From a virus (taxonomy: Duplodnaviria; Heunggongvirae; Uroviricota; Caudoviricetes), in the IMG/VR virus record IMGVR_UViG_3300045988_118627: DNA of 24,996 nucleotides. One strand, written 5' to 3'. Shown piece by piece: positions 1-24,996 of this stretch (positions within the stretch are counted from its first letter, which is position 1; the number at the start of each line of letters is the position of its first letter). The notes under the pieces were generated by a model. It was not told the origin of the DNA and ran no database searches. It saw only the letters and a list, made by a program, of their open reading frames with translations. Position numbers and translations under genes: made by a program.

Positions 1-805
1 TTTCCATCACGGATAAAAATTGAAAATAGCAGTCTGTGAAGAAATTGAACCCATCAAGCGCCATGATCTCTTCGTAAAGCTCTTTACTGATAGGGATGCT
101 TCTGTTTTTCTTCCCCTTCGTTCTGACAAAGGTAATTCGGTATTTGGTCACCTGTGAGCGGGTAAGATTTACGGCTTCACGCCAGCGTGCGCCTGTGCTT
201 AAGCATATCTTAACTACCAGTGCCAGAATTGGGTCCTGACGTTTGCAATCAGCCAGCAATTCAACAATCTGCTCATGGGTAAGCCATGCCATCTCTTTTT
301 CTGCGATGGTGAATTTTCGCATGTTCTCCAGTGGGTTCGGATACGACCATTCGCCCAGACGGGATAGTTCGCTAAAAACACTACTTAGATAGCTTTGCTC
401 CAGGTTAATGGTGACCGGGCTTGCTCCTTTCTTCCATTTCTCGCTGAAGTAGATCTCGCCTGTCAGGCGTTTATCTCGATAGTGGGCAAACATTTTAGAG
501 GTGAGATCGGTTGCAAGAGGATTGCCCAGAGCGTCAACCATCAACAGCAATTTGTCATAGACATGCTGCCCAGCTGTCAGAGATTTACCATGGAGTTTGA
601 ACCATAGCTCAACCACGTCTTTCAGTGTTCGACGATCCACTGATTCACCCAGCCAGGGCTTTGCTTCGGTTTCTTCCATCGTGTGGCGCTCAAAAGCCAG
701 TGCTTCGCCTTTGGTGGCGAATTGTTTACGCACACGACGCCCACTTCGTCCGGCGGGGTAACATTCGCAAAGCCATTTCCCAGTGGTGAGTTTTCGTACT
801 GCCAT
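1..805 (-). CDS. int: Tyrosine integrase, P2/186 family (partial; C-terminal catalytic region lies beyond the window start)
   Basis: Reverse-strand ORF from ATG at 805 reads MAVRKLTTGKWLCECYPAGRSGRRVRKQF... and later ...ICLSTGARWREAVNLTRSQVTKYRITFVRTKGKKNRSIPIS, which matches the P2 Int box I region (LSTGARW...VTFVKTK...) as recalled. No stop before the window edge. Confidence 0.85.
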   Translation of the reverse strand, partial: MAVRKLTTGKWLCECYPAGRSGRRVRKQFATKGEALAFERHTMEETEAKPWLGESVDRRTLKDVVELWFKLHGKSLTAGQHVYDKLLLMVDALGNPLATDLTSKMFAHYRDKRLTGEIYFSEKWKKGASPVTINLEQSYLSSVFSELSRLGEWSYPNPLENMRKFTIAEKEMAWLTHEQIVELLADCKRQDPILALVVKICLSTGARWREAVNLTRSQVTKYRITFVRTKGKKNRSIPISKELYEEIMALDGFNFFTDCYFQFLSVME

Positions 806-993
806 AAAAAATGCCCTCCAGTAGAGAGCATTTTTACTGTATGTATAACCAGTGTCAATGTATGAAATCCTACGACCATACATCTCACTGAAGCCATAAT
901 GAAGTTGGCTATTCTTTTTGCTATGTGAGCATGTAACTTTTGCGGTTAACCTGCGGCTCATTTTTATTTTAGACGCAGATATAAAAGCAAAAG

Positions 994-1185
994 TTATCGT
1001 GAGTTTTTAGTACAGATTTTTTTGGATTTACTAATAGTTCCATCATTGCAAACAAATTTTCCATCGGAGGTACAGTGAGAGACACCTCCCTTTTTCCCAG
1101 AACAAGGATAATTTTTAGCATAGGTAGTTAGTGGGCTTAATAACAAAGAGCATGATAAAACCACAAAAAATACTTTACCAAGCAT
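994..1185 (-). CDS. Small secreted cysteine-rich protein (63 aa, N-terminal signal peptide), unknown function
   Basis: [26 protein letters not shown]... has a hydrophobic signal-like N-terminus and a mature part with 5 Cys. GGAGG RBS sits 5 nt upstream. It lies 15 nt downstream of the cI stop on the same strand, so it is probably co-transcribed with cI and int. Confidence 0.5.
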
Positions 1186-1200
1186 AGTTTCCTCCCGGTA

Positions 1201-1776
1201 TTATCTAACATATTTAACTGTTAAACTTATAATTTTACCAATTATTTCAATGTCTTCTATCTTACATTCGAAGGCTCTGTTTCCACCCTCGACGAAGATT
1301 CTTCCACCGGGTAAACGAGTAATGTCACGGATCGTTACTTCGCCATCAATACTTATTACCCATTTACCATCACGTATGTCATCAAATTCTTTATCACAAA
1401 TAAATTCAGAATTGTTATCTGTGATGACAAAAGGTTTTTTAAACGTAGAGGGTAGAAATCCCTTATCAAAAATATAAAAACCGTCTTCACGCAAGGCACC
1501 ATCAGATAATACATATTTAGCAACTTCCATAGTATTTGTATTACCTGAAGTTTGCTTTGAACCATGTCCGGTTGTGAGCCAATTAAGCGAGGTGCCCGTT
1601 TCAAGGGCGCACTGGATTACCCATTCTGCTGGGAATGAGTCACGCATGTAGCGTGTGGCGAGTGTACTTTTAGAGATTCCTAAATGATCGCACAACGCCT
1701 GTCGAGTCTTGAATCCATAAGCTTCTACCATGCGCTCTATGGCGCCTCGTCCGCCTTTCTCCAAATTCATGGTCAC
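1201..1776 (-). CDS. cI: Immunity repressor CI (phage 186 CI-like, HTH plus C-terminal domain)
   Basis: 191-aa ORF ...VEAYGFKTRQALCDHLGISKSTLATRYMR...CALETGTSLNWLTTGHG...RLPGGRIFVEGGNRAFECKIEDIEIIG resembles 186 CI as recalled (EAYGF..., CALETGANLQWLLTGEG, KLPGRKLHVAGGKVPFECGIDDI). It is divergent from the apl/cII operon. Confidence 0.85.
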   Translation of the reverse strand: MTMNLEKGGRGAIERMVEAYGFKTRQALCDHLGISKSTLATRYMRDSFPAEWVIQCALETGTSLNWLTTGHGSKQTSGNTNTMEVAKYVLSDGALREDGFYIFDKGFLPSTFKKPFVITDNNSEFICDKEFDDIRDGKWVISIDGEVTIRDITRLPGGRIFVEGGNRAFECKIEDIEIIGKIISLTVKYVR

Positions 1777-1794
1777 TCCAAGTGAACTTTTATC

Positions 1795-1823
1795 TTGACG
1801 ATTTCACTGTGCGATCGTATGTT
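1795..1823 (+). promoter_or_regulatory. Candidate rightward early promoter pR (-35 TTGACG 1795-1800, 17-nt spacer, -10 TATGTT 1818-1823) in the cI/apl switch region
   Basis: Sigma70-like hexamers with 17-nt spacing in the 119-bp intergenic region between divergent cI and apl. 186-type switches have face-to-face pR/pL here; pL was not pinned down. Confidence 0.35.
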
Positions 1824-1895
1824 TATGGTGTTCACAAAATACAAACGATCCGTATTCGTCCTGATTAATCATCATTAAACGAGGAATGTTGCATC

Positions 1896-2117
1896 ATGAG
1901 ACCTAACATTTCAATCACTCTTACCACGCCTCATGTGACTATTGAACGCTATAGCGAGCTGACAGGGCTATCCATCGATACCATCAATGACATGTTGGCT
2001 GATGGACGCCTTATCCGTCACCGTCTGCGCAAAGATAAAAAACGCGAAAAAGTGATGATCAACATAGCAGCAATGACCGTTGATGCGCTTTCAGAATGCA
2101 ATCTAAACCTTAATTAG
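1896..2117 (+). CDS. apl: Apl/Cox-like excisionase and switch regulator (small HTH protein)
   Basis: 73-aa basic ORF is the first gene to the right of the switch, immediately upstream of cII, in the position of 186 apl / P2 cox. RBS GAGGAA precedes the ATG. Confidence 0.6.
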
Positions 2118-2149
2118 TTCGATTCTGAAATACATCAGAGGCATTGACC

Positions 2150-2659
2150 ATGTTTGATTACCAAGTTTCCAAACATCCACATTTTGATGAAGCCTGTCGT
2201 GCATTTGCACTGCGCCACAATCTGGTGCAACTGGCAGAACGTGCAGGCATGAATGTGCAGATTCTGCGGAACAAGCTGAACCCAGCTCAGCCTCATTTAT
2301 TAACCGCACCAGAAATCTGGCTGCTTACCGATCTGACTGAAGATTCAACGCTGGTAGATGGTTTTCTGGCACAGATTCATTGTCTGCCATGTGTACCGAT
2401 TAATGAGGTGGCAAAAGAGAAACTGCCACATTACGTCATGAGTGCAACCGCAGAGATCGGGCGTGTTGCTGCAGGTGCGGTGTCTGGCGATGTAAAAACC
2501 TGTGCCGGTCGTCGTGATGCTATCAGCAGCATTAACTCTGTAACACGACTGATGGCGCTGGCTGCTGTTTCATTGCAGGCCCGTTTACAGGCTAATCCTG
2601 CGATGGCGAGTGCAGTTGATACCGTGACTGGCCTCGGTGCTTCATTCGGTTTGCTGTGA
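2150..2659 (+). CDS. cII: CII-like lysogeny establishment regulator (186 CII family)
   Basis: From ATG 2150: [49 protein letters not shown]...[25 protein letters not shown]... resembles 186 CII as recalled. The track ORF start at 2144 is a TTG; the ATG at 2150 with an AGAGG RBS is preferred. Confidence 0.85.
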
Positions 2660-2666
2660 GGTGCTT

Positions 2667-2963
2667 ATGCTGACGAAAGAACCATCATTTGCATCGCTGC
2701 TGGTAAAACAAAGCCCGGCAATGCACTACGGTCACGGCTGGATCACGGGTGAGGATGGAAAACGCTGGCATCCATGTCATTCACAAGATGAATTGCTGTC
2801 TGAATTGACCACGAGGAAACGGAGAAAGTCCAAATGTATGCGGCAGAAAGTGAAGTGGTTTATCAGTTTCGTTACAGAGGGGAGAGTTATTCAGTACCTG
2901 AAGATGATTTGCTCTGTTGCTATCCGTCATTGTCGGGAGATGGCAGTTACTTTTTCACGTTAA
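2667..2963 (+). CDS. fil: Fil-like small early protein (possible host filamentation/cell-division inhibitor); 3' end uncertain
   Basis: ORF from ATG 2667 (GAGGTG RBS) reads MLTKEPSFASLLVKQSPAMHYGHGWITGEDGKRWHPC..., in the position of 186 fil directly after cII. The C-terminal third looks low-complexity and overlaps a better-looking ORF in another frame. Confidence 0.45.
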   Translation: MLTKEPSFASLLVKQSPAMHYGHGWITGEDGKRWHPCHSQDELLSELTTRKRRKSKCMRQKVKWFISFVTEGRVIQYLKMICSVAIRHCREMAVTFSR

Positions 2964-3058
2964 AGGATGGGACGTTTTTACGGGGAGAGCAGGTTAAAGA
3001 GACGATACGAAAAAATGTATCTCCTCTTGAGCGTTACCGTAAGAACAAAGAACGATAG
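2834..3058 (+). CDS. Hypothetical early protein (74 aa), possibly a dhr-position gene
   Basis: ORF MYAAESEVVYQFRYRGESYSVPEDDLLCCYPSLSGDGSYFFTLKDGTFLRGEQ... with GGAG 9 nt upstream of the ATG. It overlaps the fil-frame ORF by about 130 nt. Confidence 0.35.
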   Translation: MYAAESEVVYQFRYRGESYSVPEDDLLCCYPSLSGDGSYFFTLKDGTFLRGEQVKETIRKNVSPLERYRKNKER

Positions 3059-3080
3059 CTGCGTTTGGGGAATATGAAGT

Positions 3081-3422
3081 ATGGCAATTAATGGCGCTGC
3101 AGCAACTGTTCCATTAAGCCCAGGTGAACGCCTGAATGGACTTAATCATATTGCGGAATTAAGGGCGAAAGTATTTGGCCTGAATATTGAGTCAGAGCTT
3201 GAGCGGTTTATTAAAGATATACGTGATCCACGGGATGTTAATTATGAACGAAATAAACGAGCACTGGCTGCTATATTCTTTATAGCAAAAATTCCAGCTG
3301 AACGTCATAGCATCAGCATTAATGAGCTGACCACTGACGAAAAGCGGGAGTTGATTAAAGTAATGAATCATCTTCGTGCAGTGGTGAGCTTATTTCCCAG
3401 ACGGCTAGCCATGCCGAATTAA
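3081..3422 (+). CDS. Hypothetical phage early protein (113 aa)
   Basis: Intact ORF in the early rightward operon with protein-like composition; no recognised motif. Confidence 0.5.
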   Translation: MAINGAAATVPLSPGERLNGLNHIAELRAKVFGLNIESELERFIKDIRDPRDVNYERNKRALAAIFFIAKIPAERHSISINELTTDEKRELIKVMNHLRAVVSLFPRRLAMPN

Positions 3423-3489
3423 CCAATTAATGAAATTCATGGCGTAAACCCGCCGGGCATTCCTTTATCTAAATTCAGGAGAATTGATT

Positions 3490-3723
3490 ATGCGTAATAT
3501 TGAAACCCTCTCGACTAAAACCGGACCGGATGACGCAGGACTTAATATTTTACTGACAGAGGCTCGTCTGGAAGAACGTCGGGCAAGAGCTGAAGCAATG
3601 GCAGCTCGCCTTGATAGCCTTGCGTGCCATATCACATCCCGCCAGCTAAACCACGTTGAAGCGGCTGAACTGCTGCGTGTGGCAGCTGAAGCAATCCAGA
3701 ACGAAGCGCAGGAGATCCACTAA
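3490..3723 (+). CDS. Hypothetical phage early protein (77 aa, Ala/Glu-rich helical)
   Basis: ATG at 3490 preceded by AGGAG (3476-3480). The track start at 3484 is a TTG. Confidence 0.5.
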   Translation: MRNIETLSTKTGPDDAGLNILLTEARLEERRARAEAMAARLDSLACHITSRQLNHVEAAELLRVAAEAIQNEAQEIH

Positions 3724-3950
3724 TGGCTGATGCAATGGATCTCGTACAGCAGCGCGTTGAAGAAGAACGCCAGCGTCATATCCATGCTGCCCGTGCCAAA
3801 ACGCCGGGCGTGTCCCGCGTGCTTTGCATTGAGTGTGAAGCGCCAATTCCGCCAGCACGCCGCCGTGCCATTCCGGGTGTGCAGCTTTGCATTACCTGTC
3901 AGGAAATCGCAGAGCTGAAAGGCAAACATTACAACGGAGGTGCTGTATGA
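3723..3950 (+). CDS. DksA/TraR-family C4 zinc-finger protein
   Basis: CIECEAPIPPARRRAIPGVQLCITCQE is a CxxC-N17-CxxC arrangement typical of TraR/DksA-type zinc fingers found in P2-like early operons. Its stop overlaps the dam start (ATGA). Confidence 0.7.
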   Translation: MADAMDLVQQRVEEERQRHIHAARAKTPGVSRVLCIECEAPIPPARRRAIPGVQLCITCQEIAELKGKHYNGGAV

Positions 3951-4804
3951 GCACCATCCTGAAATGGGCGGGAAATAAAACCGCCATTATGTCCGAACTG
4001 AAAAAGCATCTTCCTGCTGGCCCGCGACTGGTTGAACCTTTCGCGGGTTCCTGTGCAGTGATGATGGAGACGGAGTACCCCAGCTATCTTGTTGCGGATA
4101 TTAATCCTGATTTAATCAACCTCTATAAAAAGGTTGCTGCTGATTGTGAATCGTTTATATCTCGCGCCAGAGTTTTATTTGAGATCGCAAACAGGGAGGT
4201 GGCTTATTACAACATAAGGCAGGAGTTTAATTACTCAACTGAAATTACTGATTTCATGAAAGCGGTATATTTCCTGTATCTCAATCGTCACGGTTACCGT
4301 GGTTTATGTCGCTATAACAAGAGCGGGCATTTCAACATTCCCTACGGTAATTATAAAAATCCGTATTTCCCTGAAAAAGAAATTCGCGCATTTGCAGAAA
4401 AAGCCCAGCGAGCAACGTTTATCTGCGCCAGCTTTGATGAAACGCTGGCGATGTTGAAGGCGGGGGATGTGGTGTATTGCGATCCGCCGTATGACGGTAC
4501 GTTTTCCGGCTATCACACTGATGGTTTCACTGAAGATGACCAGTATCACCTGGCATCCGTTCTTGAACATCGGTCATCAGAAGGACATCCGGTCATTGTT
4601 TCTAACAGTGATACATCCCTGATCCGTTCGCTGTATCGCAATTTTACTCACCACTATATCAAGGTAAAACGCAGCATCGGTGTGGCAGCTGGCGAGGGTA
4701 AATCAGCAACAGAAATCATTGCTGTTTCCGGGCCGCGCTGCTGGGTGGGATTTGATTATTCGCGTGGCGTGGATAGTTCTGCCGTGTACGGAGTACGTGC
4801 ATGA
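3947..4804 (+). CDS. dam: DNA adenine methyltransferase (Dam-like, orphan N6-adenine MTase)
   Basis: From ATG 3947 (GGAGG RBS): [23 protein letters not shown]...VEPFAGS...[26 protein letters not shown]...VVYCDPPY, close to E. coli Dam motifs including DPPY. The track start at 3887 is rejected as a 5' extension. Confidence 0.88.
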
Positions 4805-7215
4805 GCCATGCCGATATGAACAACTGCTGCGGCTTTAACGAGGCTGCCGCAGCGTTCTCATGGAACAGCCCGAAAAAGGCCATTAACCCTTATCTGGACC
4901 CGGCGGAAGTTGCGCCGGTTTCTGCGCTTTCAAACCTGATCGCTCTGTACGCTGCCGATAACGAGCAGGAACACCTGCGCCGCGAGGCACTGAGTGATCA
5001 GGTCTGGGAGCGTTATTTCTTTAATGAATCCCGTGATCCTGTCCAGCGCGAAATGGAGCAGGATAAGCTCATTAGTCGGGCAAAGCTGGCGCATGAGCAG
5101 CAGCGTTTTAATCCAGATATGGTCATTCTGGCGGACGTCAATGCCCAGCCTTCCCATATCAGCAAGCCGCTGATGCAACGTATTGAATACTTCAGCAGCT
5201 TGGGCAGGCCAAAGGCTTATTCCCGCTATTTGCGTGAGACGATTAAGCCATGTTTGGAGCGACTGGAGCATGTACGCGACAGCCAGCTATCTGCATCTTT
5301 TCGTTTTATGGCAAGCCATGTAGGGCTGGACGGCCTGCTGATTCTGCCTGAAATGAGTCAGGATCAGGTGAAACGCCTGTCTACTCTTGTCGCTGCGCAT
5401 ATGAGCATGTGTCTTGATGCCGCTTGTGGTGATTTGTACGCCACCGATGATGTTAAGCCAGAAGAAATCCGCAAGACATGGGAAAAGGTGGCAGCAGAAA
5501 CCCTGCGACTGGATGTTATCCCGCCTGCGTTTGAGCAACTTCGTCGGAAAAGAAACCGCCGTAAACCCGTGCCCTATGAACTCATTCCGGGTTCGCTGGC
5601 GCGTATGTTGTGCGCCGACTGGTGGTACCGGAAATTATGGAAAATGCGTTGCGAATGGTGGGAAGAGCAGTTGCGTGCTGTCTGCCTGGTCAGCAAAAAA
5701 GCATCTCCCTATGTCAGCTATGAAGCCGTGATGCATAAACGTGAGCAGCGCCGTAAGTCGCTGGAGTTTTTCCGTTCTCATGAACTGGTGAACGAAGACG
5801 GCGACACGCTGGACATGGAGGATGTGGTAAACGCCAGCAGCAGCAACCCGGCGCATCGCCGCAATGAGATGATGGCCTGTGTTAAAGGTCTGGAGCTTAT
5901 CGCAGAAATGCGCAGTGACTGTGCCGTTTTCTACACTATCACCTGTCCGTCGCGTTTCCATTCCACGCTCAATAACGGCAGACCAAACCCGACCTGGACA
6001 AACGCGACGGTAAGACAAAGCAGCGATTATCTGGTCGGCATGTTTGCTGCATTTCGTAAGGCTATGCACAAAGCCGGGTTGCGCTGGTATGGCGTGCGGG
6101 TGGCTGAACCGCATCATGACGGCACAGTTCACTGGCACCTGTTGTGTTTCATGCGCAAAAAAGACCGCCGCGCCATTACTGCATTGTTGCGTAAGTTTGC
6201 CATCCGTGAAGACCGCGAGGAGCTGGGCAATAACACGGGGCCACGCTTTAAGTCTGAGCTGATAAACCCGCGCAAAGGTACGCCAACAAGCTACATCGCG
6301 AAATACATCAGTAAGAACATTGACGGGCGTGGTCTGGCTGGCGAGATCAGCAAGGAAACGGGTAAATCCCTGCGTGATAACGCTGAATACGTTAATGCCT
6401 GGGCGTCTCTGCATCGTGTTCAGCAATTCCGCTTCTTTGGCATTCCGGGGCGTCAGGCTTACCGTGAACTGCGATTGCTGGCTGGTCAGGCGGCAAGGCA
6501 ACAGGGGGACAAAAAAGCAGGTGCGCCGGTACTGGATAACCCGCGCCTTGATGCAATCCTGGCTGCTGCTGATGCTGGTTGTTTTGCCACCTACATCATG
6601 AAGCAGGGCGGCGTACTGGTTCCCCGCAAATATCACCTCATCAGAACTGCTTATGAAATCAACGAAGAGCCGACCGCCTATGGCGATCACGGTATTCGTA
6701 TTTATGGCATCTGGTCACCCATTGCAGAGGGCAAGATCTGCACTCATGCGGTGAAGTGGAAAATGGTTCGTAAGGCCGTTGACGTTCAGGAGGCGGCAGC
6801 CGACCAGGGCGCTTGCGCCCCTTGGACTCGTGGCAATAACTGTCCCCTTGCTGAAAATTTGAACCAACATGAGAAAGATGAATCAGCAGATGGGGATACC
6901 AGAACGGACATTACCTGCATGGATGACAAGGAATTGCACGATTACCTGCACAGTATGAGCAAAAAAGAGCGCCGGGAACTGGCAGCAAGATTGCGCCTGG
7001 TTAAACCGAAACGGCGTAAAGACTACAAACAGCGAATTACAGAGTATCAGCGTCAGCAGCTCGTCTATGAACTGAAGTCCAGAGGATTTGATGGCAGCGA
7101 GAAAGAGGTCGATTTGCTCCTTTGCGGTGGCAGTATTCCGTCAGGAGCAGGCCTGCGTATCTTCTATCGGAACCAGCGTTTGCAGGAAGATGATAAGTGG
7201 CGGAACCTGTATTAA
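4801..7215 (+). CDS. A: Replication initiation protein A (rolling-circle HUH endonuclease, P2 gene A family)
   Basis: 804-aa ORF with the HUH motif [13 protein letters not shown] and a tyrosine region [11 protein letters not shown], in the P2 A position after the early genes. Its start overlaps the dam stop (ATGA). Confidence 0.9.
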
Positions 7216-7368
7216 TTACGCGGGTTAACAATTCGTGCTCTTAATAATACCAGGCATATCAGGCTGATGAACGTAAAAAAACGTTTTACATCAGTAAGAT
7301 TATTATATACTGTAAATATAAACAGTGGTTATATGTACAGTATTGCGTATGGTGTTATAGGAGGAAAG

Positions 7369-7557
7369 ATGCAGGACTATTTTTTGGAGTCTTTGAAGCT
7401 CCAGCGCATTGATTTTTTTCTTAAGCTTGTAGCGGCTAGTGAGTGTAGTGATGAAGAGAAGGGGCTAGCTCTGCAGTGGGTTTCTGAATTGACTGATGAG
7501 TTGATGGCGAAAATTCGAAGCCATGAATACAGTAGGTCGATGGATGTAATCAGTTGA
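7369..7557 (+). CDS. Hypothetical small acidic protein (62 aa) in an AT-rich cargo region
   Basis: ATG 7369 preceded by AGGAGG (7356-7361); followed by a hairpin terminator. No recognisable domain. Confidence 0.35.
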   Translation: MQDYFLESLKLQRIDFFLKLVAASECSDEEKGLALQWVSELTDELMAKIRSHEYSRSMDVIS

Positions 7558-7589
7558 GCTTGTTTCGTTAGGACTTGATAAGGGAACCG

Positions 7590-7614
7590 AAAAGGGGCAT
7601 TAAGCCCCTTTCTC
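7590..7614. terminator. Bidirectional intrinsic terminator between convergent genes
   Basis: AAAA-GGGGC-ATTAA-GCCCC-TTTCTC: GC stem with an A-tract on one side and a T-tract on the other, between a + gene ending at 7557 and a - gene ending at 7625. Confidence 0.5.
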
Positions 7615-7624
7615 ATAAGTTGAT

Positions 7625-7924
7625 TTAGTTGTTACCCAAAGAGCCGGCCATGGCTGCATATTTAATTTCTTCGCTGGGTATTTCAGGATGTAGTTGAATT
7701 TGCCTGATGATATAGCCAGGAACTTCTTCACTCCACAGTTTCGCCGCGTCCTTACAGACCTTATACGCGAAGTCTCTATTCTCAAAGGCATAGGATTTTC
7801 CGTATGCATATTGCTGACAGGCATGAACATAAGCTCCGAAGTCGCCGTCTTTATCTGGCAAAGCACATCCAGCTAAGGCTATGATGATTGCTACTAACGT
7901 AAAGGAGAAAGTTATACGTTTCAT
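7625..7924 (-). CDS. Small lipoprotein (99 aa), unknown function
   Basis: MKRITFSFTLVAIIIALAGC... has a signal peptide with lipobox LAGC. It is on the opposite strand to the flanking phage operons, like an accessory (moron) gene. Confidence 0.6.
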   Translation of the reverse strand: MKRITFSFTLVAIIIALAGCALPDKDGDFGAYVHACQQYAYGKSYAFENRDFAYKVCKDAAKLWSEEVPGYIIRQIQLHPEIPSEEIKYAAMAGSLGNN

Positions 7925-7980
7925 GGTCTCTTTCTAAGCGTTTAGCATTATTTAACTAAGGGGTATCTGCCGTGATTTGG

Positions 7981-8009
7981 TAGTCCCTGATATATATTCT
8001 CAGGGACTA
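7981..8009 (-). repeat. Perfect 10-bp inverted repeat (TAGTCCCTGA ... TCAGGGACTA) between the two lipoprotein genes
   Basis: Arms at 7981-7990 and 8000-8009 with a 9-nt AT loop, immediately downstream of the 8033..8839 gene on the minus strand. No clear U-tract, so it may be a weak terminator, an RNA stability element or a protein-binding site. Confidence 0.4.
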
Positions 8010-8032
8010 TGCTGAAGTAGCTTTAATTTTGA

Positions 8033-8839
8033 TTATTTAGAAAGGTACTTATCTCTAAGTTGATTCAGTCTGTCAGCATCGCGTTCTGAAAACTCGGCGT
8101 CACCATAGATCGATTTCCCATCTGCGTCTTCAAGGCCAATGACTGTGACGGTAAATATAGCATCAGCCGGAACTTTAAGTTTTCCCCAATCAGAGTATCT
8201 ATTAGGGGCTAATTTCCAGTTGGCTTTCTCACCTGGTTCCAGACCTCCAGAAATTTTATAGTTGAAGACGTCAGAGAACCAAGGGACGCTTCTTCCTGGG
8301 CTGGCAATAACTCCTTTGAAGAATACTCTGGCAACCGCTTTGTCTGTTCCGTTTTCAACGCTAATATCCAGAATTGGCTGATCATTGCCGTAATCCTCTT
8401 TCTGGAAATAAAAACGGGAACGTTCGACCTTGAAGGCTTTCATTTTTTCCGCAGCCTGTGTTGCAGAGGTTTGTTTGGCTTCCAGTTCTTTTATTTCTTG
8501 CAGAGCCTGTTCTTTCTCTCTCTTCTCACGCTCAAGGCGAATAGTTTGTGCGTAATTTATAACCTCATCACCAGTTTTACCTTCCAACGCTGACTTAATT
8601 TTTGTTTCGTAGACGTCCCCAGAAGACGTTCCAGCCTGCATTAGCTCTCTCATGTTGATTTGGCTAAAGGCAACGACTTTAACTGCATCATCAAACTGAG
8701 CTTTTTTATCTGCAGGTAAGGACTCTCTTACTTTTTGAATGGACTCTTTCATCGACTGATCGCTTGATGCATCGATCTTCGGTTTGTCACAAGCAGTAAG
8801 CAGCAGAGCAAAAGCAATTACGCCAGTTAATTTCTTCAT
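8033..8839 (-). CDS. Lipoprotein with a central coiled-coil region (268 aa), unknown function
   Basis: From ATG at 8839: MKKLTGVIAFALLLTACDKPK... (lipobox LLTAC) followed by a charged helical segment (EREKREKEQALQEIKELEAKQ). The longer track ORF from 8911 is rejected as a 5' extension. Confidence 0.6.
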   Translation of the reverse strand: MKKLTGVIAFALLLTACDKPKIDASSDQSMKESIQKVRESLPADKKAQFDDAVKVVAFSQINMRELMQAGTSSGDVYETKIKSALEGKTGDEVINYAQTIRLEREKREKEQALQEIKELEAKQTSATQAAEKMKAFKVERSRFYFQKEDYGNDQPILDISVENGTDKAVARVFFKGVIASPGRSVPWFSDVFNYKISGGLEPGEKANWKLAPNRYSDWGKLKVPADAIFTVTVIGLEDADGKSIYGDAEFSERDADRLNQLRDKYLSK

Positions 8840-9361
8840 ATCCCTATCCCAATCGTAAAAAAACAAGGCTAATCCTAACAGGATTAGCGGGCATGACAAA
8901 CTCATAGCCATATAGGTGTGCTGTATAAATTAGCGGGATGAGAAAGCCTGCACAGACCCTCATGTTGAAACTTGATTTTAGCTCAAAAGAGCTGACACTA
9001 AATAACTGCGCGGAATAATGCTCCACTTTCGGTTAGCCCTTGGCCCTTGCTGGGTAAGGCGTGGGGCCGTTTTCTTCGCCTGATCCTGCTGTATCTGGCC
9101 TACAGTATGTTGTCCTTACGCGACATGCCACATGTCAGTAAACGGCAGGTGTAGCAGTATTAGACGCAGCTATTTAGTGTGTATTAAGCTGGCTCATATT
9201 TATGACTGGTTTCAAGGTTTGACCGATTTTCATGTCATGCATGTCTATGCTGCATGAGTTCGCATGATCGTTTGAGGATCGGTTTGGCTAAGACATGCCA
9301 GAACTGGCGGGCTTTTGCTCATGTCATGCAGGTGCATGAAAACTACTACATAAAGCGGGCA

Positions 9362-9380
9362 GGCGTGGCGGGGATACGAG
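9362..9380. other. Candidate cos (cohesive end) site of the P2/186 family
   Basis: GGCGTGGCGGGGATACGAG shares its first 13 nt with the 19-nt cohesive ends of 186/P2 as recalled (GGCGTGGCGGGGAAAGCAT / GGCGAGGCGGGGAAAGCAC). It lies in a 620-bp non-coding region with repeated CATG-containing motifs. Confidence 0.35.
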
Positions 9381-9532
9381 CGCGCGTTAAGCCATATAAG
9401 AGTTATATATTGATTTGATTGCTGGACATACATACAGTATCGCTCTATCATCTAATAAATCTTAGGGTATTTGACAATGTTTGGATAAAATGGAACCTAA
9501 CTTATTCATAATCCGCTAAACAGGGATGTCAG

Positions 9533-10447
9533 ATGCCATACCAATTGGTAGAGCTTAGCCCCGTAGCTAACGATCTTGAACAGTTAGGAACCAAAGAGAA
9601 GTTTTGGTTCTATTTCTCCGATGACACTGTAAATTTGCAGTTGTTTAAGTACTCTAGGCCAGGTACTGGCGAGCATTGGTCTGAAAAGTGTGCTGCTGAG
9701 TTATGTCATTTGCTTAACATTCCACATGCTAGCTATGATTTGGCGCGATACAATGGTCGATTCGGTGTGGTGACTCAGAATATCATTCCATCTGGTTTCC
9801 GGATGGTAATGGGAAATGAAGTGCTTCACAGTTCGACATTCGATTATCCTGGGCCTTTACAAGCCGGGGAAAAGCCGGTAAGGGTCAGAGAACACACTGT
9901 CACAAGGGTCTTGGGTTGTTTAGATAGGGAATCTATCAAGCCTCCTCCGAGTGTATATGATCTAACCGGGCTAAATGCAGCAGATGTATTTTGTGGATAT
10001 TTGATGCTCGATGCACTTGTGAGTAATCAAGATCGCCACCATGAAAATTGGGCAATCATGCTTAACAATGAAACTGGTGAGCAGTTTTTGTGTCCAACAT
10101 ACGATCATGCCGCTAGTTTAGGAAGGGAGATGTTAGATGATGAGCGTAACGAACGGCTTAATACTAAAGATAAAAATCGACAAATCCCATGTTTTGTAAG
10201 AAAAGCTCGCTCTGAGCTATTCAAAGCAAAAACTGATAAAAAGCCCTTGCTGACTGTTGAAGCATTTCAACATGCAGTTGAAGGGAGAGTTGCCGCTCGC
10301 GACCATTGGTTAGGTAAGTTGAGCGTTTTAACAGAAGATTCCATTACAGATGTGTTTAACCAAGTGCCTTCATCGTGTATATCCGACAGTGCACGTAGAT
10401 TTGCAACGTTAATGGTAATGGAAAATCGCAGAAGGTTACTAGAATGA
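9533..10447 (+). CDS. HipA-like Ser/Thr kinase core (HipT-like, lacking the HipA N-terminal subdomain); candidate toxin/effector
   Basis: 304-aa ORF with LGTKEKFWF (resembles the HipA GxQEK ATP-binding motif), ALVSNQDRHHENWAIML (catalytic-loop-like D-x-H-x-x-N) and CPTYDHAAS (resembles the HipA aPxYD metal-binding motif). Its stop overlaps the next gene's start (ATGA). Confidence 0.65.
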   Translation: MPYQLVELSPVANDLEQLGTKEKFWFYFSDDTVNLQLFKYSRPGTGEHWSEKCAAELCHLLNIPHASYDLARYNGRFGVVTQNIIPSGFRMVMGNEVLHSSTFDYPGPLQAGEKPVRVREHTVTRVLGCLDRESIKPPPSVYDLTGLNAADVFCGYLMLDALVSNQDRHHENWAIMLNNETGEQFLCPTYDHAASLGREMLDDERNERLNTKDKNRQIPCFVRKARSELFKAKTDKKPLLTVEAFQHAVEGRVAARDHWLGKLSVLTEDSITDVFNQVPSSCISDSARRFATLMVMENRRRLLE

Positions 10448-11184
10448 CTAATACAAACTCCGTTTACGTCGCATGGCAGGCACCAGATACCAGAGACTGG
10501 CATGTTGTTGGTAACTTGCAAGAGCGCAAATCGGGGTATGTTTTCAGGTATACCAAAGGTGCTCTTAAATCTTCTAAATTTACAAAGTTTAGCGGCATGA
10601 GTGATGTTCGTGAAACTTATGTATCGGAAGAATTGTTTCCTCTTTTTAAAAATCGCCTTTTATCACCGAGACGTCCAGAGTATCCGAGTTTCATTAAATG
10701 GCTTGGATTTGAAGAAGATAAGGTAAATCCTATCGATATTCTTGCTCGCTCGGGAGGCTTACGAAGCACTGATCAGCTGCAGATTTTCAAAAAAATTGAT
10801 TTTGATTCTGATGGTAACTTTGAGCATTTTTTCTTCTTACATGGACTTGGTTACTTGAATAGCTTAGCTAATGCTCGTGTATCTGAATTGAAACCGGGGC
10901 AAATTTTGCGTCTTTGCTTGGATCTTCAAAATGAATACGATGGGGATGCTGTTGTCGTTCGTGCAGATAAACCAGCTGAAATCGTTGGTTACTGCCCTAG
11001 GTATTTAAGTAATGACATCAAGAAGATGTTATTGGATGATCCAAAATCAATCACTTTAACGGTCGAAAAGATTAGCGATGATGCTCCTCATAACTATCGG
11101 TTATTATGTAAATTATCAGGGGTACTAAGCCAAGCCTGTCAATCGACGCTGATTCCTCAAGATGAGTTTGAACCTATTGAGTAA
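10444..11184 (+). CDS. Fusion protein: HipA N-terminal-subdomain-like (HipS-like) region plus C-terminal HIRAN-like domain
   Basis: N-terminal part ...EELFPLFKNRLLSPRRPEYPSFIKWLGFEEDKVNPIDILARSGGLRSTDQLQIF resembles the HipA N-domain (FNFFDNLLPEG...LARRLGL...LLGRDCAGAL, from memory). C-terminal part ...LRLCLDLQNEYDGDAVVVRADKPAEIVGYCPRYLSNDIKKML fits the HIRAN consensus (L.L.rEpdNpyDpnAi.V...G.lGYvPr). Confidence 0.6.
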   Translation: MTNTNSVYVAWQAPDTRDWHVVGNLQERKSGYVFRYTKGALKSSKFTKFSGMSDVRETYVSEELFPLFKNRLLSPRRPEYPSFIKWLGFEEDKVNPIDILARSGGLRSTDQLQIFKKIDFDSDGNFEHFFFLHGLGYLNSLANARVSELKPGQILRLCLDLQNEYDGDAVVVRADKPAEIVGYCPRYLSNDIKKMLLDDPKSITLTVEKISDDAPHNYRLLCKLSGVLSQACQSTLIPQDEFEPIE

Positions 11185-11190
11185 ATGAAG

Positions 11191-11214
11191 AAAAGCCACC
11201 AAACGGTGGCTTTT
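11191..11214. terminator. Bidirectional intrinsic terminator between the kinase/HIRAN operon and portal gene Q
   Basis: AAAAGCCACC-AAAC-GGTGGCTTTT: 6-bp GC-rich stem with a 4-nt loop, flanked by an A-run and a T-run, between convergent gene ends at 11184 and 11219. Confidence 0.55.
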
Positions 11215-11218
11215 CTTA

Positions 11219-12259
11219 TTATGGGGCTATATCTAGCGAGTAGGTATCAAACCGTATCGCCTCCTTGCCAAGCCAATCATTCATCTCCTGTAATCGCTTT
11301 TGTAGTGGCATTAGCTCATTTCGGACGAATACACGGCTTGCCTTCTCCACATCCCCAAACCCCCCAACATTATTCGGCATAATCCCCATCATTTGCGGTG
11401 GCACACGGTGCGCTGCCATCATGTCATCGCGGCTGACATTTTTGATATTCAGAAACTCATCCTTCGCCGCGACTTCTGACAATGGGATGATCTGAAGTCC
11501 GTCCTTTTTGCCGTTAGGCGAGTACATAAACAGATTGCGGAAGTTACCTGGTCCTTTGGCGCTTTTCATCGCGTTACGGAGGTTGTTTACATCCTCCTGG
11601 TTCTGCGCGGCGTCGGTCATGTACATGATGAAGCCTGCATGACTGCCGTTAATGTAATACTTTCGACGGAACAGCGTGGCGGACTCGTTGAGCAGGGCTG
11701 ACGGAATGGCAGAAAGATAACCGGGCAGGCCGTAGATCTCCTGGTTGATATCCGGTTCCATCAGGTGAAAAATGCTGCCTTTCGTGAACTGATACGGTTG
11801 CGTTGTTATGCCGTATTGCACAAACCAGTAGGTATCCAGGTCTAATCCACGTCGGGTGTATTTTGCCAGGGCAGGCTCAAGGGCGATAACTTCACCGAAT
11901 CGGTTCGTGCGTTTCTCCAGGTAGGCGTTACCAAATACCAGATAGTCCTGCACAAAACGCGAAAAAGCCTGCTGGCTGAGCAGCGGATGAGGGATATAGG
12001 TACTGGTCAGAATGTTGCACTTTACTGCAATCGGGGAACTGTGATGCACGGCGGCGCGGAAGGTGCGCGCCAGTCCGTCAAAGCTGACGGGCGGCTCATA
12101 CCAACGGTCCATCTGTACGCATTCCACATAGTCCAGCAGTTCACGGCGGTCCAGAACAGGAACGGGATCGCCGAAGCTGAATGCTTCGGCTGTAGTTTGA
12201 CTTTTAAGCTGGATCTGTTTCGTCGCCGCAGCTCGGTTCTTCTTACTCTTTCCCATCAA
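11219..12259 (-). CDS. Q: Portal protein (P2 gpQ family)
   Basis: 346-aa ORF directly downstream of and overlapping (ATGA) the large terminase gene, in the P2 Q position; size and gene order match the P2 portal. Confidence 0.88.
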   Translation of the reverse strand: MMGKSKKNRAAATKQIQLKSQTTAEAFSFGDPVPVLDRRELLDYVECVQMDRWYEPPVSFDGLARTFRAAVHHSSPIAVKCNILTSTYIPHPLLSQQAFSRFVQDYLVFGNAYLEKRTNRFGEVIALEPALAKYTRRGLDLDTYWFVQYGITTQPYQFTKGSIFHLMEPDINQEIYGLPGYLSAIPSALLNESATLFRRKYYINGSHAGFIMYMTDAAQNQEDVNNLRNAMKSAKGPGNFRNLFMYSPNGKKDGLQIIPLSEVAAKDEFLNIKNVSRDDMMAAHRVPPQMMGIMPNNVGGFGDVEKASRVFVRNELMPLQKRLQEMNDWLGKEAIRFDTYSLDIAP

Positions 12260-14022
12260 AAAATCTCCACAATATTGCTGGTATTGGCGGATTCGCCCTG
12301 CAGCGGTTCGTTAAACAGTGCGTGCATTGTTGCCCAGGCCAGATCGGCATGGCTGGCTTCTTCGCTGCGGCTGGCTTCATAGGTTGGGCGGTTGCCGCTG
12401 GCGGTGGTGGCGCGACGGATTGCCATAAATGACTGCGCTATGTCGGTGTGTCCGGCGTCAAACTCCAGACGACGGTGACTGATAATGTCGTAGGCCTTGA
12501 GTACCAGGGCGTTTTTAACGTTGGGGTTGTAGACAAACTCCCGGACGGCTGGAAAAAACGCTTTCACGTTCTCGTAAACCCCGTGACCGACGCCGGTCGA
12601 GTCGATGCCGATATAGGTCACGTTGTACTGTTCGGTCAGTTTTTTGATGGCGTCAGCCTGGGCGCGGAAGTCCATCCCGCGCCACTGGTGACGCTCAAGA
12701 ATGCGGAACTTACCACCCGGCACGGCTGGCGGAGCCACCACCACGCATCCGGCACTATCGCCGTTCTGCGTACCTTTTGCCGGGTCATAACCGATCCACA
12801 CCTCGCGCCAGCCAAACGGGCGCAGCGCCAGTGCATGAAAGTCGGTCCAGACTTCCCAGCTGTCCACCATGCACGCCTGCAGCTCGCTGAGCGGAAACAC
12901 GGACGCGAGATCGTCCACAAACTCGCACATCAGCAGGTTCTGGTATTCGTCCGGGCTGTACTCCATGCGCAACTGGTCAAGGTCGAACAGGTTACAGCCG
13001 CCGCGCACCGCATCTTCCACGGTGACTATCTGGCGGTATTGCCCGTCTGCACACAGCAGGCCTGGAGCCAGATTGCTGTGGGACAGGTCGATGTCCACCT
13101 TGTCGGCTTTATTGCGCCCACGGTTGAATAGCGCACCGGACCAGAACGGATAAGCACTGTGTGTCAGGCTGGATGGCGTGGAAAAATAGGTTTGTCGCCA
13201 TTTCTTGTGAATAGCCATACCGGAAGCCACTTTGCGCAGCTCCTGAAATTTCGGTATCCAGAAATATTCATCCAGATACAGGTTGCCGTGGTAACTCTGG
13301 GCCGTGCGGGCATTGGTGCCGAGGAAGTAAAGCGTGGCTCCGTTAGGAAGCACCATCGGATCGCCTTTTAGCTCCACCTCGACTTCTTTGGCGAAGTCGA
13401 TGATGTATTGTTTAAAGACGTGGGCCTGAGCCTTACTGGCAGAAAGGAAAATCTGGTTACGTCCGGTAAGCAGGGCGTCAATCAGGGCTTCACGGGCAAA
13501 ATAGAAGGTTGCGCCGATCTGGCGAGACTTCAGCAGGTTGCGGATGCGGTTGGTTTTTCCGGCTTCCCACCAGTGGCGCTGGTAGTTGAACATGGAGGAA
13601 TGGAAGATTTCTTCCAGCTTCTCAATCTGCTCATCGGTGAAAACATTCTTTTCCGGCTGACGGCGTGGGCCTTTGTTGCGGTTGGCGACGTTAGGGTTTA
13701 AGTCGGCTTCGTTACCGCCATTGTTAAACTTGCCGATCCGCGCGTGGCGCTCCGACTGGCGCGCCAGCAGGTCAATTTCTTTGAAATCTTTCCCTTCTTT
13801 GTGCTCCTTCATAATGAGCTGGCAGTAGCGTGCGGCGGTGGTGAGCTGCATCTGATCCAGCGGCCCATAGTCACCCCACTTGTCGCGTTTCTTCCAGCTG
13901 TGAACGGTTGCAACTTTCTCGCCCAGCATTTCAGCAATGCGGGCTACACGGTATCCCTGAAAGTACAGCAGCATGGCCTGCCGACGGGGATCGAGATCTG
14001 CGGGTGTCAGTGTGGTGTTCAT
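12256..14022 (-). CDS. P: Terminase large (ATPase) subunit (P2 gpP family)
   Basis: 588-aa ORF divergent from the O-N-M-L capsid operon, as for P2 P. The divergent intergenic region carries a late-promoter-like dyad. Confidence 0.9.
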   Translation of the reverse strand: MNTTLTPADLDPRRQAMLLYFQGYRVARIAEMLGEKVATVHSWKKRDKWGDYGPLDQMQLTTAARYCQLIMKEHKEGKDFKEIDLLARQSERHARIGKFNNGGNEADLNPNVANRNKGPRRQPEKNVFTDEQIEKLEEIFHSSMFNYQRHWWEAGKTNRIRNLLKSRQIGATFYFAREALIDALLTGRNQIFLSASKAQAHVFKQYIIDFAKEVEVELKGDPMVLPNGATLYFLGTNARTAQSYHGNLYLDEYFWIPKFQELRKVASGMAIHKKWRQTYFSTPSSLTHSAYPFWSGALFNRGRNKADKVDIDLSHSNLAPGLLCADGQYRQIVTVEDAVRGGCNLFDLDQLRMEYSPDEYQNLLMCEFVDDLASVFPLSELQACMVDSWEVWTDFHALALRPFGWREVWIGYDPAKGTQNGDSAGCVVVAPPAVPGGKFRILERHQWRGMDFRAQADAIKKLTEQYNVTYIGIDSTGVGHGVYENVKAFFPAVREFVYNPNVKNALVLKAYDIISHRRLEFDAGHTDIAQSFMAIRRATTASGNRPTYEASRSEEASHADLAWATMHALFNEPLQGESANTSNIVEIF

Positions 14023-14068
14023 GGCACAAACCTACAGCCTTGAATGACGTCTTTCCCCGCCTGCGGTT

Positions 14069-14086
14069 TGTGTGGTTGTCGGTACA
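14069..14086. promoter_or_regulatory. Candidate late-promoter activator (Ogr/B-type) binding dyad TGT-N12-ACA in the P/O divergent region
   Basis: TGTgtggttgtcggtACA sits about 90 bp upstream of the O start codon in the P-O intergenic region. P2-family late promoters carry a TGT-N12-ACA dyad centred near -55. Confidence 0.4.
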
Positions 14087-14164
14087 AATACCGCGCATTG
14101 TTTCACTGCCCCCATCACCGCAACCATAAGGCTCCAGTAAGTTTTTTCTAACGGAGCACGGCTC

Positions 14165-14998
14165 ATGACAGTGAAAGCAAAGCGTTTTCGCATCGGGGTG
14201 GAAGGTGCCACCACCGACGGACGCGAAATCCAGCGTGAATGGCTGGAACAAATGGCAGCCAGCTACAACCCGGCGGTGTATACCGCGCTGATTAACCTTG
14301 AGCACATCAAGTCTTATCTGCCGGACAGCACCTTTAACCGCTACGGCAAGGTGACGGCGCTGTTTGCTGAAGAAATCACGGAAGGTCCGCTGGCAGGAAA
14401 GATGGCGCTGTATGCCGACGTTGAGCCAACGGAGTCCCTGGTGGAGCTGGTGAAAAAAGGCCAGAAATTATTCACATCTATGGAAGTCAGTCCGAAGTTC
14501 GCTGATACGGGCAAAGCCTACCTGGTTGGCCTGGCTGCCACTGATGACCCTGCCAGTCTGGGTACGGAAATGCTGACATTCAGCGCCAGTGCAGCCCATA
14601 ACCCGCTGGCAAACCGCAAGCAGAATCCCGCCAATCTTTTTACCGCTGCAGAGGAAACGGTGATCGAACTGGAAGAAGTCCAGGACGAAAAACCATCCCT
14701 GTTTGCCCGTGTCACGGCGCTGTTCACCAAAAAAGAGCAGTCCGATGATGCCCGATTCTCTGATGTGCATAAGGCCGTGGAGCTGGTTGCCACTGAGCAG
14801 CAAAACCTGAGTGCGCGCACCGAAAAATCCCTGTCTGAACAGGAAGAACGCCTGTCTGAGCTGGAGACAGCCCTGCAGGCACAGCTGACAGCTTTTAACG
14901 AACTGGTGGACAAGCTGAGCCATGAAGACAGCCGCCAGGACTACCGCCAGCGTGCAACAGGCGGTAACGCCCCCGCTGACACTCTGACCAATTGCTGA
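14165..14998 (+). CDS. O: Capsid scaffolding protein (P2 gpO family)
   Basis: 277-aa ORF MTVKAKRFRIGVEGATTDGREI... is the first gene of the rightward capsid operon, followed by the major capsid gene. Confidence 0.88.
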   Translation: MTVKAKRFRIGVEGATTDGREIQREWLEQMAASYNPAVYTALINLEHIKSYLPDSTFNRYGKVTALFAEEITEGPLAGKMALYADVEPTESLVELVKKGQKLFTSMEVSPKFADTGKAYLVGLAATDDPASLGTEMLTFSASAAHNPLANRKQNPANLFTAAEETVIELEEVQDEKPSLFARVTALFTKKEQSDDARFSDVHKAVELVATEQQNLSARTEKSLSEQEERLSELETALQAQLTAFNELVDKLSHEDSRQDYRQRATGGNAPADTLTNC

Positions 14999-15014
14999 TG
15001 GAGCACAAAACCTG

Positions 15015-16073
15015 ATGAAGAAGAATACCCGCTTTGCTTTTAACGCTTACCTGCAGCAGCTGGCGCGTCTGAACGGTGTGGCAGTTGAAGAACTGTCCAG
15101 CAAGTTCACCGTGGAGCCGTCTGTACAGCAGACGCTGGAAGACCAGATCCAGCAGTCCGCCGCTTTCCTGACGCTGATTAACGTCACGCCAGTGACTGAG
15201 CAGTCCGGTCAGCTGCTGGGGCTGGGTGTTGGCAGCACCATTGCCGGAACCACTGACACCACCGCGAAAGAGCGTGAACCTGTCGATCCGACGCTGATGG
15301 TCGATATGGAATACAAATGCGAGCAGACCAACTTTGACACGGTGCTGACCTACGCGAAGCTGGACTTGTGGGCGAAGTTTCAGGATTTCCAGGTGCGTAT
15401 CCGTGACGCCATCGTGAAACGTCAGGCACTGGACCGCATCATGATCGGCTTTAACGGCGTGAAGCGTGCGAAAACCTCCAACCGTAGCGAAAACCCGCTA
15501 CTGCAGGATGTGAATAAAGGCTGGCTGCAGAAAATCCGTGAGGATGCACCGGATCACGTCATGGGCAGCACCACCACGGGCGGTGAAACCACACCGGGTG
15601 CAGTGAAAGTCGGGAAAGGTGGCGAATATGCCAACCTGGACGCCGTGGTGATGGATGCCGTTAACGAGCTTATCGACGTGGTCTATCAGGACGATGACGA
15701 TCTGGTGGTGATTTGCGGTCGTGAACTGCTATCTGACAAGTATTTCCCGCTGGTCAACAAAGAGCAGGAAAACAGTGAAAAACTGGCTGCCGATATGATC
15801 ATCAGTCAGAAACGCATGGGTGGCCTGCAGGCCGTGCGTGCGCCGTTCTTCCCGCCGAATGCGCTGCTGATCACCCGTCTGGATAACCTGTCCATCTACT
15901 GGCAGGAAGATACCCGCCGCCGTTCAGTTATCGACAACCCGAAACGTGACCGGATTGAAAATTTTGAATCCGTTAACGAAGCCTATGTGGTTGAGGACTA
16001 TCGCTGCGCTGCACTGGTGGAAAACATCCAGATTGGTGACTTCAGCGCCGCCGCAGCAGAAACCGGAGCGTAA
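15015..16073 (+). CDS. N: Major capsid protein (P2 gpN family)
   Basis: 352-aa ORF between the scaffold and small terminase genes; size and position match P2 N. Confidence 0.88.
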   Translation: MKKNTRFAFNAYLQQLARLNGVAVEELSSKFTVEPSVQQTLEDQIQQSAAFLTLINVTPVTEQSGQLLGLGVGSTIAGTTDTTAKEREPVDPTLMVDMEYKCEQTNFDTVLTYAKLDLWAKFQDFQVRIRDAIVKRQALDRIMIGFNGVKRAKTSNRSENPLLQDVNKGWLQKIREDAPDHVMGSTTTGGETTPGAVKVGKGGEYANLDAVVMDAVNELIDVVYQDDDDLVVICGRELLSDKYFPLVNKEQENSEKLAADMIISQKRMGGLQAVRAPFFPPNALLITRLDNLSIYWQEDTRRRSVIDNPKRDRIENFESVNEAYVVEDYRCAALVENIQIGDFSAAAAETGA

Positions 16074-16076
16074 TTC

Positions 16077-16727
16077 ATGAGCCTGAGTCCCGCACGGCAG
16101 CATCGCCTGCGCGTTCAGGCTGAACAGGCCGCTCGCGAGGGTGGCAGTGTTCGCCACGCGTCGGGCTATGACCTGATGCTGCTGCAACTGGCGGAAGACC
16201 GTCGCCGTCTCAAGGGCGTTCAGTCCACGGTAAAAAAAGCGGAAATCAAGGTGGAGCTGCTGCCGAAATATGCTGCCTGGGCGGAGGGCGTTCTGGCTGC
16301 CGGAGGCGCTCAACAGGATGACGTGCTGATGTACGTGATGCTGTGGCGCATTGATGCCGGAGATTATGCCGGGGCGCTGGAGATCGGGCGTCATGCCCTG
16401 CGTCATGGCTGGGTGATGCCGCTGGGTAACCGCAACGTGCAGACCGTGCTGGCAGAGGAAATGGCAGACGCCGCGCAGAGCGCAATGCTTGCCGCCACCG
16501 GCTTTGATGCTGATCTGTTGCTGCAGACGCTGGAGCTGACAGACGGTCTGGATATGCCGGACCAGTCACGGGCGCGTCTGCATAAAGCGATTGGCGTTGT
16601 CCTGAGTGAAAGCAATCCGGCGTCCGCCCTTAATCATCTCAACCATGCGTTACAGCTCGATCCCCGCTGTGGCGTGAAAAAAGACAAACAGCAGCTGGAG
16701 CGCAGACTGCGCAATGACAGCCGCTGA
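16077..16727 (+). CDS. M: Terminase small/endonuclease subunit (P2 gpM family)
   Basis: 216-aa Arg-rich ORF following N, in the P2 M position. Confidence 0.8.
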   Translation: MSLSPARQHRLRVQAEQAAREGGSVRHASGYDLMLLQLAEDRRRLKGVQSTVKKAEIKVELLPKYAAWAEGVLAAGGAQQDDVLMYVMLWRIDAGDYAGALEIGRHALRHGWVMPLGNRNVQTVLAEEMADAAQSAMLAATGFDADLLLQTLELTDGLDMPDQSRARLHKAIGVVLSESNPASALNHLNHALQLDPRCGVKKDKQQLERRLRNDSR

Positions 16728-16822
16728 CAGAACGTGCCCCCGCGCACGGGCGGCACGGGGTGGCGAAAGGCACAGCCTCATCAAAACCCCGTCCACCGCC
16801 CTCTATTTCAGGAGAAAGCAGC

Positions 16823-17287
16823 ATGAAGTTTGTTGCGCCAGAACAGGCACCGGAACAGGCGGAAATCATCAGAAATACGCCGTTCTGGCCTGATGTGGAC
16901 CTGTCGGAGTTTCGCAGTGTCATGCGCACTGACGGCACGGTGACGCAGCCGCGTTTAAAGCAGGTTGCCCTGTCGGCAATTTCGGAGGTCAACGCAGAGC
17001 TGTATGAGTTTCGCAGACGCCAGCAGATGCTGGGGTATGCCTCGCTGGCAGAGGTTCCGGCGGAACAGCTGGACGGGAAAAGTGAGCGCATTCAGCACTA
17101 TTTCAACGCGGTTTACTGCTGGGCACGCGCCATGCTCAACGAACGATACCAGGACTATGACGCCACGGCATCCGGTGTGAAGCGAGGCGAAGAACTGGCG
17201 GAAGCCAGCGGTGATTTGTGGCGTGACGCCCGCTGGGCCATCAGCCGGGTGCAGGATGCGCCGCACTGCACAGTGGAGCTTATCTGA
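16823..17287 (+). CDS. L: Head completion/stabilisation protein (P2 gpL family)
   Basis: From ATG 16823 (GGAG RBS): MKFVAPEQAPEQAEIIRNTPFWPDVDLSEFR...; its stop overlaps the X start. The track start at 16760 is rejected as an extension. Confidence 0.82.
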   Translation: MKFVAPEQAPEQAEIIRNTPFWPDVDLSEFRSVMRTDGTVTQPRLKQVALSAISEVNAELYEFRRRQQMLGYASLAEVPAEQLDGKSERIQHYFNAVYCWARAMLNERYQDYDATASGVKRGEELAEASGDLWRDARWAISRVQDAPHCTVELI

Positions 17288-17490
17288 TGAAAGTGCGTGC
17301 GTATCAGTATGACACGGTGGACGCGCTTTGCTGGCGTCATTACGGGCGCACGCAGGGTGTCACGGAGCAGGTACTGAAGGCAAATCCGGGGCTTGCCGAA
17401 TACGGCCCCTTTTTACCTCACGGGCTGCAGGTGGAGCTGCCGGACATACCGACCACCACCACCGTGCAGACCGTCCAGCTATGGGACTGA
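17287..17490 (+). CDS. X: Tail protein X (P2 gpX family, LysM-like)
   Basis: 67-aa ORF MKVRAYQYDTVDALCWRHYGRTQG... in the P2 X position between L and the lysis genes. Confidence 0.8.
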   Translation: MKVRAYQYDTVDALCWRHYGRTQGVTEQVLKANPGLAEYGPFLPHGLQVELPDIPTTTTVQTVQLWD

Positions 17491-17493
17491 ATT

Positions 17494-17709
17494 ATGACGC
17501 TTGAGCGAATCAGCGCCTTTATCACGTATTGCATCGCCGTCGTGCTGGCCTGGCTGGGCGATTTGTCCATCAAGGATGCCTCAACGCTGGGCGGCCTGAT
17601 GATTGGTGTGCTGATGCTGGCTATCAACTGGTACTACAAACACAAAGCCTACCAGCTTCTGCGCGACGGGCAGATCTCGCGGGAGGACTATGAATCCATC
17701 AATCGTTAA
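17494..17709 (+). CDS. Holin (small membrane protein)
   Basis: 71-aa ORF with hydrophobic segments (ITYCIAVVLAWLG, LGGLMIGVLMLAINWYY) and a charged C-terminus, immediately upstream of and overlapping the endolysin gene. Confidence 0.7.
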   Translation: MTLERISAFITYCIAVVLAWLGDLSIKDASTLGGLMIGVLMLAINWYYKHKAYQLLRDGQISREDYESINR

Positions 17710-18202
17710 ACGCTGCCTTGTCGGGGCCGTGCTGGCTATTGCTGCCACGCTGCCGGGTTTTCAGCAGCTTCACACCTCCGTGGAGGGGCTGAAACTGATT
17801 GCCGATTACGAAGGTTGTCGTCTGCAGCCGTATCAGTGCAGCGCGGGTGTCTGGACCGACGGCATTGGTAATACATCGGGCGTCATTCCCGGCAAAACAA
17901 TCACGGAACGACAGGCAGCAGAAGGGCTGATCTCCAACGTGCTGCGTGTGGAGCGGGCACTGGAAAGGTGTGTGAAGCAACAGCCACCACAGAAGGTGTA
18001 TGACGCTACGGTGTCGTTTGCCTTCAACGTGGGGACGGGCAATGCCTGTAGTTCCACGCTGGTGAAATTGCTCAATCAGCGGCGCTGGGCGGATGCGTGC
18101 CGACAGTTGCCGCGCTGGGTTTATGTAAAAGGTGTGTTTAATCAGGGGCTGGATAACCGCCGTGCGCGGGAGATGGCCTGGTGTTTACAGGGAGCAAACT
18201 GA
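17690..18202 (+). CDS. Endolysin, lysozyme (T4-lysozyme-like glycoside hydrolase), probably SAR-type
   Basis: EGLKLIADYEGCRLQPYQCSAGVWTDGIGNT is the lysozyme E...D...T catalytic region; the N-terminal segment VGAVLAIAATLPG looks like a signal-arrest-release anchor. Confidence 0.85.
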   Translation: MNPSIVKRCLVGAVLAIAATLPGFQQLHTSVEGLKLIADYEGCRLQPYQCSAGVWTDGIGNTSGVIPGKTITERQAAEGLISNVLRVERALERCVKQQPPQKVYDATVSFAFNVGTGNACSSTLVKLLNQRRWADACRQLPRWVYVKGVFNQGLDNRRAREMAWCLQGAN

Positions 18203-18203
18203 A

Positions 18204-18581
18204 ATGAAAAAGAAATTAATCAGCGGACTGTTTCTGATGTTATGGATGGTGCTGTTAATCGCAGCAATGGTGTATCCGCAGGGGATCTTTCCGGTACTGG
18301 CAGCGTCCGGCGTTTGGGTAGCCTGTTTGCTGACATGGGCGGTAATTCCGGTAGCACTGGCTGCGTTAATTCAGAATGGCCCGCTCTGGCAGGAGTTAAG
18401 GGCATCTTTGCTGAAGACAATTACCCGAAAAGAAAATGTATTTATCTGTTGGGTGATGCGATTGCTGATTGTTGTAAGTCTCGCATGGACGGGGTGGGCT
18501 ATTACCCTGGTCTTTTATCTGCTGACCGTTATTGCCTTCTGGATCACCCGTAATCAGATGGCGCAACAGGTAGCAGCATGA
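18204..18581 (+). CDS. lysA: LysA-like lysis-associated membrane protein
   Basis: From ATG 18204 (GGAG RBS): MKKKLISGLFLMLWMVLLIAAMV... with several hydrophobic helices, between the endolysin and spanin genes. Confidence 0.6.
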   Translation: MKKKLISGLFLMLWMVLLIAAMVYPQGIFPVLAASGVWVACLLTWAVIPVALAALIQNGPLWQELRASLLKTITRKENVFICWVMRLLIVVSLAWTGWAITLVFYLLTVIAFWITRNQMAQQVAA

Positions 18582-19006
18582 ACCGGTTGCTGCTGGTTGT
18601 GCTGGCGTTATTACTGGCGGCGCTGGGCTGGAAGACGTGGCGGCTGGCTGATGCCAGCCAGACCATCAGCACGCAGGCAGATGAGCTTCGGAGCAAAAGC
18701 CAGGCACTGGCAAAGAGCAACAGCCAGCTTATCAGCCTGTCCATTCTGACTGAAACCAATAACCGGGAGCAGGCGCGGCTCTATGCCGAAGCAGAACAGA
18801 CCAGCGCACAGCTGAGACAACGACAACGCCGGATCGAGGAACTGAAACGTGAGAACGAGGATTTACGCCACTGGGCTGATACTCCTTTGCCTGCTGACAT
18901 TATCCGGCTGCGGGAACGTCCGGCACTCACCGGAGGTGCAGCTTACCGTCAGTGGTTGTCCGCGAGTGACGCCGTGTCGGCTGGAGCAGGCAGCACCGCG
19001 CACTAA
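18578..19006 (+). CDS. lysB: Inner-membrane spanin (Rz / P2 LysB-like)
   Basis: N-terminal TM helix (LLLVVLALLLAALGW) followed by a coiled-coil periplasmic region; an o-spanin ORF is embedded in another frame. Confidence 0.65.
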   Translation: MNRLLLVVLALLLAALGWKTWRLADASQTISTQADELRSKSQALAKSNSQLISLSILTETNNREQARLYAEAEQTSAQLRQRQRRIEELKRENEDLRHWADTPLPADIIRLRERPALTGGAAYRQWLSASDAVSAGAGSTAH

Positions 19007-19139
19007 CGGTGATCTGAATGCGTTGCTGGATGAAACGGAGGCCGCCTGGGCGGTCTGTGCAGACAAAGTGGACATGATTATTGCGTGTCAGGAGCGAAAC
19101 AGTGAACAAACCACAATCCCTGCGCCACGCCCTCAATAA
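18849..19139 (+). CDS. lysC: Outer-membrane lipoprotein spanin (Rz1 / P2 LysC-like), overlapping the lysB 3' end
   Basis: MRTRIYATGLILLCLLTLSGCG... has a signal peptide with lipobox LSGC and a Pro-rich C-terminus, beginning inside lysB in a different frame. Confidence 0.6.
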   Translation: MRTRIYATGLILLCLLTLSGCGNVRHSPEVQLTVSGCPRVTPCRLEQAAPRTNGDLNALLDETEAAWAVCADKVDMIIACQERNSEQTTIPAPRPQ

Positions 19140-19533
19140 AGCGGTGCCTTATGTCCGCAATAACCCGGACAAACTGCATCTGTTTGTGGATAACGGTTCG
19201 CTGGTTGCTACAGGGGCCAGCTCCATGTCATGGGAGTATCGTTACACCCTGAACGTAGTGGTTGAGGATTTCAGCGGCGACCAGAATCTGTTGATGGCCC
19301 CGGTTTTGCTGTGGCTGCGGGATAACCAGCCCGATGCCATCAATAACCCGGCGTTACGGGAAAAGTTATTCACCTTTGAGGTGGATATTCTGCGCAATGA
19401 TGTCTGTGATATCAGCCTGAACCTGCAACTGACGGAGCGTGTGCTGGTCAGCACTGACGGCAGTGTGTCGAGCGTTGAAGCGATAACGGAACCCGATGAA
19501 CCTGAAGAAATGTGGACGGTGAAACGTGGCTGA
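19102..19533 (+). CDS. R: Tail completion protein R (P2 gpR family)
   Basis: ...SLRHALNKAVPYVRNNPDKLHLFVDNGSL...YRYTLNVVVEDFSGDQNLLMAPVLLWLRDNQPD resembles P2 gpR as recalled. The start is probably GTG 19102 after AGGAG; the track start at 19081 is a TTG. Confidence 0.8.
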   Translation: MNKPQSLRHALNKAVPYVRNNPDKLHLFVDNGSLVATGASSMSWEYRYTLNVVVEDFSGDQNLLMAPVLLWLRDNQPDAINNPALREKLFTFEVDILRNDVCDISLNLQLTERVLVSTDGSVSSVEAITEPDEPEEMWTVKRG

Positions 19534-19969
19534 ATTGCAGAAAGTGGACGACTGGCTGAGTGCCTTACTGGCGAATCTGGAGCCAGCTGCAAGAAGTCGC
19601 ATGATGCGCCAACTGGCACAGGAGCTGCGCCGGACACAGCAGCAAAACATCAGGATGCAGCGCAATCCAGATGGCAGTAGTTATGAGCCGCGACGGGTAA
19701 CAGCGCGCAGTAAAAAAGGCCGCATCAAACGTCAGATGTTTGCGAAGCTGCGCACCACAAAATACCTGAAAACTGCCGCCAGCGCCGATTCTGCCAGTGT
19801 GCAGTTTGAAGATAAGGTGCAGCGCATTGCCCGTGTTCACCATTATGGACTGCGTGATCGTGTCAGTAAACGTGGGCCGATAGTTCATTATTCCAGACGA
19901 TGCTTGCTAGGTATTAATGAGCCTATTAAAAAAGAAGTTGAGAGATTTTTGATATATTGTATTTCATAA
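19526..19969 (+). CDS. S: Tail completion protein S (P2 gpS family); 3' end encoded by AT-rich island DNA
   Basis: MAELQKVDDWLSALLANLEPAARSRMMRQLAQELRRTQQQNIRMQRNPDGS...IARVHHYGLRDRV resembles P2 gpS as recalled. The last ~25 codons (...LLGINEPIKKEVERFLIYCIS) lie in AT-rich sequence. Confidence 0.78.
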   Translation: MAELQKVDDWLSALLANLEPAARSRMMRQLAQELRRTQQQNIRMQRNPDGSSYEPRRVTARSKKGRIKRQMFAKLRTTKYLKTAASADSASVQFEDKVQRIARVHHYGLRDRVSKRGPIVHYSRRCLLGINEPIKKEVERFLIYCIS

Positions 19970-19984
19970 CTTGCGTATATTGTT

Positions 19985-20011
19985 GCCCAGTGGCGATCTG
20001 GGCTTTATTTT
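19985..20011 (+). terminator. Intrinsic terminator after S
   Basis: GCCCAG-TGGCGAT-CTGGGC followed by TTTATTTT; a GC-rich hairpin inside an otherwise AT-rich island, overlapping the stop of the minus-strand KAP NTPase gene. Confidence 0.5.
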
Positions 20012-21878
20012 AATTTTCAATGCTTTGCTTTAATTTATCTATTGCGGGAGTTAAACAATCATTTATGAGCTCATCGATTTGTAATGATAATATATTTGAG
20101 TTTATTTGAGTTTTCTTTTCAATTAGCTTTCTAATTAGCTCACGGTGGAAAAAACGCTCTGCAGAAAGCTCTTTTAGATAAGGGGATTTGTTGTATCGGT
20201 TTTTTATAGCATAGCCAAAGAAATGCATCTCGGTTGAGTCTACCAGTATTTTTGTTAGTTGTTCAGCATCACCAAAATAAAGAACTGGTTTGTCGTGAAA
20301 TGAATAAATATCTTTGTTGTTGAAATTTAGATGTGCGTAATATTCATGATTTCCGGACTGTATTAATTTGAATATCTTTTGAGCGTCTTGGCTAAGTTGA
20401 TATGCAATTAACACATTTTTCTTTTGTTCTATGTAATTAACAAGCTCCTTGAATTCCCTAGTTTCTTTGCAATGAAAAGTTAATCCTCCCCATCGCTCAT
20501 CCTTAATGTCTTCATCAAAAATTTCATAACTAGTTTGTATCATTCCTTTTTCTGCTAAAATATCAACAGCAGAGTAGGCTAAGTTTGTTAAATAGTGTTC
20601 GTTGATGGGTTTTATATGTTCTCTGGATAAATGAAGTAATAATCCGTAAATATGCTTAAGAACATGCTCGTTCAATATTTCAAAATTAATAAGCGTATGA
20701 AGTGTTGAATTGTAATTTTCCTCAAATTCTGTGTATTTTAATCGATCATAATTCCAAAGTTGTGTCCATGGCTCAATTGTTTTATTAGAAACACTGACAA
20801 ATGTTATTAATTCAGATATTATTTTTTCTTGATTGATTTTCTGATTGTCAATTATATCGATCCAGGTATCCTCGTCTAAGATTAAATTTGACAAATAAGT
20901 TGTACCATATTTTTCAATTAAATTGGATGTGTATTTATTATCATCATCTATTTTATATGTTAACAAGTCAGAAACGGTTCGTTTTATTTTATTAGATTCA
21001 AAATAGAGTATAAAATGTAATTGATATAATCTGAGTGTCAAATCTGAATTTTGCTGAAACTGTGCTGGTAATATTTTGAATATTCTTTCAAAAAAAGAAA
21101 TTTGCCTTTCAATTAATCTAATGTTATTACACTCTGAAAGAGTGAGTAAGCTCTCAATATTTTTTATGTTCAGAATGGTGTTGAGTTCGCTAGTTATATT
21201 TTTTAGAAAATATTCGTAGGCGTGAGAATGTTGAGGTTGATATTTGAAAGTTATACCTATAACTTTTTCTTTTGCATCTAAATAAATACCATCATGATTT
21301 TTATTTCTAGCGGGGTTTAATATTTCTCTCTCATTGGCGATAATCAAAACCTTGCATTCTTTTTCTTCAACGAAATTATTTATATAACCAAATATAGAAT
21401 TCCAATCTAATTCGCAGCGTTCAAGATCATCAAATATCAATATGGTGTTTTCTGGTGAGTAGTAAAAGTCTTTAATACTTACGTTGGGTAGTTCTGGGGA
21501 GCCCTCTACACTTGTAACGAATGAATCACTTAAATCAATCTTAAGTGTGCCTTTAATTAGTGCCTTAGTTAGTGTGCCAGCAAGCAACATGCCTTTAGAT
21601 GAAAGGAAGGGATGCATTTGCTTGAAAATTATTTCGTCAATTTGTTCGGTGGATTTTATTCCATATAATGAGATCATTAATGGCTTAACTTCCCCTTTTA
21701 GTGATTCTTCATTCATTAATTTACGGACAAACCATGTTTTCCCGCTTCCCCATTCGCCGTCAATCATTACTGCGAAATTAGGGGATTTTTCAAGATCCAC
21801 TAAATAATTAAGATATGAGGTTAGCTCTTCATTGTAATTCATTGGATTGTAAGATCCTTCATACAATTTGAAAATCAC
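20010..21878 (-). CDS. KAP-family P-loop NTPase (candidate anti-phage/abortive-infection cargo)
   Basis: 622-aa ORF with Walker A MIDGEWGSGKTWF and Walker B ILIFDDLERC, the GxWGxGKT and hhhhDDLDR/ER motifs of KAP NTPases. It is very AT-rich, on the strand opposite the late genes. Start is GTG at 21878 or ATG at 21842. Confidence 0.8.
   Translation of the reverse strand: MIFKLYEGSYNPMNYNEELTSYLNYLVDLEKSPNFAVMIDGEWGSGKTWFVRKLMNEESLKGEVKPLMISLYGIKSTEQIDEIIFKQMHPFLSSKGMLLAGTLTKALIKGTLKIDLSDSFVTSVEGSPELPNVSIKDFYYSPENTILIFDDLERCELDWNSIFGYINNFVEEKECKVLIIANEREILNPARNKNHDGIYLDAKEKVIGITFKYQPQHSHAYEYFLKNITSELNTILNIKNIESLLTLSECNNIRLIERQISFFERIFKILPAQFQQNSDLTLRLYQLHFILYFESNKIKRTVSDLLTYKIDDDNKYTSNLIEKYGTTYLSNLILDEDTWIDIIDNQKINQEKIISELITFVSVSNKTIEPWTQLWNYDRLKYTEFEENYNSTLHTLINFEILNEHVLKHIYGLLLHLSREHIKPINEHYLTNLAYSAVDILAEKGMIQTSYEIFDEDIKDERWGGLTFHCKETREFKELVNYIEQKKNVLIAYQLSQDAQKIFKLIQSGNHEYYAHLNFNNKDIYSFHDKPVLYFGDAEQLTKILVDSTEMHFFGYAIKNRYNKSPYLKELSAERFFHRELIRKLIEKKTQINSNILSLQIDELINDCLTPAIDKLKQSIEN
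21848..21865. promoter_or_regulatory. Candidate late-promoter activator dyad TGT-N12-ACA upstream of V (pV-like)
   Basis: TGTaagatccttcatACA sits about 50 bp upstream of the V start codon, at the right edge of the AT-rich island and overlapping the 5' end of the KAP NTPase ORF. Confidence 0.35.
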
Positions 21879-21910
21879 TATTTTCTTTTGATTTCATGCA
21901 AACTGCAACC

Positions 21911-22489
21911 ATGAACGCACAACTCACAGAAATCATGCGCCTTATCACCAACCTGATCCGCACAGGTGTAGTCACCGAAGTGGACCGGGAAAACTGGCTT
22001 TGTCGGGTGAAAACGGGCGACCTTGAAACCAACTGGATTAACTGGCTGACGCTGCGCGCGGGTAATGCCCGCACATGGTGGCGACCATCGGAAGGTGAGC
22101 AGGTGGTGCTGCTGAGTCTGGGCGGCAATCTGGAAACCGCCTTTGCGCTGCCCGCTGTCTATTCGAATCAGTTCGCACCACCGTCGGCGTCGATGGACGC
22201 CTGTGTGACAGAACATCCTGACGGTGGCTGGTTTGAATACGAACCCGCTACCGGGCGCTGGTATGTCAGGGGAATCAAATCCATGGTCATTGAAGCTGCC
22301 GACAACATCACCCTGAAAACCAGTGAGTTTGTGCTGGAGGCCGACCGCACGCGTATTAACAGCGAAATGGTAATCAATGGTGGCGTTACCCAGGGCGGCG
22401 GTGCAATGAGTTCTAACGGAATTGTGGTTGATGCACATCAGCATACTGGCGTCCTGAAAGGCGGCGACACAACCGGAGGCCCGGTATGA
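21911..22489 (+). CDS. V: Baseplate assembly/spike protein V (P2 gpV family)
   Basis: From ATG 21911: MNAQLTEIMRLITNLIRTGVVTEVDRENWLCRVKTGDLETNWINWLT...SSNGIVVDAHQHTG resembles P2 gpV as recalled. The track start at 21896 is 5 codons upstream. Confidence 0.85.
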   Translation: MNAQLTEIMRLITNLIRTGVVTEVDRENWLCRVKTGDLETNWINWLTLRAGNARTWWRPSEGEQVVLLSLGGNLETAFALPAVYSNQFAPPSASMDACVTEHPDGGWFEYEPATGRWYVRGIKSMVIEAADNITLKTSEFVLEADRTRINSEMVINGGVTQGGGAMSSNGIVVDAHQHTGVLKGGDTTGGPV

Positions 22490-22845
22490 CGCTTTATAGT
22501 GGGATGAACAATACCAGCGGCAAAGCCATTACTGATATTGACCATCTGCGCCAGTCGGTGCGGGACATTCTGCTGACGCCACAGGGTAGCCGCATTGCCC
22601 GTCGTGAATATGGTTCTCTGCTGTCGGCACTGATAGACCAGCCACAAAATCCGGCATTACGCCTGCAGGTCATGTCGGCAGTGTATGTGGCGCTGAGTCG
22701 CTGGGAGCCACGGCTGACGCTGGATTCCATCACCATCAACAGCAACTTTGACGGTTCTATGGTGGTGGAGCTGACCGGGCGGCGGAATAACGGTGTGCCT
22801 GTGTCCCTTTCCGTATCAACAGGAGCAGAGAATGGCAGTGATTGA
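22486..22845 (+). CDS. W: Baseplate wedge protein W (P2 gpW / GPW-gp25 family)
   Basis: 119-aa ORF whose start overlaps the V stop, in the P2 W position between V and J. Confidence 0.82.
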   Translation: MTLYSGMNNTSGKAITDIDHLRQSVRDILLTPQGSRIARREYGSLLSALIDQPQNPALRLQVMSAVYVALSRWEPRLTLDSITINSNFDGSMVVELTGRRNNGVPVSLSVSTGAENGSD

Positions 22846-23740
22846 CCTTTCGCAGTTGCCTGCACCGCAGATTGTGGATGTGCCGGACTTTGAGACGCTG
22901 CTTGCCGAACGCAAGGCAGAATTTGTGGCGCTTCATCCGAAAGATGAGCAGGAAGCAGTGATCCGCACGCTGGAACTGGAATCTGAACCCGTCACCAAAT
23001 TGTTGCAGGAGAATGCTTACCGTGAGTTGCTTCTGCGCCAGCGCATTAACGAAGCCGCGCAGGCGGTGATGGTGGCTTACGCGATGGGCGGCGATCTTGA
23101 CCAGCTCGCTGCCAACTACAACGTGAAACGCCTGACGGTGACGCCTGCTGATAATGACGCTGTTCCGCCCGTTGCAGCTGTGATGGAAAGCGATGAAGCG
23201 TTACGCCTGCGTGTGCCTGCAGCCTTTGAAGGGCTTTCAGTTGCGGGACCAACTGCAGCTTATGAATTTCATGCCCGAAGCGCCGACGGTCGGGTGGCGG
23301 ATGCCAGTGCAACCAGTCCGGCACCTGCAGAGGTGGTGCTGACTGTCCTTAGCCGCGAAGGCGATGGAACAGCAGAAAAAGACCTGCTGGATGTGGTGGA
23401 GAAAGCCCTGAACAGTGAGAACGTCCGCCCGGTGGCTGACCGTCTGACGGTTCGCAGCGCAGAAATCATCCCGTACCGCGTGGAAGCTACCATTTTTCTC
23501 TATCCGGGGCCGGAAGCAGAGCCGGTAATGGCAGCGGCAAAAGCCAGCCTGCAGAAGTACATCGCCAGTCAGACGCGTCTTGGTCGGGATATTCGCCGTA
23601 GCGCCATCTTTGCCGCCCTGCATGTTGAGGGGGTGCAGCGTGTGGAGCTGGCTTCTCCTCTGGCGGATGTGGTCCTGAACAAAACACAGGCGGCATCATG
23701 TACGCAGTGGAGCGTAACCAACGGAGGAACGGATGAATAG
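22832..23740 (+). CDS. J: Baseplate assembly protein J (P2 gpJ family)
   Basis: From ATG 22832 (AGGAG RBS): MAVIDLSQLPAPQIVDVPDFETLLAERKAEF...; its start overlaps the W 3' end and it is followed by I. Confidence 0.85.
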   Translation: MAVIDLSQLPAPQIVDVPDFETLLAERKAEFVALHPKDEQEAVIRTLELESEPVTKLLQENAYRELLLRQRINEAAQAVMVAYAMGGDLDQLAANYNVKRLTVTPADNDAVPPVAAVMESDEALRLRVPAAFEGLSVAGPTAAYEFHARSADGRVADASATSPAPAEVVLTVLSREGDGTAEKDLLDVVEKALNSENVRPVADRLTVRSAEIIPYRVEATIFLYPGPEAEPVMAAAKASLQKYIASQTRLGRDIRRSAIFAALHVEGVQRVELASPLADVVLNKTQAASCTQWSVTNGGTDE

Positions 23741-24338
23741 TCTGCTGCCACCGGGTTCAACACCACTGGAGCGCCGACTGGCGCAAACCTGCAGCGGGAT
23801 TTCTGATCTGCAGGTGCCGCTTCGTGACTTGTGGAATCCGGCAACCTGTCCGGTCAGTTTCCTGCCTTATCTCGCCTGGGCGTTCTCTGTGGATCGCTGG
23901 GACGAGGGCTGGACAGAAAGCGTCAAGCGCCAGGTGGTGAAGGATGCTTTTTATATTCATCAGCATAAAGGGACCACCAGTGCCGTGCGGCGGGTGGTGG
24001 AGCCGTTCGGATTCCTGATCCGCATTATTGAGTGGTGGCAGACCGGAGAAACACCGGGCACGTTTCGCCTGGATATCGGCGTGCAGGACCAGGGCATCAC
24101 TGAAGATACCTATCTGGAACTTGAGCGACTGATAAGCGATGCCAAACCATGTAGCCGCCACATGATCGGCATGTCCATCAATCTGCAGACCAGCGGCCCG
24201 CATTGGGTGGGAGCCGCCAGCTATCTTGGCGAAGAAATCACGATCTATCCGTATATCAACGAAACGATTATTTCCGGTGGCACCGCGCATGAAGGCGGGG
24301 CGGTCCATGTTATTGACACAATGAGAGTGAATCCATGA
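23733..24338 (+). CDS. I: Tail/baseplate protein I (P2 gpI family)
   Basis: 201-aa ORF MNSLLPPGSTPLERRLAQTCSGISDLQVPLRDLWNPATCPVSFLPYLAWAFSVDRWDEG..., translationally coupled to J and H. Confidence 0.8.
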   Translation: MNSLLPPGSTPLERRLAQTCSGISDLQVPLRDLWNPATCPVSFLPYLAWAFSVDRWDEGWTESVKRQVVKDAFYIHQHKGTTSAVRRVVEPFGFLIRIIEWWQTGETPGTFRLDIGVQDQGITEDTYLELERLISDAKPCSRHMIGMSINLQTSGPHWVGAASYLGEEITIYPYINETIISGGTAHEGGAVHVIDTMRVNP

Positions 24339-24955
24339 GCACAAAATTTTATACCCTGCTGACGGATATTGGCGCGGCGAAACTTGCCAGCGCCGCCGCG
24401 CTCGGTGTGCCGCTAAAAATTACCCATATGGCGGTGGGCGATGGCGGTGGAGTATTGCCAACGCCGGACGCAAAGCAGACGGCACTGGTAAATGAGAAAC
24501 GCCGGGCTGCGCTGAATATGCTTTATATCGACCCGCAGAACAGCAGCCAGATTATTGCCGAACAGGTGATCCCTGAAAACGAGGGCGGTTGGTGGATACG
24601 TGAAGTGGGCTTGTTTGATGAGTCCGGGGCATTGATTGCCGTGGGCAACTGCCCGGAAAGCTATAAGCCGCAACTGGCTGAAGGTAGCGGGCGCACTCAG
24701 ACCGTGCGCATGGTGCTGATTACCAGCAGCACGGACAATATCACCCTGAAAATCGACCCTGCTGTAGTGCTGGCAACCCGCAAGTATGTGGATGACAAGG
24801 CACTGGAGCTGAAGGTGTACGCGGATGATCAGATGGCAAAACATCTTGCCGCACCGGACCCGCATTCACAGTACGCGCCAAAAGCCAGCCCGACATTTAC
24901 CGGAACCCCCAAAGCGCCAACGCCAGCGGCGGGGAATAATACCCATAAGCGCTAA
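24335..24955 (+). CDS. H: Tail fibre protein H, conserved N-terminal part; ORF ends prematurely at 206 aa (possibly truncated or split)
   Basis: MSTKFYTLLTDIGAAKLASAAALGVP...KASPTFTGTPKAPTPAAGNNTHKR* carries the conserved N-terminal tail-fibre region, but a TAA stop at 24953-24955 ends it far short of the ~600+ aa typical of P2-family H. Confidence 0.65.
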   Translation: MSTKFYTLLTDIGAAKLASAAALGVPLKITHMAVGDGGGVLPTPDAKQTALVNEKRRAALNMLYIDPQNSSQIIAEQVIPENEGGWWIREVGLFDESGALIAVGNCPESYKPQLAEGSGRTQTVRMVLITSSTDNITLKIDPAVVLATRKYVDDKALELKVYADDQMAKHLAAPDPHSQYAPKASPTFTGTPKAPTPAAGNNTHKR

Positions 24956-24996
24956 CTTAAGGGTTGTGGTATTACGCCTGATATGATTTAACGTGC

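What the first reader, a model, noticed from the sequence alone, without database searches (positions are those of the whole stretch)
994..1185. Small secreted cysteine-rich protein apparently co-transcribed with cI in the lysogenic operon
Seen in sequence: a 63-aa ORF with a signal-peptide-like N-terminus and five cysteines in the mature part starts 15 nt after the cI stop on the same strand, with a strong GGAGG RBS, and lies between cI and int. Genes in the cI-int transcript are expressed in the lysogen, so this is a candidate lysogenic-conversion or exclusion factor, such as a periplasmic peptide.
Basis: partly seen in the sequence, partly recalled or inferred. Interest (0 to 1): 0.5.

Follow-up and report, generated by a model that had tools for sequence, protein, structure and literature searches.

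The report
Prophage YdcA-family secreted miniprotein behind cI
A real, well-conserved 63-codon gene sits directly behind the repressor gene of a 186-like E. coli prophage; it encodes a small exported, cysteine-paired, strongly basic protein of the uncharacterised YdcA family, an ordinary kind of prophage cargo gene whose function is still unknown.

Summary
The ORF at 994-1185 (-) is real. It starts 15 nt after the cI stop, with GGAGG 5 nt upstream of its ATG. One detail is wrong: four cysteines lie in the mature part and the fifth is in the leader.

It belongs to the YdcA family (NCBIfam NF007463 above cutoff, Pfam PF27300, phrog_6000): a variable signal peptide followed by a near-invariant ~40-aa basic, four-Cys core. 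Selection is strongly purifying (dN/dS 0.03-0.07; 19 of 22 variable sites at third codon positions).

Phage 186 has no gene here, because its cI and int overlap. Relatives fill the same slot with other cargo (a KAP NTPase, a DUF4041 protein, K139 glo). About 12% of complete E. coli genomes, including BL21, carry this gene. Haemophilus phage HP2 has an unannotated copy whose ATG overlaps the end of cI.

Co-transcription with cI and periplasmic location are well supported but inferred. An exclusion or host-fitness role is untested. The gene matches no PADLOC defence model. It is a new member of a known kind, of moderate interest.

The parts
994..1185 (-). YdcA-family gene: 63 codons plus a TAA stop at 996-994
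   Evidence: ORF list; NF007463 115.3 bits against cutoff 93; phrog_6000 9.2e-34; PGAP name 'YdcA family protein' in identical E. coli loci; PF27300 on the cluster representative
1117..1185 (-). Codons 1-23: predicted Sec signal peptide (MLGK / [12 protein letters not shown] / SPLTTYA), with predicted cleavage after Ala23
   Evidence: Hydropathy profile; Ala23 invariant while the rest of the leader varies freely; leader dN about 1 against mature dN 0.1-0.3 in distant pairs; K-12 YdcA is described as having a signal sequence and being predicted periplasmic (PMC11340327). Inferred, since SignalP was not run
997..1116 (-). Codons 24-63: mature ~40-aa peptide, pI 9.6, nine K+R against two D+E, four conserved Cys (C28, C38, C46, C58)
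   Evidence: dN/dS 0.03-0.07; AF2 mature-only model pLDDT 79.7, 87-88 in the core, a small beta-hairpin unit; top PDB match is Dis2, 7muc_AN, TM 0.60
1191..1195 (-). Shine-Dalgarno GGAGG, 5 nt upstream of the ATG
   Evidence: Read directly from the minus strand
1186..1200 (-). 15-nt cI-to-ORF gap with no terminator-like or promoter-like site
1201..1776 (-). 186-type cI repressor gene, the upstream gene of the same leftward operon. RefSeq annotates the homolog as 570 nt, which would put the start at 1770
   Evidence: PF07022 2.8e-33 plus PF16452 5.4e-29; phrog_4; BL21 annotation
806..993 (-). 188-nt non-coding spacer between the ORF and int; unusually structured RNA; more variable than the ORF and carries indels
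   Evidence: z = -5.78; 25% variable columns in 993-864 against 7-14% in the ORF; no Rfam family
807..835 (-). 13-bp hairpin AAAAAUGCUCUCU-ACU-GGAGGGCAUUUUU. It contains the int RBS, ends in a run of U, and stops 1 nt before the int ATG
   Evidence: dG -17.5 kcal/mol, z -5.4; variable sites are mostly pairing-compatible
830..858 (-). Promoter-like site TTGACA-17-AAAAAT directly upstream of int
   Evidence: 10 of 12 consensus matches; a consensus match only
1..805 (-). int (tyrosine integrase), N-terminal 268 codons; runs off the window
   Evidence: Open frame; annotated 'phage integrase' in identical E. coli loci

Best explanation
This is a moron, meaning a cargo gene not needed for phage growth, inserted at the cI/int junction of a 186-like prophage. 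It is transcribed as part of the leftward lysogenic operon, so it is made whenever cI is made: in the lysogen from pL and during establishment from pE. Its product is exported by Sec and cut by signal peptidase I after Ala23. In the periplasm it folds into a ~40-residue, strongly basic miniprotein held by two disulfides (four conserved Cys). It belongs to the YdcA family, and its core resembles one lobe of Legionella Dis2, a disulfide-pinned subunit that sits just under the outer membrane and docks on lipoproteins. I infer that it works alone, as a small binding module for a conserved envelope component near the outer membrane. The benefit to the prophage would then come through the host envelope, either as better stress tolerance for the host or as a block on incoming phage. 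Shown here: gene reality, family membership, purifying selection, operon position, variability of the slot, and recurrence behind repressor genes. Inferred: export and cleavage, disulfides, co-transcription, the Dis2-like fold, and the binding-module mechanism. Not determined: the biological pay-off.
For: Gene and family. Secreted-protein pattern, with a free-varying leader, invariant Ala at -1 and 19 invariant core columns. Selection: dN/dS 0.03-0.07 on the mature part; 19 of 22 variable sites at codon position 3. Operon position: 15-nt gap with a strong RBS and no terminator or promoter between cI and the ORF. In HP2 the homolog's ATG overlaps the end of cI. A second lineage with a different leader follows a different-immunity cI, and Yersinia prophages show the same cI-YdcA-int order. 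Insertion: phage 186 has cI and int overlapping with nothing between them; the block is low-GC, 0.32-0.37; other cargo occupies the same slot; the hotspot is described in the literature. Works alone: no conserved neighbour across 66 species. Dis2 link: PDB profile E = 1e-4; phmmer with the mature peptide E = 2.2e-4; a Dis2 homolog carries a precomputed PF27300 assignment; hhalign P = 1.1e-4; 0 of 5,000 shuffles reach the real scores and both lobes align; Foldseek top hit with TM 0.60 and probability 0.80; tandem-domain family members exist. Dis2 biology: PMC8486379 and PMC12716638. K-12 YdcA is predicted periplasmic, and its deletion sensitises E. coli W to 3-hydroxypropionate.
Confidence: 0.65

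Rival explanations
1. Superinfection-exclusion factor. The periplasmic miniprotein blocks a step after adsorption, such as tail penetration or DNA transit through the envelope, for incoming phages. This would parallel the soluble periplasmic Glo protein that phage K139 encodes in the same PL-cI-...-int operon.
For: Same operon slot and same predicted compartment as Glo. The slot carries defence-type cargo in relatives: a KAP NTPase, a DUF4041 protein, and the K139-like hotspot. [quoted passage not shown] The gene is expressed with the repressor, which is when exclusion is useful.
Against: It is not homologous to Glo (hhalign probability 7%, with only the leader aligned). It has no PADLOC match. 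The mature core is nearly invariant across alpha-, beta- and gamma-proteobacteria and also occurs as a chromosomal housekeeping-type gene, which is unlike typical fast-evolving, phage-specific exclusion proteins. No phenotype data exist.
Confidence: 0.3
2. Host-fitness (lysogenic conversion) factor. It is an extra, lysogeny-expressed dose of YdcA activity that improves envelope robustness, for example under acid or organic-acid stress, and so benefits the lysogen rather than acting on other phages.
For: The prophage and chromosomal mature domains are close relatives. E. coli W delta-ydcA is sensitive to 300 mM 3-hydroxypropionate, and ydcA is reported as YdcI-controlled and acid-induced (PMC7642389). 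Very strong purifying selection implies a conserved host target. The gene is frequent in gut and extra-intestinal E. coli.
Against: The 3-HP phenotype comes from a single study, was overridden by delta-yieP, and has no mechanism. Redundancy with the chromosomal copy makes the added benefit unclear. Nothing has been tested for the prophage copy.
Confidence: 0.3
3. Accessory subunit or modulator of a type IV secretion or conjugation machine, acting as a true functional equivalent of Dis2, as the UniRef name 'Conjugal transfer protein' would suggest.
For: Sequence and fold resemblance to Dis2 of the Dot/Icm outer-membrane cap. The UniRef name is attached to the exact protein.
Against: Only 58 of 72,556 plasmids carry a family member, and the two contexts examined hold no transfer genes. 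The genomic neighbours are prophage or housekeeping genes, not T4SS genes. E. coli hosts of this prophage need carry no type IVB system. The name has no traceable evidence behind it.
Confidence: 0.05
4. A periplasmic protease inhibitor, suggested by weak resemblance to plant Pin-II (potato type II) inhibitor repeats.
For: The pattern C.G.KG......DG.FVC.........K.C aligns with Pin-II domains at E = 0.06-0.4.
Against: None of these matches is significant. Pin-II domains have eight cysteines and a different disulfide framework. The matches disappear with the mature-only profile. There is no fold support.
Confidence: 0.03
5. A hitch-hiking or untranslated ORF, or a lipoprotein or spanin-type lysis protein that has been mis-read.
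For: The gene is small and lies in AT-rich DNA. A Cys at position 12 follows V-L-S.
Against: The frame is under strong purifying selection and the family is conserved across phyla. C12 is too close to the N-terminus, follows K4 within six residues, and is absent from most homologs, so it is not a lipobox. The gene lies in the lysogenic operon, not the lysis cassette.
Confidence: 0.03

Closest known systems
E. coli K-12 YdcA (b1419) and the YdcA family (Pfam PF27300; NCBIfam NF007463 / PRK10040)
   Same: Same architecture, a signal peptide plus a ~35-40-aa core PCSGxKGG[VI]xxC...F[VI]CxDGxxSxSKxxC with four Cys. The ORF scores above the curated NCBIfam cutoff, and PGAP already names identical copies 'YdcA family protein'.
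   Different: This copy is prophage-borne and wired behind cI instead of lying at the chromosomal cybB-ydcA locus. It has a different leader and a KNSR tail. The family's function is unknown, so membership does not supply a mechanism.
Legionella pneumophila Dis2 (Lpg0823; PDB 7MUC/7MUD chain AN), a Dot/Icm T4SS outer-membrane-cap subunit
   Same: Both have a cleaved leader and a small disulfide-rich beta unit. Both share the motif C-S-x-x-GG-[IV]-x-x-C-x4-5-G-x-[FL]-V-C-N-[DN]-G-x-x-S. Dis2 is the top PDB match to the AF2 model, and a Dis2 homolog carries a PF27300 assignment.
Glo of Vibrio cholerae phage K139
   Same: A small soluble periplasmic protein encoded between cI and int in the PL lysogenic operon of a P2-related phage. 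It is annotated and cited as involved in phage exclusion.
   Different: There is no sequence relationship beyond the leader. Glo is 137 aa and not cysteine-rich. Glo's exclusion role has experimental backing; this protein's role has none.
Repressor-operon morons and P2-type cargo hotspots (for example lambda rexAB behind cI, and the P2/P4 defence hotspots)
   Same: Cargo is inserted where it is expressed from the prophage in the lysogen. The slot is variable between related prophages, and this same prophage carries PADLOC candidate systems in the two canonical P2 hotspots. The lambda rexAB comparison rests on general knowledge.
   Different: This cargo is a 63-aa exported peptide with no recognisable defence domain and no PADLOC match.

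Membership tests
YdcA family (NCBIfam NF007463 / Pfam PF27300) | Whole-protein score above the curated family cutoff | tested here: met
   NF007463: 115.3 bits against a cutoff of 93, E = 7.7e-34. PF27300 is precomputed on the 95%-identical cluster representative and on the P0010 lineage. The local Pfam copy lacks this model.
YdcA family (NCBIfam NF007463 / Pfam PF27300) | Conserved core with four cysteines and the PCSGxKGG ... FxCxDG ... SxSK..C motif | tested here: met
   P27, C28, S29, G30, K31, K32, G33, G34, V35, C38, F44, C46, D48, G49, S52, S54, K55 and C58 are invariant in 22 sequences.
YdcA family (NCBIfam NF007463 / Pfam PF27300) | N-terminal Sec signal peptide with a signal peptidase I site | tested here: inconclusive
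   The n/h/c regions and T-Y-A before K24 are present, and Ala at -1 is invariant. K-12 YdcA is predicted periplasmic. No SignalP run or experiment was available.
Dis2-like lobe (Lpg0823 of the Dot/Icm outer-membrane cap) | Sequence similarity beyond chance to the Dis2 lobes | tested here: inconclusive
   For: E = 1e-4 and 2.2e-4 against the PDB, hhalign P = 1.1e-4, 0 of 5,000 shuffles reach the real scores, and PF27300 on a Dis2 homolog. Against: the mature-only profile gives E = 0.79, and Dis2-type proteins are absent from the top 150 of the exhaustive search.
Dis2-like lobe (Lpg0823 of the Dot/Icm outer-membrane cap) | Same fold | tested here: inconclusive
Dis2-like lobe (Lpg0823 of the Dot/Icm outer-membrane cap) | Two lobes pinned by five disulfides, as a subunit of a type IVB secretion system | tested here: not met
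   This protein has a single domain with four Cys. No T4SS genes lie nearby here or in the plasmid copies examined. Two- and three-domain members do exist elsewhere in the family.
Glo-type periplasmic superinfection-exclusion proteins (phage K139) | Encoded between cI and int in the PL operon | tested here: met
   Window layout compared with the K139 record.
Glo-type periplasmic superinfection-exclusion proteins (phage K139) | Homology to Glo | tested here: not met
   hhalign probability 7%, with only 12 leader residues aligned.
Glo-type periplasmic superinfection-exclusion proteins (phage K139) | Exclusion phenotype | not testable with these tools
   Requires plaque and adsorption assays.
Known or candidate anti-phage defence systems (PADLOC-DB 2.0) | Match to a defence-protein model | tested here: not met
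   0 families at E <= 1e-3. Other genes of the same prophage match PDC-M03A/B and PDC-S49.
Bacterial lipoproteins / o-spanins | A lipobox [LVI][ASTVI][GAS]C after an uncharged stretch, with a conserved Cys at +1 | tested here: not met
   V-L-S-C12 has Leu at -2, K4 lies within the preceding stretch, and C12 is absent from most homologs. The gene is not in the lysis cassette.

The most novel reading that the evidence does not exclude
YdcA-family miniproteins are free-standing single lobes of the Dis2 type. On this reading they are a widespread class of disulfide-locked periplasmic adaptors that dock on conserved outer-membrane lipoprotein assemblies, for example OmpA/Pal-like domains such as the one in DotK. 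Temperate phages would have recruited them repeatedly behind their repressor genes to alter the envelope of the lysogen, giving a generic, receptor-independent barrier to incoming phage or conjugative DNA. That would give a first function to YdcA and Dis2 together.
Probability: 0.12. Interest if true: 0.65.

Novelty: new member of a known kind. Interest (0 to 1): 0.35.

Why it matters
Small exported proteins expressed from prophage repressor operons are a classic source of lysogenic conversion and exclusion, yet they are easily missed. The copy in Haemophilus phage HP2 is still unannotated. This gene is in about one in eight complete E. coli genomes, including BL21, ATCC 8739 and HS, so it is easy to study. 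Its family is extremely conserved and has no known function. The tentative link to Dis2 gives both proteins a structural context and points to a testable idea, that the protein binds a conserved component under the outer membrane. If it did exclude phages or harden the envelope, it would add a very small, domain-free protein type to the prophage cargo repertoire that defence-finder tools currently miss.

Tried and rejected
- **Local Pfam:** no hit for the ORF, because the copy lacks PF27300.
- **lpg1681 family hit (E = 0.09):** rejected. lpg1681 is a 105-aa protein with two TM helices linked to dsbD2, and the match covers the leader.
- **Pin-II protease-inhibitor resemblance (E = 0.06-0.4):** rejected as non-significant, and it is lost with the mature-only profile.
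- **Conserved partner gene:** neighbour clustering and bulk Pfam scans over 66 species found none. The close-set downstream genes in Moraxella, Acinetobacter and HP2 are lineage-specific and unrelated to each other.
- **T4SS or conjugation context:** only 58 of 72,556 plasmids carry the family, and the two contexts examined had no transfer genes.
- **Homology to K139 Glo:** none.
- **PADLOC:** no match.
- **Rfam on the structured spacer:** nothing meaningful; the best was Phe_leader at E = 0.64, 22 bits against a gathering score of 55.
- **Nesper et al. 1999 (PMC93736):** not held, so Glo's properties are cited through PMC3952083 and the K139 GenBank record.
- **Literature on expression of the prophage copy:** none found.

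Full report
**Observation.** The minus strand carries a 63-codon ORF at 994-1185. It encodes [63 protein letters not shown]. The upstream gene at 1201-1776 is a 186-type cI (PF07022 2.8e-33 and PF16452 5.4e-29). Across the divergent promoter region lie Cox/Apl-like and CII-like genes. The cI stop is at 1203-1201, the intergenic gap is exactly 15 nt, and GGAGG (1195-1191) lies 5 nt before the ATG. int begins at 805 and runs off the window. One detail is wrong: only four cysteines (C28, C38, C46, C58) are in the predicted mature part. The fifth, C12, is in the hydrophobic leader and is not conserved.

**It is a real gene.** The protein scores 115.3 bits on NCBIfam NF007463 against a curated cutoff of 93, and 9.2e-34 on phrog_6000. 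Identical copies in RefSeq E. coli chromosomes are annotated 'phage repressor protein CI | YdcA family protein | phage integrase'. The protein database assigns the cluster to Pfam PF27300, named YdcA. Among 40 distinct close haplotypes, 19 of 22 variable sites in the ORF are third codon positions, whereas the downstream spacer varies more and has indels. Against moderately diverged relatives, dN/dS of the mature part is 0.03-0.07.

**Anatomy of the protein.** Across 22 homologs from many genera the first ~23 residues vary freely but stay hydrophobic, and they end in an invariant Ala. After that, 18 further columns are invariant, including P-C-S-G-K-K-G-G-V and all four cysteines. This is the usual signature of a Sec-exported protein cut by signal peptidase I. 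In this copy the leader has K4, a hydrophobic stretch at residues 5-16, P18, and T-Y-A before K24. C12 is not a lipobox cysteine: it lies too near the N-terminus, has Leu at -2, and is absent from most homologs. The predicted mature peptide has 40 residues, pI 9.6, nine K+R against two D+E, and four Cys. E. coli K-12 YdcA (57 aa) is described as having a signal sequence and being predicted periplasmic, with unknown function (PMC11340327). Its sequence turns up among the chromosomal loci I fetched. I could not run SignalP, so export and cleavage are inferred.

**Genomic context: an insertion in a variable slot.**
- In phage 186, cI and int overlap by one base and nothing lies between them.
- Here a ~395-bp segment of 32-37% GC occupies that junction, against 45-53% in the flanks.
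- Relatives fill the slot differently: a 349-aa hypothetical protein in Klebsiella phage 4LV2017, a 558-aa DUF4041 protein in E. coli UTME-13, and a YdcA-family gene plus a KAP-family P-loop NTPase in MS20659 and in a second prophage lineage with a different cI and a different leader.
[quoted passage not shown] - This same prophage carries PADLOC candidate systems in the two canonical P2 hotspots.
- The ORF is present at full length in 628 of 5,426 complete E. coli genomes, including BL21, ATCC 8739, HS and APEC O18. The exact protein has been seen on at least 1,000 contigs.

**Link to repressor genes.** No promoter-like or terminator-like site lies between cI and the ORF, so transcripts that cover cI must continue into it. 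By analogy with phage 186, the leftward operon is driven by pL in the lysogen and by pE during establishment. Haemophilus phage HP2, a distant P2 relative, has an unannotated 60-aa family member whose ATG overlaps the end of cI. Three Yersinia species show the order cI, YdcA, int. Other loci have different HTH or S24-type repressor-like genes upstream. Expression with the repressor is therefore a recurrent arrangement, but I found no direct transcript data.

**No partner gene.** I took one genome per species (66 loci) and scanned the flanking genes against Pfam in bulk. Upstream there were 3 Phage_CI_repr, 3 HTH_3, at least 1 S24, 1 Mu Gam, 3 cytochrome b561 (the chromosomal cybB-ydcA locus) and otherwise unrelated genes. 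Downstream there were 3 integrases, scattered phage tail, GemA and DUF1367 genes, and housekeeping genes. Close-set downstream genes in Moraxella, Acinetobacter and HP2 are lineage-specific and unrelated to one another. The protein therefore most likely acts alone. The family has 327 representative clusters at whole-library significance, including forms with two or three tandem domains and forms with a second C-terminal Cys motif or long K/A-rich tails.

**Structural lead: Dis2.**
- AF2 models give a small beta-hairpin unit. The full-length model has pLDDT 73. The mature-only model has pLDDT 79.7, rising to 87-88 in the core.
- The top PDB match for both models is chain AN of 7MUC/7MUD. With the mature-only model the TM-score is 0.60 normalised to the query, probability 0.80, 38% identity, and the next hit has probability 0.15.
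- That chain is Dis2 (Lpg0823) of the Legionella Dot/Icm outer-membrane cap. [quoted passage not shown] It contacts DotK, DotC and DotD, is called Legionella-specific, and is dispensable apart from subtle translocation effects (PMC12716638).
- Sequence tests in favour: the family profile against the PDB gives E = 1e-4. The mature peptide alone gives E = 2.2e-4, summed over both lobes. A Dis2 homolog found with a Dis2 fragment carries a precomputed PF27300 assignment. hhalign gives P = 1.1e-4. Mature-domain HMMs score 18.6-21.1 bits on Dis2 homologs, whereas 5,000 composition-preserving shuffles never exceed 10.7 with profile A2 or 12.9 with profile A5, and both lobes align to the same core. 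A KMGGI/CNNG two-domain subfamily gives the same result.
- I put homology at roughly 70-75%. This protein is a single lobe and is not a T4SS component: no transfer genes lie near family members in the contexts I examined, so the UniRef label 'Conjugal transfer protein' is unsupported.

**Mechanism.** The best-supported reading is a cargo gene made together with cI. Its product is exported, processed, disulfide-bonded and strongly basic, and it acts alone as a small binding module near the outer membrane. Its target is probably a conserved host component, because the core barely changes from Rhizobium and Brucella to E. coli. What the prophage gains is open, and two readings are about equally likely.
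- **Exclusion.** K139 encodes the soluble periplasmic exclusion protein Glo in the same operon slot (PMC3952083; K139 record), and the slot holds defence-type cargo elsewhere. However, Glo is unrelated in sequence, the ORF has no PADLOC match, and its conservation is unlike that of typical exclusion factors.
- **Host fitness.** Deleting chromosomal ydcA sensitises E. coli W to 3-hydroxypropionate, and ydcA is reported as acid-induced under YdcI control (PMC7642389). That is a single, mechanistically unexplained observation.

**The 'cI-int transcript'.** The 188-nt spacer after the ORF folds unusually well (z = -5.8). Its last element is a 13-bp hairpin (dG -17.5 kcal/mol, z -5.4). The hairpin contains the int RBS, ends in a U-run, and stops one base before the int ATG. 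A TTGACA-17-AAAAAT site overlaps its 5' side. The 84 bp around it are 96% identical to the int-proximal region of Klebsiella phage 4LV2017. int may therefore be attenuated or separately controlled. The YdcA-family ORF lies upstream of all this and is unaffected.

**Verdict.** It is a new member of a known kind, namely prophage cargo from a known but uncharacterised family. Interest is moderate. The added value lies in the recurrent repressor linkage, the unannotated HP2 copy and the tentative YdcA-Dis2 connection.

Noticed in passing
window 807-858 (-): A 13-bp hairpin (807-835; dG -17.5 kcal/mol, z -5.4) contains the int RBS GGAGGG, ends in a U-run, and stops 1 nt before the int ATG. A promoter-like TTGACA-17-AAAAAT site (858-830) overlaps it, and transcripts from that site would start inside the 5' arm. 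This suggests int is attenuated or masked on read-through transcripts and may have its own promoter. The block 780-863 is 96% identical to the int-proximal region of Klebsiella phage 4LV2017.
   Followed up: partly
window 925-1000 (-); window 940-956 (+): A long imperfect hairpin (dG -20.5 kcal/mol, z -4.0) starts right after the ORF stop but has no U-tract on the minus strand. The same palindrome reads as a terminator-like site on the plus strand (TTGCGGTTAACCTGCGG followed by a T-run).
   Followed up: partly
window 9533-11184 (+): Two adjacent genes match the PADLOC candidate defence system PDC-M03 (A: 2.1e-122; B: 6.8e-93). They lie in the gap between gpA and the portal gene, the main published P2 defence hotspot. 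A 292-aa minus-strand ORF at 8033-8911 in the same gap has no PADLOC match.
   Followed up: partly
window 20010-22444 (-): A 622-aa minus-strand ORF inside the plus-strand late genes matches the PADLOC candidate PDC-S49 (6.5e-135). The adjoining 188-aa ORF (21878-22444) has no match. This looks like the tail-region cargo hotspot described for P2.
   Followed up: partly
L001 2920-3102 (Haemophilus phage HP2, NC_003315.1, about 2486-2668, minus strand): An unannotated 60-aa YdcA-family ORF whose ATG overlaps the end of cI. It is followed 10 nt later by orf1(S), which itself begins with a signal-peptide-like sequence. Phage S2 has the same match.
   Followed up: partly
window 1201-1500 (-): The low-GC block (0.32-0.37) extends from the spacer and the YdcA-family ORF into the C-terminal half of cI. 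This suggests that the 3' part of cI and the cargo gene travel together as a mosaic module. MS20659 shares cI plus the ORF at about 90% identity but has different cargo after them.
   Followed up: partly
L040, L058, L059 (Providencia); L043, L049, L052, L054, L064, L068, L077-L079 and others: Other family architectures exist: a second C-terminal Cys motif CxCRxGxxCTGPRGGxYC...SGxKSY in beta-proteobacteria and Rhizobium; 190-250-aa forms with long K/A/E-rich repeats in Providencia; and forms with two or three tandem domains (P0080-P0085).
   Followed up: partly
window 3887-4804 (+): A 305-aa ORF with a DPPY motif lies just upstream of the replication gene gpA. The corresponding gene in related prophages hits PF02086 (MethyltransfD12), so it is probably a Dam-type adenine methyltransferase. 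Phage 186 has different non-essential genes at this position.
   Followed up: no
L173-L176 6186-6884; L002 3126-3578; L179 840-1574; L046 1685-2329: In Moraxella and Acinetobacter the ydcA-like gene is followed within about 10-25 nt by a lineage-specific gene with no Pfam hit on record (in Moraxella, an N-terminal TM segment plus a charged coiled-coil-like region). These could be local partners, but they are not conserved across the family.
   Followed up: partly

Follow-up and report, generated by a model that had tools for sequence, protein, structure and literature searches.

In the 24,996-nucleotide stretch of DNA analysed here (the window), the segment that follows the SOS-controlled gene behind replication gene A is, almost certainly, a real moron carrying two lipoprotein genes, inserted in a prophage whose backbone is of the P2 family and 186/Fels-2-like. 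The genomic surroundings of its larger product, a 268-amino acid (aa) protein of the DUF6694 family, suggest that the most likely function of the cassette is an anti-phage role at the level of the envelope, that is superinfection exclusion, to which we give a probability of roughly one half. That the cassette would act by blocking injection of phage DNA is a more tentative proposal.

Organisation of the locus downstream of gene A

The first-pass annotation of this DNA had described an AT-rich stretch after A (4801-7215, 804 aa) carrying a 62-aa ORF and two minus-strand lipoprotein genes, and all of these elements were found in the sequence (Table 1). The GC fraction is ~0.52 (0.50-0.55) within A against ~0.42 (0.39-0.45) across 7100-9050, and A is followed in turn by the 62-aa ORF (orf62), a hairpin and the genes for a 99-aa and the 268-aa lipoprotein. 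The cassette thus lies between A and Q (11219-12259), near cos. The latter was located by alignment to the ends of phage 186, window positions 9323-9374 aligning across the point where the right end of 186 meets the left cohesive end, and the cohesive-end sequence GGCGTGGCGGGGATACGAG begins at the cos cut at 9362. A search for the P2 cos sequence allowing up to three mismatches gave no match, and an Rfam scan of 7100-9600 gave none either.

Table 1. Features of the locus between gene A and cos (window coordinates).
Feature	Position	Strand	Details
LexA (SOS) box TACTGTAAATATAAACAGTG	7308..7327	+	promoter region of orf62; core phage regulation, outside the cargo
orf62, TumA-type half of split Tum antirepressor (by sequence)	7369..7557	+	62 aa; phrog_698, E 1e-37; GGAGG upstream
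Replacement segment (cargo cassette) in place of dinI/tumB	7559..9237	-	breakpoints relative to 813R9
Putative bidirectional terminator hairpin AAAGGGGC-ATTAA-GCCCCTTT	~7591..7611	.	between convergent orf62 and lipoprotein genes
Lipoprotein 1 (predicted)	7625..7924	-	99 aa; MKR start; MKRITFSFTLVAIIIALAG/C (LAG/C), C20; phrog_7666, lipobox rule
Conserved intergenic stem-loop (TAGTCCCTGA...TCAGGGACTA)	7981..8009	-	between the two lipoprotein genes
Lipoprotein 2 (predicted), DUF6694	8033..8839	-	268 aa; MKKLTGVIAFALLLTA/C (LTA/C), C17; PF20404, phrog_7468
Sigma-70-like promoter of the cassette (predicted)	8868..8899	-	promoter scan
Conserved cos flank of the phage backbone	9238..9386	+	92% identity to 813R9; conserved in 80 phage records

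The limits of the cassette were set by comparison with phage 813R9, with which the window is colinear from 3213 to 7558, up to the orf62 stop codon, homology returning at the cos flank. At this exact breakpoint neither 813R9 nor Fels-2 has a counterpart of the cassette, and the earlier view that the lipoprotein genes are cargo and not core was borne out, as they occupy the variable gpA-gpQ region and are missing from close relatives. The likeness drawn at the same time to the old and tin genes of P2 holds for position and not otherwise, the backbone being 186/Fels-2-like and the cassette replacing dinI-like tumB. Absence from relatives, the dip in GC, a promoter-like site and a terminator hairpin together place the segment among morons in the sense of Juhala and Hendrix. 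At more than 99% identity the cassette was present in just 20 of 5,426 complete E. coli genomes. An SSU5-like phage-plasmid, furthermore, carries a colinear copy of the two-gene unit (window 8880..7590) that is 74% identical, and the cassette therefore moves as a unit.

The cassette is cargo of the cos-proximal gpA-gpQ hotspot of P2-like phages, which is variable and known to hold anti-phage systems, alongside cargo with roles other than defence, including cytolethal distending toxin and partition systems (Rousset 2022, PMC9122126). The systems validated from this same locus are cytoplasmic, and the main text of that study does not contain the word 'lipoprotein' and describes no lipoprotein or envelope system from the hotspot; its Table S5A has the entry 'hypothetical' for the arrangement that contains WP_001580533 (orf62) and WP_001580534 (the 99-aa protein) (PMC9122126). 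The two genes downstream of the cassette gave strong matches to PADLOC PDC-M03A/B, and this neighbouring pair of HipA-like and HIRAN genes corresponds to the 'HIRAN-kinase' of Rousset et al. 2022 (PMC9122126), which is PADLOC PDC-M03. Candidate defence genes of the PDC-M03 and PDC-S49 types are found beside the cassette or elsewhere in the prophage, and PADLOC-DB v2 models gave no match at E <= 0.01 with either lipoprotein or orf62.

The small ORF after A belongs to the phage core

The 62-aa ORF had been counted as part of the accessory module, which was wrong: it is 95-97% identical to the post-A ORF of Fels-2, 813R9 and other P2-like phages, dozens of them from Klebsiella, Salmonella and E. 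coli. Counterparts of 84-98% identity were present in 58 of 66 phage records, directly 3' of A in the annotated records inspected (813R9 and Fels-2), and the Fels-2 protein STM2728 is 95% identical. The LexA box in its promoter region is the sole match to the SOS-box consensus in the window (0 expected by chance). It is conserved in both 813R9 and Fels-2, and in an alignment with phage 186 it falls on the p95/LexA region. In Fels-2 and PSP3, tum is a split gene in which the antirepressor is the upstream half (PMC3121763). As BLASTP detected no similarity between orf62 and 186 Tum, the assignment rests on orthology to Fels-2, the LexA box and the literature, together with the position after A. 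Judged by its sequence, orf62 corresponds to TumA, one half of the antirepressor that is split in Fels-2/PSP3; it is conserved, controlled by a LexA box, and core rather than cargo. This corrects the annotation of the locus, in which the small ORF would be the SOS switch of the prophage.

The 186 SOS operon p95-tum-orf97 and Fels-2/PSP3 tumA-tumB(dinI) occupy the same position between A and cos, and share the LexA-box promoter with the locus described here. In contrast to them, this locus contains neither the dinI-like second gene nor an orf97 homologue. In their place is an oppositely oriented lipoprotein cassette, insulated by the putative terminator, and the prophage is left without the DinI-like modulator that normally accompanies a gene of the orf62 type. 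The annotation of 186 orf97, in the same slot, states that its expression from a plasmid blocks 186 infection.

Both cassette genes encode predicted lipoproteins

Both minus-strand products had been called lipoproteins from their lipoboxes, LAGC in the 99-aa and LLTAC in the 268-aa protein, and this was upheld by a rule of the PROSITE PS51257 type coded for this analysis, which requires a positively charged n-region, a hydrophobic h-region and the motif [LVI][ASTVI][GAS]C with its Cys at 15-35. The rule was passed by both proteins, by all 15 homologues of the 99-aa protein and by 113 of 120 homologues of the DUF6694 protein, so that by the signal-peptide criterion both are predicted to be bacterial lipoproteins, substrates of Lgt, LspA and Lnt. 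In both families the h-region drifts in sequence but the lipobox Cys does not change, and conservation is seen in the mature parts, the signal peptides being variable. This conservation, and the matches to PHROG and Pfam families, argue that the genes are not chance ORFs.

In E. coli, Asp at position +2 of a lipoprotein directs it to the inner membrane through Lol avoidance and Ala at +2 to the outer membrane, and a Lys after Asp +2 may weaken inner-membrane retention. In the DUF6694 protein of the window, Asp at +2 is followed by Lys; beyond Enterobacterales, most homologues carry Ser at +2. In the 99-aa protein the +2 residue is Ala, and two Cys besides that of the lipobox, C36 and C57, are invariant. 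A search of the literature on the Lol +3 rule returned nothing useful.

The 268-aa protein carries the RefSeq name 'DUF6694 family lipoprotein', and its residues 7-101 match Pfam DUF6694 (PF20404) with a score of 79.2 bits against a gathering cut-off of 24.3, as do 40 of 40 aligned homologues. Its gene had been extended to 8911, the upstream ATG of a mechanically called 292-aa ORF; that reading was dropped in favour of 268 aa, as RefSeq and all homologues start at MKK (8839). The AlphaFold2 model (mean pLDDT 86) consists of a helical domain (27-85), a helix (90-133), a beta-sandwich (136-246) and a C-terminal helix (252-265). What stands of the long coiled-coil segment proposed earlier is a confidently predicted, single stalk helix of 44 residues at 90-133, its coiled-coil nature being putative. 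The invariant motifs SPxRxVPW and ISGGLEPGE lie on a conserved surface of the beta-sandwich, and DUF6694 proteins are 40-55% identical across phyla. Such conservation would be unusual if the family were engaged in an arms race against the tail proteins of phages, and a conserved cellular or chemical target fits it better.

Profile searches against Pfam, NCBIfam and PADLOC found nothing beyond DUF6694 in the 268-aa protein and nothing in the 99-aa protein, while a lenient Pfam scan of 40 DUF6694 homologues gave just one weak match, to DUF5067 in the C-terminal domain. Sequence-profile searches of the PDB gave no match, and a literature search for DUF6694 found no paper. Queried with the 99-aa protein, an exhaustive HMMER search returned relatives in Enterobacteriaceae alone and no distant ones, hits below E 1e-20 being repeat-protein artefacts. 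The 99-aa gene recurs as cargo in three phage types (P2-like phages, SSU5-like phage-plasmids and a lambdoid prophage), which is in line with the main reading of the cassette. The AlphaFold2 model of this protein is helical and weak (pLDDT 64.5).

Promoter and hairpins of the cassette

The predicted cassette promoter combines a -35 element TTGTCA (8899-8894), a 16-nt spacer and an extended -10 element TGTTAGGAT ending at 8872, and is overlapped by the palindrome GCTAATCCTgttAGGATTAGC (8888-8868). In five aligned copies of the cassette the -10 element is kept throughout and the -35 element in four, being exact in three and TTGTCC in the copy L050, which does not keep the left arm of the palindrome; in plasmid pEH10 the -35 element is lost at a break in homology. 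The two lipoprotein genes are separated by a 108-bp spacer containing a stem-loop of -18.5 kcal/mol (z -4.9), with a stability reached in 0 of 200 shuffles. Its stem core, AGTCCC/GGGACT, is kept in cassette copies of 74% and 89% identity while the flanks diverge.

The bidirectional terminator postulated at the far end of the cassette was confirmed as a hairpin between convergent ORFs, with folding energies of -14.2 kcal/mol (z -1.95) on the plus and -15.1 kcal/mol (z -2.70) on the minus strand, and termination in both directions is plausible. The hairpin is included in the colinear block shared with the phage-plasmid. A simple terminator scan did not flag it, because its T/A run lies partly within the stem.

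DUF6694 genes adjoin tape-measure genes and sit in defence islands

Homologues of the DUF6694 gene were carried by 71 IMG/VR viral contigs, and in 42 of 68 viral loci the gene adjoins, and is co-oriented with, a tape-measure gene. This adjacency recurs in three unrelated tail modules, with tape-measure proteins (TMP) of phrog_24, phrog_2854 and phrog_31957/973. The homologue is placed between the tail assembly chaperone gene and the TMP gene in 13 viral contigs, and directly follows the tape-measure gene in a further 24; one of the tape-measure-adjacent copies shows a GC dip and has its own terminator. Phages with a DUF6694 gene in the tail module include E. coli phage PHB10 and Pseudomonas phage PseuP_222. 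Such proximity may reflect just permissive insertion sites in antiterminated late operons, a caveat to the anti-phage reading.

In bacterial genomes, the DUF6694 gene was found between a WYL (BrxR-like) regulator and BrxA/BrxC, and adjoining type I restriction-modification (RM) genes or a DUF4011 helicase-nuclease. Other neighbours include AriA, GajA/PtuA-like, PD-Lambda-1, Cas1, DRT, ThsB-TIR and toxin-antitoxin genes, so that the islands concerned are of BREX, type I RM, PARIS-like and Thoeris type, a list of neighbours that is not scaled to a background rate. With relatives that adjoin tape-measure genes and sit in defence islands in many phyla, DUF6694 is a good anti-phage candidate, and these surroundings are in keeping with a role in the envelope that is expressed from the prophage, for example superinfection exclusion. 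A search of the literature on Pseudomonas morons found nothing relevant.

Proposed mechanism

Read along the minus strand, the cassette would run from its sigma-70-like promoter (~8899-8872) through the DUF6694 gene, the stem-loop and the 99-aa gene to the hairpin terminator, which would also halt the convergent, SOS-induced tumA transcript; on insertion the cassette would have displaced dinI-like tumB. The lysogen would produce both lipoproteins, which after export would be lipidated and become anchored in the envelope. Since Asp at +2 is the enterobacterial Lol-avoidance signal, the DUF6694 protein most likely stays on the periplasmic face of the inner membrane, where its beta-sandwich would be held out on a helix of ~6.5 nm, and the 99-aa protein, with Ala at +2, would pass to the outer membrane. 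Jointly or singly, the two would hinder incoming phages at the level of the envelope, the likeliest step being delivery of the genome across the periplasm by the tail tip or tape-measure protein, which amounts to superinfection exclusion.

A wider proposal, which we consider possible if doubtful, is that DUF6694 is a widespread and so far unrecognised single-gene envelope defence that, anchored in the periplasm, intercepts genome delivery by tailed phages and is distributed over temperate phages (often next to the phage's own tape-measure gene), phage-plasmids, plasmids and defence islands in at least six bacterial phyla, the 99-aa protein being an optional partner in Enterobacteriaceae. Its target would then be the tape-measure/tail-tip channel, or a conserved envelope component needed for delivery. 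If anti-phage, the family, whose range takes in Enterobacteria, Bacteroidota and Acidobacteriota, would indicate that genome delivery by phages is vulnerable at a general and conserved step. It would also offer a cheap experimental handle, consisting of one 0.8-kb gene that cultured E. coli and Pseudomonas phages carry. To our knowledge, almost all recently discovered anti-phage systems are cytoplasmic, and envelope exclusion in Gram-negative bacteria is represented by a handful of narrow and unrelated proteins (Cor, Llp, SieA, gp15, Imm and Sp).

Comparison with characterised exclusion proteins

No homology in sequence or fold was found between the cassette products and the characterised exclusion proteins Cor, Llp, Ltp and HK97 gp15. 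Cor (phi80, N15 and HK022) and Llp (T5) are small exclusion lipoproteins of the outer membrane, their genes are linked to tail or receptor-binding genes, and Llp contains a disulfide. The 99-aa protein is of similar size, with the outer-membrane sorting residue Ala at +2 and a pair of invariant Cys; it shows, however, no sequence or profile similarity to Cor or Llp, and is predicted at low confidence to be helical.

HK97 gp15 is a superinfection-exclusion moron in the slot between the tail assembly chaperone and TMP genes, and its block of genome entry depends on the phage tail (Cumby et al. 2012; reviewed in PMC3594210). It is a prophage-expressed, moron-encoded envelope protein, as proposed here for the cassette products, and DUF6694 homologues occupy the same slot. 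In contrast, gp15 is a small, YebO-like integral inner-membrane protein and not a lipoprotein, is unrelated in sequence to DUF6694, and is encoded in the tail module, whereas the gene described here lies outside the tail module, in the slot next to cos of a myovirus. In Streptococcus thermophilus phage TP-J34, the protein Ltp is lipid-anchored at the outer face of the cytoplasmic membrane and excludes phages at DNA injection (PMC3952083). It is prophage-encoded, and its mechanism is the one proposed here for the DUF6694 protein; Ltp, however, is Gram-positive, is built from helix-turn-helix repeat domains, is encoded in the lysogeny module, and has a fold unrelated to that predicted for DUF6694.

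Alternative functions of the cassette

The same moron anatomy would be expected of cargo for lysogenic conversion or host fitness unrelated to phages, such as serum or complement resistance (as with lambda Bor and TraT), adhesion or stress tolerance, a reading that we judge unlikely though still a serious contender. The P2 hotspot also carries non-defence cargo (Rousset 2022), and the high conservation of DUF6694 suits a conserved cellular target. DUF6694 genes are also present on small plasmids beside IS elements and glycosyltransferase genes, and some chromosomal copies are without visible mobile or defence genes, as at Enterobacter ldhA-ydbH and after rplS in Pectobacterium. However, the family extends to marine, sediment and soil bacteria that are free-living and belong to many phyla, in which functions of the host-serum type would be senseless, and its repeated adjacency to tape-measure genes and its presence in BREX, RM and PARIS-type islands would be unexpected of a generic fitness factor. 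Nor was there similarity to the Bor, TraT or Lom families.

The conserved beta-sandwich surface with its invariant motifs, on a lipoprotein predicted to face the periplasm, would also suit a periplasmic immunity or inhibitor protein acting, in the manner of MliC, PliC or Ivy, against a colicin, a tailocin, a type VI amidase or lipase, a lysozyme or a tape-measure-borne peptidoglycan hydrolase. The disulfide-type Cys pair(s) of the 99-aa protein would be in keeping with this, orphan immunity genes are known to ride mobile elements, and adjacency to tape-measure genes would suit an inhibitor of a tape-measure lytic domain. Such a role is nonetheless improbable, as no effector or toxin gene was adjacent in any context examined, no match in fold or sequence was found to known families of lysozyme inhibitors or type VI immunity proteins, and conservation across phyla is atypical of immunity proteins.

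It is quite improbable that the genes are unrelated, possibly decaying passengers that lack a joint function and are adjacent by an accident of insertion. In most contexts, including plasmids, tail modules and defence islands, DUF6694 is found alone, without the 99-aa gene. The latter is more often downstream of a gene for a different lipoprotein, of 139 aa, than of DUF6694. The two lipoproteins are thus not obligate partners. IS1 moreover disrupts the DUF6694 gene in two E. coli genomes. Against an accident of insertion, the whole arrangement of both genes, the 108-bp spacer containing the stem-loop, and the terminator is found in colinear form, at 74% identity, in another type of phage, which points to long-term co-inheritance as one unit, and both ORFs are intact in nearly all copies, with mature regions that look conserved relative to the signal peptides.

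Lastly, an Asp +2 lipoprotein with a long helix followed by a small Ala +2 lipoprotein bears a superficial likeness to a spanin pair, in which an inner-membrane coiled-coil protein and a small outer-membrane lipoprotein fuse the membranes at lysis, but this identity was rejected and is effectively refuted by the LysB/LysC (Rz/Rz1-like) genes already present beside the holin and lysozyme genes in the lysis cassette of the same prophage, while the larger protein is itself a lipoprotein without a transmembrane helix, neither a C-terminal interaction motif nor a proline-rich o-spanin character is seen, DUF6694 occurs alone in non-phage defence islands, and the cassette is far from the late genes, opposite to them in orientation and equipped with its own predicted promoter.

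Organisation of the region downstream of gene A

The window belongs to the P2 family (Peduoviridae) and is of the 186/Fels-2-like type, with backbone genes for integrase, CI, CII, Fil, Dam, A, portal, terminase, capsid, holin, lysozyme, LysB/LysC and baseplate. BLASTN showed that positions 3213-7558 were colinear with the related phages 813R9 and Fels-2, ending exactly at the stop codon of a 62-aa ORF, and that homology picked up again at 9238-9386. The first-pass annotation had described an AT-rich accessory module after gene A, comprising the 62-aa ORF, a bidirectional terminator and two minus-strand lipobox genes. The arrangement itself was borne out by base composition (GC falling from 0.50-0.55 to 0.39-0.45 downstream of gene A), the ORFs, folding, the lipobox rule and homologues. 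The PS51257-type rule was passed by both the 99-aa and the 268-aa protein, by 15/15 homologues of the former and by 113 of the 120 of the latter, and in both families the mature regions were conserved with drifting signal peptides, thus confirming the observation. The end of the module had been placed at 8911, the first ATG of a mechanical 292-aa ORF; this longer reading was ruled out by the start at 8839 in RefSeq and in the homologues.

Nor did the 62-aa ORF prove to be an accessory gene. It matches phrog_698, is 84-98% identical in 58 of 66 phage records (below 60% in 8), and lies 3' of the sole SOS-box match in the window, which is also kept in 813R9 and Fels-2; in both of these a DinI-family gene (TumB) comes next after the ORF. 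At the corresponding position phage 186 carries p95-LexA site-tum-t95a-orf97-t95b, and tum is split in two in Fels-2 and PSP3 (Lemire et al. 2011, PMC3121763, citing Bunny et al. 2002). No similarity was detectable between the 62-aa ORF and 186 Tum. Taken together, the phrog_698 match, the conservation, the SOS box and the split tum argue that the ORF belongs to the core as the prophage's putative LexA-controlled induction switch. In the window (7308-7557) the LexA box and the tumA-type gene are intact and the DinI-like tumB of Fels-2, PSP3 and 813R9 is missing, so that modulation of SOS induction may differ in this prophage from that in its relatives.

Features of the window and of related loci
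Feature	Position	Strand	Remarks
Gene A (replication endonuclease)	4801-7215		agrees with RefSeq annotation of an E. coli prophage with identical segment
SOS box	7308-7327		TACTGTAAATATAAACAGTG
62-aa ORF	7369-7557	+	GGAGG ribosome-binding site
Slot tumA-to-cos	7559-9237		lipoprotein cassette
Hairpin between 62-aa ORF and minus-strand genes	~7591-7611	either	-14 to -15 kcal/mol
99-aa lipoprotein gene	7625-7924	-	lipobox MKRITFSFTLVAIIIALAG/C
Stem-loop in 108-bp spacer	7981-8009		-18.5 kcal/mol; z -4.9
268-aa lipoprotein gene (DUF6694)	8033-8839	-	lipobox MKKLTGVIAFALLLTA/C
Promoter-like site of cassette	-35 at 8899-8894	-	TTGTCA, 16 nt, TGTTAGGAT ending 8872
cos cohesive-end sequence	9362-9380		GGCGTGGCGGGGATACGAG; within block 9238-9386; alignment to phage 186 ends
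HipA-like kinase, 304 aa	9533-10447	+	PDC-M03A/B pair, cos-to-Q slot
Couple_hipA/HIRAN protein, 246 aa	10444-11184	+	PDC-M03A/B pair, overlaps kinase gene
622-aa protein	20010-21878	-	PADLOC candidate PDC-S49, E 6e-135
188-aa ORF	21878-22444	-	unassigned; third cargo insertion, beside PDC-S49 gene
Cys-rich 139-145-aa lipoprotein (loci L006, L036, L012)	L006 5571-5990; L036 4571-4990; L012 5556-5990		lipobox VGC/TGC; 10 bp upstream of 99-aa homologue

Architecture and mobility of the lipoprotein cassette

The cassette is a genuine two-lipoprotein moron, occupying the slot between tumA and cos in place of dinI/tumB. On the minus strand a promoter-like site is followed by the DUF6694 gene, a 108-bp spacer, the 99-aa gene and a putative terminator hairpin. 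The -10 is conserved in all five aligned copies and the -35 in four (exact in three, TTGTCC in locus L050), the exception being plasmid pEH10, where it is lost at the break of homology. A palindrome overlapping the promoter-like site was not conserved in the most distant copy. The core of the spacer stem-loop, AGTCCC/GGGACT, is preserved in copies 74% and 89% identical.

A 145-kb SSU5-like phage-plasmid carries a copy of the block from 8880 to 7590, colinear and 74% identical, between AAA_5-DnaE-DUF7740 and gp32-exonuclease-RecA; the DUF6694 and 99-aa genes therefore move as a unit between phage types. The full segment was present in 20 of 5,426 complete E. coli genomes, always at >99% identity, and the DUF6694 gene alone was found on three small plasmids, adjoining IS elements. 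Two of the 20 genomes, ECONIH4 (NZ_CP026399.1) and CAVP776 (NZ_CM176338.1) (hits H37 and H38), carry IS1 inside the DUF6694 gene. No convincing ORF and no Rfam match was found in the ~330 bp at 8912-9237. Within the same region lie a second promoter-like site, on the plus strand at 8992-9019, and a minus-strand hairpin resembling a terminator (9026-9010).

The DUF6694 lipoprotein and its genomic settings

Pfam PF20404 spans residues 7-101 of the 268-aa protein, and an AlphaFold2 model (40 homologues, mean pLDDT 86) consists of a helical domain (27-85), a 44-residue helix (90-133) of ~6.5 nm, a beta-sandwich (136-246) and a C-terminal helix. Invariant motifs of the beta-sandwich in the homologues include SPxRxVPW and ISGGLEPGE. 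The family is rare, with 128 relatives (one genome each for 185,579 species), and is strikingly conserved, identity being 40-55% across Gamma- and Betaproteobacteria, Desulfobacterota, Bacteroidota, Acidobacteriota and Planctomycetota. The residue following the lipid cysteine is Asp in Enterobacterales (CDK/CDQ) and mostly Ser elsewhere. Under the E. coli +2 rule Asp at this position predicts inner-membrane retention, and the Enterobacterales protein is thus predicted to be retained there, although a Lys at +3 could make this signal weaker.

The larger protein is one of a widely distributed family whose genes are found above all in phage tail modules and defence islands. ORFs were called and neighbours clustered in 71 IMG/VR viral contigs with DUF6694, with 68 loci in the count. 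Twelve loci are P2-like hotspots like that of the window and one is a phage-plasmid locus, the 99-aa gene lying 108 bp downstream in 11 of these 13. In 24 loci DUF6694 lies between the tape-measure gene (phrog_24) and minor tail proteins M-L-K-I, in 13 between a tail assembly chaperone (phrog_1749) and the tape-measure gene (phrog_2854), and in five it precedes a tape-measure gene (phrog_31957/973). In 42/68 loci, spanning three unrelated tail modules, the gene and the tape-measure gene were immediate neighbours in the same orientation. Among cultured phages, PHB10 of E. coli has the gene after the tape-measure gene, PseuP_222 of Pseudomonas between K and I, and AS1 of Marinobacter close to the integrase. 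In one tail-module copy GC dips to 0.42 (against 0.52-0.55) and the gene has an intrinsic terminator of its own, both classic moron features. The chaperone-to-tape-measure slot is also occupied by the HK97 gp15 superinfection-exclusion moron (PMC3594210).

Defence genes are frequent neighbours in bacterial genomes, an association that is qualitative only. They include AriA, GajA/PtuA-like ATPases, PD-Lambda-1, PDC-S06/S23, Cas1, a DRT reverse transcriptase, ThsB-TIR, SymE and SocA; other DUF6694 genes adjoin type I HsdR/HsdM or a 2,200-aa DUF4011 helicase-nuclease, and some copies lie among unremarkable chromosomal neighbours. In Alcanivorax/Alloalcanivorax the order is WYL regulator, DUF6694, BrxA, one more gene and BrxC. 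At four such loci (L120, L121, L129 and L166, ~8001-8800) DUF6694 sits at the head of a BREX locus, between a divergent WYL (BrxR-like) regulator and brxA-brxC, and at locus L128 the WYL and DUF6694 pair is followed by type I HsdR. In a Salmonella lambdoid prophage (L022, 7001-8388) DUF6694 is found in the nin-type region, flanked by a PLD-family nuclease gene and vapBC. A gene for a 185-aa zinc-ribbon protein abuts the DUF6694 stop codon there, which may be a different two-gene arrangement. Neither the tape-measure adjacency nor the defence-island pattern seems to have been noted before.

The 99-aa lipoprotein

The 99-aa protein formed 14 clusters among 5.8 billion proteins, all from Enterobacteriaceae and at least 71% identical except for one frameshifted copy, and no further relatives emerged when 1.8 billion representatives were scanned exhaustively with HMMER. 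Its invariant cysteines are the lipid Cys, C36 and C57, and Ala at +2 predicts outer-membrane sorting. The model, of four helices, was weak (pLDDT 64.5), so that fold matches are not meaningful. Outside the P2-like hotspots, copies were found in SSU5-like phage-plasmids of 110 kb from Klebsiella and Buttiauxella, in a Kluyvera lambdoid prophage between lysis and terminase genes, and in Salmonella at a locus where dsbB and a hok gene adjoin it. A different, Cys-rich 139-aa lipoprotein gene comes directly before it, at a distance of 10 bp, in the phage-plasmids and the Kluyvera prophage. This occurrence in several phage types, with varied upstream lipoproteins, thus marks the 99-aa gene as recurrent phage cargo that pairs with alternatives. 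The Cys-rich lipoprotein (139-145 aa), an alternative partner to DUF6694, had no match in Pfam or PADLOC.

Possible role of the cassette

Prophage morons for envelope or exclusion proteins are a known kind, and the DUF6694 and 99-aa families are uncharacterised: neither has a PADLOC model, neither showed homology to known exclusion proteins in any test made, and no mention of DUF6694 was found in the literature searched. From the genomic context we infer an anti-phage function: the cassette would be expressed in the lysogen and would counter incoming phages at the envelope. The DUF6694 protein would be tethered in the periplasm, where a stalk would present the conserved beta-sandwich, and would disturb the delivery of the phage genome by tape-measure protein or tail tip. 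In function it would come nearest to the exclusion moron HK97 gp15 and to Ltp, a Gram-positive lipoprotein, with no homology to either. What speaks most strongly against this reading is how well the family is conserved across phyla, a pattern that points to a conserved target and not to a rapidly evolving phage protein. Alternatively, the protein could be a non-phage envelope fitness factor, or an immunity or inhibitor protein, or the two genes could be unrelated passengers. A spanin function is excluded because the prophage already carries LysB/LysC. As a putative anti-phage device the cassette is a concrete and cheaply testable candidate.

The cos site and further cargo

Positions 9323-9374 align with the right end of phage 186 joined to its left cohesive end, which places the cos cut at 9362, and the conserved block at 9238-9386 is the cos flank. 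In the virion, therefore, the cassette occupies the far right end of the genome and the PDC-M03 pair the far left. With the cos flank between them, the A-Q interval holds two independent cargo slots, tumA-to-cos and cos-to-Q. The kinase and HIRAN protein in the latter match PADLOC candidate system PDC-M03A/B (E 2e-122 and 7e-93), and are the 'HIRAN-kinase' in the supplement of Rousset et al. 2022 (PMC9122126). The pair is independent of the cassette, since the E. coli S56 prophage has an identical cassette and other cargo in cos-to-Q. The whole A-Q interval is a published P2 defence hotspot, and the arrangement with WP_001580533 and WP_001580534 is in Table S5A of the same paper, there only as 'hypothetical' (PMC9122126).

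A third cargo insertion lies in the window between the tail/virion-morphogenesis genes and baseplate gene V. At the same site the S56 prophage carries DUF4435 and AAA ATPase (PARIS-like) genes.

Follow-up and report, generated by a model that had tools for sequence, protein, structure and literature searches.

A HipA-family kinase gene that runs directly into a gene for a HIRAN-domain protein, in the accessory region of a P2-like prophage, raises the question of whether the two genes form a single functional unit and whether that unit acts against phage. We examined this question in a 24,996-nucleotide window, the whole of the stretch analysed from the Caudoviricetes record IMGVR_UViG_3300045988_118627. 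An earlier sequence-only reading of the window had described a two-gene operon, in which a minimal HipA-like kinase is followed by a HipA-N-like/HIRAN fusion protein, and had suggested that detection of DNA ends could be coupled to growth arrest. The coordinates and lengths that it gave for the two open reading frames (ORFs), their ATGA overlap and all of the motifs that it quoted are exact in the sequence. The kinase motifs GTKEKF, DRHHEN and PTYDH occupy residues 19-24, 167-172 and 188-192, respectively, while residues 163-188 of the second protein, hereafter HipN, read NEYDGDAVVVRADKPAEIVGYCPRYL. Features of the locus are collected in Table 1.

Table 1. Positions of the kinase-hipN pair, its domains and its flanking elements within the window.
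Feature	Coordinates	Strand	Remarks
hipI-type core HipA-family Ser/Thr kinase gene (ORF1; putative toxin/effector)	9533..10447	+	304 aa
hipN-type partner gene (ORF2; putative antitoxin/sensor)	10444..11184	+	246 aa
HipS-like (HipA N-subdomain-1-like) domain of HipN	10444..10773	+	~residues 1-110
HIRAN domain of HipN	10822..11127	+	residues 127-228; pocket motif NEYD, N163/D166
cos-region block, left boundary of the cargo	9238..9395	.	conserved among P2-like phages
sigma-70-like promoter candidate TGGACA-17-TATCAT	9423..9451	+	consensus scan, 10/12 matches
13-bp hairpin between convergent hipN and Q; likely bidirectional terminator, right boundary of the cargo	11188..11217	.	
Q, P2-type portal gene (context, outside the module)	11219..12259	-	Pfam Phage_portal E 2.4e-19

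The hipN start codon overlaps the kinase stop codon by 4 nt (ATGA at 10444-10447), an arrangement consistent with translational coupling. Neither the interval between cos and the kinase gene nor that between hipN and Q contains an ORF, and the locus thus lacks a third gene. The promoter candidate lies ~80 nt 5' of the kinase start codon and is a pattern match of a kind no commoner here than in shuffled sequence. We sought an operator-like repeat near this candidate and found none; all of the repeats detected fall inside the cos block. The hairpin downstream of hipN has a predicted RNA folding energy of -21 kcal/mol (z -6.8), and an equally stable structure was found in 0 of 200 shuffled sequences.

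The sequence-only reading had placed the pair between a cos-like site and Q, and both landmarks proved to be real. Among positions 8900-9540, matches to P2-like phages (80 records, 80-95% identity) are confined to the cos block, which is shared by those of Klebsiella, Yersinia, Escherichia and Salmonella. Within it, GGCGTGGCGGGGA, which as read by eye starts at ~9352-9353, resembles the P2 cos core present in the pFR106 and pFR108 inserts of Rousset. At the identical locus of NZ_CP042893, Q is annotated as a phage portal protein. GC content of the module region is 39-44%, compared to 52-60% for the phage core. The module is low-GC accessory cargo between cos and Q of a P2/186-like prophage. 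This position, next to cos in the gpA-gpQ interval, corresponds to the published P2 defence hotspot, which is rich in validated defence systems (Rousset et al. 2022, PMC9122126). Elsewhere in the window, a 188-aa ORF beside a KAP NTPase gene (21878..22444, minus strand) was rejected as spurious, being antisense to a gpV-like gene.

Profile and structure comparisons identify the first gene product as a kinase. It matches the PADLOC model PDC-M03A over residues 2-304 of 304 (E 2.1e-122), and its match to Pfam HipA_C (E 3.6e-4) falls short of the curated cut-off for this single sequence; HipA_C was matched by all 35 of the kinase family members searched. The best Foldseek matches of its AF2 model (pLDDT 83) were CtkA (E 1.3e-10), HipA (9e-7) and HipT(Lp) (5e-5). 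The fold corresponds to CtkA, HipT and the core of HipA only, with N-subdomain-1 absent, and its structure is nearer to CtkA than to either HipA or the HipT of HipBST, from both of which its sequence is far removed. This nearer likeness to CtkA is a point against the model favoured below. RefSeq lists the protein as WP_001146828, 'HipA domain-containing protein'.

The kinase has a Gly-rich loop near its N terminus (G19-T20-K21-E22-K23), a catalytic site spanning D167 to N172 and a Mg-binding D191. Using hhalign, D167, N172 and D191 align to HipA D309, N314 and D332; the comparison of the family profiles with E. coli HipA is weak (E 0.05-0.08) with the register right at these three positions, and it serves residue numbering only, the HipA sequence used being approximate. 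Among 45 homologues with 29-89% identity, G19, K21, W25, N165, D167, R168, H169, N172, W173, D191 and H192 are invariant, and position 20 is Thr or Ser throughout. D167, N172 and D191 are likewise invariant in 35 close homologues, and homologue lengths span 298-325 aa. Conservation of these residues points to selection for an active kinase. Taken together, these results establish the gene 1 product as a core HipA-family Ser/Thr kinase that lacks N-subdomain-1 and retains an intact Gly-rich loop as well as both the catalytic and the Mg-binding Asp. The earlier description of a minimal HipA-like kinase is accordingly borne out by the family-wide HipA_C matches and by the Foldseek results.

HipN matches PDC-M03B over residues 1-244 of 246 (E 6.8e-93) and Pfam HIRAN above the curated cut-off (E 1e-13), while its match to Couple_hipA (E 0.014) falls short of the cut-off for the single sequence. 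Within the HipN family, 34 of 34 members match HIRAN and 22 of 34 match Couple_hipA. Residues Y59, S61, L64, F65, F68, R71, R77 and D110 make up an invariant block of HipN. The AF2 model (pLDDT 88.6, pTM 0.83) confirms these assignments: the gene 2 product joins a HipS-fold domain to one of HIRAN fold, as the sequence-only reading had it. The subdomain absent from the kinase is in this way provided in trans by its partner. The RefSeq entry is WP_000185756, 'HIRAN domain-containing protein'. In the NxYD motif of the HIRAN domain, the aromatic residue varies across the family, another point against the model favoured below. HIRAN domains that have been characterised bind 3' ends or single-stranded DNA, not specific duplex operators. 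In HLTF and Rad5, HIRAN is attached to SNF2 helicase/RING fork remodellers, whereas here it is attached to a kinase-regulating module and its DNA binding is putative. The HIRAN domain of bacterial lp_0118 (3k2y) was a further domain compared with that of HipN.

This architecture is already known. Gerdes, Baerentsen & Brodersen (mBio 2021, PMC8262856) defined hipIN as a bicistronic module of a HipI kinase and HipN, in which a HipS-like domain is joined to HIRAN. They counted 14 hipIN modules, with HipI kinases of 279-321 aa falling in main clade XI of their Hip tree. In their hypothesis, HIRAN acts as a sensor for the DNA ends of invading phages or of phage replicative intermediates, leading to kinase activation and abortive infection; for toxicity and neutralisation, their Table 1 enters 'None' for clade XI. 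The present pair is identical to hipIN in architecture, sharing the small core kinase, the core motifs and the downstream protein with a C-terminal HIRAN domain, and the same hypothesis applies to it. It differs from the published modules in being enterobacterial and carried by a P2-type prophage, and its E. coli accessions do not occur in the accessible part of the supplementary text of that paper. Both proteins also match, end to end and from adjacent genes, the A and B profiles of PDC-M03, a candidate system of PADLOC-DB v2 that is described in the literature as HipA plus HIRAN-domain proteins. It is thus almost certain that the pair is a member of hipIN/PDC-M03.

The same two accessions, WP_001146828 and WP_000185756, are tabulated between gpA and gpQ in Table S5A of PMC9122126, and Table S6 of that study uses the label 'HIRAN-kinase'; the pair is absent from the main-text discussion. 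Our two proteins are 35% identical over the full length of both to the 'HIRAN-kinase' of Rousset. The main text reports cloning of the fused 'Exonuclease + HipA' variant pFR108 only, and no test of a two-gene form. In addition, DefensePredictor (2026) includes among its entries a HIRAN protein that is nearly identical to ours and belongs to the cluster represented by WP_000185756; it is classed as a 'predicted novel defense gene' (log-odds 5.5, unvalidated). Our literature search for experiments on any hipIN, HipN, HipL, PDC-M03 or HIRAN-kinase member found none, returning bioinformatic mentions only. The suggestion in the sequence-only reading that this architecture had no description as a defence system was mistaken, given hipIN in 2021, PDC-M03 and Rousset 2022. 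The pair does not represent a new kind of system, its phage-sensing hypothesis having been published.

We compared the pair with other Hip systems. Assignment to HipBST (HipB, HipS and HipT, as in E. coli O127:H6 and Legionella) was rejected: the present locus has no HipB or other HTH gene, its HipS-like domain is fused to HIRAN instead of forming a stand-alone HipS of ~100 aa, and its kinase gene comes first, in contrast to the hipB-hipS-hipT order. HipB provides autoregulation in both hipBA and hipBST. HipS is the antitoxin of HipT in the only split system that has been studied, and its Trp65 has been shown to inhibit HipT. Neither alignment nor family conservation revealed an obvious counterpart of Trp65 in HipN, and the inhibitory mechanism of HipS is therefore not simply transferable. 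HipL (PMC8262856) contains the same domain types, kinase, HipS-like and HIRAN, but fused in a single chain rather than split. pFR108, from the same P2 hotspot, consists in the accessible part of its source of a DEDD exonuclease plus a kinase-HipS-like fusion in one chain, and the part available for comparison has only the catalytic motif in common with our kinase (E 9e-9 over 51 residues). pFR108 is not among the systems reported protective against eight phages (PMC9122126), an outcome for a related insert cloned from the same hotspot that counts against an anti-phage reading.

The nearest experimentally validated analogue is DS-6/HipAD (PDC-M66), which likewise comprises two genes, a HipA-family kinase effector and a non-HipB partner. 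Its phage defence is kinase-dependent, and deletion of its partner is toxic. That partner is a DUF3037/DUF1829 protein, in contrast to the HipS-HIRAN protein found here, and our kinase gave no match to the PDC-M66 models at E<=1.

Homologues of the pair are widespread. Database searches returned 955 homologous protein clusters for the kinase and 535 for HipN. Of 63 species-representative loci, at least 50 have a kinase homologue of essentially full length directly upstream of hipN, on the same strand and at most 71 nt away. Given these cluster numbers and the conserved adjacency, the ORF pair is not a chance one. Clustering of all ORFs around the 63 loci revealed no recurring third partner and no recurring HTH regulator; the other recurring 'families' were artefacts of antisense ORFs. 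At six loci the kinase is missing or disrupted while hipN is retained, the pattern expected for loss of a toxin. Certain homologous loci carry frameshifts or IS insertions. Among complete E. coli genomes, 21 of 5,426 carry the pair, each with two intact ORFs of at least 99% identity. A megablast search with the operon as query gave no match among 50,697 phage records, and phage-borne homologues of the pair were detected by protein-level search only. The same pair adjoins an integrase in Vinavirales-type prophage elements of Vibrio and in the C. difficile phage phiCDKH02, it is present on cyanobacterial and actinobacterial plasmids, and it occurs as an adjacent pair in many phyla, chromosomal contexts included, with invariant catalytic residues. 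The kinase-hipN pair is thus a self-contained unit that is horizontally transferred.

The location of the pair in the hotspot, its listing in the tables of Rousset, its foreign GC content, its mobile-element contexts and its DefensePredictor score constitute a context of conflict that supports a role in defence. By analogy with HipBST and the validated DS-6/HipAD, we favour the view that the pair acts as a toxin-antitoxin-like anti-phage module, to which we assign a probability of roughly 0.6. Under this model, an infecting phage would yield free 3'-OH or single-stranded DNA ends, HIRAN would bind them and inhibition of the kinase would be relieved. The freed kinase might then phosphorylate an essential factor of the host, probably one of translation, as HipA does to GltX and HipT to TrpS. 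Growth would stop and infection abort, protecting the lysogen population and with it the prophage. The coupling of DNA-end sensing to kinase-mediated growth arrest, as put forward in the sequence-only reading, is plausible. The specific idea that binding of HIRAN to DNA ends is the trigger is more tentative, and we hold it to be somewhat less probable than an even chance. Since uninfected cells are themselves rich in 3'-OH ends, an end sensor would need some further means of discriminating phage from host.

Several features of the locus would also suit a plain addiction module, one that stabilises the prophage or other mobile elements through post-segregational killing, lacks a dedicated role against phage and uses HIRAN to bind DNA, either for autoregulation or to tether the complex to the nucleoid. 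The module is found on plasmids and beside the integrases of several unrelated mobile elements, its toxin-first order with coupled translation is common in toxin-antitoxin modules, and the related pFR108 showed no reported defence. Since there is no HTH partner, autoregulation would need another DNA-binding function, for which the end-binding habit of characterised HIRAN domains and the lack of an operator-like palindrome next to the promoter candidate make HipN a poor choice. Enrichment of the hotspot in validated defence systems and the machine-learning prediction likewise argue against addiction as the whole explanation, and we consider it unlikely, with the proviso that addiction and defence can coexist and are not mutually exclusive. 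It is very unlikely that the module instead serves the life cycle of the prophage itself, sensing DNA damage or the prophage's own rolling-circle or cos-end intermediates and timing host shut-off at induction. Its place at the left end of the packaged genome, flanked immediately by cos and Q, fits such a role, as does the action of eukaryotic HIRAN domains at damaged or stalled forks, and both the gpA nick of P2-type replication and cos cleavage generate free 3' ends. Against it, the same pair is found on plasmids, in the chromosomes of many phyla and in unrelated phages that replicate and package their DNA differently, and its base composition sets it apart from the phage core; its restriction to so few E. 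coli genomes further marks it as dispensable cargo, not part of the P2 programme. That the cargo is a decaying, non-functional remnant has next to no likelihood. The frameshifts and IS insertions seen at some homologous loci are the only observations in its favour, with nothing specific to this locus, whereas here both ORFs are intact and nearly invariant among the 21 genomes, every catalytic and domain-core residue is kept, and the coupled start/stop and strong terminator hairpin are present.

A further alternative concerns the role of HipN, which could be an obligate targeting or activating subunit and not an inhibitor. HipN would then complete a HipA-like kinase in trans while HIRAN recruits it to DNA 3' ends, and the substrates would be DNA-bound replication or recombination factors, of phage or host, instead of aminoacyl-tRNA synthetases, so that defence would be direct and non-abortive. 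N-subdomain-1, to which HipN aligns, is integral to active full-length HipA. The missing Trp65 counterpart is in keeping with this proposal, as is the pTM of the HipN model, which suggests a rigid two-domain unit, and HipL, with all three domains in a single chain, is hard to fit with a labile-antitoxin model. On the other hand, HipS is an antitoxin, the partner in DS-6/HipAD neutralises its kinase, and orphan hipN genes with disrupted kinases fit loss of a toxin better than loss of a harmless enzyme. We regard an activating HipN as distinctly improbable, and much the same holds for its more particular form, in which HipN is a positive subunit that delivers the kinase to free 3' ends for phosphorylation of proteins on phage replication or recombination intermediates. 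If true, such a DNA-end-targeting HipN would exceed the published hipIN hypothesis, representing a new way for bacterial immunity to link a sensor of nucleic-acid ends with a protein kinase.

This copy of the putative toxin-antitoxin-like module is native to E. coli and compact, fitting into 1.8 kb together with its promoter region and terminator. Other systems from the P2 hotspot in which it resides have been validated by the same assays, which makes the 2021 hypothesis directly testable with this copy in a standard host. If the hipIN hypothesis is right, a HIRAN 3'-end reader, better known from the fork remodellers HLTF and Rad5, would gate a HipA-family kinase in immunity, and Hip kinases of the persistence type would be tied directly to the sensing of phage.

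Both window proteins matched the PADLOC candidate system PDC-M03 end to end (PADLOC-DB v2; E 2.1e-122 and 6.8e-93), and the pair almost certainly belongs to the hipIN/PDC-M03 family. Gerdes, Baerentsen and Brodersen (mBio 2021; PMC8262856) defined both the HipI kinases and HipN, the partner encoded downstream of them. The sequence-only reading had taken the combination of a HipA-like kinase with a HIRAN fusion to be undescribed as a defence system; this claim of novelty fell, since the architecture and a near-verbatim form of the inference are already in Gerdes 2021. The window pair is thus a previously described, computationally predicted system. HipA and HIRAN gene pairs receive passing mention as predicted defence genes in two later papers, one of which names PDC-M03. 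Table S5A of Rousset et al. 2022 (PMC9122126) enters WP_001146828 and WP_000185756, named 'HipA domain-containing protein' and 'HIRAN domain-containing protein' in RefSeq, in the P2 hotspot; the window proteins are each 35% identical to the 'HIRAN-kinase' proteins of that study. The DefensePredictor supplement (Science 2026) lists WP_000185757 as a 'Predicted novel defense gene' (log-odds 5.5); it is near-identical to the window HIRAN protein, and its cluster representative is WP_000185756, the window's accession. The literature searched yielded no experimental study of any hipIN/PDC-M03 member.

In single-sequence Pfam searches, HIRAN in ORF2 exceeded the curated cut-off (E 1e-13), while HipA_C in ORF1 (E 3.6e-4) and Couple_hipA in ORF2 (E 0.014) fell under theirs. 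Scanned singly, the alignment members contained HipA_C in 35/35 kinase homologues, HIRAN in 34/34 partner homologues and Couple_hipA in 22/34; because family members match individually, the doubt attached to the sub-cut-off matches was lifted. AlphaFold2 models of ORF1 (pLDDT 83.3, pTM 0.86) and ORF2 (pLDDT 88.6, pTM 0.83) were confident, and the top Foldseek match for ORF1 was CtkA, a HipA-like kinase of H. pylori (E 1.3e-10, TM ~0.7), followed by HipA (~1e-6) and Legionella HipT (5e-5). A profile alignment with weak scores placed D167/N172/D191 of ORF1 opposite E. coli HipA D309/N314/D332 and HipN residues 20-72 opposite HipA 11-65; despite those scores, its register was right at 3/3 active-site positions. 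HipA D309 and N314 are catalytic, and D332 binds Mg. Since the Pfam, model, Foldseek and alignment results concur, the structural part of the sequence-only reading was right: ORF1 is a core HipA-family kinase without N-subdomain-1, and ORF2 is that missing subdomain fused to HIRAN. ORF1 is shown to be an intact HipA-family kinase, and ORF2 to contain HipS and HIRAN folds.

The ORF calls agreed exactly with the earlier placement of both genes, including the ATGA at 10444-10447, where the ORF1 stop overlaps the ORF2 start; this arrangement is consistent with translational coupling. All quoted motifs were also found, namely LGTKEKFW (18-25), SNQDRHHENW (164-173) and CPTYDHAAS (187-195) in ORF1, and the HIRAN-consensus stretch NEYDGDAVVVRADKPAEIVGYCPRYL at ORF2 residues 163-188. 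The portal gene is convergent with ORF2, with a hairpin between them.

Features of the hipIN locus and other cargo in the window
Feature	Position	Strand	Basis
ORF1 (kinase, 304 aa)	9533..10447	+	ORF call
ORF2 (partner, 246 aa)	10444..11184	+	ORF call
Sigma-70-like pattern upstream of ORF1	9423-9451		consensus match only
13-bp hairpin filling ORF2-to-portal-gene gap	11188-11217		-21 kcal/mol, z -6.8
cos block common to P2-like phages	9238-9395		
Low-GC cargo, cos side opposite hipIN	8033-8911	-	
Low-GC cargo, cos side opposite hipIN	7625-7924	-	
Low-GC cargo, cos side opposite hipIN	7267-7557	+	
gpS-like tail completion gene	19526-19969		
KAP-family P-loop NTPase, 622 aa	20010-21878	-	Pfam E 1.8e-16; PADLOC single-gene candidate PDC-S49 E 6.4e-135
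gpV-like baseplate gene	21896-22489		

Related protein clusters in the database number 955 for the kinase and 535 for the partner. A survey of one genome per species showed the two to be obligately paired: at least 50 of the 63 loci encoding a HipN relative (Proteobacteria, Cyanobacteria, Acidobacteriota, Planctomycetota, Bacteroidota, Chloroflexota and Actinomycetota) have an essentially full-length kinase homologue directly upstream on the same strand, with a gap of no more than 71 nt. Clustering of all neighbouring ORFs at these 63 loci revealed neither a recurrent third gene family nor an HTH partner gene. The remaining loci of the 63 either lie at contig ends or show natural decay patterns of the module: the kinase is frameshifted and hipN intact at L034 and L038, an IS transposase lies between the genes at L046, and hipN is an orphan at L014, L026, L041 and L055. 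No intact kinase with a disrupted hipN was seen among the surveyed loci, a sample biased by selection on hipN. Across 45 kinases (29-89% identity), G19, K21, W25, N165, D167, R168, H169, N172, W173, D191 and H192 are invariant, and position 20, in the Gly-rich loop, holds Thr or Ser in every sequence. The best-conserved block of 58 HipN proteins lies within the HipS-like domain (F34, Y36, Y59, S61, L64, F65, F68, R71, R77, D110); HIRAN residues N163 (57/58), D166 (53/58), A169, G182 and P185 are also kept. At the level of sequence, conservation of this kind marks an active kinase with a constrained protein-protein interface.

The window is a P2/186-like prophage encoding a CI-type repressor, a D12-class adenine methylase, gpA replication protein, portal Q, terminase P, and capsid and tail genes. 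GC content is 39-44% over 7000-11200, compared to 52-60% in the phage core, and this drop beside the cos block marks the pair as foreign cargo between cos and Q, the site originally proposed. Its position is the cos-proximal gpA-gpQ hotspot of P2-like prophages, which Rousset et al. (PMC9122126) demonstrated to be a reservoir of anti-phage systems. Within the cos-conserved block, 9230-9338 contains TCATGTCATGCA(T/G)G twice, at a spacing of 89 nt, as well as two pairs of 8-nt inverted repeats, all of them possible terminase-binding elements of the cos site.

The 1.75-kb operon occurs at ≥99% identity in 21 of 5,426 complete E. coli genomes, always on the chromosome. The record of strain CFSAN061772 (NZ_CP042893) matches it in two places; late control D and ogr flank the prophage on both sides (locus positions 1-982 and 20852-22261), and together with a truncated tape-measure pseudogene this pattern suggests tandem or rearranged P2-like prophages. 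Cyanobacterial and actinobacterial plasmids carry homologous pairs too, and spread of the pair has been horizontal, on mobile elements. The integrase is the immediate neighbour of kinase and HipS-HIRAN pairs in Vibrio cyclitrophicus Vinavirales-type prophage elements of 14 kb (PQ189359, 10953-12646) and in C. difficile phage phiCDKH02 (PP767789, locus positions 2592-4181), unrelated temperate lineages with an identical cargo type.

The opposite cos side includes a 292-aa DUF6694 protein (E 4.3e-22) whose lipoprotein-like signal begins internally (MKKLTGVIAFALLLTAC), and two small ORFs without a Pfam or PADLOC match. In NZ_CP042893, whose operon is identical, the genes there differ, encoding one DinI-like protein and one hypothetical of 177 aa; variation on this side is therefore independent of the pair. 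The KAP NTPase gene is an insertion in opposite orientation between the gpS-like and gpV-like genes; this interval, where P2 carries orf30, resembles a second site of accessory/defence cargo. An adjacent 188-aa ORF (21878-22444, -) was rejected as spurious, being antisense to gpV.

We favor a toxin-antitoxin-like anti-phage module, with a probability of roughly 60%. [quoted passage not shown] The closest experimental data come from related systems. HipT has HipS as its antitoxin, which works at the Gly-rich loop via Glu63 and Trp65; HipN has no conserved counterpart of Trp65, a weak point of the favored mechanism. The validated DS-6/HipAD system likewise has a HipA-family kinase, which is required for defence, and loss of its partner is toxic; that partner is DUF3037, whereas the window's is HipS-like plus HIRAN. 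A small-DNA exonuclease appears to be recurrently linked to HipA/HIRAN kinase systems: a three-gene 'DUF5051 + HipA_C + HIRAN' form is also in E. coli P2 hotspots (Table S5A, PMC9122126), and about one third of actinobacterial DEDD deoxydinucleotidase (diDNase) genes adjoin HipA/HIRAN pairs (NAR 2025; PMC11706625). Unlike these variants, the window copy has no such exonuclease.

DNA ends as the trigger are a tentative proposal, somewhat short of even odds. Among the weak points, the family does not keep a fixed aromatic residue in the NxYD pocket, and host cells abound in 3' ends. A plain addiction module, in which HIRAN serves as tether or autoregulator, is unlikely, and a HipN that acts as a positive subunit targeting the kinase to DNA ends is less likely still. 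A further weak point is pFR108, a fused relative (DEDD exonuclease plus kinase-HipS-like fusion) cloned from the P2 hotspot by Rousset et al. (PMC9122126) and absent from the three further P2-hotspot systems, beyond the old/tin control, reported as protective. It is improbable that the pair serves the prophage's own cycle, and scarcely credible that it has decayed. The value of the window copy is as an E. coli-native case in which the 2021 hypothesis can conveniently be tested.

Follow-up and report, generated by a model that had tools for sequence, protein, structure and literature searches.

A KAP-family P-loop NTPase gene in the variable S–V slot of a P2-like prophage: a probable single-gene defence cargo

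The S–V boundary and its antisense gene

The window analysed here is a 24,996-nucleotide stretch of DNA from a Caudoviricetes record of IMG/VR (IMGVR_UViG_3300045988_118627). Between the late genes S and V of this P2-like prophage lies a gene encoding a KAP-family P-loop NTPase, which is read from the opposite strand (Table 1). The wedged, antisense position of the gene, claimed in an earlier sequence-only reading, was borne out by the open reading frames and by the RefSeq annotation. The longest frame on the minus strand spans 20010-21878 and encodes 622 aa counted from a GTG codon, whereas RefSeq calls an ATG at 21842, giving a 610-aa product labelled 'P-loop NTPase fold protein'. Because this ATG is where both the alignment of homologues and the PADLOC profile begin, the shorter coding sequence is likelier, and ATG 21842 is, as judged from these alignments, most likely the true start. 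The frame proposed in the sequence-only reading therefore stands, and its start codon moves 36 nt downstream. The claim that the gene lies on an island far more AT-rich than its surroundings also held. The GC content ranges from 0.27 to 0.32 over 20001-21500 and from 0.50 to 0.60 in the flanks on both sides (31% vs 50–60% overall); the KAP gene has a GC content of 0.307 and a GC3 of 0.27, compared with a GC3 of 0.61 in gene V.

Table 1. Genes, protein motifs and regulatory elements of the S–V region, in coordinates of the window.
Feature	Position	Strand	Basis or comment
Gene S (tail completion / virion morphogenesis)	19526..19969	+	ORF and RefSeq 'phage virion morphogenesis protein'
Terminator-like hairpin GCCCAG-N7-CTGGGC (19985-20003) followed by a T-run	19985..20013	+	Between the stop codons of S and the KAP gene
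KAP-family P-loop NTPase gene, PADLOC PDC-S49	20010..21842	-	610 aa; open frame reaches upstream to GTG 21878
C-terminal all-alpha solenoid-like module, residues 236-610	20013..21137	-	Putative sensor
Walker B ILIFDDLER, residues 134-142	21417..21443	-	KAP-typical DDL(D/E)R form
Conserved Lys/Gly/Leu-rich insert between Walker A and B, residues 77-122	21477..21614	-	
Walker A GEWGSGKT, residues 29-36 of the 610-aa protein	21735..21758	-	Sequence and homologue alignment
Ogr/Delta-type activator dyad TGT-N12-ACA, late promoter pV	21848..21865	+	Matches P2 pV annotation
Gene V (baseplate spike), opening the V late operon	21911..22489	+	RefSeq 'baseplate assembly protein V'

The edges of the island fall within S and at the start of V. 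The swapped cassette takes in the last ~30 codons of S (about 19874-19969), which are AT-rich, GC3 being 0.25 in the last 32 codons and 0.57 earlier in the gene. Homology of S to a phage with an empty site ends at ~19870-19919, and homology to relatives restarts exactly at the V ATG. Transposon- or integron-like edges were considered and discarded, as neither direct nor inverted repeats flank the island. From the sequence alone, the cassette looks like the product of exchange by homologous recombination within S and at the start of V.

The hairpin between S and the KAP gene, the sole terminator-like site within 19800-22100, probably terminates the O late operon, and the P2 record carries the annotation 'putative rho-independent terminator for O operon' at the equivalent place. 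At the other end of the gene, 54.5 bp separate the centre of the TGT-N12-ACA dyad from the V ATG downstream, and 5 bp separate the dyad from the KAP start codon. Its geometry is unchanged in the empty site and in all of the cassette types examined (18/18), and it agrees with both the annotated P2 pV activator site and the P2 transcription start. The divergent region between the KAP gene and V (68 bp) is shared with pV over its entire length. No promoter for the KAP gene was detected above chance, sigma-70-like matches numbering 10 against 10.6 expected from shuffled sequences; the only match suited to the KAP gene (21874..21846, 9/12) would place the start of transcription at about the ATG.

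The same layout occurs in P2 itself, as the sequence-only reading had stated. The P2 record features Orf30, a nonessential minus-strand gene, in an identical order: O-operon terminator, antisense ORF, pV activator site and V. The 261-aa Orf30 protein matches no Pfam family and bears no relation to the KAP protein.

A soluble KAP NTPase of the PDC-S49 family

Both motifs highlighted in the sequence-only reading, GEWGSGKT and ILIFDDLER, are present and conform to the KAP pattern, which consists of a GxxGxGK[ST] Walker A and a Walker B of the form hhhhDD followed by L(D/E)R. Across 82 homologues no variation occurs at the key residues, namely G29, W31, G32, G34 and K35 in Walker A, and F137, D138, D139, E141 and R142 in Walker B, which is followed by a cysteine (ILIFDDLERC). 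Membership in the KAP family, assigned by a score above the curated Pfam gathering threshold, was confirmed by a match to PF07693 (KAP_NTPase; 60.7 bits with a cut-off of 20, E 1.8e-16) covering residues 19-240 and profile positions 5-253 of 293. The suggestion that the protein is STAND-like is only loosely apt, because the NACHT profile stays below threshold (14.7 bits with a cut-off of 26.7) and is confined to the Walker A region, and because the nearest folds in structure comparison appear to be ORC/Cdc6/TnsC rather than NLRs. PADLOC models of Avs and bNACHT do not match the protein.

A search with PADLOC revealed an end-to-end match to a single-gene phage defence candidate, PDC-S49. All three HMMs of this family matched: PDLC05029 (E 6.5e-135, residues 14-618 on profile 3-617 of 619), PDLC05031 (E 7.9e-133) and PDLC05030 (E 2.6e-74). 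PDC-S49, catalogued by Payne et al. (2024 preprint, 10.1101/2024.01.29.577857), is a single gene of the same size (~620 aa) combining a KAP domain with a helical C-terminus; structurally, the protein described here does not differ from it and is a member of the family. PADLOC candidates of this kind are guilt-by-embedding predictions, made from genes found inside BREX, DISARM or type I RM loci (10.1101/2024.01.29.577857). In the searchable literature, we found neither a paper naming PDC-S49 nor an experiment on the family. In other collections, the protein matches only phrog_4740, a PHROGs family of unknown function, and has no match in NCBIfam; no Rfam RNA family was detected anywhere in the window. 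The gene is thus a member of a catalogued family of defence candidates, a solid but unsurprising find.

According to the AF2 model, a P-loop core resembling ORC/Cdc6/TnsC is followed by a 375-aa all-alpha solenoid; pLDDT is 85 over the whole chain and 92.5 in its C-terminal part. Structure prediction revealed no enzyme-like fold in the solenoid, and no effector domain is recognisable in the protein. The C-terminal module occurs solely in fixed fusion with the KAP domain. The two halves evolve at different rates, as identity to distant homologues is 45–56% in the N-terminal domain and 20–27% in the C-terminus.

The insert between the Walker motifs contains several highly conserved residues (H77, P78, S82, K83, K93, K97, K101 and D103), and pLDDT drops below 50 at residues 86-122. 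It sits at the position where many KAP proteins have transmembrane helices. In prokaryotes, such helices in or beside the P-loop domain are typical of many KAPs, although not universal. In the present protein the insert is not hydrophobic, and no transmembrane segment was found anywhere in the sequence, the maximum 19-residue Kyte-Doolittle mean being 0.98. The notion that residues 77-122 form a transmembrane or amphipathic, membrane-seeking helix of the PifA or Tmn kind was rejected on the basis of this hydropathy maximum and of hydrophobic moments of 0.15–0.32. Missing helices do not exclude the protein from the KAP group, because PifA, according to PMC13001434, lacks them too.

An exchangeable slot with diverse cargo

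The S–V locus was compared in a set of 77 relatives selected for V proteins at least 96% identical. The slot is empty in 46 of them, where S and V are separated by a spacer of 68–74 bp, and is occupied in the other 31 by about 16 different AT-rich cargos. Cargo genes are antisense in 16 of 17 types, and every type of cassette brings along an S tail and a TGT-N12-ACA dyad of its own, the dyad at -63 to -66 of V. Cargos recognised by PADLOC include PARIS (AriA+AriB), PDC-S15, an AbiU-like protein, PDC-S59, an OLD/AriAB-like protein and SIR2. Thus, the S–V slot is a real variable hotspot, as the sequence-only reading had anticipated, and alternative cargos include validated or recognised defence genes. 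Seven cargo types have no PADLOC match, and several of these are small membrane proteins. Because about half of the other cargos carry no defence annotation, the slot is not proven to be dedicated to defence. The KAP gene itself is rare, being found in 10 E. coli genomes as compared with 1047 that carry the same V gene.

The classical P2 hotspots that have been studied experimentally are A-Q (tin/old) and Z/fun, not S–V. A defence hotspot inside the P2 tail genes has been noted (PMC13586616), and anti-satellite and anti-phage systems, PARIS among them, are known from P2 hotspots (PMC9122126).

Diverged alleles of PDC-S49 (33–61% identity to the present protein) are present at this locus in further P2-like phages, among them alleles 61% and 33% identical, and an allele 60% identical is preserved intact in a decayed prophage. 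Not all homologues are phage-borne: some lie in integron cassettes, others on plasmids or in cyanobacterial chromosomes. A Vibrio homologue (30% identity) is a one-gene integron cassette, flanked by 160-nt repeats within a cassette array, and other homologues adjoin toxin-antitoxin modules and serine recombinases. No conserved partner gene was detected across the P2 slot, the Vibrio cassette, Pseudomonas islands, Sideroxyarcus and Trichormus. The absence of a partner and the one-gene Vibrio cassette indicate that the gene is a single-gene unit. A tblastn search of 50,697 phage records revealed no full-length member of the family in deposited phage genomes.

Probable function of the KAP protein

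We regard the KAP gene as defence cargo of the P2-like prophage, with a probability of about three in four; that the protein acts against phages or other mobile elements is, taken by itself, at least as probable. This interpretation, put forward in the sequence-only reading, is supported by the Pfam profile, the PADLOC match, the variability of the slot, the dispensability of the gene and its single-gene nature; the support is contextual or structural throughout, the phenotype itself being inferred. The P2 context adds independent support to the PDC-S49 prediction.

An exchangeable cassette in the S–V (orf30-type) slot carries the gene as horizontally acquired cargo, at the boundary between the O-operon terminator and the Ogr-dependent pV promoter of the V operon. 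A foreign gene inserted antisense at such a boundary would leave the virion genes undisturbed, and could be expressed in the lysogen while the late operons are silent. The product of the KAP gene is a soluble 610-aa KAP NTPase, which most likely works as a one-protein anti-phage sensor-switch. The fast-evolving C-terminal solenoid may recognise a trigger made by the phage, probably a protein, and recognition would license NTP binding or hydrolysis and oligomerisation of the conserved ORC/Cdc6/TnsC-like core. The output that stops infection would come from the NTPase module itself, with its Lys-rich insert, rather than from a separate enzymatic effector; it might consist of NTP consumption or of the ATP-dependent engagement of DNA or another cell component. 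Provided that the protein is a defence protein, this sensor-switch logic is somewhat favoured. The output step is a guess, because no effector domain is recognisable, and ATP drain, DNA binding and membrane lesion are each, taken singly, unlikely to be the answer.

Protection against phages is known for KAP NTPases whose fused C-terminal region has no assigned function, and in the case of EF_KAP both Walker B and the C-terminal region are required for protection (PMC13552941). One validated KAP defence is reported as not abortive (PMC13552941). Reve, a KAP system consisting of one gene, comes from P4 hotspots and, like the present gene, is found in a P2/P4-associated hotspot (PMC13586616). As described, EF_KAP, Reve and the present protein each consist of an N-terminal KAP NTPase and a 300–400-aa C-terminal region without known domains. 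In contrast to the present protein, EF_KAP has transmembrane helices, one of which lies inside the NTPase domain. Reve is described as not recognised by PADLOC, and is therefore probably a different subfamily.

PifA of plasmid F is, like the present protein, a single protein encoded on a mobile element and a member of Pfam KAP_NTPase (E 3.2e-43). PMC13001434 summarises PifA as a T7-excluding KAP protein that lacks transmembrane helices, and as an abortive-infection protein triggered by phage proteins. PifA is 741 aa long and its C-terminus is unrelated to that of the present protein; an hhalign comparison with the family profile covered only 44 columns at Walker A (probability 82%), with no homology beyond the P-loop. 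No feature found in the KAP protein supports a PifA-like membrane lesion. Tmn and QatA are also defence NTPases of the KAP or KAP-like group. Tmn senses a phage protein by means of solenoid-like arms and answers with ATP turnover, according to PMC13001434. Proteins of the Tmn/YobI type have two transmembrane helices inside the P-loop domain, and Tmn forms a membrane decamer, whereas the present protein is predicted to be soluble; QatA works with three partner genes, whereas the present protein is solitary. PADLOC models of Tmn, PifA and Qat gave no match at E up to 1.

Two further ideas, which we put forward under a single joint estimate and consider improbable, concern the output and the control of the cassette. 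First, a soluble KAP protein devoid of an effector may act like an AAA+ protein of the initiator clade (ORC/Cdc6, TnsC, MuB): after sensing by the solenoid, it may polymerise on nucleic acid in an ATP-dependent manner through the Lys-rich insert, and block phage replication or packaging directly. The insert lies where the initiator-specific motif of ORC/Cdc6-TnsC-MuB ATPases, and the transmembrane hairpin of other KAPs, are located. Second, and independently of polymerisation, Ogr/Delta activation of pV together with convergent read-through from the O operon may silence S–V cargo in the late phase of the prophage, which would explain the near-universal antisense orientation.

Among alternatives to defence of the host at large, the gene might be a weapon against rival phages of the P2 type or against P4-type satellites exploiting the prophage, its promoter being either responsive to late transactivators or switched off by them. 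The closeness of the KAP start codon to the Ogr-type dyad, the sharing of the whole divergent region with pV and the presence of PARIS in the same slot of relatives are consistent with such a role, as is the anti-satellite and anti-phage content of P2 hotspots (PMC9122126). The homologues that lie outside phages, in settings from which no P2 or P4 is known, argue for a general sensor instead, and the regulatory coupling to Ogr/Delta is wholly conjectural. We consider this alternative improbable.

KAP NTPases serve diverse functions across life. The gene might therefore be a moron or a selfish gene unrelated to defence, involved in host physiology, signalling, or stabilisation of or addiction to the element, or simply tolerated as cargo. 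The seven cargo types without a PADLOC match, several of them small membrane proteins, would fit this possibility, as would the frequent location of distant homologues beside toxin-antitoxin modules, which also stabilise elements. [quoted passage not shown] This evidence makes a role outside defence slightly less probable still.

There is little to suggest that the gene is a decaying foreign sequence that no longer functions. Close alleles do show more non-synonymous than synonymous codon changes (e.g., 8 vs 6), but the counts are tiny; the frame is unbroken in 10/10 E. coli genomes and in the IMG/VR copy, the 90% cluster of the protein comprises 279 member sequences, the Walker motifs are invariant and AF2 confidence is high. 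Decay is thus very unlikely. A conserved role in P2-like morphogenesis or late regulation, to which only the position between tail genes points, is refuted by the variable presence of the gene, the spacer being empty in most close relatives and the gene rare among E. coli genomes with this V gene; its AT-rich, antisense character and the nonessential status of P2 Orf30 at the same place also speak against such a role.

With this gene, the catalogued and unvalidated candidate family PDC-S49 gains a concrete E. coli representative that is easy to test, and the natural context of the gene has built-in controls in the form of isogenic P2-like prophages in which the slot is empty or carries PARIS. 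To the defence hotspots of P2-like phages, the S–V (orf30) slot is added here as a third, well-behaved one. Since the cassettes carry their own S C-terminus and their own pV promoter with an Ogr box, these flanks offer a handle for mining further cargos, seven types of which are unannotated. A soluble KAP NTPase without an effector domain would, in addition, help define the output of a newly validated class of defence NTPases.

KAP gene and protein family

The KAP gene, which lies on the minus strand between S (virion morphogenesis/tail completion) and V (baseplate), has a GC content of 0.27–0.32 across positions 20001–21500, versus 0.50–0.60 in both flanks, and a GC3 of 0.27, versus 0.61 in gene V. 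The sequence-only reading had the AT-richness, the motifs and the S and V flanks right, but its 622-aa ORF was counted from a GTG. RefSeq starts the gene at an internal ATG, which is also where the alignment of homologues and the match to the PADLOC profile begin; this is therefore the likelier start codon, and the coding sequence was taken to specify 610 aa. Close alleles share 99.2–99.8% nucleotide identity over this sequence. Differences recur at Y423H and K552N/S553T/P554H, in counts too small for a selection test; the latter cluster (codons 552–554) directly follows the invariant R549-Y550.

The Pfam KAP_NTPase profile (PF07693) matched residues 19–240 with 60.7 bits (cut-off 20), and no second Pfam family scored above threshold in the protein (NACHT, 14.7 bits). 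All three PADLOC HMMs of the phage defence candidate (PDC) family PDC-S49 were matched end to end (best E 6.5e-135). These searches bear out the KAP assignment originally made from the GEWGSGKT and ILIFDDLER(C) motifs, both of which are invariant across the family. NCBIfam returned no match, PHROGs places the protein in the unknown-function family phrog_4740, and a literature search for the name 'PDC-S49' found no mention. The PDC systems are 145 candidates defined from genes that were found nested within BREX, DISARM or type I RM loci; the subset which that study tested is the HEC set, not the PDCs (10.1101/2024.01.29.577857).

A search of 5.8 billion proteins gave 522 matches. Among the matches listed, nearly all are 600–700 aa long with KAP_NTPase as the sole strong domain. 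In an alignment of 82 homologues, conservation spans the full length, and invariant positions fall in Walker A, in Walker B and, in the C-terminal half, at W359, P519, R549 and Y550. Distant homologues show 45–56% identity in the N-terminal domain versus only 20–27% in the C-terminal half. When the C-terminal 375 residues were compared by phmmer with 1.84 billion representatives, 365 proteins were found, and practically all complete matches carry the module at ~235–610 in a protein of 600–650 aa; the arrangement of the two modules is thus fixed, and the family is a small one.

The AlphaFold2 model obtained from the 82-sequence alignment has a mean pLDDT of 85, with values below 50 only at residues 86–122. 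These fall within an insert (residues 77–122, between Walker A and Walker B) located where many KAPs have transmembrane helices. The insert, which ranks with the family's best-conserved segments (H77, P78, S82, K83, K93, K97, K101 and D103), is neither hydrophobic (maximum 19-residue hydropathy 0.98) nor amphipathic (hydrophobic moment 0.15–0.32).

Variability of the S-V slot

From IMG/VR, we retrieved 80 loci (L016–L095) whose V has at least 96% identity; S and V are both present in 77 of them. The S-V slot is an empty spacer of 68–74 bp in 46/77 loci and carries AT-rich cargo (GC 0.31–0.36) of ~16 size/sequence classes in the other 31, as expected from the proposal that this position is variable in related P2-like prophages. 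The KAP gene is present in only one of the 77. Cargo genes lie on the minus strand in 16/17 cargo types. PADLOC recognised PARIS (AriA+AriB), PDC-S15, AbiU-like, PDC-S59, an OLD/AriAB-like ATPase-Toprim protein and a SIR2 protein (ThsA/LmuA-like). Seven other cargos had no PADLOC match, several of them predicted small membrane proteins; such PADLOC-negative cargos may have novel defence or exclusion roles. PADLOC-negative cargos of 146–481 aa were seen at loci L017, L027, L032, L037, L038, L041, L055, L069 and L091, and in L003. At L056, V is followed downstream by an S homologue on the other strand, suggesting rearrangement or inversion in the contig.

The slot holds a two-gene ATPase cargo in the isolated phage vB_EcoM-813R9 and a 176-aa ORF in phage Cartapus, and is empty in a pig E. 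coli phage-plasmid. Among 5426 complete E. coli genomes, 1047 carry the V gene and 10 the KAP gene, which occupies the S-V slot in every KAP-positive genome inspected.

Coordinates of the features discussed (L-numbers denote fetched DNA loci)
Feature	Sequence	Coordinates	Remark
End of homology to empty-slot relative	window	~19870-19919	within 3' end of S
Terminator-like hairpin with T-run	window	19985-20003 (hairpin)	between S stop and KAP stop; sole such site in region
KAP ORF from GTG	window	20010-21878, minus	GTG at 21878
KAP coding sequence	window	20010-21842, minus	RefSeq ATG at 21842
TGT-N12-ACA dyad	window	21848-21865	5 bases upstream of KAP ATG; centre 54.5 bp from V ATG
V ATG	window	21911	homology to empty-slot relative restarts exactly here
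A-Q (tin/old-type) island	window	~8026-11216
A-Q (tin/old-type) island	L001	8017-11207
PADLOC-negative S-V cargo	L003	2485-3015
P2 remnant at ybjL	L005-L007	8001-9857 and flanks	contains P0003
160-nt repeats	L011	1558-1717 and 3575-3734	bracket V. cholerae homologue

These features follow the same order in the annotated P2 genome, where the O-operon terminator is succeeded by Orf30 (nonessential, minus strand), then by the pV activator-binding site and V. As about 6 chance occurrences of TGT-N12-ACA are expected per window, the argument for this dyad rests on its position: in the 90 nt preceding V, it begins between -63 and -66 relative to the V ATG in 18/18 cassette types, the empty one included, and the sequence around it is unrelated between types. 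The last ~25 residues of gpS also have their own version in each type. The exchangeable unit hence extends from the end of S up to the start of V; it includes the S C-terminus and, always, a functional-looking pV promoter. No direct or inverted repeats flanking the cassette were found, which points to exchange by homologous recombination in S and V. In the P2 record, the centre of the activator-binding site is 55.5 bp before V, and the first base of V is the annotated transcription start. Since the dyad-to-ATG distance in the window matches the P2 dyad-to-start distance, the V mRNA is probably leaderless, as annotated in P2. No promoter of the KAP gene could be called above chance.

A second accessory island of the prophage, at the A-Q hotspot, holds the PADLOC candidate PDC-M11. 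PDC-M11A is found as a pair of ORFs in the same frame (156 and 193 aa, matching profile positions 11–160 and 166–357 of 357), suggesting an in-frame stop or a genuine split; the PDC-M11B component is an ASCH protein. After these come an ATP-binding protein of 181 aa encoded on the minus strand, another ASCH protein, and one of 263 aa that weakly resembles AbiC/AbiP.

Homologues in other contexts

Homologues P0002 (61% identity) and P0009 (33%) occupy the same antisense S-V position in other P2-like phages. A P2 remnant at ybjL has undergone heavy deletion: capsid, lysis and most tail genes are gone and S and V are degraded. In three samples of it, P0003, an allele with 60% identity, remains intact; a GIY-YIG protein adjoins ogr at the end of this remnant. 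The V. cholerae homologue (30% identity) is the only gene of its cassette and sits among DUF645/DUF3709 cassettes; it is flanked by two of the six copies of a 160-nt repeat present in 6.2 kb, which fits a chromosomal-integron (superintegron) cassette. Integron cassettes are described as reservoirs of defence functions (PMC12614218). Pseudomonas homologues are found in an island that also encodes serine recombinases and HigB-type toxins, and others adjoin MazEF or ParE modules; no neighbour gene is conserved across the homologue loci examined. A few full-length family members are found on plasmids, and none in 50,697 deposited phage genomes.

Proposed function

The best explanation, to which we assign a probability of roughly 0.75–0.8, is that the KAP gene is cargo of the orf30-type slot and acts, as a single gene, against phages (or MGEs). 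This interpretation, already advanced from the sequence, is consistent with every computational test available. Several KAP systems offer comparisons. EF_KAP requires both Walker B and the C-terminal region and is not abortive (PMC13552941), and Reve, a single-gene KAP system out of P4 hotspots, protects E. coli (PMC13586616). Tmn senses T2 RIIB, leading to ATP turnover and Mg2+ export, and PifA, the founding KAP member, has no transmembrane helices, its exclusion of T7 being accompanied by membrane lesions (PMC13001434). F-plasmid PifA and the PDC-S49-type family have only the Walker A stretch in common.

A sensor-switch logic is most likely. The diversifying C-terminal solenoid would recognise a phage product, upon which the conserved P-loop core would bind or hydrolyse NTP and oligomerise. 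Because the protein has no recognisable effector domain, the NTPase module itself, including its conserved Lys-rich insert, would deliver the output. Candidate outputs are an NTP drain, ATP-dependent nucleic-acid binding in the manner of the nearest fold neighbours ORC/Cdc6, TnsC and MuB, and a membrane effect as for PifA; the last of these finds no support in the sequence. The gene's position, antisense between two late operons and with its promoter region in common with pV, suggests that lysogens may express it, and that transcriptional interference could shut it down when the late genes of the prophage itself are switched on.

The experimentally explored hotspots of P2-like phages are A-Q and Z/fun. 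The KAP protein belongs to a candidate family that was catalogued before, its class is now known to include defence proteins, and the phage lineage in which it occurs is famous for defence hotspots. The gene is a good, cheap experimental target and not a surprise.
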